A stretch of 64,000 nt of DNA from Mustelus asterias. Taxonomy: Eukaryota. Positions within the stretch are counted from its first letter, which is position 1; the number at the start of each line of letters is the position of its first letter. Shown here in pieces: positions 1-64,000 of this stretch. Below the pieces are notes generated by a model that was not told the origin of the DNA, ran no database searches, and was given only the letters and a program-made list of their open reading frames with translations. The position numbers were made by a program, and so were the translations under genes. The stretch spans positions 310,001 to 374,000 of the forward strand of contig NW_027590264.1 of the NCBI RefSeq assembly GCF_964213995.1. The letters are read 5' to 3'.

Positions 1-184
1 GTTACGGCAACGGGAAGGGGGATAAATCTTCTGATTTCTCCGACCGGTTTTCTGCGAATTTGGACAAAGACAAGAAAACAGCTCCATTAAATATCACCGG
101 TGTCCATGTCTCTGACTCTGCCGTGTATCACTGTGCGCTGAGCCCCACACTGTTACAGAGGCACAGTCAGCCCGTACAAAAACC
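1..184 (+). CDS. TCR alpha/delta V segment, 3' part (cut by window edge) plus 23-RSS
   Basis: Reads ..DKSSDFSDRFSANLDKDKKTAPLNITGVHVSDSAVYHCALSP; heptamer CACACTG 146-152, 23-nt spacer, ACAAAAACC 176-184; paralog of V at 27075-27384. Confidence 0.9.
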
Positions 185-575
185 AGCAAAGGCACTCTCA
201 CCTCCTCTCACTCAATCAGGTCTGTGAGCTGGGTTGTGAACTGCTAATATAAATGAAACCATATTATACAGATCAGTGAGTTCGAAAGATCACATTTTGG
301 TCCATTTCTCTTTCCATAGTTTCCTCATTTTCTGTTCACTTCTCCTATGAAGATTAAACTTTTCTATTTCTATTTGCTTCTCACTCATTGCAGTTTACAT
401 CTTCCTTCTTTCTTCTTCTCCATCTCTGTTTTCATCTCTCTTCATTTCTGACCGAATTTTAATAATTAGATTCTATATTTTATTTTGCTCATTTCCTTTG
501 ATAATGGACTTTTTATAATCCCACTCACTCTGCCGATACTCCGGACTCAGCAGAGTTGCTCTCGTAGTCTGTGCA

Positions 576-735
576 GGTTTTTGTATGGGCTCACCCTGTG
601 TTTGTCACACTGTGGCTCACAGCACAGAGATAGGTGGCAGTGTCAGTAACTCGGAATCTTTCTGTGTTCCCGCTGTATCTACTTCTCTGACACAGAAACT
701 CCAGAGACCCACTGGGATACTGACGGTACCAGAAT
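576..735 (-). pseudogene. Chimeric 5'-truncated V fragment with intact 23-RSS
   Basis: Minus strand reads FWYRQYPSGSLEFLCQRSRYSGNTERF-RVTDTATYLCAVS; CACAGTG (608-614), 23 nt, ACAAAAACC (576-584); no FR1 or leader. Confidence 0.85.
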
Positions 736-794
736 TACTGGTGAGGAAATCATCCGCATTCTTTAATTTAAGCATGATACTACACTGTCTGGAA

Positions 795-1550
795 TCAGAC
801 ATTTGGTCTCTGCACAAATACAGAAAGACCTGGACAATATTCAGGTTTGGACTGATAAGTGGAAGCAACGTTCAGGTCACACAGGTTCCAGGCAATGACC
901 GTCTCCAAAAGAAGAGGATCTGACGAACTTTCCTTGATATTCAAAGGCATTACCATCGCTGAATCCTCCCCTCTGCTCCCCCCCTTCCTCTTCCTCTCCG
1001 TTTCTGGAGGTTTTTTATCAGTGTGACTGCGCTGGTGTTTCCGCAGGTTGGCTAACCGAGTGAATCCTTTCTCACACTCGGGGCAGGCGAATGGCTTCTC
1101 CCCAGTGTGAACTCGCTGATGTGCCAGCAGGTTCGATGGGTGAGTGAATCCCATCCCGCAGTCAGAGCAGAGGAACGGCCTCTCTCCGGTATGAACTCTC
1201 CGGTGGTTCAGCAGGTTGTATGAATGAGTGAATCGCTTTCCACAGTCAGAGCAGATGAACGGCCTCTCCCCGGTGTGAATTCGCTGATGTGTCACCAGAC
1301 TGGATGACTGAGTGAATCCCTTCCCACACACGGGACAGGTGAACTGTCGCTCCCCAGTGTGATTTCGCCCGTGAGCTTTCAGTTCAAATGGGTAACTGAA
1401 TCCCTTCCCACAGTCCCCACATTTATAGGGATTTTCTCCAGAGTGAACGTGCTTGTGTTTCAACAGGCCAGATGATCGGCTGTAGCCTTGTCCACGCTCA
1501 GAGCACGTGTACGGTTTATCCCCACTCTTAACGGTGCTTTTACCTTCCAT
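795..1550 (-). CDS. C2H2 zinc-finger ORF (5 intact + 1 degenerate finger); C-terminus runs into a repeat fragment
   Basis: CxxC...HxxxH repeats with HTGERP linkers; tail [15 protein letters not shown] also occurs at 25559-25774 and 50031-50246 with no fingers. Confidence 0.85.
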
Positions 1551-2379
1551 GTTGAAATTCTGATGATACTGAAGTTCTGATGAATTGGGCGGCTCTCAGA
1601 TCCTGATGTGATGTTCAAATTTCCCAACTGCAAATCCTCAACTTCCAATACCCTGTGAAATTTATTTAAAACAGAAAAAAAGGGTGCGAGAGAACTCACA
1701 AAACACAAAGGCAGGTTGTGAAATTGAGCTGAATGAATCTGGTAATTTGTGGAGCTGGTACTAGGAAAAGATGACCATGGAAACAGCTGGATTGTCATAA
1801 AAACCCAACTGGTGTCCTTCAGGCGAGGAAACCTGGCCATGCAGTCTGGGTCTACACCAGGTCTGAACCAACACAAGACTCTGGATCAATGAGGGGAGCA
1901 AGGAAGAGAAGGATAGAAAGGTAGGAGCAGGAAGTATTGAAGGAGAGGAATTTGTATATCTCCAACTCGACCCGAGCTTTGAAGGAATCATTAGCTTACC
2001 CACCTAGAAGGTCCAGAGCAGCAGGTGCGTGTGAACATGAACACTTCCAGGTTCGCCTCCAAGTAACACACCATCCTATCATGTCTGACATCCAGTGCTC
2101 GTTGAGCAGAAATGTCCTCCAATTCAATACTGGGAAGAGGAAAGCCACTGTCTTCAGTGCTTGCAACAAAATCCACTCCCCACCTACTCTCTCTGTTGTA
2201 ACTCTTTGAGGCTGAACCAGACAGTTCATTATCCGGTTGTTAAATTTCATCCCAAGCTGAGGTTCTGATTACATATCACTAAGATTATTATATTAACACC
2301 TATCGCAGAGCTGGAGTTATTTTGCAATTCAGCAGAAACAAACCCAAATGAACTGGTTCAGTCTGAATATGATTCACGC

Positions 2380-2538
2380 CAAAATCCAATCACTGCAGTT
2401 ACTTGGAATTTGTTGGTGTTTCAGCAGCCCGGATAAGGCAATATCTCCCTTCCCACAGCAGGAGCAGGTGAACTGTCTCTTTCCACTGTGACTGCGTCGA
2501 TGAGTTTCCAACTTGGATTGATATTTGAGTCCCTTCCC
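2380..2538 (-). pseudogene. C2H2 zinc-finger gene 3' relic
   Basis: Minus strand resembles [30 protein letters not shown]; joined at ~2538 to the duplicated unit that also starts at 37221. Confidence 0.55.
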
Positions 2539-2778
2539 GATAAGATGCCTTTTCTAAAATAACAACACAAGATGTAAATATGACCCTGGATTCACATTCA
2601 TTTCCTATATTCTTTAGTTATTTACATTTAAATATTTCCATCATAATGTTACCTCGTAACTTCTGGTTATTAACGTTTTCTACATTTGTTGCACCAAAAG
2701 AATGAGTAACTTAGTGGATTCATTGAAATAGGAGAGTGAGGGAAATCGGATTGTCTGAACTCTGAATTTTAGGGAGAA

Positions 2779-3114
2779 GGGCACGGTAGCACAGTGGTTA
2801 GCACTGCTGCTTCACAGCTCCAGGGACCTGGGTTCGATTCCCGGCTTGGGTCACTGTCTGTGTGGAGTTTGCACATTCTCCTCGTGTCTGCGTGGGTTTC
2901 CTCCGGGTGCTCCGGTTTCCTCCCACAGTCCAAAGATGTGCGGGTTAGGTTGATTGGCCGGGTTAAAAAAATTGCCCCTTAAAGTCCGGAGATGCGGAGG
3001 TTAGAGGGATTAGCGGGTAAAATATGTGGGGGTAGGGCCTGGGTGGGATTGTGGTCGGTGCAGACTCGGGCCGAATGGCCTCCTTCTGTACTGTAGGGTT
3101 TCTATGATTCTATG
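2779..3114 (+). mobile_element. tRNA-derived V-SINE (HE1-like)
   Basis: GGCACGGTAGCACAGTGGTTAGCACTG head, GGTTCGATTCC B box, TGTGTGGAGTTTGCA V-domain, TTCTATGA tail. Confidence 0.9.
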
Positions 3115-3475
3115 AAAGATAAGAACGTGGAGCCAGTGTGAAGACAGAGACGGTCAGAAGCAGAGCAATGGGGGTTAGACAAACAGAGGCGGAATAACAG
3201 AGCGAGATAGACAGGCCACAGACGAAGAGAGAGCGGAGAACCCGAGAAAGACAGGGAGAAAGAGAAACTCAGAACTTATTAGTCGAGCGAACGCTGATTG
3301 ATGCCCGACGATCATCAATCCTGAGAAAGCGGCCAATCCTGTCGCTGGGAAACGCCCCATAATTTCTGAGTAAATTACGTTTCCGCTGATATGAATTTCC
3401 GCTTGAATATCAGAACAGAAATGTCAACACATTTCAAATACTGCTTCATTTCTGCCGAACCCGAAACCAGACACC

Positions 3476-4057
3476 ATGTGCTCCTTATTTTGGTTGCTGA
3501 TAATAATGGTCTTGCTGCCCGGTGAGTCAATAAACTCTGACAAAGTGTCATCCTGACTTGAAACATTATCTCTGTTCGCCTCTCACAGATGTTGTCAAGA
3601 TCTACTGAAAATTTCGAGCATTTTCTTTTTTTGAGTCAATGTTTAAACGATCAGTGTCTGTCCCATGGGCTCTCTTCCCTCCCAGATATTGATTACCTTC
3701 TGTGTTTTGTTACAGGGGCAAATGCTGAAGATTCAGTGTTTCAAGATCGAACTGAATTATCGGTTCTGGAAGGACAGAACGTAACACTGGACTGTAAAAG
3801 CTCGACAGCTGCTTTTCGAGCAATGTTCTGGTACATCCAGTATCCCGGGCAAGCTCTGAGATATTTGATGAAGATATATAGCTCGGGCAATACCGATAAG
3901 TCTCCGGATTTCTCAGATAGATTCTCGGCTGCTTTGCACAAAGGAAACAATACTGTTCCTTTAAATATCGCCAGAGCTGTTCTCTCCGACAGCGCCGTGT
4001 ATTTCTGTGCCATGGAGCCCACACTGGTACAGATGTAGCGAACCCCGCACAAAAACC
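3476..4057 (+). CDS. TCR V gene, AMEP family (leader 3476-3521, V exon 3716-4019, RSS 4020-4057)
   Basis: Leader MCSLFWLLIIMVLLP|gtgagt; V has Cys, WYIQ, YFCAMEP; CACACTG + 22 nt + ACAAAAACC. Confidence 0.93.
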
Positions 4058-4083
4058 CCAGACTGGGAGTTCCGGTTAGTGAT

Positions 4084-4096
4084 CAGCAGAGGGCGC
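4084..4096 (+). promoter_or_regulatory. CTCF-like motif downstream of RSS (also 20114, 31912-, 38438, 57796, 58458-)
   Basis: CAGCAGAGGGCGC, ~26 nt after the nonamer, conserved in six family members. Confidence 0.65.
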
Positions 4097-5525
4097 TCCC
4101 GCACAGGATCATAAACAAAATATCAAAACAAAACACAACACTCAACACGAACAGCTGAGCCACAGTTGAATTTTTAACTTGCAACTATACTAAAAATACA
4201 TTTACAGTTCCTTAACTCACGCTTCAACCTTTGATAACATTTTCTTGCCTGTGTGAATTATTGTGCAGCACTTTCACCATCTTCACTCTCCTTTTCAACG
4301 TCTCTTTGATCAAAGGGTCTATTTGATCAGAGTATTTTGCTGCCTAAGGGACAGTTTATATTGGCATATACATTTCGCAAGGTTATCATTGTGCTATTTA
4401 AAACAATCACTGAGAACAAGTTGCCATCAATGTTCATTCTCATTTTGAATGTCTGTCAAATGTTTTCTGACACAATTCACAACCCAGTGTTTCTCTGTTT
4501 CAATAATCAGACCAGCGACTTCATTCCCACCCCTGGCCCTAACAATATAGCGATTTTCCTCACAAGCACACTGAGAACCTCTCCAATCCAGCTACTCAGC
4601 TATTCGGTCCCACTTTCCATCTACATCACTGATGAAGATTCCGCTTTGTATTGGATCATTTACTAACCCTGACCTTCCTGGTGCGAGACTGCTGGTCCGC
4701 GCTTTGGAATGAACATTCAGCTGCCGCTCCTACAGACAGGCAAATTTATATGATTTCCAATGCGATATTGTTATTGAGTTCAATTCCTTGCAGATAAATT
4801 CTACTTCTCACCACACTGCCTATGGCAGCCACACCCACAGCTTTCCTGTGTTGTTCTCACTCTGACCTGCCTCATCTGTGTTGTTTTATTAGAGATTTTA
4901 TTGTAGATATTGACCTTTGCTGCTTTTTCCTGTTTGGCACCGATTGGATCAGCAGTCCAATGGGGTGGCAAGCTATACTTTCTCTCTGAAAGAGGATTTC
5001 ACAGGCGGCAAAGTTACAAATTGAGGGAAGATCGGATGGAAATATCACAGACTATTCATTATTCTATCACTTGTGAAGTACACGTTTCAACTAAAAATTC
5101 ATCCTCCCGCGCACCGTAGCTGCTATCCCAAACATGATTGATAACAAACTGCTTGACATGTTGCTGTAGGGATGAACATTGTCATTCTCCATGTCAGAAC
5201 AGACCCATCAACACTCAGGGGACCGGTCGGTTCATGGAATAACTGTTGAAGAGGAAAATAATCCCCTGTCGTGGGATGGCCAACTTCACTTTGTTCCTTC
5301 CGTCTCTCCGCCTATGGGGTGAATTGAAGATAAAGGAGCTGTGAGATCATTGGTTGAACTGAAGAACAAAGGAGCTTGAATCCGATTGGATGTCATCTGA
5401 TGATGTTTCCAGCAGTGAACCAATCCACAGGGGCCCGGATGTGACTCCGCCTCTTTCAACTCTTGACTGAAACAATGACATCTCCCACCCGCTCTGGTCA
5501 GATCCGCCCCGAGCTCTCTGCAAAC

Positions 5526-5577
5526 ATGTCTCCTGTTACTCGGTATTTATTCCTCACAGCGGCAGCTCTGTTAACCG
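5526..5577 (+). pseudogene. Orphan V leader exon (V exon deleted)
   Basis: MSPVTRYLFLTAAALLT|gtaa, homologous to leaders at 9642 and 43032; flanks match the 9.4-11.8 kb unit but the V exon is missing. Confidence 0.8.
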
Positions 5578-6650
5578 GTAATTTCACAAGTTGCTCAAGT
5601 CTGTGTTCCACATCATTACCACACACTATATTCTGTCAGGCAGTTCCTTCAATGCGAGGGGGAGGGGGTCGGTGATGAGGGAACGGATTGATCACAACAT
5701 CGAAAAGTTATCTGGATTTCGCTGGTCTCATCACTGAACACTGTTGGGATTGGGCACATTTCGCCCAGGGATTGATAGGGAATGAGTTGGTCTCAGATTC
5801 CAGCTCCTCTGATACCAGTGAATCACTTTGGCAAACATCACACTTCAAACAGACAGACCGTGAGCAGTTTTTTTGGTCAAACTGAAACACAGGCTAGTAC
5901 AATATAGCAACAGGGCTGACTAACCCTTCAAACACCCAGAGCACGTGTAGACAAAATATTAGACAAAATATAAAACTCCCTCCACATTGTCACACTAAAA
6001 ACTTCCAGGGCAGGTACAGCACCGGTTAAGTAGAGAGTGAAACTCGTGAGCACAGATATTCCCTATAACTCCAGTTGTCACCTGTGACAAGTTGAACTCA
6101 CGGTTCTGCAAGTTTTAGCGAAAGATGAGGTCTTGGTGCGGCGTCTGTGAAACAGCGACTCTCAATGTTGTTAACATTGCTGCATGATATTGCAGGATTT
6201 TTGTGTAGCAGTTTATTGTGTGTTTTATTACTTTGATGATACTACTGCATCTGATGCCTCTGTCATTATTTTGATGTTGTTACATTTGACGTTTAGTATT
6301 GATATCAGTGCATTTGTCCCCGTTTCCGGACGCGTCTGCGCCATTAGAACAGGACCTGTTCTGTTGATTAGATGGATGAATTTCCCTGTAATAAGCTCAT
6401 AAATCCAGAACTGACCAGTCTGGATTGTTCACTTCGAAAGAACGGAAGTCTTGGACGGTCGCTAAGAATCAAACACGTATACCAACGAAATTTAAATAAG
6501 CCAATGTATCAGGGAGTGTTTTTTATGTTTCTACTGAAGGTTAGTCTGCAAGTTTCATTGTGATAAATAATAAAATATGTTTTAATTCCATTATGTTAAT
6601 CGCAAGCAGAACGTTTTATATCGATATTGCTTGAATCATGCTCACATCTG

Positions 6651-8286
6651 TGGACAGAAAGGATCGAGCATGTGGACATAAAGAAAGAGGATGTGTTGGA
6701 ACTATTGAATGGCATCAAGGTTGGTAAGTCGCCGGGACCGGATGGGATGTACCCCAGGTTACTGTGGGAGGCGAGGGAGGAGATTGCGGAGCCTTTGGCG
6801 ATGATCTTTGCATCGTCGATGGAGACGGGAGAGGTTCCGGAGGATTGGAGGATTGCAGATGTGGTCCCTATATTCAAGAAAGGGAACAGGGACAGCCCGG
6901 GAAATTACCGACCGGTGAGTCTAACCTCAGTGGTTGGTAAGTTGATGGAGAGGATCCTGAGAGACAGGATTTATGATCATCTAGAGAAGTTTAGTATGAT
7001 CAAAAGTAGTCAGCACGGCTTTGTCAAGGGCAGGTCGTGCCTTACGAGCCTGGTTGAGTTCTTTGAAAATGTGACCAAACACATTGACGAAGGAAGAGCG
7101 GTGGATGTGGTCTATATGGACTTCAGCAAGGCGTTTGATAAGGTCCCCCATGCAAGACTTCTTGAGAAAGTGAGAGGGCATGGGATCCAAGGGGCTGTTG
7201 CCTTGTGGATCCAGAACTGGCTTGCCTGCAGAAGGCAGAGAGTGGCTGTGGCGGGGTCTTTCTCTGCATGGCGGTCAGTGACCAGTGGAGTGCCCCAGGG
7301 ATCTGTTCTGGGACCCTTGCTGTTTGTCATTTTCATAAATGACCTGGATGAGGAAGTGGAGGGATGGGTTGGTAAGTTTGCTGACGACACCAAGGTAGGT
7401 GGTGTTGTGGATAGTTTGGAGGGATGTCAGAAGTTGCAGCGAGACATAGATAGAATGCAAGACTGGGCGGAGAAGTGGCAGATGGACTTCAACCCGGATA
7501 AGTGTGTGGTGATCCATTTTGGCAGATCCAATGGGATGAAGCAGCAATATAATATGAAGGGTACCATTCTTAGCAGTGTAGAGGATCAGAAGGACCTTGG
7601 GGTCCGGGTCCATAGGACTCTTAAATCGGCCTCGCAGGTGGAGGATGCGGTCAAGAAGGCGTACGGCGTACTGGCCTTCATTAATCGAGGGATTGAGTTT
7701 AGGAGTCGGGAGATAATGCTGCAGCTTTATAGGACCCTGGTTAGACCCCACTTGGAGTACTGCGCGCAGTTCTGGTCACCTCATTACAGGAAAGATGTTG
7801 AAGCCATTGAAAGGGTGCAGAGGAGATTTACAAGGATGTTGCCTGGATTGGGGGGCATGCCTTATGAGGATAGGTTGAGGGAGCTTGGTCTCTTCTCCCT
7901 GGAGAGACGAAGGATGAGAGGTGACCTGATAGAGGTTTACAAGATGTTGAGAGGTCTGGATAGAGTAGACTCTCAGAGGCTATTTCCAAGGGCTGAAATG
8001 GTTGCTACGAGAGGACACAGGTTTAAGGTGCTGGGGGGTAGGTACAGAGGAGATGTCAGGGGTAAGTTTTTCACTCAGAGGGTGGTGGGTGAGTGGAATC
8101 GGCTGACGTCGGTGGTGGTGGAGGCAAACTCGTTGGGGTCTTTTAAGAGACTTCTGGATGAGTACATGGGATTTAATGGGATTGAGGGCTATAGATAGGC
8201 CTAGAGGTGGGGATGTGATCGGCGCAACCTGTGGGCCGAAGGGCCTGTTTGTGCTGTGGCTTTCTATGTTCTATGTTCTATGTTCT
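6651..8286 (+). mobile_element. 5'-truncated CR1-clade LINE (HER1-like), open reverse-transcriptase frame
   Basis: GKSPGPDG, YRPVSL, DFSKAFD, GVPQGSVLGP, FADD motifs; (TTCTATG)n tail; ATCTG at both ends (6646-6650, 8287-8291). Confidence 0.95.
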
Positions 8287-8331
8287 ATCTGAAGCATTTT
8301 GGTATTGTGTCCACAGTCCCCATGTCGAGTG

Positions 8332-8525
8332 TGTTTTTGTATAGGCTCCTGATCTCTGATTCACCGTGCCTCATTGCACTGTAATACACCGCAGAGTCTG
8401 ACAGCTCAACCGAGTGAACAGTGAGAGTAGTGGAGCCTTTCTCACGGTCCACAGATACTTTAAACCTTCCCCCAGTTGTTTCATCTCTGAATGTGGATAC
8501 GACATACTCGGGAGCTTGATCGGTG
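8332..8525 (-). pseudogene. 5'-truncated V (paralog of 12135-12415), RSS with 21-nt spacer
   Basis: ..APEYVVSTFRDETTGGRFKVSVDREKGSTTLTVHSVELSDSAVYYSAMR; CACGGTG 8362-8368; ACAAAAACA 8332-8340. Confidence 0.8.
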
Positions 8526-8604
8526 GGTTGCCAGCAGTGCCGGATTCAGGCATAAGCTAAACTAAACAAGCTGAACAAGCCACAGCATAGAGACCTCACA
8601 ATCT

Positions 8605-9009
8605 GGTACAGAGACACAGAATCAAGTTACAGAATACTGATTAGAATGCGAATCCCTACAGCCAGCCAGGTCTTAAAGATGCAGACAATGTGGGTGGAGG
8701 GATTTGTCTGCTAATTTCCTTTTTAGTGCTAATTACCCATCCTGGGGGCTCTGCCTATTTCTGCATCTGCATTGCCTGCATCTTTAAGACCTGGCTGGCT
8801 GTAGGGATTCGCATTCTAATCAGTATTCTGTAACTTGATTTTGTGTCTCTGTGCACTGTCTGAGAGCACATTTCCACTCCATCTGACGAAGGAGCAGCGC
8901 TCCGAAAGCTTATGGTGTTTGCTACCAAATAAACCTGTTGGACTTTAACCTGGTGTTGTGAGACTTCTTACTGTGTTCACCCCAGTCCAACACCGGCATC
9001 TCCACATCA
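8605..9009 (+). mobile_element. Penelope-like element end with inverted repeat and hammerhead core
   Basis: ~80-bp inverted repeat (8605-8684 vs 8777-8852); CTGACGA..GAAA at 8883-8907; tail AATAAACCTGTTGGACTTTAACCTGG shared with GIY-YIG copy at 48247-48826. Confidence 0.8.
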
Positions 9010-9095
9010 GATTCTGTTCAATCAGGTTTGGAATGGGGTCATTGAGAACATTTTGGGGCTTGTTGATTTACATACCTCACCAAATATCTTCTTCC

Positions 9096-9447
9096 GGCAC
9101 GGTAGCACAGTGGTTAGCACTGCTGCTTCACAGCTCCAGGGACCTGGGTTCGATTCCCGGCTTGGGTCACTGTGTGTGTGGAGTTTGCACATTCTCCTCG
9201 TGTCTGCGTGGGTTTCCACCGGGTGCTCCGGTTTCCTCCCACAGTCCAAACATGTGCGGGTTAGGTTGATTGGCCATGCTAAAGTTGCCCCTTAGTGTCC
9301 TGGGATGCGTAGATTAGAGGGATTAGTGGGTAAAATGTGTAGGGATATGGGGGTGGGGCCTGGGTGGGATTGTGGTCGGTGCAGACTCGATGGGCTGAAT
9401 GGCCTCTTTCTGTACTGTAGGGTTTCTATGATTTCTTCTATGATTTC
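9096..9447 (+). mobile_element. HE1-like V-SINE
   Basis: Near-identical to 2779-3114. Confidence 0.9.
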
Positions 9448-9641
9448 TTCTAATTCTGAATTGGAATTGGTGAGACTGAATTTTATTATTTGAAGCCAAT
9501 TGGATGTCATATGATGAGGTCGGCAGCAATGAACCAATCAATAGGGGCCCGGATATGACTCAACTTCTTTCCAACTCTTGACGAAAACAATTTCATCTTT
9601 CAACCCTTTCTGGTCACATCCACTGCGAGCTCTCTGCAAAC

Positions 9642-10581
9642 ATGTTTCCTGTTACCCTATATTTATTCCTCACAGCAGCAGCTCTTTTAACTGGTAAGTT
9701 CACAAGTTGCTCAACACTGTGTTTCACATGTTTCCCTCACACTATATTCTGTCGGGCAGTTCGTTCAGTGGAAGGGGGTGAGGGGAGGTGATAGGAGGAT
9801 TGGCTTGATCCCAACTTCGAATAGTCATTCGGATCTCGCTGATTTCAACACTGAACACTGTTTGATGGCAGCCGACACATTTCCCCTCAGGGAATGAGAG
9901 AGGACGAGTTAGGCTGAAATTCAAACTTCTCTGATAACAAAAAATGATTTGACAATCACTAGACTTTCAAACACACAGACACTGAGCAATTTCCCGTTCC
10001 AGTCACAGGGAATGAAGGCGAGGAACTAATCTCGTTAGAAAGTACAGGATGTTTATGCTGGAAGTTTTATTTCATCACCGCCAGCACCTTCCCGTTCCAG
10101 CCACTGAACTGTGAAAAATATGCTTCTGTTCAGCCGTCTGATTTCTCTCTAAGGTTATGTTCAGGATGACGAGCAAGTCCTGGGGGAAACAGAGTGCAGG
10201 CGCATTGTGTAACTTAATATTCCTTTGTGTTTTTACAGGGCATTGTCGAGGAGATTCTGTTTCACAGACACCTGCAGTCTCCGTTACTGAAGGAGTCAAT
10301 GTAAGGTTGTTCTGTAATTATTCAACTACAAGTGCGAGCACTCTATACTTGTTCTGGTACCGTCAGTATCCCAGCGGATCCATGGAGTTCCTGCTGCAGG
10401 CAAACAAATACGGCGGAAACACAGGGGGATCCTCAGGGGACCGTTTTTCAGCGGAACTCAATGATACAACCCGCACCGTCCCGCTGAAAGTGTCTAAAAC
10501 AGAGCTGGCAGACTCCGGGGTTTATTACTGCGCTCTGAGACCCACAGAGACACAGAGCTGGGCTGAACCTGTACAAAAACT
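9642..10581 (+). CDS. TCR V gene (leader 9642-9693, V exon 10239-10542, RSS 10543-10581)
   Basis: MFPVTLYLFLTAAALLT|gtaag; DSVSQ..LFCNY..WYRQYPSGS..YYCALRP; CACAGAG + 23 + ACAAAAACT. Confidence 0.93.
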
Positions 10582-11833
10582 GTCAGAGCCCCACTCAACA
10601 TAACAGAGCGTTAGGCAAACATTGTGATCAGAGTGAGTCTGAAATGAAACCTGAAATCCTGGTGATTTCTCAAACTATTAATTCCAAGATATGTTTTCTT
10701 ATTAAAAATGTATTACCAAAACAAAGCAACGGGGCAGTTTACAGAATTAACATGAGAATATTTGTACAGTTTGATGACCCAAACTGTTTCCCCATCTGTG
10801 CAGAAAACACCAGCAGACAATTTTGACTCAGCATGTCATGGCGTTCAGTAATATTGTAGGTACCATGTATCAGGTACCATGCCCTGAGGCGGCGCTGGTA
10901 GACCAGAGATTTCCATTTGATTGCTCCATGAATATGCCTGGCAAAGTCCTGCAGTGGTTTCCATCACCTCCTGCAGTAAGGCTGGCCAGGGAACTCTCCT
11001 GTTCTTATCACTTGTCATTCGGCTTATTGGAAGAATTTACAAGCAGATCATCAACCTGTGTGACCGGATAATGTCTGTAACCATAATGCCCTGAAGTGGG
11101 GATAGATCCCAGAGTTTCCGGTTCAGAACTTCCGTAATTCACACATCGGCTCTTGCGCTGCAGTTTGTGGTGGTGTCAAGACGCACAGGTATTTCCTGTA
11201 ACTCCAGCTGTCACCTGTGACAGGGGGGACTGACGGTTCTGCAAGTTTTAGCGAAAGATGAAGTCTTGGGACGTCATCTGTGAAACAGCGATTCTCAATT
11301 GTGTTTATGTTGCTGCATCATATTGCAGGATTTTTATTGTTGCAGTTTATTATGTGTTTTATTACTTTGATGTTATTGCTATTACATCTGCTGCCTTTAT
11401 CATTTCGATTTTGCTACATTTGCTGTTTAGTGTTGATACAAATCATTTATCTCAGTTTTCAGACGCGCCTGCGCCATTAGCACAGCGCCTGTCCAGCTGT
11501 GTAGATGGATGAATTTTGCTTTAATAAACTCATAAATCCACAACTGATATGTTTGAATCGTTCATTTCGAACGAACGGACGTTTTGAAAGCTCGCTCATA
11601 ATAAAACAATTGTGATAACCGAATTTCAATCAGCCAATGTATCAAAGAATGATTTACATGTTTCTTTTGAGTGTTAATCTGCAAGTTCAATGATTAGAAA
11701 TAATAACATGCATTTTCAATCCCATCATATTACTCGGATCAAGAACATTTTCTGTCGATTTTACTTGCATCACACTCATTTCTAAAGTCTATGGGCTGTT
11801 GTGTCCTCTGTCCCCATGTCGAGTGAGTTATTG

Positions 11834-12090
11834 CTCCCTCCACTCATATTGTCTGTACCTTTAAGACTTGATTAGCTGTAAAGACTCACATTCCAATCAT
11901 TATTCATGTAAATTGAGTTTGTGTCTTTGTGCCCTGTTTGTGATCAGAACTCCCACCCACCTGACGAAGGAACAGCCTGTTCCGAAAGCCAGTGGCTTTT
12001 GCTACCAAATAAACCTGTTGGACTTTAACTTGGTGTTGTAAGACTTCTTACTTTGTTTTCCCCAGTCCAACGCCGGCATCTCCACATCAT
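11834..12090 (+). mobile_element. Penelope-like 3' end with 13-bp flanking direct repeat
   Basis: Homologous to 48570-48826; GAGTGAGTTATTG at 11821-11833 and 12091-12103; absent from the paralogous site at ~8330. Confidence 0.8.
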
Positions 12091-12095
12091 GAGTG

Positions 12096-12415
12096 AGTTA
12101 TTGTACAGGCTCCTGATCTCTCTGTTTCACCGTGCCTCACGGCACTGTAATACACCGCAGCGTCTGACAACTCAACCTTGTTAACAGTGAGAGCAGTGGA
12201 GCCTTTCACACCGTCCACAGATACTGTAAACCTTCCCTCAACTTTTACATCTCTGAATGTGGATACGAGATACTCGGGAGGTTGATCGGTGAATTGCCGG
12301 TACCAGAACACAAAGTCATTTGCAGTGACAGTAACATTGTGGTGAAGGGAGACGGTCTGTCCCAGTTTTACCCGATTCACCGACATCTGAAATGTTTCCG
12401 AGTGACAAGGAACAT
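12096..12415 (-). pseudogene. V exon, open frame but lacking both canonical cysteines; no clear leader
   Basis: TVSLHHNV..FWYRQ..AVYYSAVR; CACGGTG 12128-12134 + 23 + ACAATAACT. Confidence 0.75.
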
Positions 12416-12847
12416 CTGTCAAAATAAGAATACAATTAACATGAAGATACATACGGGGATAAATAAAGTGCTTGCGTACATAGACGGAATTAACTAATCT
12501 ATGCGTCTATCTATCCAAAGAACAAATCTACTTATTATAGATCTTTCTATCTTCCTTTTTTTCCATGTTTAGCCATCTTTCTGTTGCATTTCTATCCGCT
12601 GAGGTGTCTGAGAAGCAGTTATTTTTCCTGTTTGTTTCTTTACTCAGTGTGTGGGGAACAACGAAACAAGAGAGTTTACTTAATATGTTTCCACACACTG
12701 CATCTGTACTGACAGTTATCGGATATTGCAACTCTATCCAGATGGAAGGTTAAAAATGGAAAATCGATACTTCTAATATCAGCGGCATTGCTAAAGGCAC
12801 CAGTTTTGGGTAAATTTAAACGTGCAGCGGAGGCAGGGCAGTGAGCA

Positions 12848-13311
12848 GGATAGTGTTCACCCGGATCCGCTCTGTGTCTCACTGTGTCTGCTTCACGCAC
12901 AGATACATTCCGGAGTCCTGGACCGAGGTGTCATCAATACAGATGGTTTTTGAATTCTTTACTCGGTCAAAGGACAGTGTGTAACGTCCTTCGGTCGCAC
13001 TTCCATCGTAAATGGAGGCGATCAGTGTCGGAGCCCATGTCAGTGTTTGTCTGAACCAGAGAACGGTAACGTCTGTAGCAACGGAGAGCCGACAATTCAG
13101 TTCAAACCGTTCCCTTTCCCGAGACACCATCTGCTCAGGGTGGGAGCTCTGAAACTCACACTGAACGGCTGTGAACAGAAGAAAATCACTCACAAACCGC
13201 ATGATGTGAAGAGAGTGTTGAAATAATGAATAATAGAAACATAAACCCACACAATATCAACAGCATCAGAGTCCCAACTGGAAAGCGGTTTTTGCGGGTG
13301 TTCTTCTCCAT
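12848..13311 (-). CDS. Divergent V gene (leader 13251-13311, V exon 12887-13168), weak nonamer
   Basis: MEKNTRKNRFPVGTLMLLIL|gtgggt; FELNCRL..WFRQ..DSGMYLCVKQ; CACAGTG 12880-12886 + 23 + ACACTATCC; TGACGTCA upstream at 13470. Confidence 0.8.
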
Positions 13312-14364
13312 GTTGATGAAGAAGCACAGGAGGATCAGTCCGGGTCTCATTTCTGGACTGGGACTTGCAGCCGAGGCCTAGACTCTGAGTGGTGGGGAGG
13401 GGAAGGAGAGGCGGGAGCTTTACACTCTGATGAGCCACCGTGTCACCACTATTATGGGATGTCGGTCTCTGACGTCACTTGCGGTGCCACTGAGTGATTG
13501 GCTGTTTCTCGAACCAGAGACCACTTGAACCGTCAGTGCTTCCGACCCCCTCTGCTTCCGGTGTGTAACAACAGAGTAAATTGTTTCAGAACTGCGGTGC
13601 TCTGGTGTCTTTCTAAATGAAAAGAGCCGTTCATAATCTTAGAATCGTAGACAGTTGTAGCACTAACAGAGACCATTCGGCCCATTGCTCACGTACTGTC
13701 TCTGTTGATGGGTTCCCCACTTATTCTTTATCAGCAGCTTGCATTCGATGTATCTTATATTCTTAAAATTTCCGTTTACTGGTCAAATATTTATCCACTT
13801 GTCTCTGCAAATTACTTATAGATTCTGTCCCCATTACAGTTTGGCATGAACCACCTAGCAGCCGACTGCACAGAACACAAAAGTCTTCTCTCTCCGTTTA
13901 ATAAAGATCACCCGAAATGCCGCTCTCCAGTCACGCACTGAGAGGCCAGCCGGGTTATCTCTGTTCCTTTTCAATCTTTTCCAACCTGTCTTGATTGGGT
14001 ACAAGTCTGCCAACCACTTCTGAACAGAATTGCAGCTCCATTGAAAATGTCCCCAGTTGCTCAAGTCTCCGCTGAGCATTGTGCTCTCTCTCTCTCATCC
14101 CCACTTCATCTTTCCCAGTCTGTCTTACACATTGTGTCTGAGATTAACGCTACACGGATCCAAGTGTTTGAACTGTGTCCTCAACAATGATGTGTATAAG
14201 GCTTACACATGTCCCCTTGTGTTCTGAAATCTGCGTCCATGTTAATAGTGAGGGAGTTAGTGTTGGTAATGCCATTGTTAATAGTGAGGGAGTTAGTGTT
14301 GGTAATGCCATTGAATGTCAAGGGGCAATGGTTAAATCCTCTCATTTGAAGATGGTTACTGCAT

Positions 14365-14685
14365 GGGGCGACACGGTGGCGCAGTGGTTCGCACTGCTGC
14401 CTCACAGCGCCAGGGACCCGGGTTCAATTCCGGTCTCGGGTCGCAGTCTGTGTGGAGTTTGCACGTTCTCCCCTGTCTGTGTGGGTTTCCTTTGGCTGCT
14501 CCGGTTCCCTCTCATAGTATAAAAGTGTGCGGGTTAGGGTGATTGGCCGTGCTAAATTGCCCGTACGTATCAGGCGGTTTAGCACGATAAATATGTGGGG
14601 AGATGGAAGTAGGGCCTTTGTGGGCTTGTTGTCGGTGCCGACTCGATGGGCCAAATGGCCTCCATCTGCGCTGCAGGATTCGATG
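14365..14685 (+). mobile_element. Older HE1-like V-SINE
   Basis: Diverged tRNA head and TGTGGAGTTTGCAC domain. Confidence 0.85.
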
Positions 14686-15039
14686 AACGCATGTGGCGTG
14701 AATGTTGCTTGTCAGGCCAAGCCTGAATATTTTCCAGATTTTGCTGTATTTGGACACAGACCAATTATCTGATTTGAAACAATAGATTTTCAGCATAAAA
14801 TTAACAACAATGCGGAAGATTTCCTCAACATAAAGCCCACACTCACTGAGTGACTGTTTCCTTCATCGGATAAGTTATGCTCTGACTGTCAATAAATCTG
14901 AGCAAAGCCGCTGGCAGATATTGGGGAATTACAAAGCCCCGGGCGACCCCGCTCGCATGCTCCATTTCCTGCTCTCTGACATATCTTGCCTGCAGTCTGC
15001 TGTTTGTTTGATCGTTGCAGCAAATGTACACAGGCGTGA

Positions 15040-15495
15040 GGTTTTTGTACGGTGACTCCCGTCTTTCCTCTCAGTGTGGGCTCTATCGCACAGTAATACA
15101 GAGCGGTATCCGCGCTCCCACTGTTTTCAATAATCAACTGGCCCCATTTGCCCGCAGTGGAAAGTTCCAATTCGAATCGCTCCTTTCTCTCTTTGCCATC
15201 CGAGAATCCGCTTATTATCCACTTCAGACCCTGACCGGGTTTTTGCCTGTACCAATCCATTCTGTAAAAGCTGGAAATGTCATAACTGCAGTTTATCAGC
15301 ACCGAATCCCCGCTCTGGACTGTTCTCGCTGTGGGAGTTTGTGAAACTTGGTCCGAGCGACACCGATCTGTAAAAACATTCAGACAATGAGGCACTGGAA
15401 CAAAATGAATATCAGTAAACAGTCTCTATAGGTTACAGAGTAAATTTCCTGCGCTTACAAATTGGTAGAACCATAATGACAAGGCACAGATACAT
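15040..15495 (-). CDS. TCR V gene, RCRSD family (leader 15459-15495, V exon 15079-15367)
   Basis: MYLCLVIMVLPI|gtaag; INCSY..WYRQKPGQGLKWI..YYCAIEP; CACACTG + 23 + ACAAAAACC. Confidence 0.93.
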
Positions 15496-16149
15496 TTGCA
15501 CCGTGTGAGACAGTAACAATGTCAATAGGAAAACGGAGCACAGCTCACAGCAGAAGAGCGCGAAGTGAATCAACAACTTCAGTATTCCCCGAATGTAAGA
15601 TGCACCAGATAACGTTTCAGACACTCGGGTTCTCTGCAATCTGATGGGCTGGAATCAGACTATGCTCTTCCGGTGTAAGGATGTGGTTTTTTGATCCGCT
15701 GCTGCTTCTCTTTCCGATCATGTGTGAACAAATCAATTTTCTATAAACCAGGGCCCTACTTTACTACAGTTACTTTAATTGATAAAAGTGTTCACTGCTT
15801 AATTGTTCAACAATGAAGTCGTTGATTTCAATTTGAGGTAATTATTCATGTGAATTCTACCCAAGTGCAGTTCAAATGATCGTTTCAAATACAAGAAGCT
15901 CCTCCCGCTGCTCAGGCCTGGCTCCGTTATCCTCGGAAACTCTGCCTCGGGATTTCAATTGAAGCACCAACCATTTAGTTGATGGCCTGTACCTGGTTAT
16001 GTTTTATTCTAGCTCAACATCCTCACCCTGACAAGAGGAATATCCTGATTTTATTTAATATCCAAACATTTATTTAATATTCTGAATTGAACTTATCTGA
16101 AATACACAACATTGAATTGCAAACACGACTGACCAACAAAAGAAATCGA

Positions 16150-16495
16150 GTTAAAAACAAAATACTGCGGAGGCTGCAATCTGAAACAAAAACAGAAAAT
16201 CTCAGAAGGTCGGAGAGCATCTGTGGGAAGAGAACAGAGCAACATTTTCCAGTCTAGATGATCCTTCCTCAGAACGTACATCCTCCTCTCAGTCCCTGAA
16301 ACTGTTTTTTTTCCGCGTGAAGTCATTGTCCAATCCAAATTTGAAGGAGTTTCTGTGGAATCCGTGCACAGTTTGTCTTCGTCAACAACATTTATCTGAC
16401 GAAGGTTCACCTAATAGACTCGAAACGTTGGCTCTACTTTCTCCCCACAAATGCTGTCAGACCGGCTGAGGTTTTCCAGCAGTTTCTGCGTTTGT
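16150..16495. mobile_element. Two oppositely oriented short retroelement fragments, one with a hammerhead-like core
   Basis: AAACAAAATACTGCGGAGGCTG..GCATCTGTGG (16156-16226) versus CTGACGAAGG..CGAAACGTT..CCACAAATGCTG (16396-16490); related copy at 52705-52835. Confidence 0.55.
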
Positions 16496-17948
16496 GTGTG
16501 AAAAGAAATCGAATCATTGGGTAACCCAGATCCCATGGTGTTTATCTGACCACAGGCAGCTTCTAAACAAAATCAAATATTTTTACATGGAAGATATTTA
16601 AGAAAGATCGACCAATTACACTTGATCCCTCTTTATTCTGGATGTAAAACATTCTGCCCCCTAAACCTCGTTCATCAACACAAAATCCAAGTAGATCGGC
16701 ACTGAGTCTCGATTTCCTCATCAGCCTGAGCGGTTTTTTCTCTTTGTCTATTATGATGAAAGATTTGAAAAGATGGTACTGTGCAGTGCGCGCCATTTCC
16801 TCCAGTTCAGTTGCAGCATCACTTGTGTCTGTCTTTATGCGCACACAATACTATTAAACATGTTTCATACGGTGATTAACTATCCTAGTCTGCATCTGTA
16901 AACCCATTCAATTCTGTTGTACACTGAACGAATTGCGAATATGTGCACGGTGTCAAATTAGGAACATTTAATTCCTCATTATGTCTTAAAAGGCAGCATT
17001 TCCGAATTTGCTGAAAGCATTTGAGGCCGAGGTCACGGCAAATATAATGTGGCTTAACATCGAGTTTCTGATAATGTTCAGGAACAAACTTAAATCCTGC
17101 AAACATCGCTTACCCTCACTGTGAAAGGTTTATACTTCCAATTGGTTGCAAACCAGTGACTTTTCGCGTATAAGGCGAGCGTGATGGCCAATACACTGCA
17201 GAAATGATTATCCACTATAAAACCTCAAGAGACTGTCTTGAAATGTTACAACTGTGCCGTCATTCAGTCACACTTTGGGTGCTTCCTTCGAAGAATTCGG
17301 CTGCTGTCACGAGGAATGCTGTAGACAACCTGGTCTCAGTGACCAGGAGAGAAAACAATTCTGCACAGAGGGGCCTGAGAGCTGAACCCAGACAGAGTGG
17401 AGGGAGGGAGAAAACTGAGAGTGGAGAAAAGAATTGGTGGAGAGGGTGAGATGGGTTTGGATTTCAGCCCAGGGACGGGGGAGAGTGTGTGAGATGGGGA
17501 TTTACAGATTTGGGGCAAACGAGAGGAAAAAATGTTCCAAAAAAAAACTAGAATTATCTGTTCAGAATTTCTATCCTGGACCGACCGTGATTAATTTTGT
17601 AAACTCTTTTTCCAGGTATTAACAAGGGAAAGATTTGTAGATGCAAAACTCAAAACAAACATTTTGGTTTGAGTCACTCGATCATTCGTCAATCTGTGAA
17701 TGTGGAAGGAGAAATGTTTATCTCTTGAAGATTTTAAACATCAGTGCAACTGGAAAAACACCGAGACACACACACACACTCGAGTGAGAGTGTTCCAGTG
17801 AACTGACTGTGGAAAGAGCTTTAACCAGTGACACAGCCTGAGAAAACATCACACCATTCACAGCAGGGAGAAACTGTACACGTGTTATCTGCAAGGACGA
17901 GGTTTCAACTGATCATCTAACCTGGAGAGACACAAGGACACTGGCACC

Positions 17949-18752
17949 ATGGAGAAACCTTGGAAATGTGGGGACTGTGGTAAAGGATTCAAGTCTTTAT
18001 TCCGACTGGAAATCCATCAACGCAGTCACACCGGGGAGAAGCCATTCGTCTGTTCTGTGTGTGGGAAGGGATTTACCAAGACAACATACCTGATGTTACA
18101 CCAGAGAATTCACACTGAGGAGAGGCCCTTCAGCTGCACTCACTGTGGGAAGAGGTTCAACAGCACATCCAGCCACGCGACACACCAGCGGATTCACACT
18201 GGGGAGAAGCCGTTCACCTGCTCTGTGTGCGGTGAGAGATTCACTCGGTCATCCGGCCTTTGGACACATCAGCGAATTCACACTGAGGAGAAACCGTTCA
18301 GCTGCACTTCTCGTGGAAAGAGTTTCGGGCAGTCATCCACCCTGACTGCTCACCAACGCACTCACACCGGGGAGAGACCGTTCACCTGCTCCGTGTGTGG
18401 GAAGAAATTCTCCCAGTCATTCGATCTGGTGAGACACCAGCGACTTCACACCGGGGAGAGACCATTCACCTGCTCGGTGTGTGGGAAGGGATTCGCTCGG
18501 TTATTCACCCTCCAGTCCCACCACCGCACTCACACTCAGGAGAATCCATTCAGCTGCAGTACCTGTGGAAAGAGTTTCAAGCAGTCATCCAACCTTCTGA
18601 CTCACCGACGCACTCACTCTGGGGAGAGGCCTTTCACCTGCTCCTTGTGTGGAAAGGCATTCACAAGGTCCTCCAGCCTGCTGAGACACCAGCAAATTCA
18701 TCATAGACTGCAAGGATTGGATTCTGCTTTTAACCACAGCCAGGATCGATAG
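17949..18752 (+). CDS. C2H2 zinc-finger protein, 9 tandem fingers (5th degenerate)
   Basis: HTGEKP/HTGERP linkers; CACCATGG start context; own stop; degenerate fingers upstream at 17790-17940. Confidence 0.9.
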   Translation: MEKPWKCGDCGKGFKSLFRLEIHQRSHTGEKPFVCSVCGKGFTKTTYLMLHQRIHTEERPFSCTHCGKRFNSTSSHATHQRIHTGEKPFTCSVCGERFTRSSGLWTHQRIHTEEKPFSCTSRGKSFGQSSTLTAHQRTHTGERPFTCSVCGKKFSQSFDLVRHQRLHTGERPFTCSVCGKGFARLFTLQSHHRTHTQENPFSCSTCGKSFKQSSNLLTHRRTHSGERPFTCSLCGKAFTRSSSLLRHQQIHHRLQGLDSAFNHSQDR

Positions 18753-18924
18753 TCTGACAATATTGGTTCGATTTTGCTGATATTAACATCCCTATAAGTA
18801 GCTGGAGTTTAATATTCTGGAGATGTCTCTGACTTTCGGAGCTGCAGTGTCCCTTTTTAAAAACACCTTGTGATCTTTCCCCTAAATTCAAGAATCCTTA
18901 ACAAGAACCTGTTCAACATAAAAT

Positions 18925-19266
18925 CATAGAAGTCATAGAAACCCTACAGTGCAGAAGTAGGCCATTCGGCCCATCGAGTCTGCACTGACCACAATCCCAC
19001 CCAGGCCCTACCTCCACATATTTTACCCACTAATCCCTCTAACCTACGCATCCCAGAACTCTAAGAAGCAATTTTTTTAACCTGGCCAATTAACCTAACC
19101 CGCACATCTTTGGACTGTGGGAGGAAACCGGAGCACCCGGAGGAAACCCACGCAGACACGAGGAGAATGTGCAAACTCCACACAGACAGTGACCCGAGCC
19201 GGGAATTGAACCCGGGACCCTGGAGCTGTGAAGCAGCAGTGCTAACCACTGTGCTACCGTGCCGCC
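18925..19266 (-). mobile_element. HE1-like V-SINE
   Basis: Reverse complement of the 2779 element. Confidence 0.9.
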
Positions 19267-19894
19267 CACTTTGCTTCAATCCTAAATTAATCTTCGATGC
19301 AAATCAGTGTGAGAGAAGTTCCACTGATTAACATCTCCAATTAGAAAGTCCTGATTAATCCTTGCTGACAATTCTGACTGACGTCTTCACAGTGACACGT
19401 CCATTATGAAATTAAATATGAAGGAACATAAACAAAATAGTAAAATATTATACAGGCACAGTTAAATCTCACATAAAATCCTTAACAATCAATATTGAAG
19501 TTGATGAAACTTGGAGGTCTCTGAGTTCACTCATTTCTGACACAGCAGCAGCAGTTTCACGATCTTGCGATTAAAGTAATACAATATCACCATCTGCTGG
19601 CGACGTGTACTTACGGCAGGCGCTGGCATCTGTGAGTCTCGGGGAAGTTCAGTCACTGGATGGTTGGAACTGGCATCCGGTTGATGAAGTGCCAATATTG
19701 AATAACATTGTTCATTCCCTGTTGCAAACTTTCATTCCTAAAATTGGAATGAAAGTTTGCAACAGGTTCTTGGGTGGCGCGTTCGCCCATTTATCACCAG
19801 GCACCGTATAAGAATTTTGTTCCCCATTCCCCATGGGAGATATTGTCTGGAGTTGCAGTTCGGGATTATTGTGTGCATTAGTATTTAAAATAAA

Positions 19895-20087
19895 TATTTA
19901 TTGAAGATATATAGCACTGGAGATACGTTTCAGGATCTACCGGACAGATTTTCTTGCTGTTTTGCGCAAAGGAAAGAAAACTGTTCTTTTTAACATTGCC
20001 GGGATGCTTCTCCCTGACACCGCCGTGTATCCCTGTGCCACGGAGCCCACACTGCTGCAGAGATAGAGCGGATCCCGGACAACAACC
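19895..20087 (+). pseudogene. 5'-truncated, frameshifted V (AMEP family)
   Basis: ..LPDTAVYPCATEP; CACACTG 20048-20054 + 24 + ACAACAACC. Confidence 0.8.
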
Positions 20088-20508
20088 CCACACATGGGAG
20101 TTCCAGTTAGGTACCACCAGAGGGCGCACTTACGCTGCTAAACAGAACCAATAATTCACTCTCCATGTGAGTCACAGGGACCTTCCCAAGATATCAGAGA
20201 AAAAACACAACCTCAACAAGAGGTGAGCAACATTTGAGGAGTGATATTAGTTTATTTTAACCTGCATGTGTGCAATCGCCGATCTTCTTAAATCTATTCC
20301 ATTTTGTTAGTTTAGTTGTTGCCCTTGGATGCAGTTTCCCTGTCTTTAATATTGAGCAACTCGATCCCCATCTCCCCTGAGAGGTTTCTGAAGTCTATCA
20401 CCGCGGCCTGGTCACTGGGTTTATTTGATCCGAGAGATATGCTGCTTCCGAGAAAGTGTAGACACAATGAAGAAATTTCACAATGAAGTGACTGTGATCT
20501 TTTAAATA

Positions 20509-21897
20509 GACATTGAGCACAGAATTCCCCCAATGACCAGTGAACTTCAGGATGTTTCCGTAATGCTGTTTTGTTACTATAAGCAACCCAGAATTTGCAG
20601 CTGCTAATTAACAGAGCAGGGTTTCATCCCCGCAACCCCATCCGGAAAAGTGCACCCGTTCCCCTATCGAGGTGCTGAAATCAGCTCGGCTCGAGGGATT
20701 TCCTTTCGATATCAGCCAGATCACCACTGAGAGATCTCACAGACTCATAGAGACACAATGATTGAAGTGGCAGGATACTGGAAACACTTGGGCTGAACCC
20801 AGGTTAATGAGGATTCTTGCGTAACTGACAGTCACATCATGGCTGCACCTGCCCACGATTCTGAGCAACCCGCAGCAGACAGGACTTTCAACCTATAGTT
20901 AAAGGCAGTTTTTTCAGCAGTCAGACTGCTTTCCATCACTGTGAGTTTCAGCGAGAGCGCAGTAATACAAGGCAGAGTCAGTCAGCTGCAGACCCCAGAT
21001 GGTCAAACTGGTGAATTTACTCCATGCCTGAAGTTCTCCAGAGAAGCGGCTTTCAGCAAAATCTGCTACATCTTCACCAAACATCGAGTTCTTCTCCACT
21101 GTAACACAGGGTGTTGCCGGTACCAGTGTCAATTGCAGTTGCTCATTCTAGTGTCATAGGTACAGTTTAAAGAATTAGCTGTTGTTTATTTGGGATCACC
21201 AGGAACTCAGCACGAGCATTGAGAATACAAAATAGATATTGAGCACAGAATTCCCCCAATGACCAGTGAACTTCAGGATGTTTCCGTAATGCTGTTTTGT
21301 TACTATGAGCAACCCAGAATTTGCAGCTGCTAATTAACAGAGCAGGGTTTCATCCCCGCAACCCCATCCGGAAAAGTGCACCCGTTCCCCTATCGAGGTG
21401 CTGAAATCAGCTCGGCTCGAGGGATTTCCTTTCGATATCAGCCAGCTCACCACTGAGAGATCTCACAGACTCATAGAGACACAATGATTGAAGTGGCAGG
21501 ATACTGGAAACACTTGGGCTGATCCCAGGTTAATGAGGATTCTTTCGTAACTGACGGTCACATTATGGCTGCATCTGCCCACGATTCTGAGCAACCCGCA
21601 GCAGACAGGGTTTTCAACCTATAGTTAAAGGCAGTTTTTTCAACAGTCAGAATGCTTTACATCACTGTGAGTTTCAGCGAGAGCGCAGTAGTACAAGGCA
21701 GAGTCAGTCAGCTGCAGACCCCAGATGGTCAAACTGGTGAACTTACTCCATGCCTGAAGTTCTCCAGAGAAACGGCTTTCAGCAAAATTTGCTACATCTT
21801 CACCAAACATCGAGTTCTTCCCCACTGTAACACAGGGTGTTGCCGGTACCAGTGTCAATTGCAGTTGCTCATTCTAGTGTCATAGGTACAGTTTAAA
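20509..21897. repeat. Tandem duplication, period ~726 bp, covering V pseudogene 3' part
   Basis: 20509-21171 nearly identical to 21235-21897 (paired ORFs 20914/21640). Confidence 0.9.
20937..21171 (-). pseudogene. Truncated V pseudogene
   Basis: ..ESRFSGELQ..DSALYYCALAE; CACAGTG 20937-20943; stop before WYRQ; degenerate nonamer. Confidence 0.85.
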
Positions 21898-22127
21898 GTC
21901 ACCGTTTCTCCTTCTGTCTGTTATTCTGAGGACAGCGACTGAGTGACAGAATCTCCATGACCCAGATCTGAAAAACATGTTCGAACCGAAACAGATCAGA
22001 CCGACTGAATCCGTAAAATTCAGTTCAAAAACAAGTTTGTCAAATTAAAGTGAATATGAAATCCGTTTGGTCCATAAGTACCTGTCAGGAAGGTTCCCCG
22101 CACAATCCAGATGCTGAGTAGCAGCAT
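21663..22127 (-). pseudogene. V pseudogene (leader 22082-22127, V exon 21670-21967)
   Basis: MLLLSIWIVRGTFLT|gt; DSVTQSLSSE*..NCN*HWYRQ, stops and frameshift; YYCALAE + CACAGTG. Confidence 0.88.
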
Positions 22128-22641
22128 CGTTGTTCTCTGCTCTGTAAAAGGGGAGTTGGATATTTGAAGACACCCTTTCCAAACCTCACCCTGTATATGT
22201 TGCTGCCGTGTCTCGGGGTGCTCTCACTGCATTTCCCTGTGTCCGCGGGGGTGCTGTGGGGTTGGCAGCTGGTGAACTGTCTGCAAGTGAATGGATTCAC
22301 CCCGAGCTGGGTTCACTCAGTGTTCTGATAGGGCGAAATAGTTTCCTCGTTAGACACGTGGGAAGAGATTTGTAACCGGAAACATGGGGTCACCGATGGG
22401 GTTTATTTATTCCGGCTTCAATTCTTCATCTCCGATTCCAGTAGAATCGATGCCAGTGAATGTGGGCGGATAAAACCCGAGTCTCAGCTTCTTTCATCAG
22501 TTCGACAGAGAGACGCCCCAGTTGGACCTGAAGCGGGTGTTGGACTCATTGTAAATTCTTCCGAATTTTATACCCGTGTCCTGGTTCTAACCTGAACTCC
22601 CTGGACAACTGCCTCAGCAGAAATTTCATATGATCTTTAAA

Positions 22642-23013
22642 ATGCTCCGAATTTACAGATTCTCTTTGCTGTTTTCCTCTCTGATCTGCACGGGAGTGAC
22701 TGGAGCAGATGAGGTGACGCAGCTCCCTCTGCGGAAAGTTGTCAGTGAGGAGATAACCGTATCCATAAACTGCACCACGACCACTGCGTTTAACAGCTTG
22801 TCTTGGTACAGACAGTCCCCGAATCAGCCACCCCAGCATCTGGTGATGGCCACAAGAGAACCCGATCAAAGCGGGAGGATCACTGCCTCAATCGGTGGAG
22901 GCTACAAATTCAGTGCCCTGACTGTGAGAGACGCCGGAGTTACAGACACTGCCACCTATCTCTGCGCCGTGAGCCACAGTGTGACAAACACAGGGAGAGC
23001 CCATGCAAAAACC
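22642..23013 (+). CDS. Single-exon (intronless leader+V) TCR V gene, RSS 22975-23013
   Basis: MLRIYRFSLLFSSLICTGVTG-ADEVTQ..INC..WYRQ..TYLCAVS in one frame; CACAGTG + 23 + GCAAAAACC. Confidence 0.9.
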
Positions 23014-23334
23014 TGCACAGACTGCGAGAGCCACTCTGCTGTGTCTGGAGTATCGGTAGAGTGAGTGATGTGATTACAAAAAAAAATCCGTAAAGAAAGG
23101 AAATGAGCGCAACACAAAATAAAACATACAATCTAGTTATTAAAATCCCGCTAAAATGAAGATAGTTGAAAACAGATGGAGAAGAGGAACGAGGGAACAT
23201 GTAAACTAGACTGAGTGAGAGGAAAACAGAACATAGGAAAGTTCAGTTATCATAGGAGAAGTGGACAGAAAATGAATAAACTGTTGAAATAGAAATGGAA
23301 GAGATTGGAAAGTGTGATAGACAGTTTAAAAATC

Positions 23335-23547
23335 TGTCTGTTATTCTGAGGACAGCGACTGAGTAACAGAATCTCCATGACTCAGATCTGAAAAACATGT
23401 TCGAACGGAAACAGATCAGACCGACTGAATCCGTAAAATTCAGTTCAAAAACAAGTTAGTAAAATTAAAGTGAATATGAAATCCGTTTGGTCCATAAGTA
23501 CCTGTCAGGAAGGTTCCCCGCACAATCCAGATGCTGAGTAGCAGCAT
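23335..23547 (-). pseudogene. Leader (23502-23547) plus V stub cut by duplication breakpoint
   Basis: Copy of 21914-22127. Confidence 0.8.
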
Positions 23548-24060
23548 CGTTGTTGTCTGCTCTGTAAAAGGGGAGTTGGATATTTGCAGACACCCTTTCC
23601 AAACTTCACCCTGTATATGTTGCTGCCGTGTCTCGGGGTGCTCTCACTGCATTTCCCTGTGTCCGCGGGGGTGCTGTGGGGTTGGCAGCTGGTGAACTGG
23701 CTGCAAGTGAATGGATTCACCCCGAGCTGGGTTCACTCAGTGTTCTGATAGGGCGAATGGTTCCCTAGTTAGACACGTGGGAAGAGATTTGTAACCGGAA
23801 ACATGGGGTCACTGATGGGGTTTATTTATTCCGGCTTCAATTCTTCATCTCCGATTCCAGTAGAATCGATGTCAGTGAATGTGGGCGGATAAAACCCGAG
23901 TCTCAGCTTCTTTCATCAGTTCAACAGAGAGACGCTTCAGTTGGACACGAAGCAGGCGTTTGACTCCTTGTAAATTCTTCCGAATATTAAACCCAGGTCC
24001 TGGTTCTGATCTGAACTCCCCGGACAATTACTTCAGCAGAAATTTCATATGATCTGAAAA

Positions 24061-24432
24061 ATGCTCCGAATTTACAGACTCTGTTTGCTGTGTTTCGCTC
24101 TGACCTGCACGGGGGTGACTGGAGCAGATGAGGTGATGCAGCTCCCTCGGCGGAAGGTTGTTAGTGAAGGGGGAACCGTATCCATGAACTGCACCACGAT
24201 CACTACATTTAGCAACCTACATTGGTACAGACAGTCCCCGAATCAGCCACCCCAGCATCTGGTGATGGCCACAAGAGAAACCGATCTACACGAGAGGATC
24301 ACAGCCTCAATCGGTGGAGGCTACAAATTCAGCGCCCTGACTGTGAGAGACGCCGGAGTTACAGACACTGCCACCTATCTCTGCGCCGTGAGCCACAGTG
24401 TGACAAACACAGGGAAGTCCCATACAAAAACC
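24061..24432 (+). CDS. Single-exon TCR V gene, RSS 24394-24432
   Basis: MLRIYRLCLLCFALTCTGVTGADEV..TYLCAVS; CACAGTG + 23 + ACAAAAACC. Confidence 0.9.
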
Positions 24433-24772
24433 TGCACAGACTGCGAGAGCCACTCTGCTGTGTCTGCAGGAGCGGCAGAGAGAGTGATGTGATTGTTAAA
24501 AAAATCCGTAAAGAAAGGAAATGAGCGCAACACAAAATAAAACATACAATCTAGTTATTAAAATCCCGTTAAAATGAAGATAGTTGAAAACAGATGGAGA
24601 AGAGGAACGAGGGAACATGTAAACTCGACTGAATGAGAGGAAAACAGAACATAGGAAAGTTCAGTTATCATAGGAGAAGTGGACAGAAAATGAATAAACT
24701 GTTGAAATAGAAATGGAAGAGATTGGAAAGTGTGATAGACAGTTTAAAAATCAGGTAATATCATGAATAAAG

Positions 24773-25050
24773 TGGGGTGGCCTAGTGGTATCATCGTGAG
24801 ATTATTAACCCAGAAACTCAGTTAATATTCTGGGGACCCCGGTCCGAATTCCTGCACGGCAGGTGGTGAAACTTGAATTCAATAACAATTTAGAATCTAC
24901 TGAAACCATGAAACCATTGTAGATTGTCGGAAACACCCATCTGGTTCACTGATGTACTTTAGGGAAGGAAATCTGCCGCCCTTACCTTGTCTGGCCGACA
25001 TGTGACTCCAGAGCCACCGCAATGTGGTTGACTCTCAACTGCCCTCCAAC
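24773..25050 (+). mobile_element. Deu-domain SINE (SacSINE1-like); inverted copy at ~50758-51032
   Basis: GGTTCACT..TTTAGGGAAGGAAATCTGCC..ACATGTGACTCCAGA..AATGTGGTTGACTCT core. Confidence 0.75.
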
Positions 25051-25389
25051 GAGAGCCCGTGACGCCTAAGTCTCACAAATGACTAAAATAAACGCTGATA
25101 TTTACGAGATATTTAAACGGCTGAATTTCCTGAAACATCTCCTAAAATCCGGGCACTGGAAACTGCCCTATCGACAAATTTGCACTTTGCTCATTATCCG
25201 CACATTGAAAGTTTCACAACCTGTGAACCTGTGATGGGTGTGTCGAGCTGCGGTTCCTAAGGGACCGTGTTAGAGAACTGGAACTGCAGCTCCGGGATCA
25301 TCGTCTGGTTAGGGAAAATGAGGAGGTGACAGACAGGAGCTATCATCAGGTGGTCACACCAGGGCCAAGGGAGGCAGACAAGTGGGTAA

Positions 25390-25760
25390 GTATGGAGAAT
25401 TCAATTCACACCCCTGACTTGTACCTTGGAGATGGTGGACAGGCTTTGGGGAGTCACGAGGCGAGTTACTCGCCACAGGATTCCTAACCTTTGATCTGCT
25501 CCGGTAGCCACGGTATTCATATTCCTCGGTCCAGTTCAGCTTTCGGTCAACTCCCAGGATGTTGTTGGGGGTGGGGGAGAGGAAGGGGGGGAGCAGAGGG
25601 GAGGATTCAGCGATGGCAATGCCATTGAATATCAAGGAAAGTTCGTCAGATCCTCTTCTTTTGGAGACGGTCATTGCCTGGAACCTGTGTGACCTGAACG
25701 TTGCTTCCACTTATCAGTCCAAACCTGAATATTGTCCAGGTCTTTCTGTATTTGTGCAGA
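25390..25760 (-). mobile_element. Degenerate LINE fragment (copies at ~830-985 and ~50045-50415)
   Basis: Reads QAMTVSK..LIFNGIAIAES..NILGV..KLNW, resembling the post-RT region of a non-LTR element. Confidence 0.6.
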
Positions 25761-26040
25761 GACCAAATGTCTGATTCCAGACAGTGTAGTATCATGTTTA
25801 AATTAAAGAATGCGGATGATTTCCTCACCATAAAGCCCACACTCACTGAGCGACTGTTTCTTCAATCGGATTAGTTACATCATGACTCTCAATATGTCTG
25901 AGAAAAGCGAAGTCGCTGTCAGGAATTGCAAAGCCCCGGGCAACCCCGCTCACCTGCTCCATTTCCTGCTCTAGATCTGGCAGCTATTGCCTGCAGTCTG
26001 CTATATGTAGGATTGCTGCAGCAACTGAAAACAGGCGTGA

Positions 26041-26489
26041 GGTTTTTGTACAGTGACGAGCGTCTTTCCTCTCAGTGTGGGCTCTATCGCACAGTAATAC
26101 AGAGCGGCATCCGCGCTCTCCGTGTTTCCAATAAACAACTGGCCCCGTTTGCCCGCAGTGGAAAGTTCCAATTCGAACCGGTTTTTTCTCTCTTTGCCAC
26201 TCGATAATCTTCTTATTATCCACTCGAGTCCCTGACCGGGTTTTTGTCTGTACCAATACATTCCATCAATGCTGGACATCTCATAACTGCAGTTTATCTG
26301 CACCGAATCCCCGCTCTGGACTGTTCTCGCTGTGGGAGTTTGTGAAACTTGGTCCGAGCGACACCGATCTATAAAAAAACATTCATACAGTGAGACACTG
26401 GAGCAAAATTATTATAAATAAATAGCTCCACAAATAAATATCCTGCGCTTACAAGTTAGCACCACCAGAATGATAAGGAACAGTTTCAT
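26041..26489 (-). CDS. TCR V gene, RCRSD family (leader 26453-26489, V exon 26080-26368)
   Basis: MKLFLIILVVLT|gtaag; WYRQKPGQGLEWI..YYCAIEP; CACACTG + 23 + ACAAAAACC. Confidence 0.93.
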
Positions 26490-27035
26490 TTGCACCGTGT
26501 GATATAATAACAATGTCAGTAAGAATACGGAGCACAGCTCACAGCAGAAGACCATGGATTGAATCAACGTCTTCAACATCTGCACCAGATAAAGTTTCAG
26601 ACACTTGGGTTTTCTGCAATCTGATTGGCTGGAATCAGACTCCGTGCTTCCGGTATCAGGATGTGGTTGTTGATCCGAAGCTGCTTCTCTTCCGGGTCAC
26701 GTGTGAACAAATCAATTGTCCAAAAAACAGGACACTGCTTTACTGCAGTAACTGTCATTTATAAAAGTGGTTAAAGTTTAACTTCACCAATAAAGGCATG
26801 ATTTTAAAATGAGGTTTGCCCTCATTTTAAAGTTATGTATGATAAATGCGTGATCAATAATATGTTGCAAATATTGTTTCTCGATTTACTTTTGCAAATA
26901 TAATTGATTCCCCTTGTGTTTCAAGGGGACTTAAAGACCAGCCAAGCTGGTCTTCATATGATTTGGGTTCAATTACAAATCCACAATCCAGCTCACAGAT
27001 CTGATTCAGTGAGAGGAGGTGAGAGTGCCTTTGCC

Positions 27036-27513
27036 GGTTTTTGTACGGGCTGACTGTGTCTCTGGAGCAGTGTGGGGCTCAGCGCACAGTGATACACGGC
27101 AGAGTCAGAGACATGGACCCCGGTGATTGTTAAAGGAACTGTTCTCTTGTCTTTGTCCAATTCAGCCGAAAACCGGTCAGGGAAATCTGGAGACTTTTCC
27201 CCCTGTCCCTTGCCGTATTTCTTCAGTAAATATCTCGGAGCTTCCCCGGGATATTGAATGTACCAGAAGAGAGTCTCGCCAGTCGTGTATTTTGTTGTGT
27301 AGTTGCAGTTCAATATTACCGTCTGCCCTTCCTGGACCGTGAATTCGGGCCGGTCCTGGGAAACTGAATCTTGGCCATTGGTTCCTGTAACAACATATAG
27401 AATGTGTGAGAAATCTGAGTGAATATAACCCATGAAACACACACTGAGGATTTGAGCTCAGACTCACCGGGCAGCATGACCATTATTATCAGTAAAGCAC
27501 ACAGGGAACACAT
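27036..27513 (-). CDS. TCR V gene (leader 27468-27513, V exon 27075-27384)
   Basis: MCSLCALLIIMVMLP|gtgagt; LNCNY..WYIQYPG..VYHCALSP; CACACTG + 23 + ACAAAAACC. Confidence 0.93.
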
Positions 27514-30186
27514 GGTTCCTGATTGGACAGTAAACAGCCACACTGTTTAAACGATGTTGCTGCTTCTAGTTTATATCACAGAGTCAACTCAGATCAGAGG
27601 CAACTGCAATTATTGGGAAACTGGGGGGCGTTTCTCAGTGCTGCGATTGGTTAGTCTGCCTGAGATGATGTTAGCTTTGGATCAATCACTGTTAGTTGAC
27701 GACGAAGTGCGGCTGGCTTTCTCCAATCAAATTGTAGCCCAGGCTGAGTGCGTCTTTCTCACCCTCTTGCTCTCTGTCACATTCTCAGTCATTCTGTCTC
27801 TTTCTCGGTTTAACTCTCTTTCCTTCCAACCGGAGATCAGCTCTTTATATGACACCAGAGCCTGTCTTCATATTGCAATAGACCACGTTTCCGTTGCCAT
27901 CAGGATAGTATTAATTACGATATCTATCGGTGCGTGTGTCAGAATTCAATCATTTTAGTCAGAGTAAATTAACGATAATAGTGAAAGAGTATATTTAATC
28001 TTATTAACGTTTCTAAGTACAAACCCAGAGGCCTCAGATGTCTGCGGTTTTATTTGATCGGATTAACTCGCTCATGTTAAATGTTATTTATTTTTATACC
28101 AGTTTGTGACGACTTCTCAAGAACCTTAATCTTATTACCACGCGCTTGACCTGTTTACGCGGAACTTTTCGTTCTGACAGGTAGATTTCCTCGGGTTGCG
28201 ATTGGAAATAGAACTGTACACGGATTGAACAACTGAGGATTTAGATGGAGATCCCGTGAGGGAAGCAAACGCTGCAACACAGGAATTTTCAGGCTAAGTA
28301 ATAAAGATAAAGGGATGGAAAGACAATGGGAAACAATCTCATGTCTTTCGTCTGACTCCAGAGAATTATAACACAATTTACTCAGCATTTCATCAATTTC
28401 AACATGGGGAACACGACAAGCCCCCTTTGTTCTACAGAACTTCCAATTTCATGCCATTCGTTGAATACTTCGTTGTCAAATTATTCCTTCTAAATTTAAT
28501 CACCACTCTTTTCAGGGTTAAATTCCATCTGCAACTTACCGGCCCATTTGAACATTCCATCCATATCTTCTTGTCGTCAAAGAGACTCAACCTCAGTGTT
28601 AACCACTCGCCAAATGAAAGTGGTCATCTTTCAATCTGTATTCTCTGACAACGCTGGCAGTTTTAGACTTCGCAGTCAACTGATGGGACGAGTGGAATGT
28701 GCAGGAAACGTTTTGATTGCAATTTATTGAAGGACTGAGTGTGGATTTTTCTCTCTCCCTTTGGCTCTCCACAATCTGGCCGATGAAAAACAGAATGAGA
28801 GAGAGGCGGAAAAGATAGGAGTATGAGGACGATGTTGATGTGGGGCGGTTTATTAAGAGAGGCAAAGGTTCTGTAGTTCTCTACAGAGTTGGAGTGGGGA
28901 GAGGTGACTGATAGAAGTTGGAGCTCAATTGCTGATGCTGAATGTACATACAGCACTAGTCCAGGCGTGAGGAGGTTTAGTGGTTGTGCAGGGAGAACCT
29001 GGCCAACCATCTCCAAAAGGAAACCCACCGATTCCTGTTAATCATCTGGAAAATCTGAACTGGACCGCCTCGATTGCAATTATATTTCCCTTAAAATAAC
29101 GAGACGCAGGAGTATATACATTATTTCTAATATGGGTTCTCCATCTACAGTGCTGCAACCGTCAAAGCCTCGGGTCACTTGTTAGAGTGTGGTATTAAAA
29201 GGAGCTACTAGCTCCATTTGTCGCTCTTGTGTCCGGCGCCACACGATCAGCTGAGGTTTGCAAACTGAAAGGGTACTTATACTTATACATTATATCGGGT
29301 CTATTTCAGATTAAATAATATTTTATTGCCAGTTTTACAAAAACTCTGGACTGATACTTTTTTTTTCAATCTACCAATCAAAAGTAATCGAAGGCTTTGA
29401 ATATTACCAGGATAAGTTAGTTGAAAGTCCAAGACATTTCGAGAATGCAACAGTTCAAGATCGAGGGAATAGCTTCCACACAGACTGCAAGGAACATGGC
29501 ATAAGGAAGAAGATGAAAGTTTGAATGAATGATACAGGACACATCCTCACTCATCTCCAAAGATACCAGAAATTGTACATGTGTTTCCGAAAGTAGTTTG
29601 GACACGTGATTTACCCCTCTCTCGGAGTAATCTCCATAAAATATTATCTGTGAACAACTTGAGGGTAAATGTCTGTCTTATTGATTTTAAACTGTTTCTT
29701 GCTGAATAGCAGCAGTGCGATGTTTCCAATCATCCTGCTTCTGGCACCTCTCTTGCATGAACAGAAGAATCCCGAATCTGCACTAATTTCATGATTACAA
29801 TTTCATTCAAATTCTGAAATTGTAGACTGACATTATGTGATAGAAATATTCGTAACTCCTTTAATTCACTTCAGTTCAGTACATAGTGTTAATCAATATT
29901 CATCTTTTTTCACCAAACTGCTGGACAAATCTGTTTGCCTTCAGTCAGTTCCTATACTATGAGTGCAAAAGACTTTCAATAAACATATATTTTGCAATAA
30001 AAGCCGAAGTCATCATGTTTGTTCATTGATCGTGATTAATGTCATTCCGCACATCATTTAATTGTTTCACCAGGGGACTTTCCTCACTCGGTAAATATAG
30101 AATGTTTTCATTGTGCGCATCAGTGTTAAAAGTGAGAGTGGTCTCCAGTACAACCAGTGATCATTGAATCTCTGAGTCACTAAACC

Positions 30187-31855
30187 ATGTTCTGGATTAT
30201 TCCACTTGAGCTTCGTGTTGCTTGGGTACTTCACGATATCCAAAGGATTTACTACCCACTCCTCGCTGCAGTTGGTGTAGCTGGTGAGTTAAATTTCACT
30301 CTGTTGATTGCACTTGTCCATGAGACCCAATTAATAATTTTATAATGTGCAAACTTCATGTTGCATATGTGCTAATGCAATTGGAAAATTTCTCTATCTT
30401 CCCAGCAGACATTTTCCCTACTCTTGCCTGGTGGTTGCTCTCTATTTCCCACTTTCCCCCTTCCCCACTACCAACCCCCTCTCCTCACTCCCACCACACC
30501 TTCACCGGCCACTTCCACTATTCCTGCCTTAATATCTACAGGGTCCTGCCTCAGTAAAATAAAATATATAATTTCCAGTTTTGTGATTTACAGCCAATTC
30601 CAAATCAACTGATGCAATATCTTCAGATGCACAGTCTGCAGCACAGCCACAGCAGAGTGACCCAGACCAGGAACATTCCGTCCAAACCCATTGGTACCAT
30701 TGTGTCTCCCAAATACAAATAAAGAGAAGGCAGGGAATTGGAGATCTGCTCTGTTGGTAAATTTAGTTTCTTGATAGCTCAGTGCGATGCTTTCCTACTG
30801 TGAACCCAGTCTCAGCAGAACAGGTGAATCCATGTTTTTCTGAGGCTGGACTCTGTAAAACAAAATCCTGCAGCTGTTCCCCAGAAACCTGCCAGATTAC
30901 TGCTCCTGTTCTCAGTCTGAAATATGAGTTAATTGTCTCTCACTTCCCTGCAGTGAACTTATTGACGATTCTTATCCTGTCTCGAGGGAGGTGTGGACTT
31001 TCCAAATGTGTCTCACGTTACCTAATTTCCATGTCAGCGGCGGATCTACTCGTCGTCATCATCGACCTCGTATTGAGGCAAATTCCCATCAGTTTCAGAG
31101 ATCAATTTGTCTTCATGTATCATGTTAAAGTGTGCAATATCCATGCCGTCCTGCTTTACGCAGTCACTGACTGTTCTGTCTGGTTCACTGTCACTTTTAC
31201 CTTTGATCGATTCGTGGCCATGACTTGTCAGAAGCTGAAAATAAAATACTGCACTGAGGAAACGGCAACTGTGGTTCTAGGAACAGTGAGTGTGGTATTC
31301 ACTGTAAAAAACACTTTCTGGTACTTTATGTGTGAGAATAGCTATTGGCTTTCCAATACTCCCTATTTCTGTTCTGTAGATTTTGATGTCTCCTCCTCAC
31401 CAGCATGGACAGCAGCTGAAAGTCTCCACTATATTTTAACCCCGACTATTCCTTTTGTGTTGGTTGTGCTGTTCAACGTTTTAACCGTTAAATACATTGT
31501 AGTGTTGAGTAAAGTCCGCAGGAGACTTCGGACCCACAAGAATGGGGAAAGTCCAAGTGACCCAGAGATAGAGAAAAGAAGAAAATCTATCATCATACTG
31601 TTTGCAATATCGGGAAATTTTCTCCTGTTATGGTCAGTGTTCCTCTTCTATTGTTTTTATGACCGACTGTACATGTTTAAATTATTTCTGTCGCGTTTAC
31701 CACATTTTCTTCAGGAATTAGGATTTATGCTCCAACTCCTGAGTTGCTGCACCAACACATGCATCTATGCAGTGACACAGACACAGTTCAGAGAGGATCT
31801 GAAAAATGTGGTGATGTTTCCAGTAACTGGAATTTTGAAATTCATTAAACAGTAA
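30187..31855 (+). CDS. Two-exon class A GPCR, GPR139/GPR142-like (exon 1 30187-30283, exon 2 30954-31855, ~332 aa)
   Basis: MFWIIPLELRVAWVLHDIQRIYYPLLAAVGVA|gtgagt..cag|VNLLTIL..SMSAADLL..FTFDRFVA..NTCIY; seven hydrophobic segments; phase-1 splice keeps frame; AATAAA ~31899. Confidence 0.88.
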
Positions 31856-31950
31856 TAAGCTATTCTATCACGACAATGTATTTATCTGATGTTTTGCTAA
31901 TAAATTAGAGCGCGCACCCTGCTGGGCACTAACTGGAACTGCCAGTGTGG

Positions 31951-32488
31951 GGTTTTTGCACGGCATTGGCTATGTCTCTGCAGCAGTGTGGGCTCCATGG
32001 CACAGAAGTACACGGCGCTGTCGGAAATCAGTGTGTTACTGATTGTCAGCTCACTAGTCTTGTTCTTTTTATCAAATTTGGAAGAAAATCGATCATTGAG
32101 GTCGGGATTCTTTTGCACATTCTCTCCAATAAGCTTAAACATGTACACCGGAGCTTTCCCGGGCTGCTGACTGTACCAGTACACATAAGGGTTGGAATCG
32201 CTTGTTTTCAAAGCGCAGGTTAGTGTGACATCATTTTCCTCTTTAACCTTTATTCCAGGATCCAATTGTTCCACTTCGTCTTGGTGGCTCCATTCTAACA
32301 GAAACAACAGCAATATGACAATCAGAGTTAGCCTCAGATTAAACGATACAATTATCATCATCACTATTGTTTTATCAACAAGAATATCTGGGTTACAGCT
32401 GTCAGGAGGAGCATGTAGTTTTACGGGGAAGAAAATACTTACTGAGAAGTGAGAGAATGATGAGGATCGGAGTGAGATAGTTCACCAT
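31951..32488 (-). CDS. TCR V gene (leader 32443-32488, V exon 31991-32294)
   Basis: MVNYLTPILIILSLL|gtaag; LTCAL..WYSQQPG..YFCAMEP; CACACTG + 24 + GCAAAAACC. Confidence 0.92.
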
Positions 32489-33501
32489 GATGCTTCCTGA
32501 GTCTGTAACTCTGCAATGAGTGAAATCCTGTCAGAGACAGAAAGACACTGTTCCACTGCACTGCTGATCCAACCAATGAGAGGAATGGAGCAGCGGCAGC
32601 AATCCGTCCAATCACACAATTGGTTCAGAGTGAGAGCAGAAAACGGAAGTCGTGGGCGGGGATGCAGGAGACAAAATATTGAGTGAAGTGTGCGGCAGCT
32701 TCAGCTGCACCCGGAACGGAAATAGCGAGACTTCCATCTCTGGAATCTGTCACCATTCTGCACCTGCTCACTGTTCAAGTGACTGAGAAGAAATAAAGAG
32801 GGAGGGGCATAACGGGGCCAGGGACATGAACAAAATAGAAACATAGCGTATCAATGCAGGAGATGTGGCCACTCGGACCATGGTATCTTTGCTTGACAGA
32901 ATTCAGAATTGATGTGAGAATTCAGAATTGACAGAATTCTTCAATTCAGCTTTCAAACCCCGCATCTCTCACAGTGACTGCATCTTTCTGCTTTCAACCT
33001 ATCTCCCATTCCCTTCTGAAACTTACTGTTATCTCTTTTTCCGCCATCTCTTTAGACACCGCGGGGATAGGCCTGGGTAAGAGTCGATGCACACTTGATG
33101 GGCCGAATGGCCTCCTTTTGCACTGTAGGGATCCGATGACCACCTTCCAAGTTTAACAAATCGCAGAGTAATCAATGAATCTAATCTTTCCATTGCCCTC
33201 TCACCTCCTAAAGTAGACGCTTGTGTTTTCCAAAGTTCTGCCGGCGGAAACTGTGACATGCGATTTACTTTGACAAAACCACATGATGTTGAGCACCTCA
33301 GCTGGTCTCTCTTTACCTCCTTTGATATTAAGAGATGAACTCCTGTGTCACAGTGGATCGCGTCTGTGCCTCTGAGGCAGAAACATCGGCTTCAATTCGA
33401 AAGCCAGTACCTGATAGCTGAGGATATTTATTGGAGCCTCAGCCATTACTATCCACAACTCCAGACAATAACATGGAAAAAAAGTGAACAGAGTACATAA
33501 G

Positions 33502-33679
33502 AAGATGTGCGGGTTAGGTTGATTGGCCAGGTTAAAAATTGCCCCTTAGAGTCCTGAGATGCGTAAGTGAGAGGGATTAGCGGGTAAATATGTGGGGGTA
33601 GGGCCTGGGTGGGATTGTGGTCGGTGCAGACTCGATGGGCCGAATGGCCTCCTTCTGCACTGTAGGGTTTCTATTCTAT
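33502..33679 (+). mobile_element. 5'-truncated HE1-like SINE
   Basis: Matches 3' half of the 2779 element. Confidence 0.85.
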
Positions 33680-34174
33680 AAGTGTTTTGCCGCTGTAACT
33701 CAGACTGCTCCGAGGGAATGGTTTGAACGGAGGACAGGTTGTTATAGGAGCACAGAGCCCTATTCCAATTCGGGCTGTGATGTATTTCAAACTCGCCTCC
33801 TTGTCCTTCGCGTGGTTCAGTTCATCGCGCTATGGGTCGGACCTGTCTCTTTGCAGAGAACTCCAGAAGAATTGCAGTTTGCATAGTCCATCTGCATCGC
33901 AATTCCTCATCCCTGGCATTATTCTGGTGTATTGCCGCCGCCCTTATTCCAAAGTCATTACCCGCTTTCGAATCGTTTACCCAAGATTGTACACAGAGCC
34001 CTTGTTACCGTTAAACGAAGATGTCTGCGGTTTTAGAATCATAGAATCATAGATTTATTGGTTTACAAATCAAAGCAGAAATATCAGACAACATCTTCCA
34101 GATATTTAAATTAGACCTAATTATACATAGTCCTTGCTGTTTTTCCTGGTAAGCCAGAAAGTGGTATAAAAGTG

Positions 34175-34501
34175 GGGCGGCACGGTAGCGCAGTGGTTAG
34201 CACTGCTGCTTTACAGCTCCAGGGACCTGGGTTCGATTCCTGGCTTGGGTCACTGTCTGTGTGGAGTTTGCACATTCTCCTCGTGTCTGCGTGGGTTTCC
34301 TCCGGGTGCTCCGGTTTCCTCCCACAGTCCAAAGATGTGCGGGATAGGTTGATTGGCCAGGTTAAAATTGCCCCTTAGTGTCCCGAGATGCGTGGATTAG
34401 CGGGCAAAATATATGGGGGTAGGGCCTGGGTGGGATTGTGGTCGGTGCAGACTCGATGGGCCGAATGGCCTCGTTCTGTACTGTAGGGATTCTATGATCT
34501 A
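34175..34501 (+). mobile_element. HE1-like V-SINE
   Basis: Full-length match to family. Confidence 0.9.
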
Positions 34502-35179
34502 TAAACTCTTGTAGAATGTAGAATCGGCAATTGTTGAAAGCAATCTTGATTCTTGCAGGTGAAAAAAATCTGGACACTTGTCCCTATTTTAATGTTGCCA
34601 CCGTTTGGCGAAGCACGTGCGTATAAATTATAAAATGGGACGTTTGGGGATGATAACAGGATATTCCTCTTGTCATGGTACGAATGATTATAATATAATT
34701 AAGATTTCACCTGAAGAGGGAGGGACATCAAACTAAATCGTTGATGCTTCAGTTGAAATCCTGGAGAAAACGGAGCCAGAGCCGAGAGGCGGGAGGACCT
34801 GGTTACATTTGAAACGAATATTTGAATTGCAGCTTCAGTAGAATTCGCATGACTGATCATTTCAATTTGAAATCAATGCCTTCATTGATGAACAGTTAAA
34901 CTTTAAACACTTTTATCAATGAAAGTAGCTGCAGTAAAGAAGCGCGCTGGGTTATTGACAACTGACTTGTTCATAAGTGACCCGAAAGAGAAGCGGCGGC
35001 GGATCAACAAACCACATCCTGACATCCGAAGAACAGAGTCTGATTCCAGCCAATCAGACTGCAAAAAACTGAAACTTTATCTGGTGCTCCATTAGTGGCG
35101 GATTGAAGCTGTTGATTCACTCCGTGCTTTTCTGCTGCGAGTTCTGCTCCGGTTCCCTTCTGACATTTTTGTTGTATTA

Positions 35180-35637
35180 ATGGATCTGTTCGTTTTCATT
35201 CTGATTCTACTAACTTGTAAGTGCAGGAAATTTACTCGGTCACTTGTAGAGACTGTTTATTTAAAAACGTTTTGCTCCAGTGCCTCATTGTCTGAATGTT
35301 TTTTCATAGATCGGTGTCGCTCGGACCAAGTTTCACAAACTCCCACAGCGAGAACAGTCCAGAGCGGGGATTCGGTGCTGATAAACTGCAGTTATGAGAT
35401 GTCCAGCATTGATGGAATGTATTGGTACAGACAAAAACCCGGTCAGAGACTGGAGTGGATAATAAGAAGATTCTCGAATGGCAAAGAGAGAAAAGACCGG
35501 TTCGAATTGGAACTTTCCACTGCGGGCAAACGGGGCCAGTTGGTTATTGGAAACACGGAGAGCGCGGATGCCGCTCTGTATTACTGTGCGATACAGCCCA
35601 CACTGAGAGGAAAGACGCTCGTCACTGTACAAAAACC
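35180..35637 (+). CDS. TCR V gene, RCRSD family (leader 35180-35216, V exon 35310-35598)
   Basis: MDLFVFILILLT|gtaag; WYRQKPGQRLEWI..YYCAIQP; CACACTG + 23 + ACAAAAACC. Confidence 0.93.
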
Positions 35638-36061
35638 TCACGCCTGTTTTCAGTTGCTGCAGCAATCCTGCCTCGTACATCTCCTTTAAACCTCGCCCCT
35701 CACACCTTAAACCTATGCCCCCTAGTAATTGGCTCTTCCACCCTGGGAAAAAGCTTCTGACTATCCACTCTGTCCATGCCCCTCATAATCTTGTAGACTT
35801 CTATCAGGTCTCCCCTCAAACCTCCGTCGATCCAGTGAGAACAAACCAAGTATTTTTCAATGAGATTCCCCCTTCATCTCTCTAAACTCCATCGAATGCA
35901 GATCCAAAGTCCTCAGCTGTCTGCGGTTTTATTTGATCGGCCTCACACGCTCATATTGAATGTTATTTATTGTGACGGTTTCTCAAGAACACTAATCTCA
36001 TTGTGCGTGACCTGGTGACGCTGAACTCTTTATCCTCCGCGGTAGATTTCAGAGGGTTGCG

Positions 36062-37465
36062 ATTGTAAATAAAACAATACACGATTTGTACAACAGTGGA
36101 TTTAGATGTTGATCCCGTGAGGGGAATAAATGCAGCAACACAGAAATCTTCAAGCTCAGGAATGAAGATAAACAAAGAACAAAGAACAGAGAACAGTACA
36201 GCACAGGAAACAGGCCCTTCGGCCCTCCAAGCCTGTGCCGCTCATTGGTCCAACTAGACGAATGGAAAGACAGTGGGTGAATTCGAGGCCGAGACCGTGA
36301 TAGAAGTCAAGGCACAGATTAGGAGGGACAGATGGAGTTACAGGGATATAAACACGAGGAAAGGGAATGAGAGAAATGTGCGAGAGGCAAGGAGATAAAT
36401 AGAGGGACAGACAGTAAGATAAATGAGGGAGAGACGGAGACAGGAAGGGAAATAGATGAAGGTTCGGTGAAGGAACTGTGAAGGGAGCAGTTGCAGATTT
36501 ATGGAGACAGTACAGACGAAAACATAAAGAGAGACCAAAGATGTGTGTGTTAGGTTGATTGGCCGTGCTAAAAAATGCCCTTAGTGTCCTGAGATGTGTA
36601 GGTTAGAGGGATTAGCGGGTAAATGTGTAGGGATATGGGGGTAGAGCCTGGGTGGGATTGTGGTCGGTGCAGACTCGATGGGCCGAATGGCCTCTTTCTG
36701 CACTGTAGGGTTTCTCTGATTTCTCCATCTGTCCCTCCTAATCTGTGCCTTGACTTCTATCACGGTCTCGGCCTCGAGTTCACCCACTGTCTTTCCATTC
36801 GTTCATCTTCATTCCTTAACACAACATAATATAACATAGTACATGATACCGACAGGATTATTTCCGAGAGCTTCTGGACGCCTTGGGAAACCAGACCAGC
36901 AGCAGAACCGCCTCGTAAAGCTTCCCGGACCCGCTGCAGTAAACACACAAACATGGTGAGGCACCGCCATCTGGCGGCAATCTGAGGTAACTGGTCATTT
37001 CCTGGAAAATCATCGAATTCTCAAATTACAGAAGGTCGTTACTACTGGTGATTATGTTGCATTATTCTTGTTCATCCTTTTACTATTCCAATGCAATTGA
37101 ACACAGTTGAACGTATACATGAGAGATAATAACATCGTTATTTTAATTGCTGGCGATTCGCTTTATTAAATTAATAGTGGTTATAAAACTCATTCTAAAC
37201 AATATGAAGCCCTCAAGATTCCGATAAGATGCCTTTTCTAAAATAACAACACAAGATGTAAATATGACCCTGGATTCACATTCATTTCCTATATTCTTTA
37301 GTTATTTACATTTAAATATTTCCATCATAATTTACCTCGCAACTTCTGGTTATTAACGTTTTCTACATTTGTTGCACCAAAAGAATGAGTAACTTAGTGG
37401 ATTCATTGAAATAGGAGAGTGAGGGAAATCGGATTGTCTGAACTCTGAATTTTAGGGAGAAGGGG
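36062..37465 (+). repeat. Direct segmental duplicate of 55861-57184; contains ~80-bp inverted repeat and truncated SINE (36538-36722)
   Basis: Paired ORFs 36338/56051, 36623/56337, 36760/56474 nearly identical. Confidence 0.9.
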
Positions 37466-37829
37466 AGAAAGATAAGAACGGAGAGCCAGTGCGAAGACAG
37501 AGACGGTCAGAAGCAGAGCAATGGGGGCGAGACAAACAGAGGCGGAATGACAGAGCGAGATAGACAGGCTCCAAACGAAGAGAGAGCCAGAGAACCCTCG
37601 AAAGACATGCAGAAAGAGAAACTCAGAACTTATTAGTCGAGCTAACGCTGATTGATGCCCGACGACCATCAATTCTGAGAAAGCGGCCAATCCTGTCGCT
37701 GGGAAACGCCCCATAATTTCTGAGTAAATTACGTTTCCGCTGATATGAATTTCCGCTTGAATATTAGAACAGAAATGTCAACACATTTCAAATACTGCTT
37801 CATTTCTGCCGAACCCGAAACCAGACACC

Positions 37830-38411
37830 ATGTGCTCCTTATTTTGTTTGCTGATAATAATGGTCTTGCTGCCCGGTGAGTCAATAAACTCTGACAAAGT
37901 GTCATCCTGACTTGAAACATTATCTCTGTTCTCCCTCTCACAGATGTTGTCAGATCTACTGAAAATTTCGAGCATTTTCTTTTTTTGAGTCAATGTTTAA
38001 ACGATCAGTGTCTGTCCCATGGGTTCTCTTCCCTCCCAGATATTGAGTGTGTTCTGTGTTTTGTTACAGGGGCAAATGCTGAAGATTCAGTGTTTCAAGA
38101 TCGATCTGAATTATCGGTTCTGGAAGGACAGAACGTAACACTGGACTGTAAAAGCTCGACAGCTGCTTTTCAAACTGTGTTCTGGTACATCCACTATCCC
38201 GGGCAAGCTCTGAGATATTTGATGAAGATATATAGCTCGGGCAATACCGATAAGTCTCCGGATTTCTCAGATAGATTCTCGGCTGCTTTGCACAAAGGAA
38301 ACAATACTGTTCCTTTAAATATCGCCAGAGCTGTTCTGTCCGACAGCGCCGTGTATTTCTGTGCCATGGAGCCCACACTGGTACAGATGTAGCGAACCCC
38401 GCACAAAAACC
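37830..38411 (+). CDS. TCR V gene, AMEP family (leader 37830-37875, V exon 38070-38373)
   Basis: Paralog of 3476; CACACTG + 22 + ACAAAAACC. Confidence 0.93.
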
Positions 38412-39323
38412 CCGGACTGGGAGTTCCGGTTAGTGATCAGCAGAGGGCGCTCCCACACTGATAAACAGAAATAATTATTTTGTCTCGACAGTGATAGTCA
38501 CAGGGTCATAAACAAAATATCAAAACAAAACACAACACTCAACACGAACAGCTGAGCCACAGTTGAATTTTTAACTTGCAACTATACTAAAAATACATTT
38601 ACAGTTCCTTAACTCACGCTTCAACCTTTGATGACATTTTCTTGCCTGTGTGAATTATTGTGCAGCAGTTTCCCCATCTTCACTCTCCTTTTCAAGGTCT
38701 GTTTGATCAAAGGGTCTATTTGATCAGAGTATTTTGCTGCCTAAGGGACAGCTTATATTGGCATATACATTTCGCAAGGTTGTCATTGTGCTATTTAAAA
38801 CAATCCCTGAGAACAGGTTGCCATCAATGTTCATTCTCATTTTGAATGTCTGTCAAATGTTTTATGACACAATTCACAACCCAGTGTTTCTACGTTACAA
38901 TAATCAGACCAGCGACTTCATTCCCACCCCTGGCCCCCAACAATGTAGCGATTTTCCGAATGAGCACACTGATTATATCTCAGCTTGGGATTTTTCTGAT
39001 CACTGAAATCCAGGTCTCCTGCAACAGGACTAAAAACACCACTGCGACACATGTACGTAAGGTGAGAGGATACAGTGACACTATAGCAGGTTAATAAGAG
39101 TGCGGATTGGAACGAGGTTTTACTTGCTTCAACTTCCCTTTTACAGAGAGAACAGTGACAATGTGGGAAGGCAGCAGCTGGGTGTTCTGGGGGTGGGGAG
39201 GGGGAATTTCAGAGAGGCAATTGTGGAATAAACACATTTAAAGTAATTTCCCAATCGTGATTTCAACCTAAAGTTTAAACACACTCCGATATGATTGATT
39301 CGTGTTTGAACATGTATTTCAGA

Positions 39324-39500
39324 TCTGAGTCATGGAAATGATCTCACTTACTTATTGTCCTCAAATGATGAGACAGAAACAGAAGTAGTTTTTTTTACAA
39401 GTTTCAACTATGATATTGCAAGGATTGTCTTTGTTTTATTCTGGCACTCACTAATCAACATCAGCTTTATGATATTGAACTGCGCTCGCAGGGAGTCTTA
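39324..39500 (+). pseudogene. Highly degenerate V relic
   Basis: TTCAG|ATCTGAGTCATGGA start matches V exons at 23387/61130; residual LFW; no RSS. Confidence 0.4.
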
Positions 39501-40493
39501 CTCATGTTTGCAGACAATCGTGAAACAAACAACAGCAACAGCACCGGTCAGGCAGCCAAACCTCTCTCCATCTCCAGCTGGAGAAATTGGACTCTGAAGA
39601 GTTGATCAGAATAAGGACTCACTTACGGAATTTATGATGGAAACCAATCCAGCCCCGCACTTTGCATTGTGTTCGGGAGCTCCTGTCTGTTGGATTGTAA
39701 AATAGTAATTGCTTAACATTGTAAAGCCAATGCGCAGAGCGGATAGGCCAAGCCAGAATCCATCTCCTAATCGCCCCCAAAACCAATTCAAATTGAATCT
39801 AATTCATGGTCCTCGCAACAGATCCAAGCTGACATGAAAGGGCATCGCACCTGATCTTGGGCTCCATTTGATGCTTGATCCGAGCCCAAAGAACGAGAAT
39901 CCTGCTTTCTGTTTTAGTTATATCCAATCAAAAACCGAATTGGTCCACTCAAAAGTCGCTGCAAGAGAGACATTGCAGTTCGAAGCTGACAACACAGGGC
40001 CCATTCTTCCAGTCTTGGGCTTGATTAACAACATCCTAGCTGATTGGAGCAGGTATTATATTCCTTCCAGTGCTTGACCTGAGCTTCATCTTAGCAAAAG
40101 GCCCAGATGGCGGTTTTAAAAAAAATGATTCAAATGAAACCTCGATGTAACCTTATTGATTTCTATCAAGTGCAGGATTAGCAAACTACACTTGATGTTA
40201 GACAAAGGCTAGAATCTGGATAGATACAGCCACTGTGAGCAGTGCTGTTCTCAGCCGCATAAAACACACACCCAGCGGGAACCACATTAACCTCGGACTA
40301 AACATTCACCTATTTTTATTCCAGTCATGACCGAGAAAATTAACTGCAGAACCCGATCAGACCGGCAGATCCGCCATCAAATCAGTTTACAGGTTAAACC
40401 AGTTTCTGATCAGTTGTAAATTCCCACAAACTCAGGGCTGGAGATTCAGATCAGCTCCGGGAGAGATGTTTCTGTCCCTCAGACCAGACCCAC

Positions 40494-40612
40494 TGACGTC
40501 AAAGGGCTGCATGGTGACGCCGCACATGCCCGCATTCTGACGTCACAGTGCCGGATGCTCTGATGTCACAATGTCTGTTGCTCTGACGTCACAATGGGGG
40601 ACGCTCTGACTC
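40494..40612. promoter_or_regulatory. CRE (TGACGTCA) cluster in V promoter
   Basis: TGACGTCA at 40494, 40538, 40584 and TGATGTCA at 40561, ~230-330 nt upstream of ATG 40822. Confidence 0.7.
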
Positions 40613-40821
40613 TTGCGCACGCTCCTCCCCCACACCCTATCGATGCTGGAGCTCCCTCACTATTTCACTTCCTGATCAAAAGTCCCAGAGATCCAGCTCT
40701 GGTCGCGAGAGTATAACTGGTGTTGGGCTCAGATTCATGTCCAATAGCTTTGCTTTCCCAGGAGCTTTTCCTGTCCTGAGATCTTCCTACAACTGTTTTA
40801 CAAGTGTCGATAGGATCCGAC

Positions 40822-41379
40822 ATGAAGCTCAGCTTCGCTTCAGTGATCATCTCCCTGGATTTCTTACTCTTCCCTCAGTGTAAGTGTGGTCGCTATTTCT
40901 GACAGCGATATTTCACACATTAGCGATGCTATGTTCTGTTAAATAGTATTCTGTTTTGTTGTGTTATCTTGTATTATGCGTTCAATTGTACTTCATTGTG
41001 CAACATTGTATTGCAGTATGAGATTTTAATTTTATGATGTTGTTGCATATCTACATATCCTTCCCAGGTGCCGCTGGTAGTGAAGAGGTATCACAGTCTC
41101 CAGAGTCTGTGGTGGTTACCGAGGGAGACCTAGCATCGTTGAACTGTTCCACTACAGCAGCTGGACTGGTCCTACAATGGTACAGACAATACCCGGACCG
41201 AACCGTGCAGCACCTGGTGAGCGGAACCAGCGATCAGGGCAGGATCAGGGCTCGGAACATTGTTGCAGAGAAACGCAGCGTTCTGAGTGTCGGCGACACT
41301 CGGGTGACAGACACTGCTACCTATTTCTGTGCGGTGGGCGCACAGTGTTGTAAAGATCAATACGAGTCGTACAAAAACC
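40822..41379 (+). CDS. TCR V gene with short CDR2 (leader 40822-40879, V exon 41068-41340)
   Basis: MKLSFASVIISLDFLLFPQ|gtaagt; LNCST..WYRQ..TYFCAVG; consensus CACAGTG + 23 + ACAAAAACC. Confidence 0.93.
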
Positions 41380-41581
41380 GATAGAGGAGCAGTCCTGACA
41401 GTTTGCCGCCTGTGCTTCATCAAAGAGATAGACATTTTATAAACTTTATTGTAGTAAATCCACTGAAACAACACAGCCCTCCAAATCTATAGCAAATCAT
41501 TTCCTTCGCAAGCCGTATCGGGAGATATCAGCAGAAGTAGTCGTGTTTCATAAGTCATTTGCATCTGTTTGCGATTTTCTG

Positions 41582-41653
41582 GGTTCTGTGGTGTAATGGG
41601 TATTACTCTTGACTTTGAATCCAGCGATCTGAGTTCAAATCTCCGCAGGACCT
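41582..41653 (+). tRNA. tRNA-Gln(TTG)-like gene, possibly pseudogene
   Basis: GGTTCTGTGGTGTAATGG..GACTTTGAATCCAGCGATCTGAGTTCAAATCTC..GGACCT; acceptor stem pairs; mismatches in anticodon and T stems. Confidence 0.8.
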
Positions 41654-41956
41654 TGCTTTTCTTTGTCAATGCCGATGATTGCTTTGCTGAAGGACATTCC
41701 GCTTAAAGTTTTCACCAAGTGCGAATCGAGAGGACAATTTGCCAGCCTATTCCACTGCTATTACAATGCACATTGCTGGGCCTCTGTCGACAGATGCCCG
41801 CAACATCAGTGTTTCTCTTTCTCATTTTCACTCCTCTTTAACGCTCTGTCGATAGAAAGGAGCAGTTGGTGTCAAACAGCAACAACCCTTATTGACCAAG
41901 AATGTGTATGTGTGAGATCTGAGTGAAAGGCCTCCTGCCTTATACTGGCGCCTGTT

Positions 41957-42028
41957 GGTTTCATGATGTCACGGTGAGCACGTTGGACTTTCAATCCAGC
42001 AGTCTGAGTCCGAATCTCGGTGGAACCA
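41957..42028 (+). pseudogene. tRNA-Gln-derived pseudogene (anticodon reads TTC)
   Basis: GGTTTCATGATG..TGGACTTTCAATCCAGCAGTCTGAGTCCGAATCTCGGTGGAACC; decayed A and B boxes. Confidence 0.75.
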
Positions 42029-42102
42029 CGATTCTCATCGTCCCAACTCCTGTTTATCTTGGGACTCCTGTTTACCCTGTTCATGTTGAGTGAGGTTTTG
42101 AG

Positions 42103-43032
42103 GGTTTTTGTACAGGTTCAGCCCAGCTCTGTGTCTCTGTGGGTCTCAGTGCGCAGTAATAAACCCCGGCGTCTGCCAGCTCTGTTTCAGACATTTTCAG
42201 CGGGACGGTGCGGGTTGTATCATTGAGCTCCGCTGATAAACGGTCTCCTGGGAATCTCTCTTTGTTCCCGGTATATTTGCTTCTCATCAGTAGATACTCC
42301 ATGGATCCGCTGGGATACTGACGGTACCAGAATAGGTAATAATTGTCAATGCTTGGAGTTGTATAATTACAGAATAGCTGAACATCATCTCCTTCACTCA
42401 CTGTGACTGCAGCCGGGATCTGTGAAACTGGATCTCCTCCACATTGTCCTGTAAGAGCCAAGAGTAATGCGAAATTAAACGATGTCAGTTCACTTTGTTT
42501 AATGGCCGGATTCGGCCCGTCACCCTGGCCAATAATCTGAAAAATGAATCACAGCATCGAAACAGGAACATAAATCCCGCAACACGCAGGTTGTAACGGG
42601 AACGTGTTTGTCGCGGTTAAACGACACTCCGTTTAATGAACACCTTCGAAGGAGATCAGATCCTCGCCTTCGTTTCACGTTATTTGATGGGGAAACTAAA
42701 CTGTCCGTGGGTTTTCGATCTCGGGTTTGTCAAAGCTTTCATCCAGATTTTATCAAGTTTGTCAAAGTCCCTCAGCGGCTCCGGCGGGGCCTGCAATCCC
42801 ACCTTAACTCTTCACTCTCATTCAGCTGAGGTATTTTGCCTCCTCCCTTGGTAAGACAAAGATGATTCTAATTGATATTAGAATCAATATATATTTTACC
42901 AGTGTGTTAATCGAACTGCTCAATTGAATGCAGTGAATGGTAAATATGTGAAACGCAGAGTTTGTAACTTGTGAACCTACCGGTTAGTAGAGCTGCAGCT
43001 GTGAGCAATAAGCACAGAGTCACAGGAGACAT
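42103..43032 (-). CDS. TCR V gene (leader 42981-43032, V exon 42142-42448)
   Basis: MSPVTLCLLLTAAALLT|gtagg; LFCNY..WYRQYPSGS..YYCALRP; CACAGAG + 23 + ACAAAAACC. Confidence 0.93.
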
Positions 43033-43824
43033 GTTTGCAGAGAGGTCGAGGAGGATGTGAGCAGAGAGGGTTGAAGTTGAAATTGTAATTGTCAAGAGCT
43101 GGTGAGAAGTTGAGTTACATCCGGGCCGTTGTTGATTGGTTCATTCCTGACAACGTCATTCGTTGACATCCAACCGTAGAATTCCATTGTCTTCAAATGA
43201 CCCAATCAGCGCTCGGCTCCCTTGGCTCTCAGCGTCGGGAGAAATAAAGGGGACCTGGACAGGGATGAGACCCAAACTTGTCCATTTAATCACTTCAACC
43301 TGTAAGGCGGAGTGAGAACAGGAAGTCGGTTAATTTTATTAATTTTTAAACTGTTCTCTTCCTTTTATTCCTGTATTGTCTTTCTTATCCACCTCCTACT
43401 CTTTCCCCTTTCCTTATCTTTTCTCCACCTTTGCTTCCCTTTCTCCCCGTTTTCACCTCTCTCCCACCAATTTTACCTCTCTCCCACCAATCTCCCTCCT
43501 CCCCCCTTATCTTCATCTGTCACAGCTTACCCTCTGATTTCAGCTTCTCTGCCGTTTGGCCATTCACACCTACTATTTCCACTGGTGTCTTCCACCGTGA
43601 AGACTGATGCAAAGTAAATATTCAGTTCCTCTGTCATTGCTTTGTTTCCTATTATTACTTCTCCAGCCTTATTTTCCAGTGGTCCAATGACTACTCTTTG
43701 CCTCTCTCTTACCTTTTATATCTTGAAAAAAAAATTCTTTCTATCTACTTTTATATTACTGGCTAGCTTACACTCATATTTCATCTTCTCCCCCCTTATT
43801 GTTATTTAGTTGCCCTCTACTCGG

Positions 43825-44117
43825 TATATTGTAGAGCAGGAATCCGGGAGAATTGGATTAATTGCTGGGTTACACACTGATATGTTACAGAGCAGGAATC
43901 CAGGAGAACTGGATTAATTGTTGGATTACACAGTGATATGTTACAGAGCAGGAATCCTGCAGAACCGGATTAATTGTTGGATTATACAGTGATATTCACG
44001 GAGCAGAAATCCAGGAGAACTGGATTAATTGTTGGATTATACAGTGATATTCACAGAGCAGTAATCCAGGAGAACGGATTAAATTATCAGAATACACAGT
44101 AATATTTTATAGAGCAG
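43825..44117. repeat. Minisatellite, ~55-bp unit x ~5
   Basis: AGAGCAGGAATCCAGGAGAACTGGATTAATTGTTGGATTACACAGTGATAT repeated. Confidence 0.9.
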
Positions 44118-44119
44118 AT

Positions 44120-45470
44120 ATGGATGCTAAATTTGATGACGACGATAAGGTAGATAGGAAAATAAGTGGTGAAGAGGATGTAAAGAGACGATCAAGGGAC
44201 ATAAAAAGGTTAAAAGAATTGGCAAACCTACGTCAAATTTAGTGTAATATAGGCAAATGTGAAAATGTCCATTTTGGCATGATGAACATTAAATATGCTT
44301 AATATCTAAATGGTGAGCGATCACAAAATTCTGAGGTACGGAGGGGTTGGGCTGTCCGAGGCCGTGAATCAAGAAGGGCTAATATACAGGTACAGCAATT
44401 AATTAGAAACGTCATAAAATATTATCATTTACTGCTGGGGAATGTATCATTAAATAGGAAGGGTCATAAGTTCATAAGATATAGGAACAGAATTGGGACA
44501 TTCGGCCCATCGAGTCCGCTCCACCATTCGATCATGGCTGATAAGATCCTCATCCCCATTTTCCTACTTTCTCTCATAACCCTTCAATCCTTTCCCAATT
44601 AGAAAATCTGTCTAACTCCTCCTTACGTTTACTCAAGCATCCATCGCACTTTGGGGTAGGGAATTCACACATTCACAACCCTTTGGGAGAAGTAGTTTCT
44701 CCTCAACTGTTTTAAATTTGCTACCCCTTATCCAAAGTCTGTGCCCTCTCCTCGAAGAATGCCCCACAAGAGGAACATAGAAATCATAGAAACCCTACAG
44801 TGCAGAAGGAGGCCATTCGGCCCATCGAGTCTGCACCGACCACAATCCCACCCAGGCCCTACCGCCACATATTTTACCCGCTAATCCCTCTGACCTACGC
44901 ATCCCAGGACTCTAAGGGGCAATGTTTTAAACCTGGCCAATCAACCTAACCCGCACATCTTTGGACTGTGGGAGGAAACCGGAGCACCCGGAGGAAACCC
45001 ACGCAGACACGAGGAGAATGTGCAAACTCCACTCAGACAGTGACCCGAGCATCGAACCCGGGACATTGGAGCTGGGAAGCAGCAGTGCTAACCACTGTGC
45101 TACCGTGCCGCCGTCGTCTACTCCACGTCTACTTTATCCATACCTTTTGTCATCTTGTATTCCTCAATTTGATCTCCACCCATTCGTCTAAATTCCAGTA
45201 TGTTTCCGTTGTGTAGGGCATTGGAGAGATCACATCTGGAGTATTGTGCACAATACTTGATTCCTTATCTATAGAAAGATGGTAATGCGTTAGCAAACGT
45301 CCAGAGAAGGCATTACCAGGTATGAGCGGGTTTTCTGGATAAGCAGAAGGGTACTGATGCTGGATTTGTATCCACTGAGTTTCGAAGATTGAGAGATAAC
45401 TTTCTCAAAGCCTTAAAACCCGAAGGGGTATTAATGGTGTGGATGTGGAGCGGCTATTTCCTCTTGTCCG
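44120..45470. mobile_element. Old CR1 LINE relic (+) with nested LINE 3' end (44466-44776, -) and V-SINE (44777-45110, -)
   Basis: Degenerate KFxDD..KC..HFG and HLEYC motifs; CATAAG tail; full SINE reverse complement. Confidence 0.75.
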
Positions 45471-45770
45471 TGTTGTACCTGAACTAGATATTTCTGGGTC
45501 TTTATATTTCTCAGACTGTACATATCTGGGCTCTTCGTTCTGCATCTGTTTCCAATGCGCTGGTACTGTCCACGGGAGGGCGCTCTCTGATCACTTACCG
45601 AACATCACAGTCGCCTTCTGCAGAGTGACTTTTTGCAGATATAAAAATGGGCGAGGAAAATAAATCCCAGCCAATCGCGTCACACCTTGCTAACTCTTTC
45701 AATTTCTCACATTCCAGGTCCCGTTCAGACAGAGATCACCCTCCCTAATTCTGGAGCTCAGATTGGAACC

Positions 45771-46292
45771 ATGGGGGTGAAAATGTTCCTGACCCTGGTT
45801 ATTGCTCTGATCCCAGGTCAGTGATTCTGGTCACAGATTGTAAAGTATATTTCAACCCTTGTGCAATTTCCCTTTCCCAGCTCTGTGTGACTATTGTCTT
45901 CCTCTGTCTCCTAACCCGCTTTGTATCCGCTGTTTATTTTCAGAGATGAGCAATGGAGACTCAGTGTTCCAGTCAGAACCAAGAGTTGAAGCAGCAGAGG
46001 GTGAAGATTCAGCAATACCCTGCAGTTACTCTGTGCCGAGTTCAGCTATACAACATCACCTGTTCTGGTATCGCCAGTATCCACACCGAGCTCCTCAGTA
46101 TCTCCTCAGAGCCGATAGTTATGGGTTTAACGATACGGCTCCCGGCTTTGAACATTTCAGCGGGAACCTCAACCAGAAACAAAGCACTTTTCACTTGTCA
46201 ATGAAAGATTTGAAGATGCCAGACAGCGCCGTGTATTACTGTGCACTGAGACCCACAGTGAATGAGGCTCCCGCGGGCCTCATACAAAAACT
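45771..46292 (+). CDS. TCR V gene (leader 45771-45816, V exon 45944-46253)
   Basis: MGVKMFLTLVIALIP|gtcagt; IPCSY..WYRQYP..YYCALRP; CACAGTG + 23 + ACAAAAACT. Confidence 0.93.
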
Positions 46293-46671
46293 AGCGCAGG
46301 TCGATAATCAAGTGTTCTGTGTCAGGAAAAAAGAGTCGGATCTCATCGAAAATGCCCAGAAAGGGAAGGGGACAATACAGCCCCAGCTGAACGATATTCC
46401 CCGCAGAGCTCATCCATTATCAGTAATGTCACATTTGGCGGTCATATTATTCCCGGATCAAATCCAATCATTCTCTGATCAAATTCGCACAAATTTGCAG
46501 ATTACCCCGGGTGAATAACTTCGTTAATCTGTACTTAGAAAAAAATCCGGATCAGGTGCCTTTCTGTCAGGCGACACAGTTTAAAAGTGATCTATTATCA
46601 AATGCAGCTTCAGAATTGTCCCATTTTAAATTTGTGGAGAAGAAAGATTGACTGATTGAAATCAGAACTTT

Positions 46672-47170
46672 ACTATTTGAGGAAGGATGTCCTTGCTATA
46701 GAGGGAGTAGAGCGAAGGTTTACCAGGCTGATTCCTGGGATGGCAGGTTTGTTATATGAGGAGAGGCTAACTCTGTTAGGATTATATTCACTGGAGTTTA
46801 GAAGAGTGAGAACGGATCTCATAAAAATTTACAAAATTCTGACAGGGTGAGACAGGGTAGCTTCAGAAAGAATGTTCCCAATGGTAGGGGAGTCCAGAAC
46901 GAGGGTCATAGTTTGAGGATAAGGGGTAAACCTTTCAGAACTGAGGTGAGGATAAATATTTTCACCCAGAAAGTGATGAATGTGTGGAATTCATTACCAC
47001 AGAATGTACTTGAGGCCAAAACGTTGCCTGATTTCAGGAAGAAATTTGAACGGTTAATGGGAGGAAGGGGGGATCAGAATATTGAATTCGATGATCAGCC
47101 ATGAACACGCTGAATGGCGGAGAAGGCTCAAAGGGCCGAATGGCCTACTCCTCCTTCTAGTTTCTATGTT
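46672..47170 (+). mobile_element. CR1 LINE 3' fragment
   Basis: RKDVLAIEGVERRFTRLIPG..YSLEFRR..VWNSLP; TTTCTATG tail. Confidence 0.88.
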
Positions 47171-47301
47171 TTGGGTACGTGAAAGATTTCCTGGTGCAGA
47201 GTTGGGTGACTGCTTATTCTCGGTATACTTAAAGCACGAAGTATTAATTATGTTAAGTCGTGGATGTTACTCATTAATACCTGTCCGTTAGGCTGCTGAT
47301 A

Positions 47302-48193
47302 ATCATAGAATCCCTACAGTACAGAAAGGAGCCATTACGCCCAACGAGCCTGTACCGACAACAATCCCACCCAGGCCTTATCCCCGTAACCCCACATATT
47401 TAGCCTGCTAATCCCCTTGACATTAAGGGACAATTCAGCATGACCAATCCAGCAAACCTGCACATCTTAGGACTGTGGCAGAAACCCGGAGCACCCGGAG
47501 GACACCCACGCCGGCACGGGAAGAATGTGCAAACTCCACACAGGCAGTGACCCGAGGTTGGAATTGAAGCCGGGTGCCTGGGGCTGTGAGACAGCAATGC
47601 GAACCACTGTGCCACCGTGTCGCCCATAAATTATATTAATTTCACTTTTCACCTGAATTAGAAAAAAAGGATCTGCCTTCAGAAAGATTGATGGACTGAG
47701 TTCTGAGGAAAGCGAGTTAACCAGTTAATGAGACACAATAACTGGTTATGTGGGAGAGAGCAGAGAGAGAGCAAAGACTTTAGAAATACGTTTACGGCCA
47801 GGGAAGGAATGTGATTGGAAAATGCCAGCTATATTAAATCATTAACTAACAGTGATTGCTTCACTGGTTACGGGGCGGCATGATGCCACAATGGTTAGCG
47901 CTGCTGTCTCACAGTGTCAGGGACCCGGGTTCAATTCCGGCTTCGGATCACTTTCTGTATGAAGTTTGCATGTTCTCCCCGTGTCTACGTGGGTACCCTT
48001 CGGCTGCTGCTGATTCCTCCCACAGTCCAAAGATGTGCAGGTTAGGTTGATTGGCCATGCTAAATTGACCCGAGTGTCAGGGGATACGCAGGGTAAATGC
48101 ACGGAGTTGCGGGCGTGGGGCCTGGGTGGGATTGTGACCGGTACAGACTCGATGGGGCGAATGGCCTCCTTCTGCACTGTAGGGATTTTATGA
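47302..48193. mobile_element. Two older V-SINEs (47302-47625 -, 47874-48193 +)
   Basis: Diverged family matches in opposite orientation. Confidence 0.85.
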
Positions 48194-48246
48194 TTCGCAG
48201 CTGACGTCAGCTCAGGGAGATGATAATCTTGGTTGTAATAAAATGA

Positions 48247-48826
48247 GAACAAAATGCTACGACAATGGGTGAATGGACACCGCTCGACAATCACCAGGCA
48301 GCAGTGTTCCCTACCTGTCGGGGAACACTTTAGCAGTCAGGGACATTCAGCCTCTGATCTTCGGGTAAGCGTTCTCCAAGGTGGCCTTCACGACACACGA
48401 CAACGCAGAATCGCTGAGCAGAAACTGAGAGCCAAGTTCCGCACACATGGGGACGGCCTTAACCGGGATCTTGGGTTCATGTCACACTATCTGTCACCCC
48501 CATGACTTGCCTGGGCTTGCAAAATCTCAATAACTGTCCCGGCTGGAGACAATTCACACGACTTTAACCTGTGCTTAACCCTCTCTCCACTCACATTGTC
48601 TGCACCTGTAAAGACTTGATTACCTGTTAAAACTCGCATTCCAACCATTATCTTGTAATTTAGTTTGTGTCTATATATGCCCTGTTTGTGAACCGAACTC
48701 TTCACTCACCTGATGAAGGGGCAGTGCTCCGAAAGCTCGTGCCACCAAATAAACCTGTTGGACTTTAACCTGGTGTTGTGAGACTACTTACTGTGCCTAC
48801 CTCAGTCCAACGCCAGAACTCCACAT
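48247..48826 (+). mobile_element. Penelope-like element 3' part (GIY-YIG endonuclease C-terminus + hammerhead)
   Basis: LRQ..NGHR..VGEHF..GH..R..AEQKL..GLN; CTGATGA..GAAA at 48710-48734. Confidence 0.88.
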
Positions 48827-49315
48827 GACAAATAGAAATGAGATGTGGACTGCCTCAGAGGTGGAGAAAATGTGACTGTTTGAAACACAAGGGGAATCAA
48901 TTATATTTGCAAAAGTAAATCGAGAAACAATATTTCCAACATATTATTGATCACGCATTTATCATACATAACTTTAAAATGAGGGCAAACCTCATTTTAA
49001 AATCATGCCTTTATTGGTGAAGTTAAACTTTAACCACTTTTATAAATGACAGTTACTGCAGTAAAGCAGTGTCCTGTTTTTTGGACAATTGATTTGTTCA
49101 CACGTGACCCGGAAGAGAAGCAGCTTCGGATCAACAACCCACATCCTGATACCGGAAGCACGGAGTCTGATTCCAGCCAATCGGATTGCAGAAAACCCAA
49201 GTGTCTGAAACTTTATCTGGTGCATATGTTGAAGACGTTGATTCAATGCATGCTCTTCTGCTGTGAGCTGTGCTCCGTATTCTTACTGACATTGTTATTA
49301 TATCACACGGTGCAA

Positions 49316-49764
49316 ATGAAACTGTTCCTTATCATTCTGGTGGTGTTAACTTGTAAGCGCAGGATATTTATTTGTGGAGCTATTTGTTTATAATAATTTT
49401 GCTCCAGTGTCTCACTGTATGAATGTTTTTTTATAGATCGGTGTCGCTCGGACCAAGTTTCACAAACTCCCACAGCGAGAACAGTCCAGAGCGGGGATTC
49501 GGCGCTGATAAACTGCAGTTATGAGATGTCCAGCATTGATGGAATGTATTGGTACAGGCAAAAACCCGGTCAGAGACTGGAGTGGATAATAAGCAGATCA
49601 TCGAATGGCAAAGAGAGAAAAGACCGGTTCGAATTGGAACTTTCCACTGCGGGCAAACGGGGCCAGTTGGTTATTGGAAACACGGAGAGCGCGGATGCCG
49701 CTCTGTATTACTGTGCGATACAGCCCACACTGAGAGGAAAGACGCTCGTCACTGTACAAAAACC
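49316..49764 (+). CDS. TCR V gene, RCRSD family (leader 49316-49352, V exon 49437-49725)
   Basis: MKLFLIILVVLT|gtaag; YYCAIQP; CACACTG + 23 + ACAAAAACC. Confidence 0.93.
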
Positions 49765-51374
49765 TCACGCCTGTTTTCAGTTGCTGCAGCAATCCTACAA
49801 ATAGCAGACTGCAGGCAATAGCTGCCAGAACTAGAGCAGGAAATGGAGCAGGTGAGCGGGGTTGCCCGGGGCTTTGCAATTCCTGACAGCGACTTCGCTT
49901 TTCTCAGACATATTGAGAGTCAGGATGTAACTAATCCGATTGAAGAAACAGTCGCTCAGTGAGTGTGGGCTTTATGGTGAGGAAATCATCCGCATTCTTT
50001 AATTTAAACATGATACTACACTGTCTGGAATCAGACATTTGGTCTCTGCACAAATACAGAAAGAACTGGACAATATTCAGGTTTGGACTGATAAGTGGAA
50101 GCAACGTTCAGGTCACACAGGTTCCAGGCAATGACCGTCTCCAAAAGAAGAGGATCTGACGAACGTTCCTTGATATTCAATGGCATTACCATCGCGGAAT
50201 CCTCCCCCCTGCTCCCCCCCATCCTCTCCCCCACCCCCAACAACATCCTGGGAGTTGACCGAAAGCTGAACTGGACCGAAGAATATGAATACAGTGGCTA
50301 CTAGAGCAGATCAAAGGTTAGGAATCCTGTGGCGAGTAACTCGCCTCGTGGCTCCCGAAAGCCTGTCCACCATCTCCAAGGTACAAGTCAGGGGTGTGAA
50401 TTGAATTCTCCAGACTTACCCACTTGTCTGCCTCCCTTGGCCCTGGTGTGACCACCTGCTGATAGCTCCTGTCTGTCACCTCCTCATTTTCCCTAACCAG
50501 ACGATGATCCCGGAGCTGCAGTTCCAGTTCTCTAACACGGTCCCTTAGGAACCGCAGCTCGACACACCCATCACAGGTTCACAGGTTGTGAAACTTTCAA
50601 TGTGCGGATAATGAGCAAAGTGCAAATTTGTCGATAGGGCAGTTTCCAGTGCCCGGATTTTAGGAGATGTTTCAGGAAATTCAGCCGTTTAAATATCTCG
50701 TAAATATGAGCGTTTATTTTAGTCATTTGTGAGACTTAGGCGTCACGGGCTCTCGTTGGAGGGCAGTTGAGAGTCAACCACATTGCGGTGGCTCTGGAGT
50801 CACATGTCGGCCAGACAAGGTAAGGGCGGCAGATTTCCTTCCCTAAAGTACATCAGTGAACCAGATGGGTGTTTCCGACAATCTACAATGGTTTCATGGT
50901 TTCAGTAGATTCTAAATTGTTATTGAATTCAAGTTTCACCACCTGCCGTGCAGGAATTCGGACCGGGGTCCCCAGAATATTAACTGAGTTTCTGGGTTAA
51001 TAATCTCACGATGATGCCACTCGGCCATCCCCTCTTTATTCATGATATTACCTGATTTTTAAACTGTCTATCACACTTTCCAATCTCTTCCATTTCTATT
51101 TCAATAGTTTATTCATTTTCTGACCACTTCTCCTATGATAACTGAACTTTCCTATGTTCTGTTTTCCTCTCACTCAGTCGAGTTTACATGTTCCCTCGTT
51201 CCTCTTCTCCATCTGTTTTCAACTATCTTCATTTTAACGGGATTTCAATAACTAGATTGTATGTTTTATTTTGTGTTGCGCTCATTTCCTTTCTTTACGG
51301 ATTTTAAAAAATAATCCCATCACTCTCTCTGCCGCTCCTGCAGACACAGCAGAGTGGCTCTCACAGTCGATGCA

Positions 51375-51746
51375 GGTTTTTGTATGGGACCTCCCTGTGT
51401 TTGTCACACTGTGGCTCACGGCGCAGAGATAGGTGGCGGTGTCTGTAACTCCGGCGTCTCTCACAGTCAGGGCACTGAATTTGTAGCCTCCGCCGATTGA
51501 GGCTGTGATCCCCTCGTGTAGATCGGTTTCTCTTGTGGCCATCACCAGGTACTGGGGTGGCTGATTCGGGGACTGTCTGTACCAATGTATGTTGCTAAAT
51601 GTAGTGATCGTGGTGCAGTTCATGGATACGGTTCCCCCTTCACTAACAACCTTCCGCCGAGGAAGCTGCATCACCTCATCTGCTCCAGTCACCCCAGTGC
51701 AGGTCAGAGTGAAACACAGCAAAGAGAATCTGTAAATTCGGAGCAT
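51375..51746 (-). CDS. Single-exon TCR V gene, RSS 51375-51413
   Basis: MLRIYRFSLLCFTLTCTGVTGADEV..TYLCAVS; CACAGTG + 23 + ACAAAAACC. Confidence 0.9.
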
Positions 51747-52259
51747 TTTTCAGATCATATGGAATTTCTGCTGAAGTAATTGTCCAGGGAGTTCAGATTA
51801 GAACCAGGACCTGGGTTTAATATTCGGAAGAATTTACAAGGAGTCAAACGCCTGCTTCGTGTCCAACTGGGGCGTCTCTCTGTCGAACTGATGAAAGAAG
51901 CTGAGACTCGGGTTTTATCCGCCCACATTCACTGGCATCGATTCTACTGGAATCGGAGATGAAGAATTGAAGCCGGAATAAATAAACCCCATCAGTGACC
52001 CCATGTTTCCGGTTACAAATCTCTTCCCACGTGTCTAACTAGGGAACCATTCGCCCCATCAGAACACTGAGTGAACCCAGCTCGGGGTGAATCCATTCAC
52101 TGGCAGACAGTTCACCAGCTGCCAACCCCACAGCACCCCCGCGGACACAGGGAAATGCACTGAGAGCATCCCGAGACACGGCAGCAACATATACAGGGTG
52201 AAGTTTGGAAAGGGTGTCTTCAAATATCCAACTCCCCTTTTACAGAGCAGACAACAACG

Positions 52260-52444
52260 ATGCTGCTACTCAGCATCTGGATTGTGCGGGGAACCTTCCT
52301 GACAGGTAATTATGGACCAAACGCATTTCATATTTACTTTAATTTTACAAACTTGTTTTTGAACTGAATCTTACGGATTCGGTCGGTCTGCTCTGTTTCC
52401 GTTCGAACATGTTTTTCCGATCTGGGTCATGGAGATTCTGTTAC
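52260..52444 (+). pseudogene. Leader (52260-52305) and V stub, acceptor mutated, cut by Penelope end (52445-52551)
   Basis: MLLLSIWIVRGTFLT|gtaa; TTCCG instead of TTCAG; GGAGATTCTGTTAC|CGAAAGCTTATGG. Confidence 0.8.
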
Positions 52445-54405
52445 CGAAAGCTTATGGTATTTGCTACCAAATAAACCTGTTGGACTTTAACCTGGTGTTG
52501 TGAGACTTCTTACTGTGCTTACCCCAGTCCAACGCCGGCATCTCCACATCACTGCTTCAGTTATACAGGGCGTTGCTGAGACTGCATCTTGAACACTGGG
52601 TGCAGCTTTGTCTCCTATTTAAGAAATGATACAAATGCATTGAAAGTGGTTCAGAGGAGGTTTAATAGATTGCTTCCCAATTTTTTCCGATTTTCCTTGC
52701 CTTCACCTCTGACAAAGAGTAATCCTGACTCAAAATGTTGCCTCCATTCTCTCTCTACAGATGCTGTCAGACTTGCTGAGATTGTCCAGCATTTTCTGTT
52801 TTTGTTTCAGATTCCAACAACAGCAGAATTTTGCCTTTATACCAATTCTTGTTGGATAAGGGAATCAAAAATATCGGGTGTAGAACGGGAATGTGGAAAT
52901 CTACACAAATAGATCAGCCATGATGTAAATAAATGGGGGAGCAGACTCAAAGGGCCAAATGGCCGACTTCTGCTCCGATGTCGAATGTTGGTCACAAATT
53001 CCTGAGAATTGTGAACCAAGGCTGGAAGATTCGCCTTGCTTGTGTTAGTGGGAAAATGTCCAGGAGAACCATCACTGTGAAGGACAGTTCTGGGATTAAA
53101 GGTTGCCAGACTGGAAAAGGAAAACAATGGAAATAAACCCTTGGGGAGGAAAGAATCACTTTGGGCTGGTTTTTGGAGAAGGAGTGTCAACATTCCAAGG
53201 CAAAATAAAATGTATCCATTGAGTGGATATTTAATGGTGTTAAGAGTAAAAGGGCAAAGTTTAATTTTACAGTTTCAGGGCTATGTTCCCTATAAAAAAG
53301 TGTTTAATCATTGTTGCCTCCAGTTTGTTGGAATAAACATCAGAAAACTTGAAGTTTTGTCATGTGATTCTTTAATTTGTTTACTGGGTTCAGAATTCAT
53401 TTTTAAAAATTGTTGATCGTCAGAGATGCTAACAGTTCATTTAAAGCCACACGTTTCGACTTCCCATTTGAGCCTGTGGCACCTTTCTGTCTCTCTATTG
53501 CTCGTGTTAATGACAGCCAGGCGACGGAGCTGAGGGCTGAATTTAGCTGAGAATAATGGGGCCTGCGCCCCAGTTGGGAAACTGCCATGGGCGACGCACT
53601 AATAGAGAGACAGGAAGGTGCTGGAGGACTGACTGGGAAATGGGCCTCCAACCAATTATATCGGTCACTCAGAACTAAAGAGAAACCTGTCTCTTTAAAT
53701 ACAGATACAGGGAAGAGGCTGCAATGAAATCTGTCCCTTTTAACCTACACAAAAGCAGGAGGCTGAGATTGCCAGGCTGCAGGAGGAGTCCATTCAGCCC
53801 ATCATGTTCTGCTATCTCTTTGAAAGGACTCTCTGATTCATCCAACTGCTCTGTTCTTTCCCCACAGCCCTGCAAATTCTTTCCTTTCAAGTCTTTACCC
53901 TTTGGAACGATTCTATTGAATCTGCTTTCAGGCAGATCAGAACAACTCACTGCGTCAAAAAATAAAATAAAATCTCATCTCCCCCTCTGGCTCCTTTGTC
54001 AATTACCTTAGAGGGACTCACTTTCTGTTAAAGAGCCTGCCAACCCCTCTCACCCACTTTCCCGAAAGTGCATCAATCTCATCAGGAAAAGTCCAGAAAA
54101 ATCAAATATTTTTACTGATAAAAGTTTATTAATGAAACAGAACATGATTAAAACAAACAGAAAAAGACTTGAGGATCAAAGACAACCAGAGTAAAAGGAT
54201 GTTCACAATGTTCTGGACACAAATGGTTTCTCTCTATCTGTTCCCTGACCTCTTTGTGGTAAAGGCAGAATTCTCTGGACAGTAAATTTAAAAAGAAGTT
54301 TGTCGAATGAAAAAGGTTTACTGAACACAGTGGCACAGTGGTTACTGCTGCCTGACAGTGCCATTTTGCAATGTTTTATTGGAGAGTTTTTTTTTGTGAA
54401 TAAAG

Positions 54406-54745
54406 TCTGATATAAACCCCACACTGACACCAATCTCCTCCTGTCTGATATAAACCCCACACTCACACCAATCTCCTCCTGTCTGATATAAACCCCACAC
54501 TGACACCAATCTCCTCCTGTCTGATATAAACCCCACAGTGACACCAATCTCCTCCTGTCTGATATAAACCCCACACTCACACCAATCTCCTCCTGTCTGA
54601 TATAAACCCCACACTGACACCAATCTCCTCCTGTCTGATATAAACCCCACACTGACACCAATCTCCTCCTGTCTGATATAAACCCCACACTGACACCAAT
54701 CTCCTCCTGTCTGATATAAACCCCACACTGACACCAATCCCCTCC
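54406..54745. repeat. Minisatellite, 38-bp unit x 9
   Basis: TCTGATATAAACCCCACACTGACACCAATCTCCTCCTG at 54406, 54444 ... 54710. Confidence 0.95.
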
Positions 54746-55376
54746 CCTCAGTTAATTTGATTTAGTTTACTTGTTTACTCAATAAGATTCATACCAATCT
54801 CTCCTATCTGATGATTTTGTAGCCCCTTTTTCATAAAAGATATACACAAGTTTGTTATTTCAATTGGACCTGTCTTCATTCCCAAGCCGAGGGGATTTCT
54901 GTACCAGACGGGAGGGGTAACATTTGGAGACTCTCGATTCTCCACCAATTCCCATTCCCCTTCTTTCTGGGGGATAATGGAGGTGTCACTGTGTGTATTG
55001 TGCAGGTCAGTAAGAATTGTCAGCAAGGATTAATCAGCACTTTCTAATTGGAGATGTTCATCAGTAGAACCTCTCAGACACTGAATTGTCGAGTTTGAAT
55101 CAAAGATCAATTTAGGATTGAAGTAAAAGTTCAATATTTGTGGCAAACTGATTGCTGGTGGAATTCTCTGAATTCAGGAGAATGATCACAGACACATATT
55201 CTTAAAGGGAGCCTGCAGGCCCAAGAACACAATCAGCTAACTAACTAGAATCTTAAACACCAGCCAGAACTATGGTTGGTAACATCAGAGAGACAAACCT
55301 GAATTGTCAGAATGAACACGGTTCAGTCCTGGGTATAATGAACGCCAGCAACATCAGTGGAATCCAAACCCTTTAG

Positions 55377-55860
55377 TCACTTGTGAACTTGCTGGTGTGT
55401 CAGCAGGTGGGCGAGCTGACTGAATCCCCTCGCACACACTGAACAGGTGAATGTCCTCTCCCGGGTGTGAATTAGCTGGTGTGTCAAAAGGTTGGATGAA
55501 GTTGTGAATCCTTTCTCACACATGGAACAAACGAATTGTCTCTCGCCAGTGTGAACTCGCTGGTGTGTAAGTAGGTTTGATGAATTAGTGAATCGCTTCT
55601 CACACACAGAGCAGGTGAATGGCCTCTCCCTAGTGTGAACTCGCTGGTGTGTCCGCAGCTGGGATAACTGAGTGAATCCCCTCCCACAAACAGAGCAGGT
55701 GAATGGCTTCTCTCCAGTGTGAACTCTCCAGTGTATCAGAAGCTCAGATGACTGAGTGAATCCCTTCCCACACACACAACAGGGGAACGGTCTCTCCCCT
55801 GTGTGAAATCGCTGTGTCTCAGCAGAGTGGTTGACTGAGTGAATCCCTTCCCACATACAG
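55377..55860 (-). pseudogene. 5'-truncated C2H2 zinc-finger gene (5 fingers)
   Basis: HTGERP/HTGEKP arrays; fused at 55861 to the duplicate of 36062; 3' flank homologous to that of the 17949 gene. Confidence 0.82.
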
Positions 55861-57184
55861 ATTGTAAATAAAACAATACACGATTTGTACAAAAGTGGGT
55901 TTAGATGTTGATCCCGTGAGGGAAACAAATGCTGCAACACAGAAAGCTTCAAGCTGAGGGATGAAGATGAACGAATGGAAAGACAGTGGGTGGATTCGAG
56001 GCCGAGACCGTGATAGAAGTCAAGGCACAGATTAGGAGGAACAGATGGAGTTACAGGGATATAAACACGAGGAAAGGGAATGAGAGAAATGTGCGAGAGG
56101 CAAGGAGATAAATAGAGGGACAGACAGTAAGATAAATGAGGGAGAGACGGAGACAGGAAGGGAAATAGATGAAGGTTCGGTGAAGGAACTGTGAAGGGAG
56201 CAGTTGCAGATTTATGGAGACAGTACAGACGAAAGCATAAAGAGAGAACAAAGATGTGCGGGTTAGGTTGATTGGCCGTGCTAAAAATTGCCCCTCAGTG
56301 TCCTGAGATGTGTAGGTTAGAGGGATTAGCGGGTAAATGTGTAGGGATATGGGGGTAGAGCCTGGGTGGGATTGTGGTCGGTGCAGACTCGATGGGCCGA
56401 ATGGCCTCTTTCTGCACTGTAGGGTTTCTATGATTTCTCCATCTGTTCCTCCTAATCTGTGCCTTGACTTCTATCACGGCCTCGGCCTCGAGTTCACCCA
56501 CTGTCTTTCCATTCGTTCATCTTCATTCCTTAACACAACATAATATAACATAGTACATGATACCGACAGGATTATTTCCGAGAGCTTCTGGATGCCCGAG
56601 GAAACCAGACCAGCAGCAGAACCGCCTCGTAAAGCTTCCCGGACCCGCTGCAGTAAACACACAAACATGGTGAGGCACCGCCATCTGGCGGCAATCTGAG
56701 GTAACTGGTCATTTCCTGGAAAATCATCGAATTCTCAAATTACAGAAGGTCGTTACTACTGGTGATTATGTTGCATTATTCTTGTTCATCCTTTTACTAT
56801 TCCAATGCAATTGAACACAGTTGAACGTATACATGAGAGATAATAACATCGTTATTTTAATTGTTGGCGATTCGCTTTATTCAATTAATAGTGGTTATAA
56901 AACTCATTCTAAACAATATGAAGCCCTCAAGATTCCGATAAGATGCCTTTCCTAAAATAACAACACAAGATGTAAATATGACCCTGGATTCACATTCATT
57001 TCCTATATTCTTTAGTTGTTTACATTTCAATATTTCCATCATAATTTACCTCGCAACTTCTGGTTATTAACGTTTTCTACATTTGTTGCACCAAAAGAAT
57101 GAGTAACTTAGTGGATTCATTGAAATAGGAGAGTGAGGGAAATCGGATTGTCTGAACTCTGAATTTTAGGGAGAAGGGGAGAAG

Positions 57185-57520
57185 GGCACGGTAGCACAGT
57201 GGTTAGCACTGCTGCTTCACAGCTCCAGGGACCTGGGTTCGATTCCCGGCTTGGGTCACTGTCTGTGTGGAGTTTGCACATTCTCCTCGTGTCTGCGTGG
57301 GTTTCCTCCGGGTGCTCCGGTTTCCTCCCACAGTCCAAAGATGTGCGGGTTAGGTTGATTGGCCGGGTTAAAAAAATTGCCCCTTAGAGTTATGAGATGC
57401 GTAGGTTAGAGGGATTAGCGGGTAAAATATGTGGGGGTAGGGCCTGGGTGGGATTGTGCTCGGTGCAGACTCGGGCCGAATGGCCTCCTTCTGTACTGTA
57501 GGGTTTCTATGATTCTATGA
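57185..57520 (+). mobile_element. HE1-like V-SINE at same insertion site as 2779 copy
   Basis: Same flanks and shared AGACTCGGGCCG deletion. Confidence 0.9.
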
Positions 57521-57556
57521 AAGATAAGAACGTGTAGCCAGTGTGAAGACAGAGAC

Positions 57557-57769
57557 GGGCAAGCTCCAAGGTATTTGATGAAGATATATAGTTCGGGCGA
57601 TACCGATAAGTCTCCGGATTTCTCAGATAGATTCTCGGCCGCTTTACAGAAAGAAAACAACACTGTTCCTTTAATTATCACCAGCACTCTTCTGTCTGAC
57701 ACCGCCGTGTATTTCTGTGCCATGGAGCACACACTGGTTCAGAGACATGGCGAAACCTGTACAAAAACC
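57557..57769 (+). pseudogene. 5'-deleted V (AMEP family) with RSS
   Basis: GQAPRYLMKIYSSG..YFCAMEH; CACACTG 57730-57736 + 24 + ACAAAAACC. Confidence 0.88.
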
Positions 57770-58496
57770 CCAGACTGGGAGTTCTAGTTAGTGGTCCGCA
57801 GAGGGCGCGCTCACACTGATAAACAGAAACAATTCAGTCTCAACAGTGAGTGTCACCGGATCATAAACAGAATAACAAAACAAAACACAACGCTCAACAT
57901 GAAAAGCTGAGCCGCAGTTGGTTTTAACTTGCAACTATGCTAAAAATGCATTTATTGTTAGTTAACTCGCACTTGGCCTTTTGCTAATGAAGTCGCTGGT
58001 CTGATTATTGTAACAGAGAAACACTGGGTTGCGAATTGTGTCAGAAAACATTTGACAGACATTCAAAATGAGAATGAACATTGATGGCAACTTGTTCTCA
58101 GTGATTGTTTTAAATAGCACAATGATAACCTTGCGAAATGTATATGCCAATACAAGCTGTCCTTTAGGCAGCAAAATACTCTCATCATATAGACCCTTTG
58201 GTCAAAGAGACGTTGAAAAGGAGAGTGAAGATGGGGAAAGTGCTGCACAATAATTCACACAGGCAAGAAAATGTCATCAAAGGTTGAAGCGTGAGTTAAG
58301 GAACTGTAAATGTATTTTTAGTATAGTTGCAAGTTAAAAATTCAACTGTGGCTCAGCCGTTCGTGTTGAGTGTTGTGTTTTGTTTTGATATTTTGTTTAT
58401 GACCCTGTGACTATCACTGTCGAGACAAAATAATTATTTCTGTTTATCAGTGTGGGAGCGCCCTCTGCTGATCACTAACCGGAACTCCCAGTCTGG

Positions 58497-59078
58497 GGTT
58501 TTTGTGCGGGGTTCGCTACATCTGTACCAGCGTGGGCTTCATGGCACAGAAATACACGGCGCTGTCGGACAGAACAGCTCTGGCGATATTTAAAGGAACA
58601 GTATTGTTTCCTTTGTGTAAAGCAGCCGAGAATCTATCTGAGAAATCCGGAGACTTATCGGTATTGCCCGAGCTATATATCTTCATCAAATATCTCAGAG
58701 CTTGCCCGGGATACTGGATGTACCAGAACACAGTTTCAGAAGCAGCTGTTGAGTATTTACAGTCCAGTGTTATGTTCTGTCCTTCCAGAACCGATAATTC
58801 AGATCGATCTTGAAACACTGAATCTTCAGCCTTTGCCCCTGTAACAAAACACAGAAGGTAATCAATATCTGGGAGGGATAGAGAGCCCATGGGACAGACA
58901 CTGATCATTTAAACATTGACTCAAAAAAAGAAAATGCTCGAAATTTTCAGTAGATCTGACAACATCTGTGAGAGGCGAACAGAGATAATGTTTCAAGTCA
59001 GGATGGCACTTTGTCAGAGTTTATTGACTCACCGGGCAGCAAGACCATTATTATCAGCAAACAAAGTAAGGAGCACAT
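58497..59078 (-). CDS. TCR V gene, AMEP family (leader 59033-59078, V exon 58535-58838)
   Basis: MCSLLCLLIIMVLLP|gtgagt; YFCAMKP; CACGCTG + 22 + ACAAAAACC. Confidence 0.9.
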
Positions 59079-60973
59079 GGTGTCTGGTTTCGGGTTCGGC
59101 AGAAATGAAGCAGTATTTGAAATGTGTTGACATTTCTGTTCTAATATTCAAGCGGAAATTCATATCAGCGGAAACGTAATTTACTCAGAAATTATGGGGC
59201 GTTTCCCAGCGACAGGATTGGCCGCTTTCTCAGGATTGATGATCGTCGGGCATCAATCAGCGTTCGCTCGACTAATAAGTTCTGAGTTTCTATTTCTCCC
59301 TGTCTTTCTCAGATTCTCCGGCTCTCTCTCCGTCTGTGGCCTGTCTATCTCCCTCTGTTATTCCGCCTCTGTTTGTCTCGCCCCCATTGCTCTGCTTCTT
59401 ACCGTCTCTGTCTTCGCACTGGCTCTACATTCTTATCTTTCTCCCCTTCTCCCTAGAGTTCAGAGTTCAGACAATCCGATTTCTCCCACTCTCCCATTTC
59501 AATGAGCCCACTAAATTACTCATTCTATTCGAGCACCAAATGTAGACAAAGTTAATAACCAGCACTTAAGGGGTAACATTATGATGGAAAGATTTAAATG
59601 TAAATACTAAAGAATATAGAGTGTGAATGTGAATCCAGAGTCATATTTACATCTTGTGTTATTATTTTAAAGAATGCATCTTATCGGAATCTTGATGGCT
59701 TCATATTGTTTAGAATGAGCTTTTATAACCAGTATGAATTGAATAAAGCGAAACGCCAGCAATTAAAGTAACGGTGGGATTATCTCTCATGTATACGTTC
59801 AACTGCGTTCAATTGCATTGGGATCCCAAGGTGAATGCTTGAACCCAATTTGCCTCAATATTTTGGAGAAGGTAAAGAGGTCAATAATCATCAGAAGAAC
59901 GTCGGCCCACTTTGAGAGCAGCTTTCTGAATTATTGCACTGTAACCATCTCAGCGCTCTGTTCATTTCTTTTATGGGTGGAAGTGACAATGAAAGGGTTT
60001 CCTAGCCGGCTGGTATTTAATTGTAGTTAATGAGAACTAGCTTTGCATATCCCCTGGGGACCGTCAACCTGCTGTCTGAACTTTGCTCCCGTGCTTTGAA
60101 TACCTGAGTGTCGAGTTACTGGAAGCGCTGACATTATTCTCTCTTCGAAAAAAATCCAATCTCTGAAGATCATGGCTCATTGTAAAAACGATAACTAACC
60201 CCACTGTAGATGCTAATTTTAAACAGAGGTGTCATTGAGATGAATCCTGCGGCCATTAGTGGAAGTGTTCATACTTCAAGATTGTTCAGCTGAATGTACA
60301 GTGACAGCTGCTATCGTTGCTCTAATGCGACAGGAATACTTTTGAAGCACCTCGCCACAAATACACGTTCTTTCCTTTGAACTATGGTGCGAAGGATTCC
60401 ATAACTGATTATCAGACCGTGGAGCGGCAGTATAACCGCTGGTTCTTTCACCAACGGGTCCTCACTTTGCTCTTGAATTGGGAGTTTCTCTTCGAAAGAC
60501 AGGGACGCTGCCAATGTACCACAAGACAGCCTGGCGAGTCAGTCAGCCACTCCGACATACAATACAATAATTGTTCAATAACTGCCTCAGTGTTTCATGA
60601 GATAAGTCTCGCAGTCACGGCTGAGCCACGCCCCTGATGGCAAGAATTAAATAAACGGATTGATCCTGAATGAACCAAATCCTGGAGCAAGCCTGAGTCA
60701 CAATAATCGGAATCGGGTTTAACTGTCACCATCTGCTGTGTAAAATGGAAATATTCCCCCCCATAAAGCTCTGGCTGTTACCCGGCTCTGAGTGTTTCCA
60801 ATCACTGGGAACCAGCTCCTGGCAACCAGCGAGCCTGCCTATTCACAACGTCACTGGGAACACCAGGAAGTGAAGTGAGAACACCCTGAGACTCACAGCA
60901 GATTACTGAGGGCGGGGTTTAGAACGGGTGTCTCAAAATCCCTGACTCGCCTTTTACAGCGCGGACAGAGACA

Positions 60974-61475
60974 ATGCGGCTGCTCAGTATCTGGGTTGTG
61001 TAGGCAATATTTCTGACAGGTAAATGTGCACCCAAGCACATTTCAACTTTTTGTTTCCATTTTTGAAACGTGGTGTAAATCTGAATTTCCAACAGTGGTC
61101 GGTTGGACCTTTTTATATTTGTTTTCCAGATCTGATTCATGGAGATTCTGTCACTTAGTCGCCGTCCTCAGATGTTATGACAGAAGGAGATGCGGTGACT
61201 TTAAATTGTAAATATGATCATGAAATGAGCTACTACTATCTGTACTGGTACCGGCAGCACCCAGACTCACAGCCTGAGTTTATATTGCGGAAAAACTCGG
61301 GCGGCGGTGGAGATAAAGCCGATTTTGCCAAAAGATGTTTCTCTGCTGAGCTTCAGACAGAGAATAAATTCACCAGTTTATCCATTTCGGGTCTGAAGCT
61401 GGATGACGCCGCCGTGTATTACTGCGCTTTCAGGTTCAGATTGATATAAAGCAAGCTCAGCTCTGTACAAAAACT
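60974..61475 (+). pseudogene. V pseudogene (leader 60974-61019, V exon 61130-61436)
   Basis: TAG in leader and in FR1 (DSVT*); LNCKY..WYRQHP..YYCAF; heptamer CAGATTG, nonamer ACAAAAACT. Confidence 0.9.
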
Positions 61476-62270
61476 GCCCATCACTGTAGAATGCAGCTCC
61501 TGTCTGTTGTAGTTTGTGTAAAATCGCGGTAGATATCGCCATAATGTGCAGCGAAAGGAAACCAAACCAACCTTTCGTGAAACTGTTCCCAGGAGCAACT
61601 GCACAAACAAACTGCCGATTTCAATTCGACAAACAAATCAGCACAGTCATATTGGAAGATACCTGTTCTAATCCCTGCCTTTTGTAATTTGTTCTCTACC
61701 CTGGGGATGCTCTCGCCCCACTTCCGTGTGTGTCTCTGGTTCTGGGAGACCAGTTGGTGGTAATTTCGTGCTGACTTGGAAAGAAAATCGTCTGAGCCCA
61801 GCTACAGTCAGTGCCGTCATAGGGGTATGGCCGCACTTTCAGAGCCAGGGGGAGGAGGAAGAGGTGGTCGAGGAATGTAATCCTGGTCTGTAGATAATCA
61901 TCAGAAACATTTGGATCGTTAGTGCTGACAGGAACCACACCAGCCTCCAGAAAACATTCTGAAGCTCAGTGGGCACTGGGTTTAAATAAACTGTGTGAAC
62001 ATGCCGCAGTCAAAGGTTCCAGGAAACTGGGAGGGGATATGGAGAGAGGGTTGTTCAATGTTAGAGTCATGGAAAACACATCGAAAGGAAAAAAGTACAT
62101 TGGAGTAATGAAATAGATTTATGAAGGTCGCTCTCAGTATAACTGTACGCTGGAGTTAATACAATTCCTGACGTTGTTTTTGTTTTGAGACTGCCGGTGA
62201 CTCAGACTTTGGAGGCGGAGTTTTTGATTTTGTTTAGCAATGAGAGCGGTGTCTGGAACCCCCAGTGTGG

Positions 62271-62470
62271 GATTTTTGTCCCGAATCTGCTACTTCTCTG
62301 CTGGCTGTGTGGCACAGAAATGCGGTGTCAGAGAAAACATCTCCCGTGATATTTCAAGGGACCGTTTTGTTTCCTTTGTGGAAATCAGCAGAGATCTTGC
62401 CTTGTACGTTTGGAAACATTTTTTCAGCCCTCAGCAAAGGAGAGCGTCTGGAGAATGTATCCACAAGAAT
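62271..62470 (-). pseudogene. Degenerate V relic (AMEP-like)
   Basis: Minus strand ..SADFHKGNKTVP*NITGDVFSDTAFLC; nonamer-like ACAAAAATC. Confidence 0.6.
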
Positions 62471-63077
62471 GATCCCAGCAGATCCGAACAGAGGAGTTCG
62501 CTGTCAGGCTCACGTCAAACTGAGCAATAGGGTGCAGCCCTTTAACGTGTATTTGATAAACCAACCTTTTTAACACACGCTAAATTTGGAATTTTAACCT
62601 ATTCACTGTCATTGTATTTTCCCGCTCTGTTTGATACGTCACTATCACAGAAAAAAAATCTTAGATCATCTTCCCAATTGACACCCGTCTCAAACTCAGT
62701 CTGATCATTGACAGTGACTCAAATACTCGGAACATCTTCATCCACATTCAACACTTGCATTTCCTTCTTCAAGGCGAATTCTTTCAGATCAATTGAAGGG
62801 AAAAATGTCTCTGAGCTCAATTAGGCTCAACCTAGCTGTGTTTACTCGTCTAGCTCTGAACAGCAGAGTGTATCGCCAATGTCTCAGTTCTCTGTCATCA
62901 ACAATTGTGTTTAAGCCAATGACGTCAGACCAGTGAGATCCAGTGATTTCAGATCTACCGAACATACGTTAGGAAGTGAGGTCAGACCAGCCTCAGCCAA
63001 TGGTCTCAGTTTTATCTTGTTCGATATTCGAAGCTTTTGGAGACACAAGACGTCCCTAGAATCTTGGAACAGCAGCA

Positions 63078-64000
63078 ATGCGGCGCTCCGTCCTCACTGT
63101 GATCTGGGTGACATTCGTTGTCGGTACGTTTAACACTTTAAAAATGAGTGTAACTTCGAGAGGAATAAACTTCAAAAGCAGGGCGCTCCAGTTCATCAGA
63201 CATCGGGCCTGCCATAGAGCACTTGAGTCTTTGCTCTTGGCTTTTCCTTACAGGACTATCGGTTGGCAAATAGCACAGCAAGCCTGATACCAGAATTGGG
63301 ATATGACATCGATCAGAATGCAATCTAAACATTATGGTTCATTTCTCTTCTGGCTGGAGACTAAAGAGTAACTTGATTGATGTATTCACAATAAGGTTCA
63401 GTCAGGTGGACGGGGAAAGGAAGATTCCACTCGGGGAGGATTCCAAATGGATGTCCCATCAATCTGAGTCAAATGAAAAGATTAACTGGAAATTACAGCA
63501 AATCTACTTTCGAGGGAGCTCTGTAGAAAGTGACTCACATTAAAACAATGAGACACTTGAACGGAGGAGTAAAGACACAGTTGGGGGAGACCTAGATTAG
63601 CCGCTGAGGGGGAAAGGGGCAGAGGCATTTGAGATGAGGTGGGACGGCGGATTCTCCTGGGGATACTGAACGGGAACTAGATTAGTTGATGCGAATGTGA
63701 GATTATTTAAAGCCTATTTTTATGCTGCATCGTCTGCGAATGTTCACCCTCAGTTCTGCTGAATGTTTTTTCTTTAACCGTGTGTTCCAGATCTGAGCGA
63801 TGGGGATTCTGTTACTCAGGGGGAATCCTCACTCACACGGACAGAGGGGGAAGATGTCACTTTAAGCTGCACCTATACCGACGATGCATATTATTTATTC
63901 TGGTACCGTCAATACCCAGGCAGACAGCCCGTGTTTGCGGTCCGGAGGCATACTGGCGGCGGTGATGAATTGAAGGCGGATTTCGCTCAGACCCGTTTTT
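63078..64000 (+). CDS. TCR V gene, 3' end outside window (leader 63078-63123, V exon from 63791)
   Basis: MRRSVLTVIWVTFVV|gtacgt; DSVTQGESSLTRTEGEDVTLSCTYTDDAYYLFWYRQYPG..; CCAATGACGTCA at 62916-62927. Confidence 0.88.

Follow-up and report, generated by a model that had tools for sequence, protein, structure and literature searches.

How can a T-cell receptor V segment without a leader intron come to lie among V genes that all possess one, and still be usable for rearrangement? This question is raised by a stretch of 64,000 nucleotides from the shark Mustelus asterias (the window), which from its sequence appears to be a portion of an array of T-cell receptor alpha/delta V genes. A split leader has been called "found in all AgR genes" (PMC12227049). 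An RSS scan followed by translation identified 21 V-like ends on both strands of the window, comprising three genes that read leader and V domain in a single frame, 13 other intact genes, and five that are cut or broken. A phase-1 leader intron was present in all 13 of the other intact genes, in agreement with the initial annotation. These introns were placed by script in 12 genes (83–545 nt), with the second-ranked model of 91 nt taken for the gene at 15078 (minus strand), and an exon of 52 nt and a GTAGG donor were read by eye in the gene at 42141 (minus strand). The explanation favored here, for which a probability of about one half is estimated, is that the single-frame genes represent a clade whose leader intron was lost precisely and in a single event, via a reverse-transcribed, spliced germline V transcript.

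Each of the three copies (Table 1) was read as one open frame of 111 codons that extends from the initial methionine through a leader of 21–22 residues and the V domain to YLCAVS. Copy 2 is a tandem duplicate (1419 bp) of copy 1. None of the three has an AG at the position of a phase-1 acceptor, and the codons at the junction are ACG GGA, ACG GGG, and ACT GGG in copies 1, 2, and 3, respectively. The motif TTTACAG at 22652–22658 in copy 1 would be a phase-2 acceptor, to which a leader exon of the usual phase 1 could not be spliced. When ATG..GT..AG models were searched for by brute force, no upstream leader exon was detected for copy 1, and copies 2 and 3 yielded only low-scoring phase-2 models. 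Directly 3′ of CAVS, all three copies carry a CACAGTG heptamer, a 23-nt spacer, and a nonamer, which is ACAAAAACC (consensus) in copies 2 and 3 and GCAAAAACC (one mismatch) in copy 1. The V-set hallmarks C44, W55, Y106, and C108 were invariant in 13 of 13 aligned sequences, and the best TCR matches in PDB were alpha chains. The predicted leader contains a basic n-region, an 8-residue hydropathy peak of 2.25–3.34, and small residues at −3/−1. The three copies thus stand as first annotated, as does the intron of the V gene at 40822, which belongs to the sister family and served as the intron-bearing comparator.

Table 1. Positions in the window of the single-exon V segments, their signals, and the intron-bearing comparator.
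Feature	Position	Strand	Details
Copy 1, single-exon leader + V-alpha segment	22642..22974	+	111 codons; lost-intron position between 22693/22694
Copy 1 23-RSS	22975..23013	+	CACAGTG, 23 nt, nonamer with one mismatch
Copy 2 core promoter (putative function), GC-box + TATA-like element	23883..23894	+	Comparable stretch in subfamily B; undetected in intron-bearing sister family
Copy 2 5′UTR (putative)	23931..24060	+	RNA contigs (presumed RNA) colinear from 23964; homologous to sister-family 5′UTR
Copy 2, single-exon leader + V-alpha segment	24061..24393	+	Lost-intron position between 24112/24113
Copy 2 23-RSS	24394..24432	+	Heptamer and nonamer consensus
Copy 3, single-exon leader + V-alpha segment	51414..51746	-	
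Copy 3 23-RSS	51375..51413	-	Heptamer and nonamer consensus
Broken fourth member	324..653 (chimera 324-700)	-	V 3′ end, RSS, and 3′ flank only, behind 10543-type V piece
Sister-family V 40822, intron-bearing comparator	40822..41379	+	Exon 1 40822-40879 (58 nt); phase-1 intron 40880-41067 (188 nt); V exon; RSS from 41341

Of 1168 candidates in a search of the genome (G000), 150 were scored, and these gave 152 matches. At least 67 matches, among the 150 listed, align from residue 1–3 through the V domain at 57% identity or higher; below these, among the matches listed, identity falls to 40–48%, which corresponds to the intron-bearing family that includes the gene at 40822. Some pseudogenes recur unchanged on several contigs, which points to haplotype duplicates, and the numbers of matches therefore do not equal numbers of copies. 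The fetched loci provided 57 distinct intronless coding sequences, which form subfamilies A (the window type), B, and C. Of these, 44 are open and in register, with a single register common to all and an AG at the junction in none, which extends to the genome what had been claimed for the three window copies. A CAC-heptamer and a nonamer with at most one mismatch follow 38 of the 44. The initial annotation had also regarded synonymous variation at the junction as a sign of coding DNA. The codons were as it described, but the argument is weak because leader dN/dS was 1.2–1.9 within subfamily A and fell to 0.59–0.71 only between A and B; leader dN/dS was accordingly rejected as proof of coding within subfamily A. 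Figures for subfamily C, which included one misfiled B copy, were left out.

About 14 subfamily B copies lie in tandem at 19363800–19397250 of contig C71, with a spacing of about 2.46 kb, and differ mainly in CDR1. Subfamily C (L054 1596–2015, L055, L089, and L090) is located directly 3′ of a 10543-type promoter, a leader exon whose start codon is lost, a 157-nt intron, and the first 26 codons; homologues of this upstream block occur in the window at 9524–9713 (+), 5410–5597 (+), and 42978–43149 (-). The intronless V of subfamily C may have captured the promoter of another family and regained a 5′UTR intron, most simply if neighbouring genes were fused by a deletion. In subfamily A, a lineage of pseudogenes found on several contigs (L061, L092–L094) has its leader out of frame, retains V and RSS, and shows a longer A-run at the start codon. 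The broken fourth member in the window is a chimeric pseudogene that joins 10543-type FR2-CDR2 in frame with the last 13 codons, the RSS, and the 3′ flank of the intronless family.

A protein search with a single intronless sequence gave no match, an alignment-based protein search returned only the proteins P0002 and P0004 and one distant match, and no relatives were confirmed in metagenome scans. In a full-library search, P0002 and P0004 matched residues 1–110 at 62–64% identity, and PF07686 was detected on both. P0004 is a gene model of the bamboo shark Chiloscyllium punctatum, and P0002 is an ORF from JGI/IMG whose frame continues from leader and V through the RSS; such ORF calls are intron-blind. 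In a tree of 43 V domains without leaders, from which chicken TRAV1 was absent, 15 intronless loci formed one clade with P0002 and P0004 (support 96/96). This clade was nested within a larger one (93/86) that contained eight intron-bearing sister genes, two Callorhinchus proteins, and one Scyliorhinus protein.

Rearranged TCR-alpha clones of the nurse shark labelled aV9.1 (PMC5931798, partial text and source data) begin at the predicted mature V end. By eye, 7 of 19 of these rows have the FR2/CDR2/FR3 signature of the intronless clade and 1 of 19 has that of the sister family; the label is thus a mixed bin. In the available portion of the paper, the main text does not contain the word "intron", germline BACs are given only for alpha-V4, and exon structure is not described. 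This comparison by eye suggests that the clade is already among published nurse shark clones, where it was not recognized as intronless. Taken together, the tree, the bamboo shark protein, and the nurse shark clones indicate that the clade is probably old, occurs across distant sharks, and is used in alpha chains. No earlier description of an intronless shark V emerged from a literature search, which covered the shark TCR locus papers incompletely and may therefore have missed one.

Transcripts were sought in runs X1–X4, which belong to one study of a related organism (A), apparently form two near-duplicate pairs, and are guessed to be RNA, none being on record as such. Their contigs, which represent orthologues in organism A, were compared with copy 2 of the window at 80% likeness. 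They cover copy 2 from 23964 to about the V end. Among 32 listed contigs, at least eight cross the junction with 39 or more letters on each side, and no splice joint is listed; splicing of an upstream leader into TTTACAG or another acceptor was not seen. As a positive control, one joint in X3 (27383–27467) skips 83 nt with CT..AC ends and coincides with the predicted leader intron of the V gene at 27074 (minus strand). Furthermore, X1 and X3 covered 17–18 of 30 bins, and X6 and X8 covered 30 of 30, which is DNA-like behaviour. Since the contigs are colinear and the control is spliced, the leader of the mRNA is the single-exon leader, at least in relatives.

The loose ends of contigs beyond CAV translate as J (KLIFG in X2, KLVFGSG in X3/X4), and another loose end of the copy 2 contigs represents the beginning, in colinear form, of a leader of subfamily B. 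The KLVFGSG J matches a genomic J array of 13 places in G000, and at both of the loci read there, a 12-RSS is present and 34 nt separate FGxG from the donor, the spacing of J-alpha (PMC10322711, partial text). Provided that the contigs are RNA, as guessed, relatives of the intronless V segments are rearranged to J-alpha-type segments and transcribed. Of the colinear leader-V-(D)J-C transcripts by which the initial annotation proposed to check its claim, the portion up to J was seen in a related organism, and the lack of rearranged use that would have spoken against the claim was not observed. The C region was not seen in the copy 2 contigs of X1–X4, C-alpha was not located, and a J-alpha pattern gave no matches in two further stretches of contig C546. 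One contig of X3/X4, at a depth of about 3, continues through the RSS into the 3′ flank and may represent germline transcript or DNA. By all signs to hand, the intronless family appears functional. At L080 1460–1730, J-alpha-type segments recur in tandem at a distance of only 180 bp.

Comparison with the sister family addresses how the intron disappeared. The intronless leader and V align without gaps over the junction with spliced sister genes, at low identity, as is expected of the exact intron removal of a retrocopy. The 5′UTR of subfamily A can be aligned with that of the sister family over about 130 nt. Against a null of 1200 real genomic segments, all seven subfamily A queries matched sister 5′UTR plus exon 1 (p ≤ 0.004, four above the null maximum), whereas the sister intron gave p values of 0.05–0.44. 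Subfamilies B and C did not reach significance against the sister family (five of five queries, p > 0.07), two of seven control V genes reached p = 0.007 against sister 5′UTR plus exon 1, and profile HMMs of the intronless and sister families did not detect each other at E < 10; the similarity is thus modest. Because subfamily A matches sister 5′UTR plus exon 1 but not the sister intron, the change is best regarded as a loss of the intron, which likely occurred once. The leader does not discriminate between exon and intron origin, since its last 30–45 nt are equally near to the end of the sister intron (identity 0.37–0.45) and to the end of sister exon 1 (0.38–0.48; codon-shuffle p 0.09–0.13). 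Unrelated exon 1s score equally high against it at the protein level. An in-frame likeness of the 'LRIY' type, noted by eye, of the leader start to the end of the sister intron was disregarded, its local z staying at 2.3 or below.

Outside the gene, no homology of subfamily A with the sister family was detected 5′ of about −130 or more than about 40 nt 3′ of the RSS. The span in between would correspond to an unrearranged transcript and fits a cDNA. On the other hand, subfamilies A and B also have short flank homology to each other, and the missing flank homology to the more distant sister family needs no insertion because these flanks also decay. The promoters differ: a CRE-repeat promoter (sites of the TGA[CT]GTCA type) is present in eight of eight sister loci and in none of 15 intronless loci. 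A GC-box/TATA-like core is common to A and B, and about 250 nt of 3′ flank are common to A, B, and C. A proposed resemblance of the subfamily A promoter to the 49726-type V promoter (local z about 5) was rejected, as a profile search gave E values of 7.5–8.5. Neither a poly(A) tract nor a target-site duplication was seen in the 3′ alignment of 12 intronless and five sister loci, although age could have erased both.

According to the preferred reading, an ancestor of the 40822 type would have made a sterile transcript from the 5′UTR through the RSS, which would have been spliced and then reverse-transcribed in the germ line. The cDNA would have replaced its parent by recombination or been inserted elsewhere in the V array. 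Its RSS would have been preserved and usable by RAG because the template was unrearranged. Segmental duplication would then have generated subfamilies A, B, and C, and the predicted product is an ordinary TCR-alpha chain, whose mRNA would still be spliced because rearrangement leaves the J-C and C introns in place. The read-through contig of X3/X4 may resemble the germline transcript that such a course requires. A fuller version is put forward more tentatively, with the balance against it: that the spliced sterile transcript was reverse-transcribed in the early shark germ line and, still bearing an intact RSS, returned to the TCR-alpha array, where under a new promoter it founded a major working V clade of distant sharks alongside the parent family. 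The initial annotation had also proposed loss through cDNA. Loss as the direction of change is supported by the tree and the match to the sister 5′UTR, but the cDNA step is less secure, given the missing poly(A) tract and target-site duplication and the undiscriminating leader. Its assertion that the locus is rich in LINE reverse transcriptase was not sustained, since a motif scan and tblastn, of low sensitivity for other LINE clades, found a single fragment in the window, near 7143–7742 (+). This fragment, which we take from its motifs to be CR1/L2-like, lies within, or close to, the long gap that follows the leader-like exon at 5410–5597. Reverse transcriptase acts in trans.

The nearest competitor to a cDNA intermediate is a genomic deletion in place, which is possible though doubtful. 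A germ-line double-strand break would have removed the intron without an RNA intermediate, either exactly, via AG|G-type microhomology at donor and acceptor, or inexactly, by fusing the start of exon 1 to an in-frame, pyrimidine-rich intron end. The retained 5′UTR, ATG, and RSS are explained equally well in this way, no retro-scar is present, and the C-terminal part of the leader resembles exon 1 and the intron end to the same degree. Fusions of the deletion type exist in the locus (the 614 minus-strand fragment and subfamily C), and both sister junctions have CAG near the cut. However, a deletion between the CAG repeats of the present sister genes, which lie one base out of step, would shift the frame, and the register from junction to V is identical to that of the spliced product and aligns without gaps. 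The different promoter is likewise not explained by deletion alone.

Exonization is improbable. The old leader exon would have been abandoned, an ATG in the pyrimidine tract of the intron would have started a new signal peptide, and the acceptor AG would have decayed. Leader-intron 3′ ends of the sister family (L039–L047; window 41014–41067) are open in frame with V, hydrophobic, and signal-peptide-like, in six of eight a Met lies in frame no more than 18 codons from the acceptor, and the intronless leader DNA resembles a pyrimidine tract one base from the acceptor. Yet the sequence 5′ of the ATG matches sister 5′UTR (seven of seven in subfamily A, p ≤ 0.007), none of 12 comparisons with the sister intron was significant, and no relic exon or donor was found upstream of the window copies. 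Gene models also read through sister intron ends, and the chimaera model P0054 possibly does so too. An ancient intronless state shared by descent with chicken TRAV1, through one early loss or an intron gain in the sister family, would account for a single-exon, rearranging V in both, but is very unlikely, as the clade nests among cartilaginous-fish sequences beside an intron-bearing family (in the tree without chicken TRAV1) and the phase-1 intron is universal in the other intact window genes.

Rearranging single-exon V genes are already known from chicken TRAV1, and the shark clade belongs to that kind. According to the accessible text, leader and V share one exon in 45 of 48 chicken TRAV1 genes and in most TRGV1 genes, and both groups rearrange (PMC10972964). 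They have in common with the shark clade an unrearranged single-exon V, an RSS, many copies, and V-J use. In contrast to chicken TRAV1, for which mostly low-scoring RSSs and low splenic use are described there, most open copies of the shark clade have near-consensus RSSs; moreover, its intron-bearing sister family survives alongside, so that the loss can be traced. The shark clade is probably independent of chicken TRAV1 in origin. In marsupial TCR-mu, V-mu-j also lacks the leader intron, for which the papers propose retrotransposition and name, as the alternative, germ-line rearrangement combined with deletion of the intron (PMC2275272, PMC6170632, both in part). Both the chicken and the marsupial precedent were named in the initial annotation and agree with the cited papers. 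V-mu-j comes already joined to D and J and makes no use of an RSS, whereas the shark copies are unjoined and keep the RSS directly after CAVS; any cDNA template must therefore have been an unrearranged transcript. Like canonical TRAV/TRDV, the shark copies have a Cys23/Trp41/Cys104-type framework, an L-PART2-like G-V-T-G, a 23-RSS, and joining to J-alpha; unlike them, they have no phase-1 intron between L-PART1 and L-PART2 and thus no split leader. Human V-beta-6, in the part of PMC2119020 available, concerns Alu insertions and not intron loss, and none of the accessible passages of duck, newt, and Nature 2023 papers describes a new single-exon V.

Exceptions to the split leader are thus chicken TRAV1/TRGV1 and marsupial V-mu-j, and the sharks add a second, probably independent exception that is expanded and expressed, indicating that the leader intron is dispensable. 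To our knowledge, there is no earlier case with parent and derived V families side by side. Because the two families adjoin, the mechanism of loss and the effect of the intron on V usage are testable. In shark genomes, V-finders that require an acceptor AG would overlook this clade or model it wrongly. No new receptor type or function is implied. If retro-insertion is true, retroposition would be a source of new RAG-competent V segments, for which the parent family provides a control.

Two further features were observed in the window. C2H2 zinc-finger linker repeats (HTGEKPF) occur among the V genes at 1109–1277 (-), 18027–18447 (+), and 55721–55805 (-), and a tandem repeat of 38 bp at 54439–54732 contains an RSS-like heptamer at 54534.
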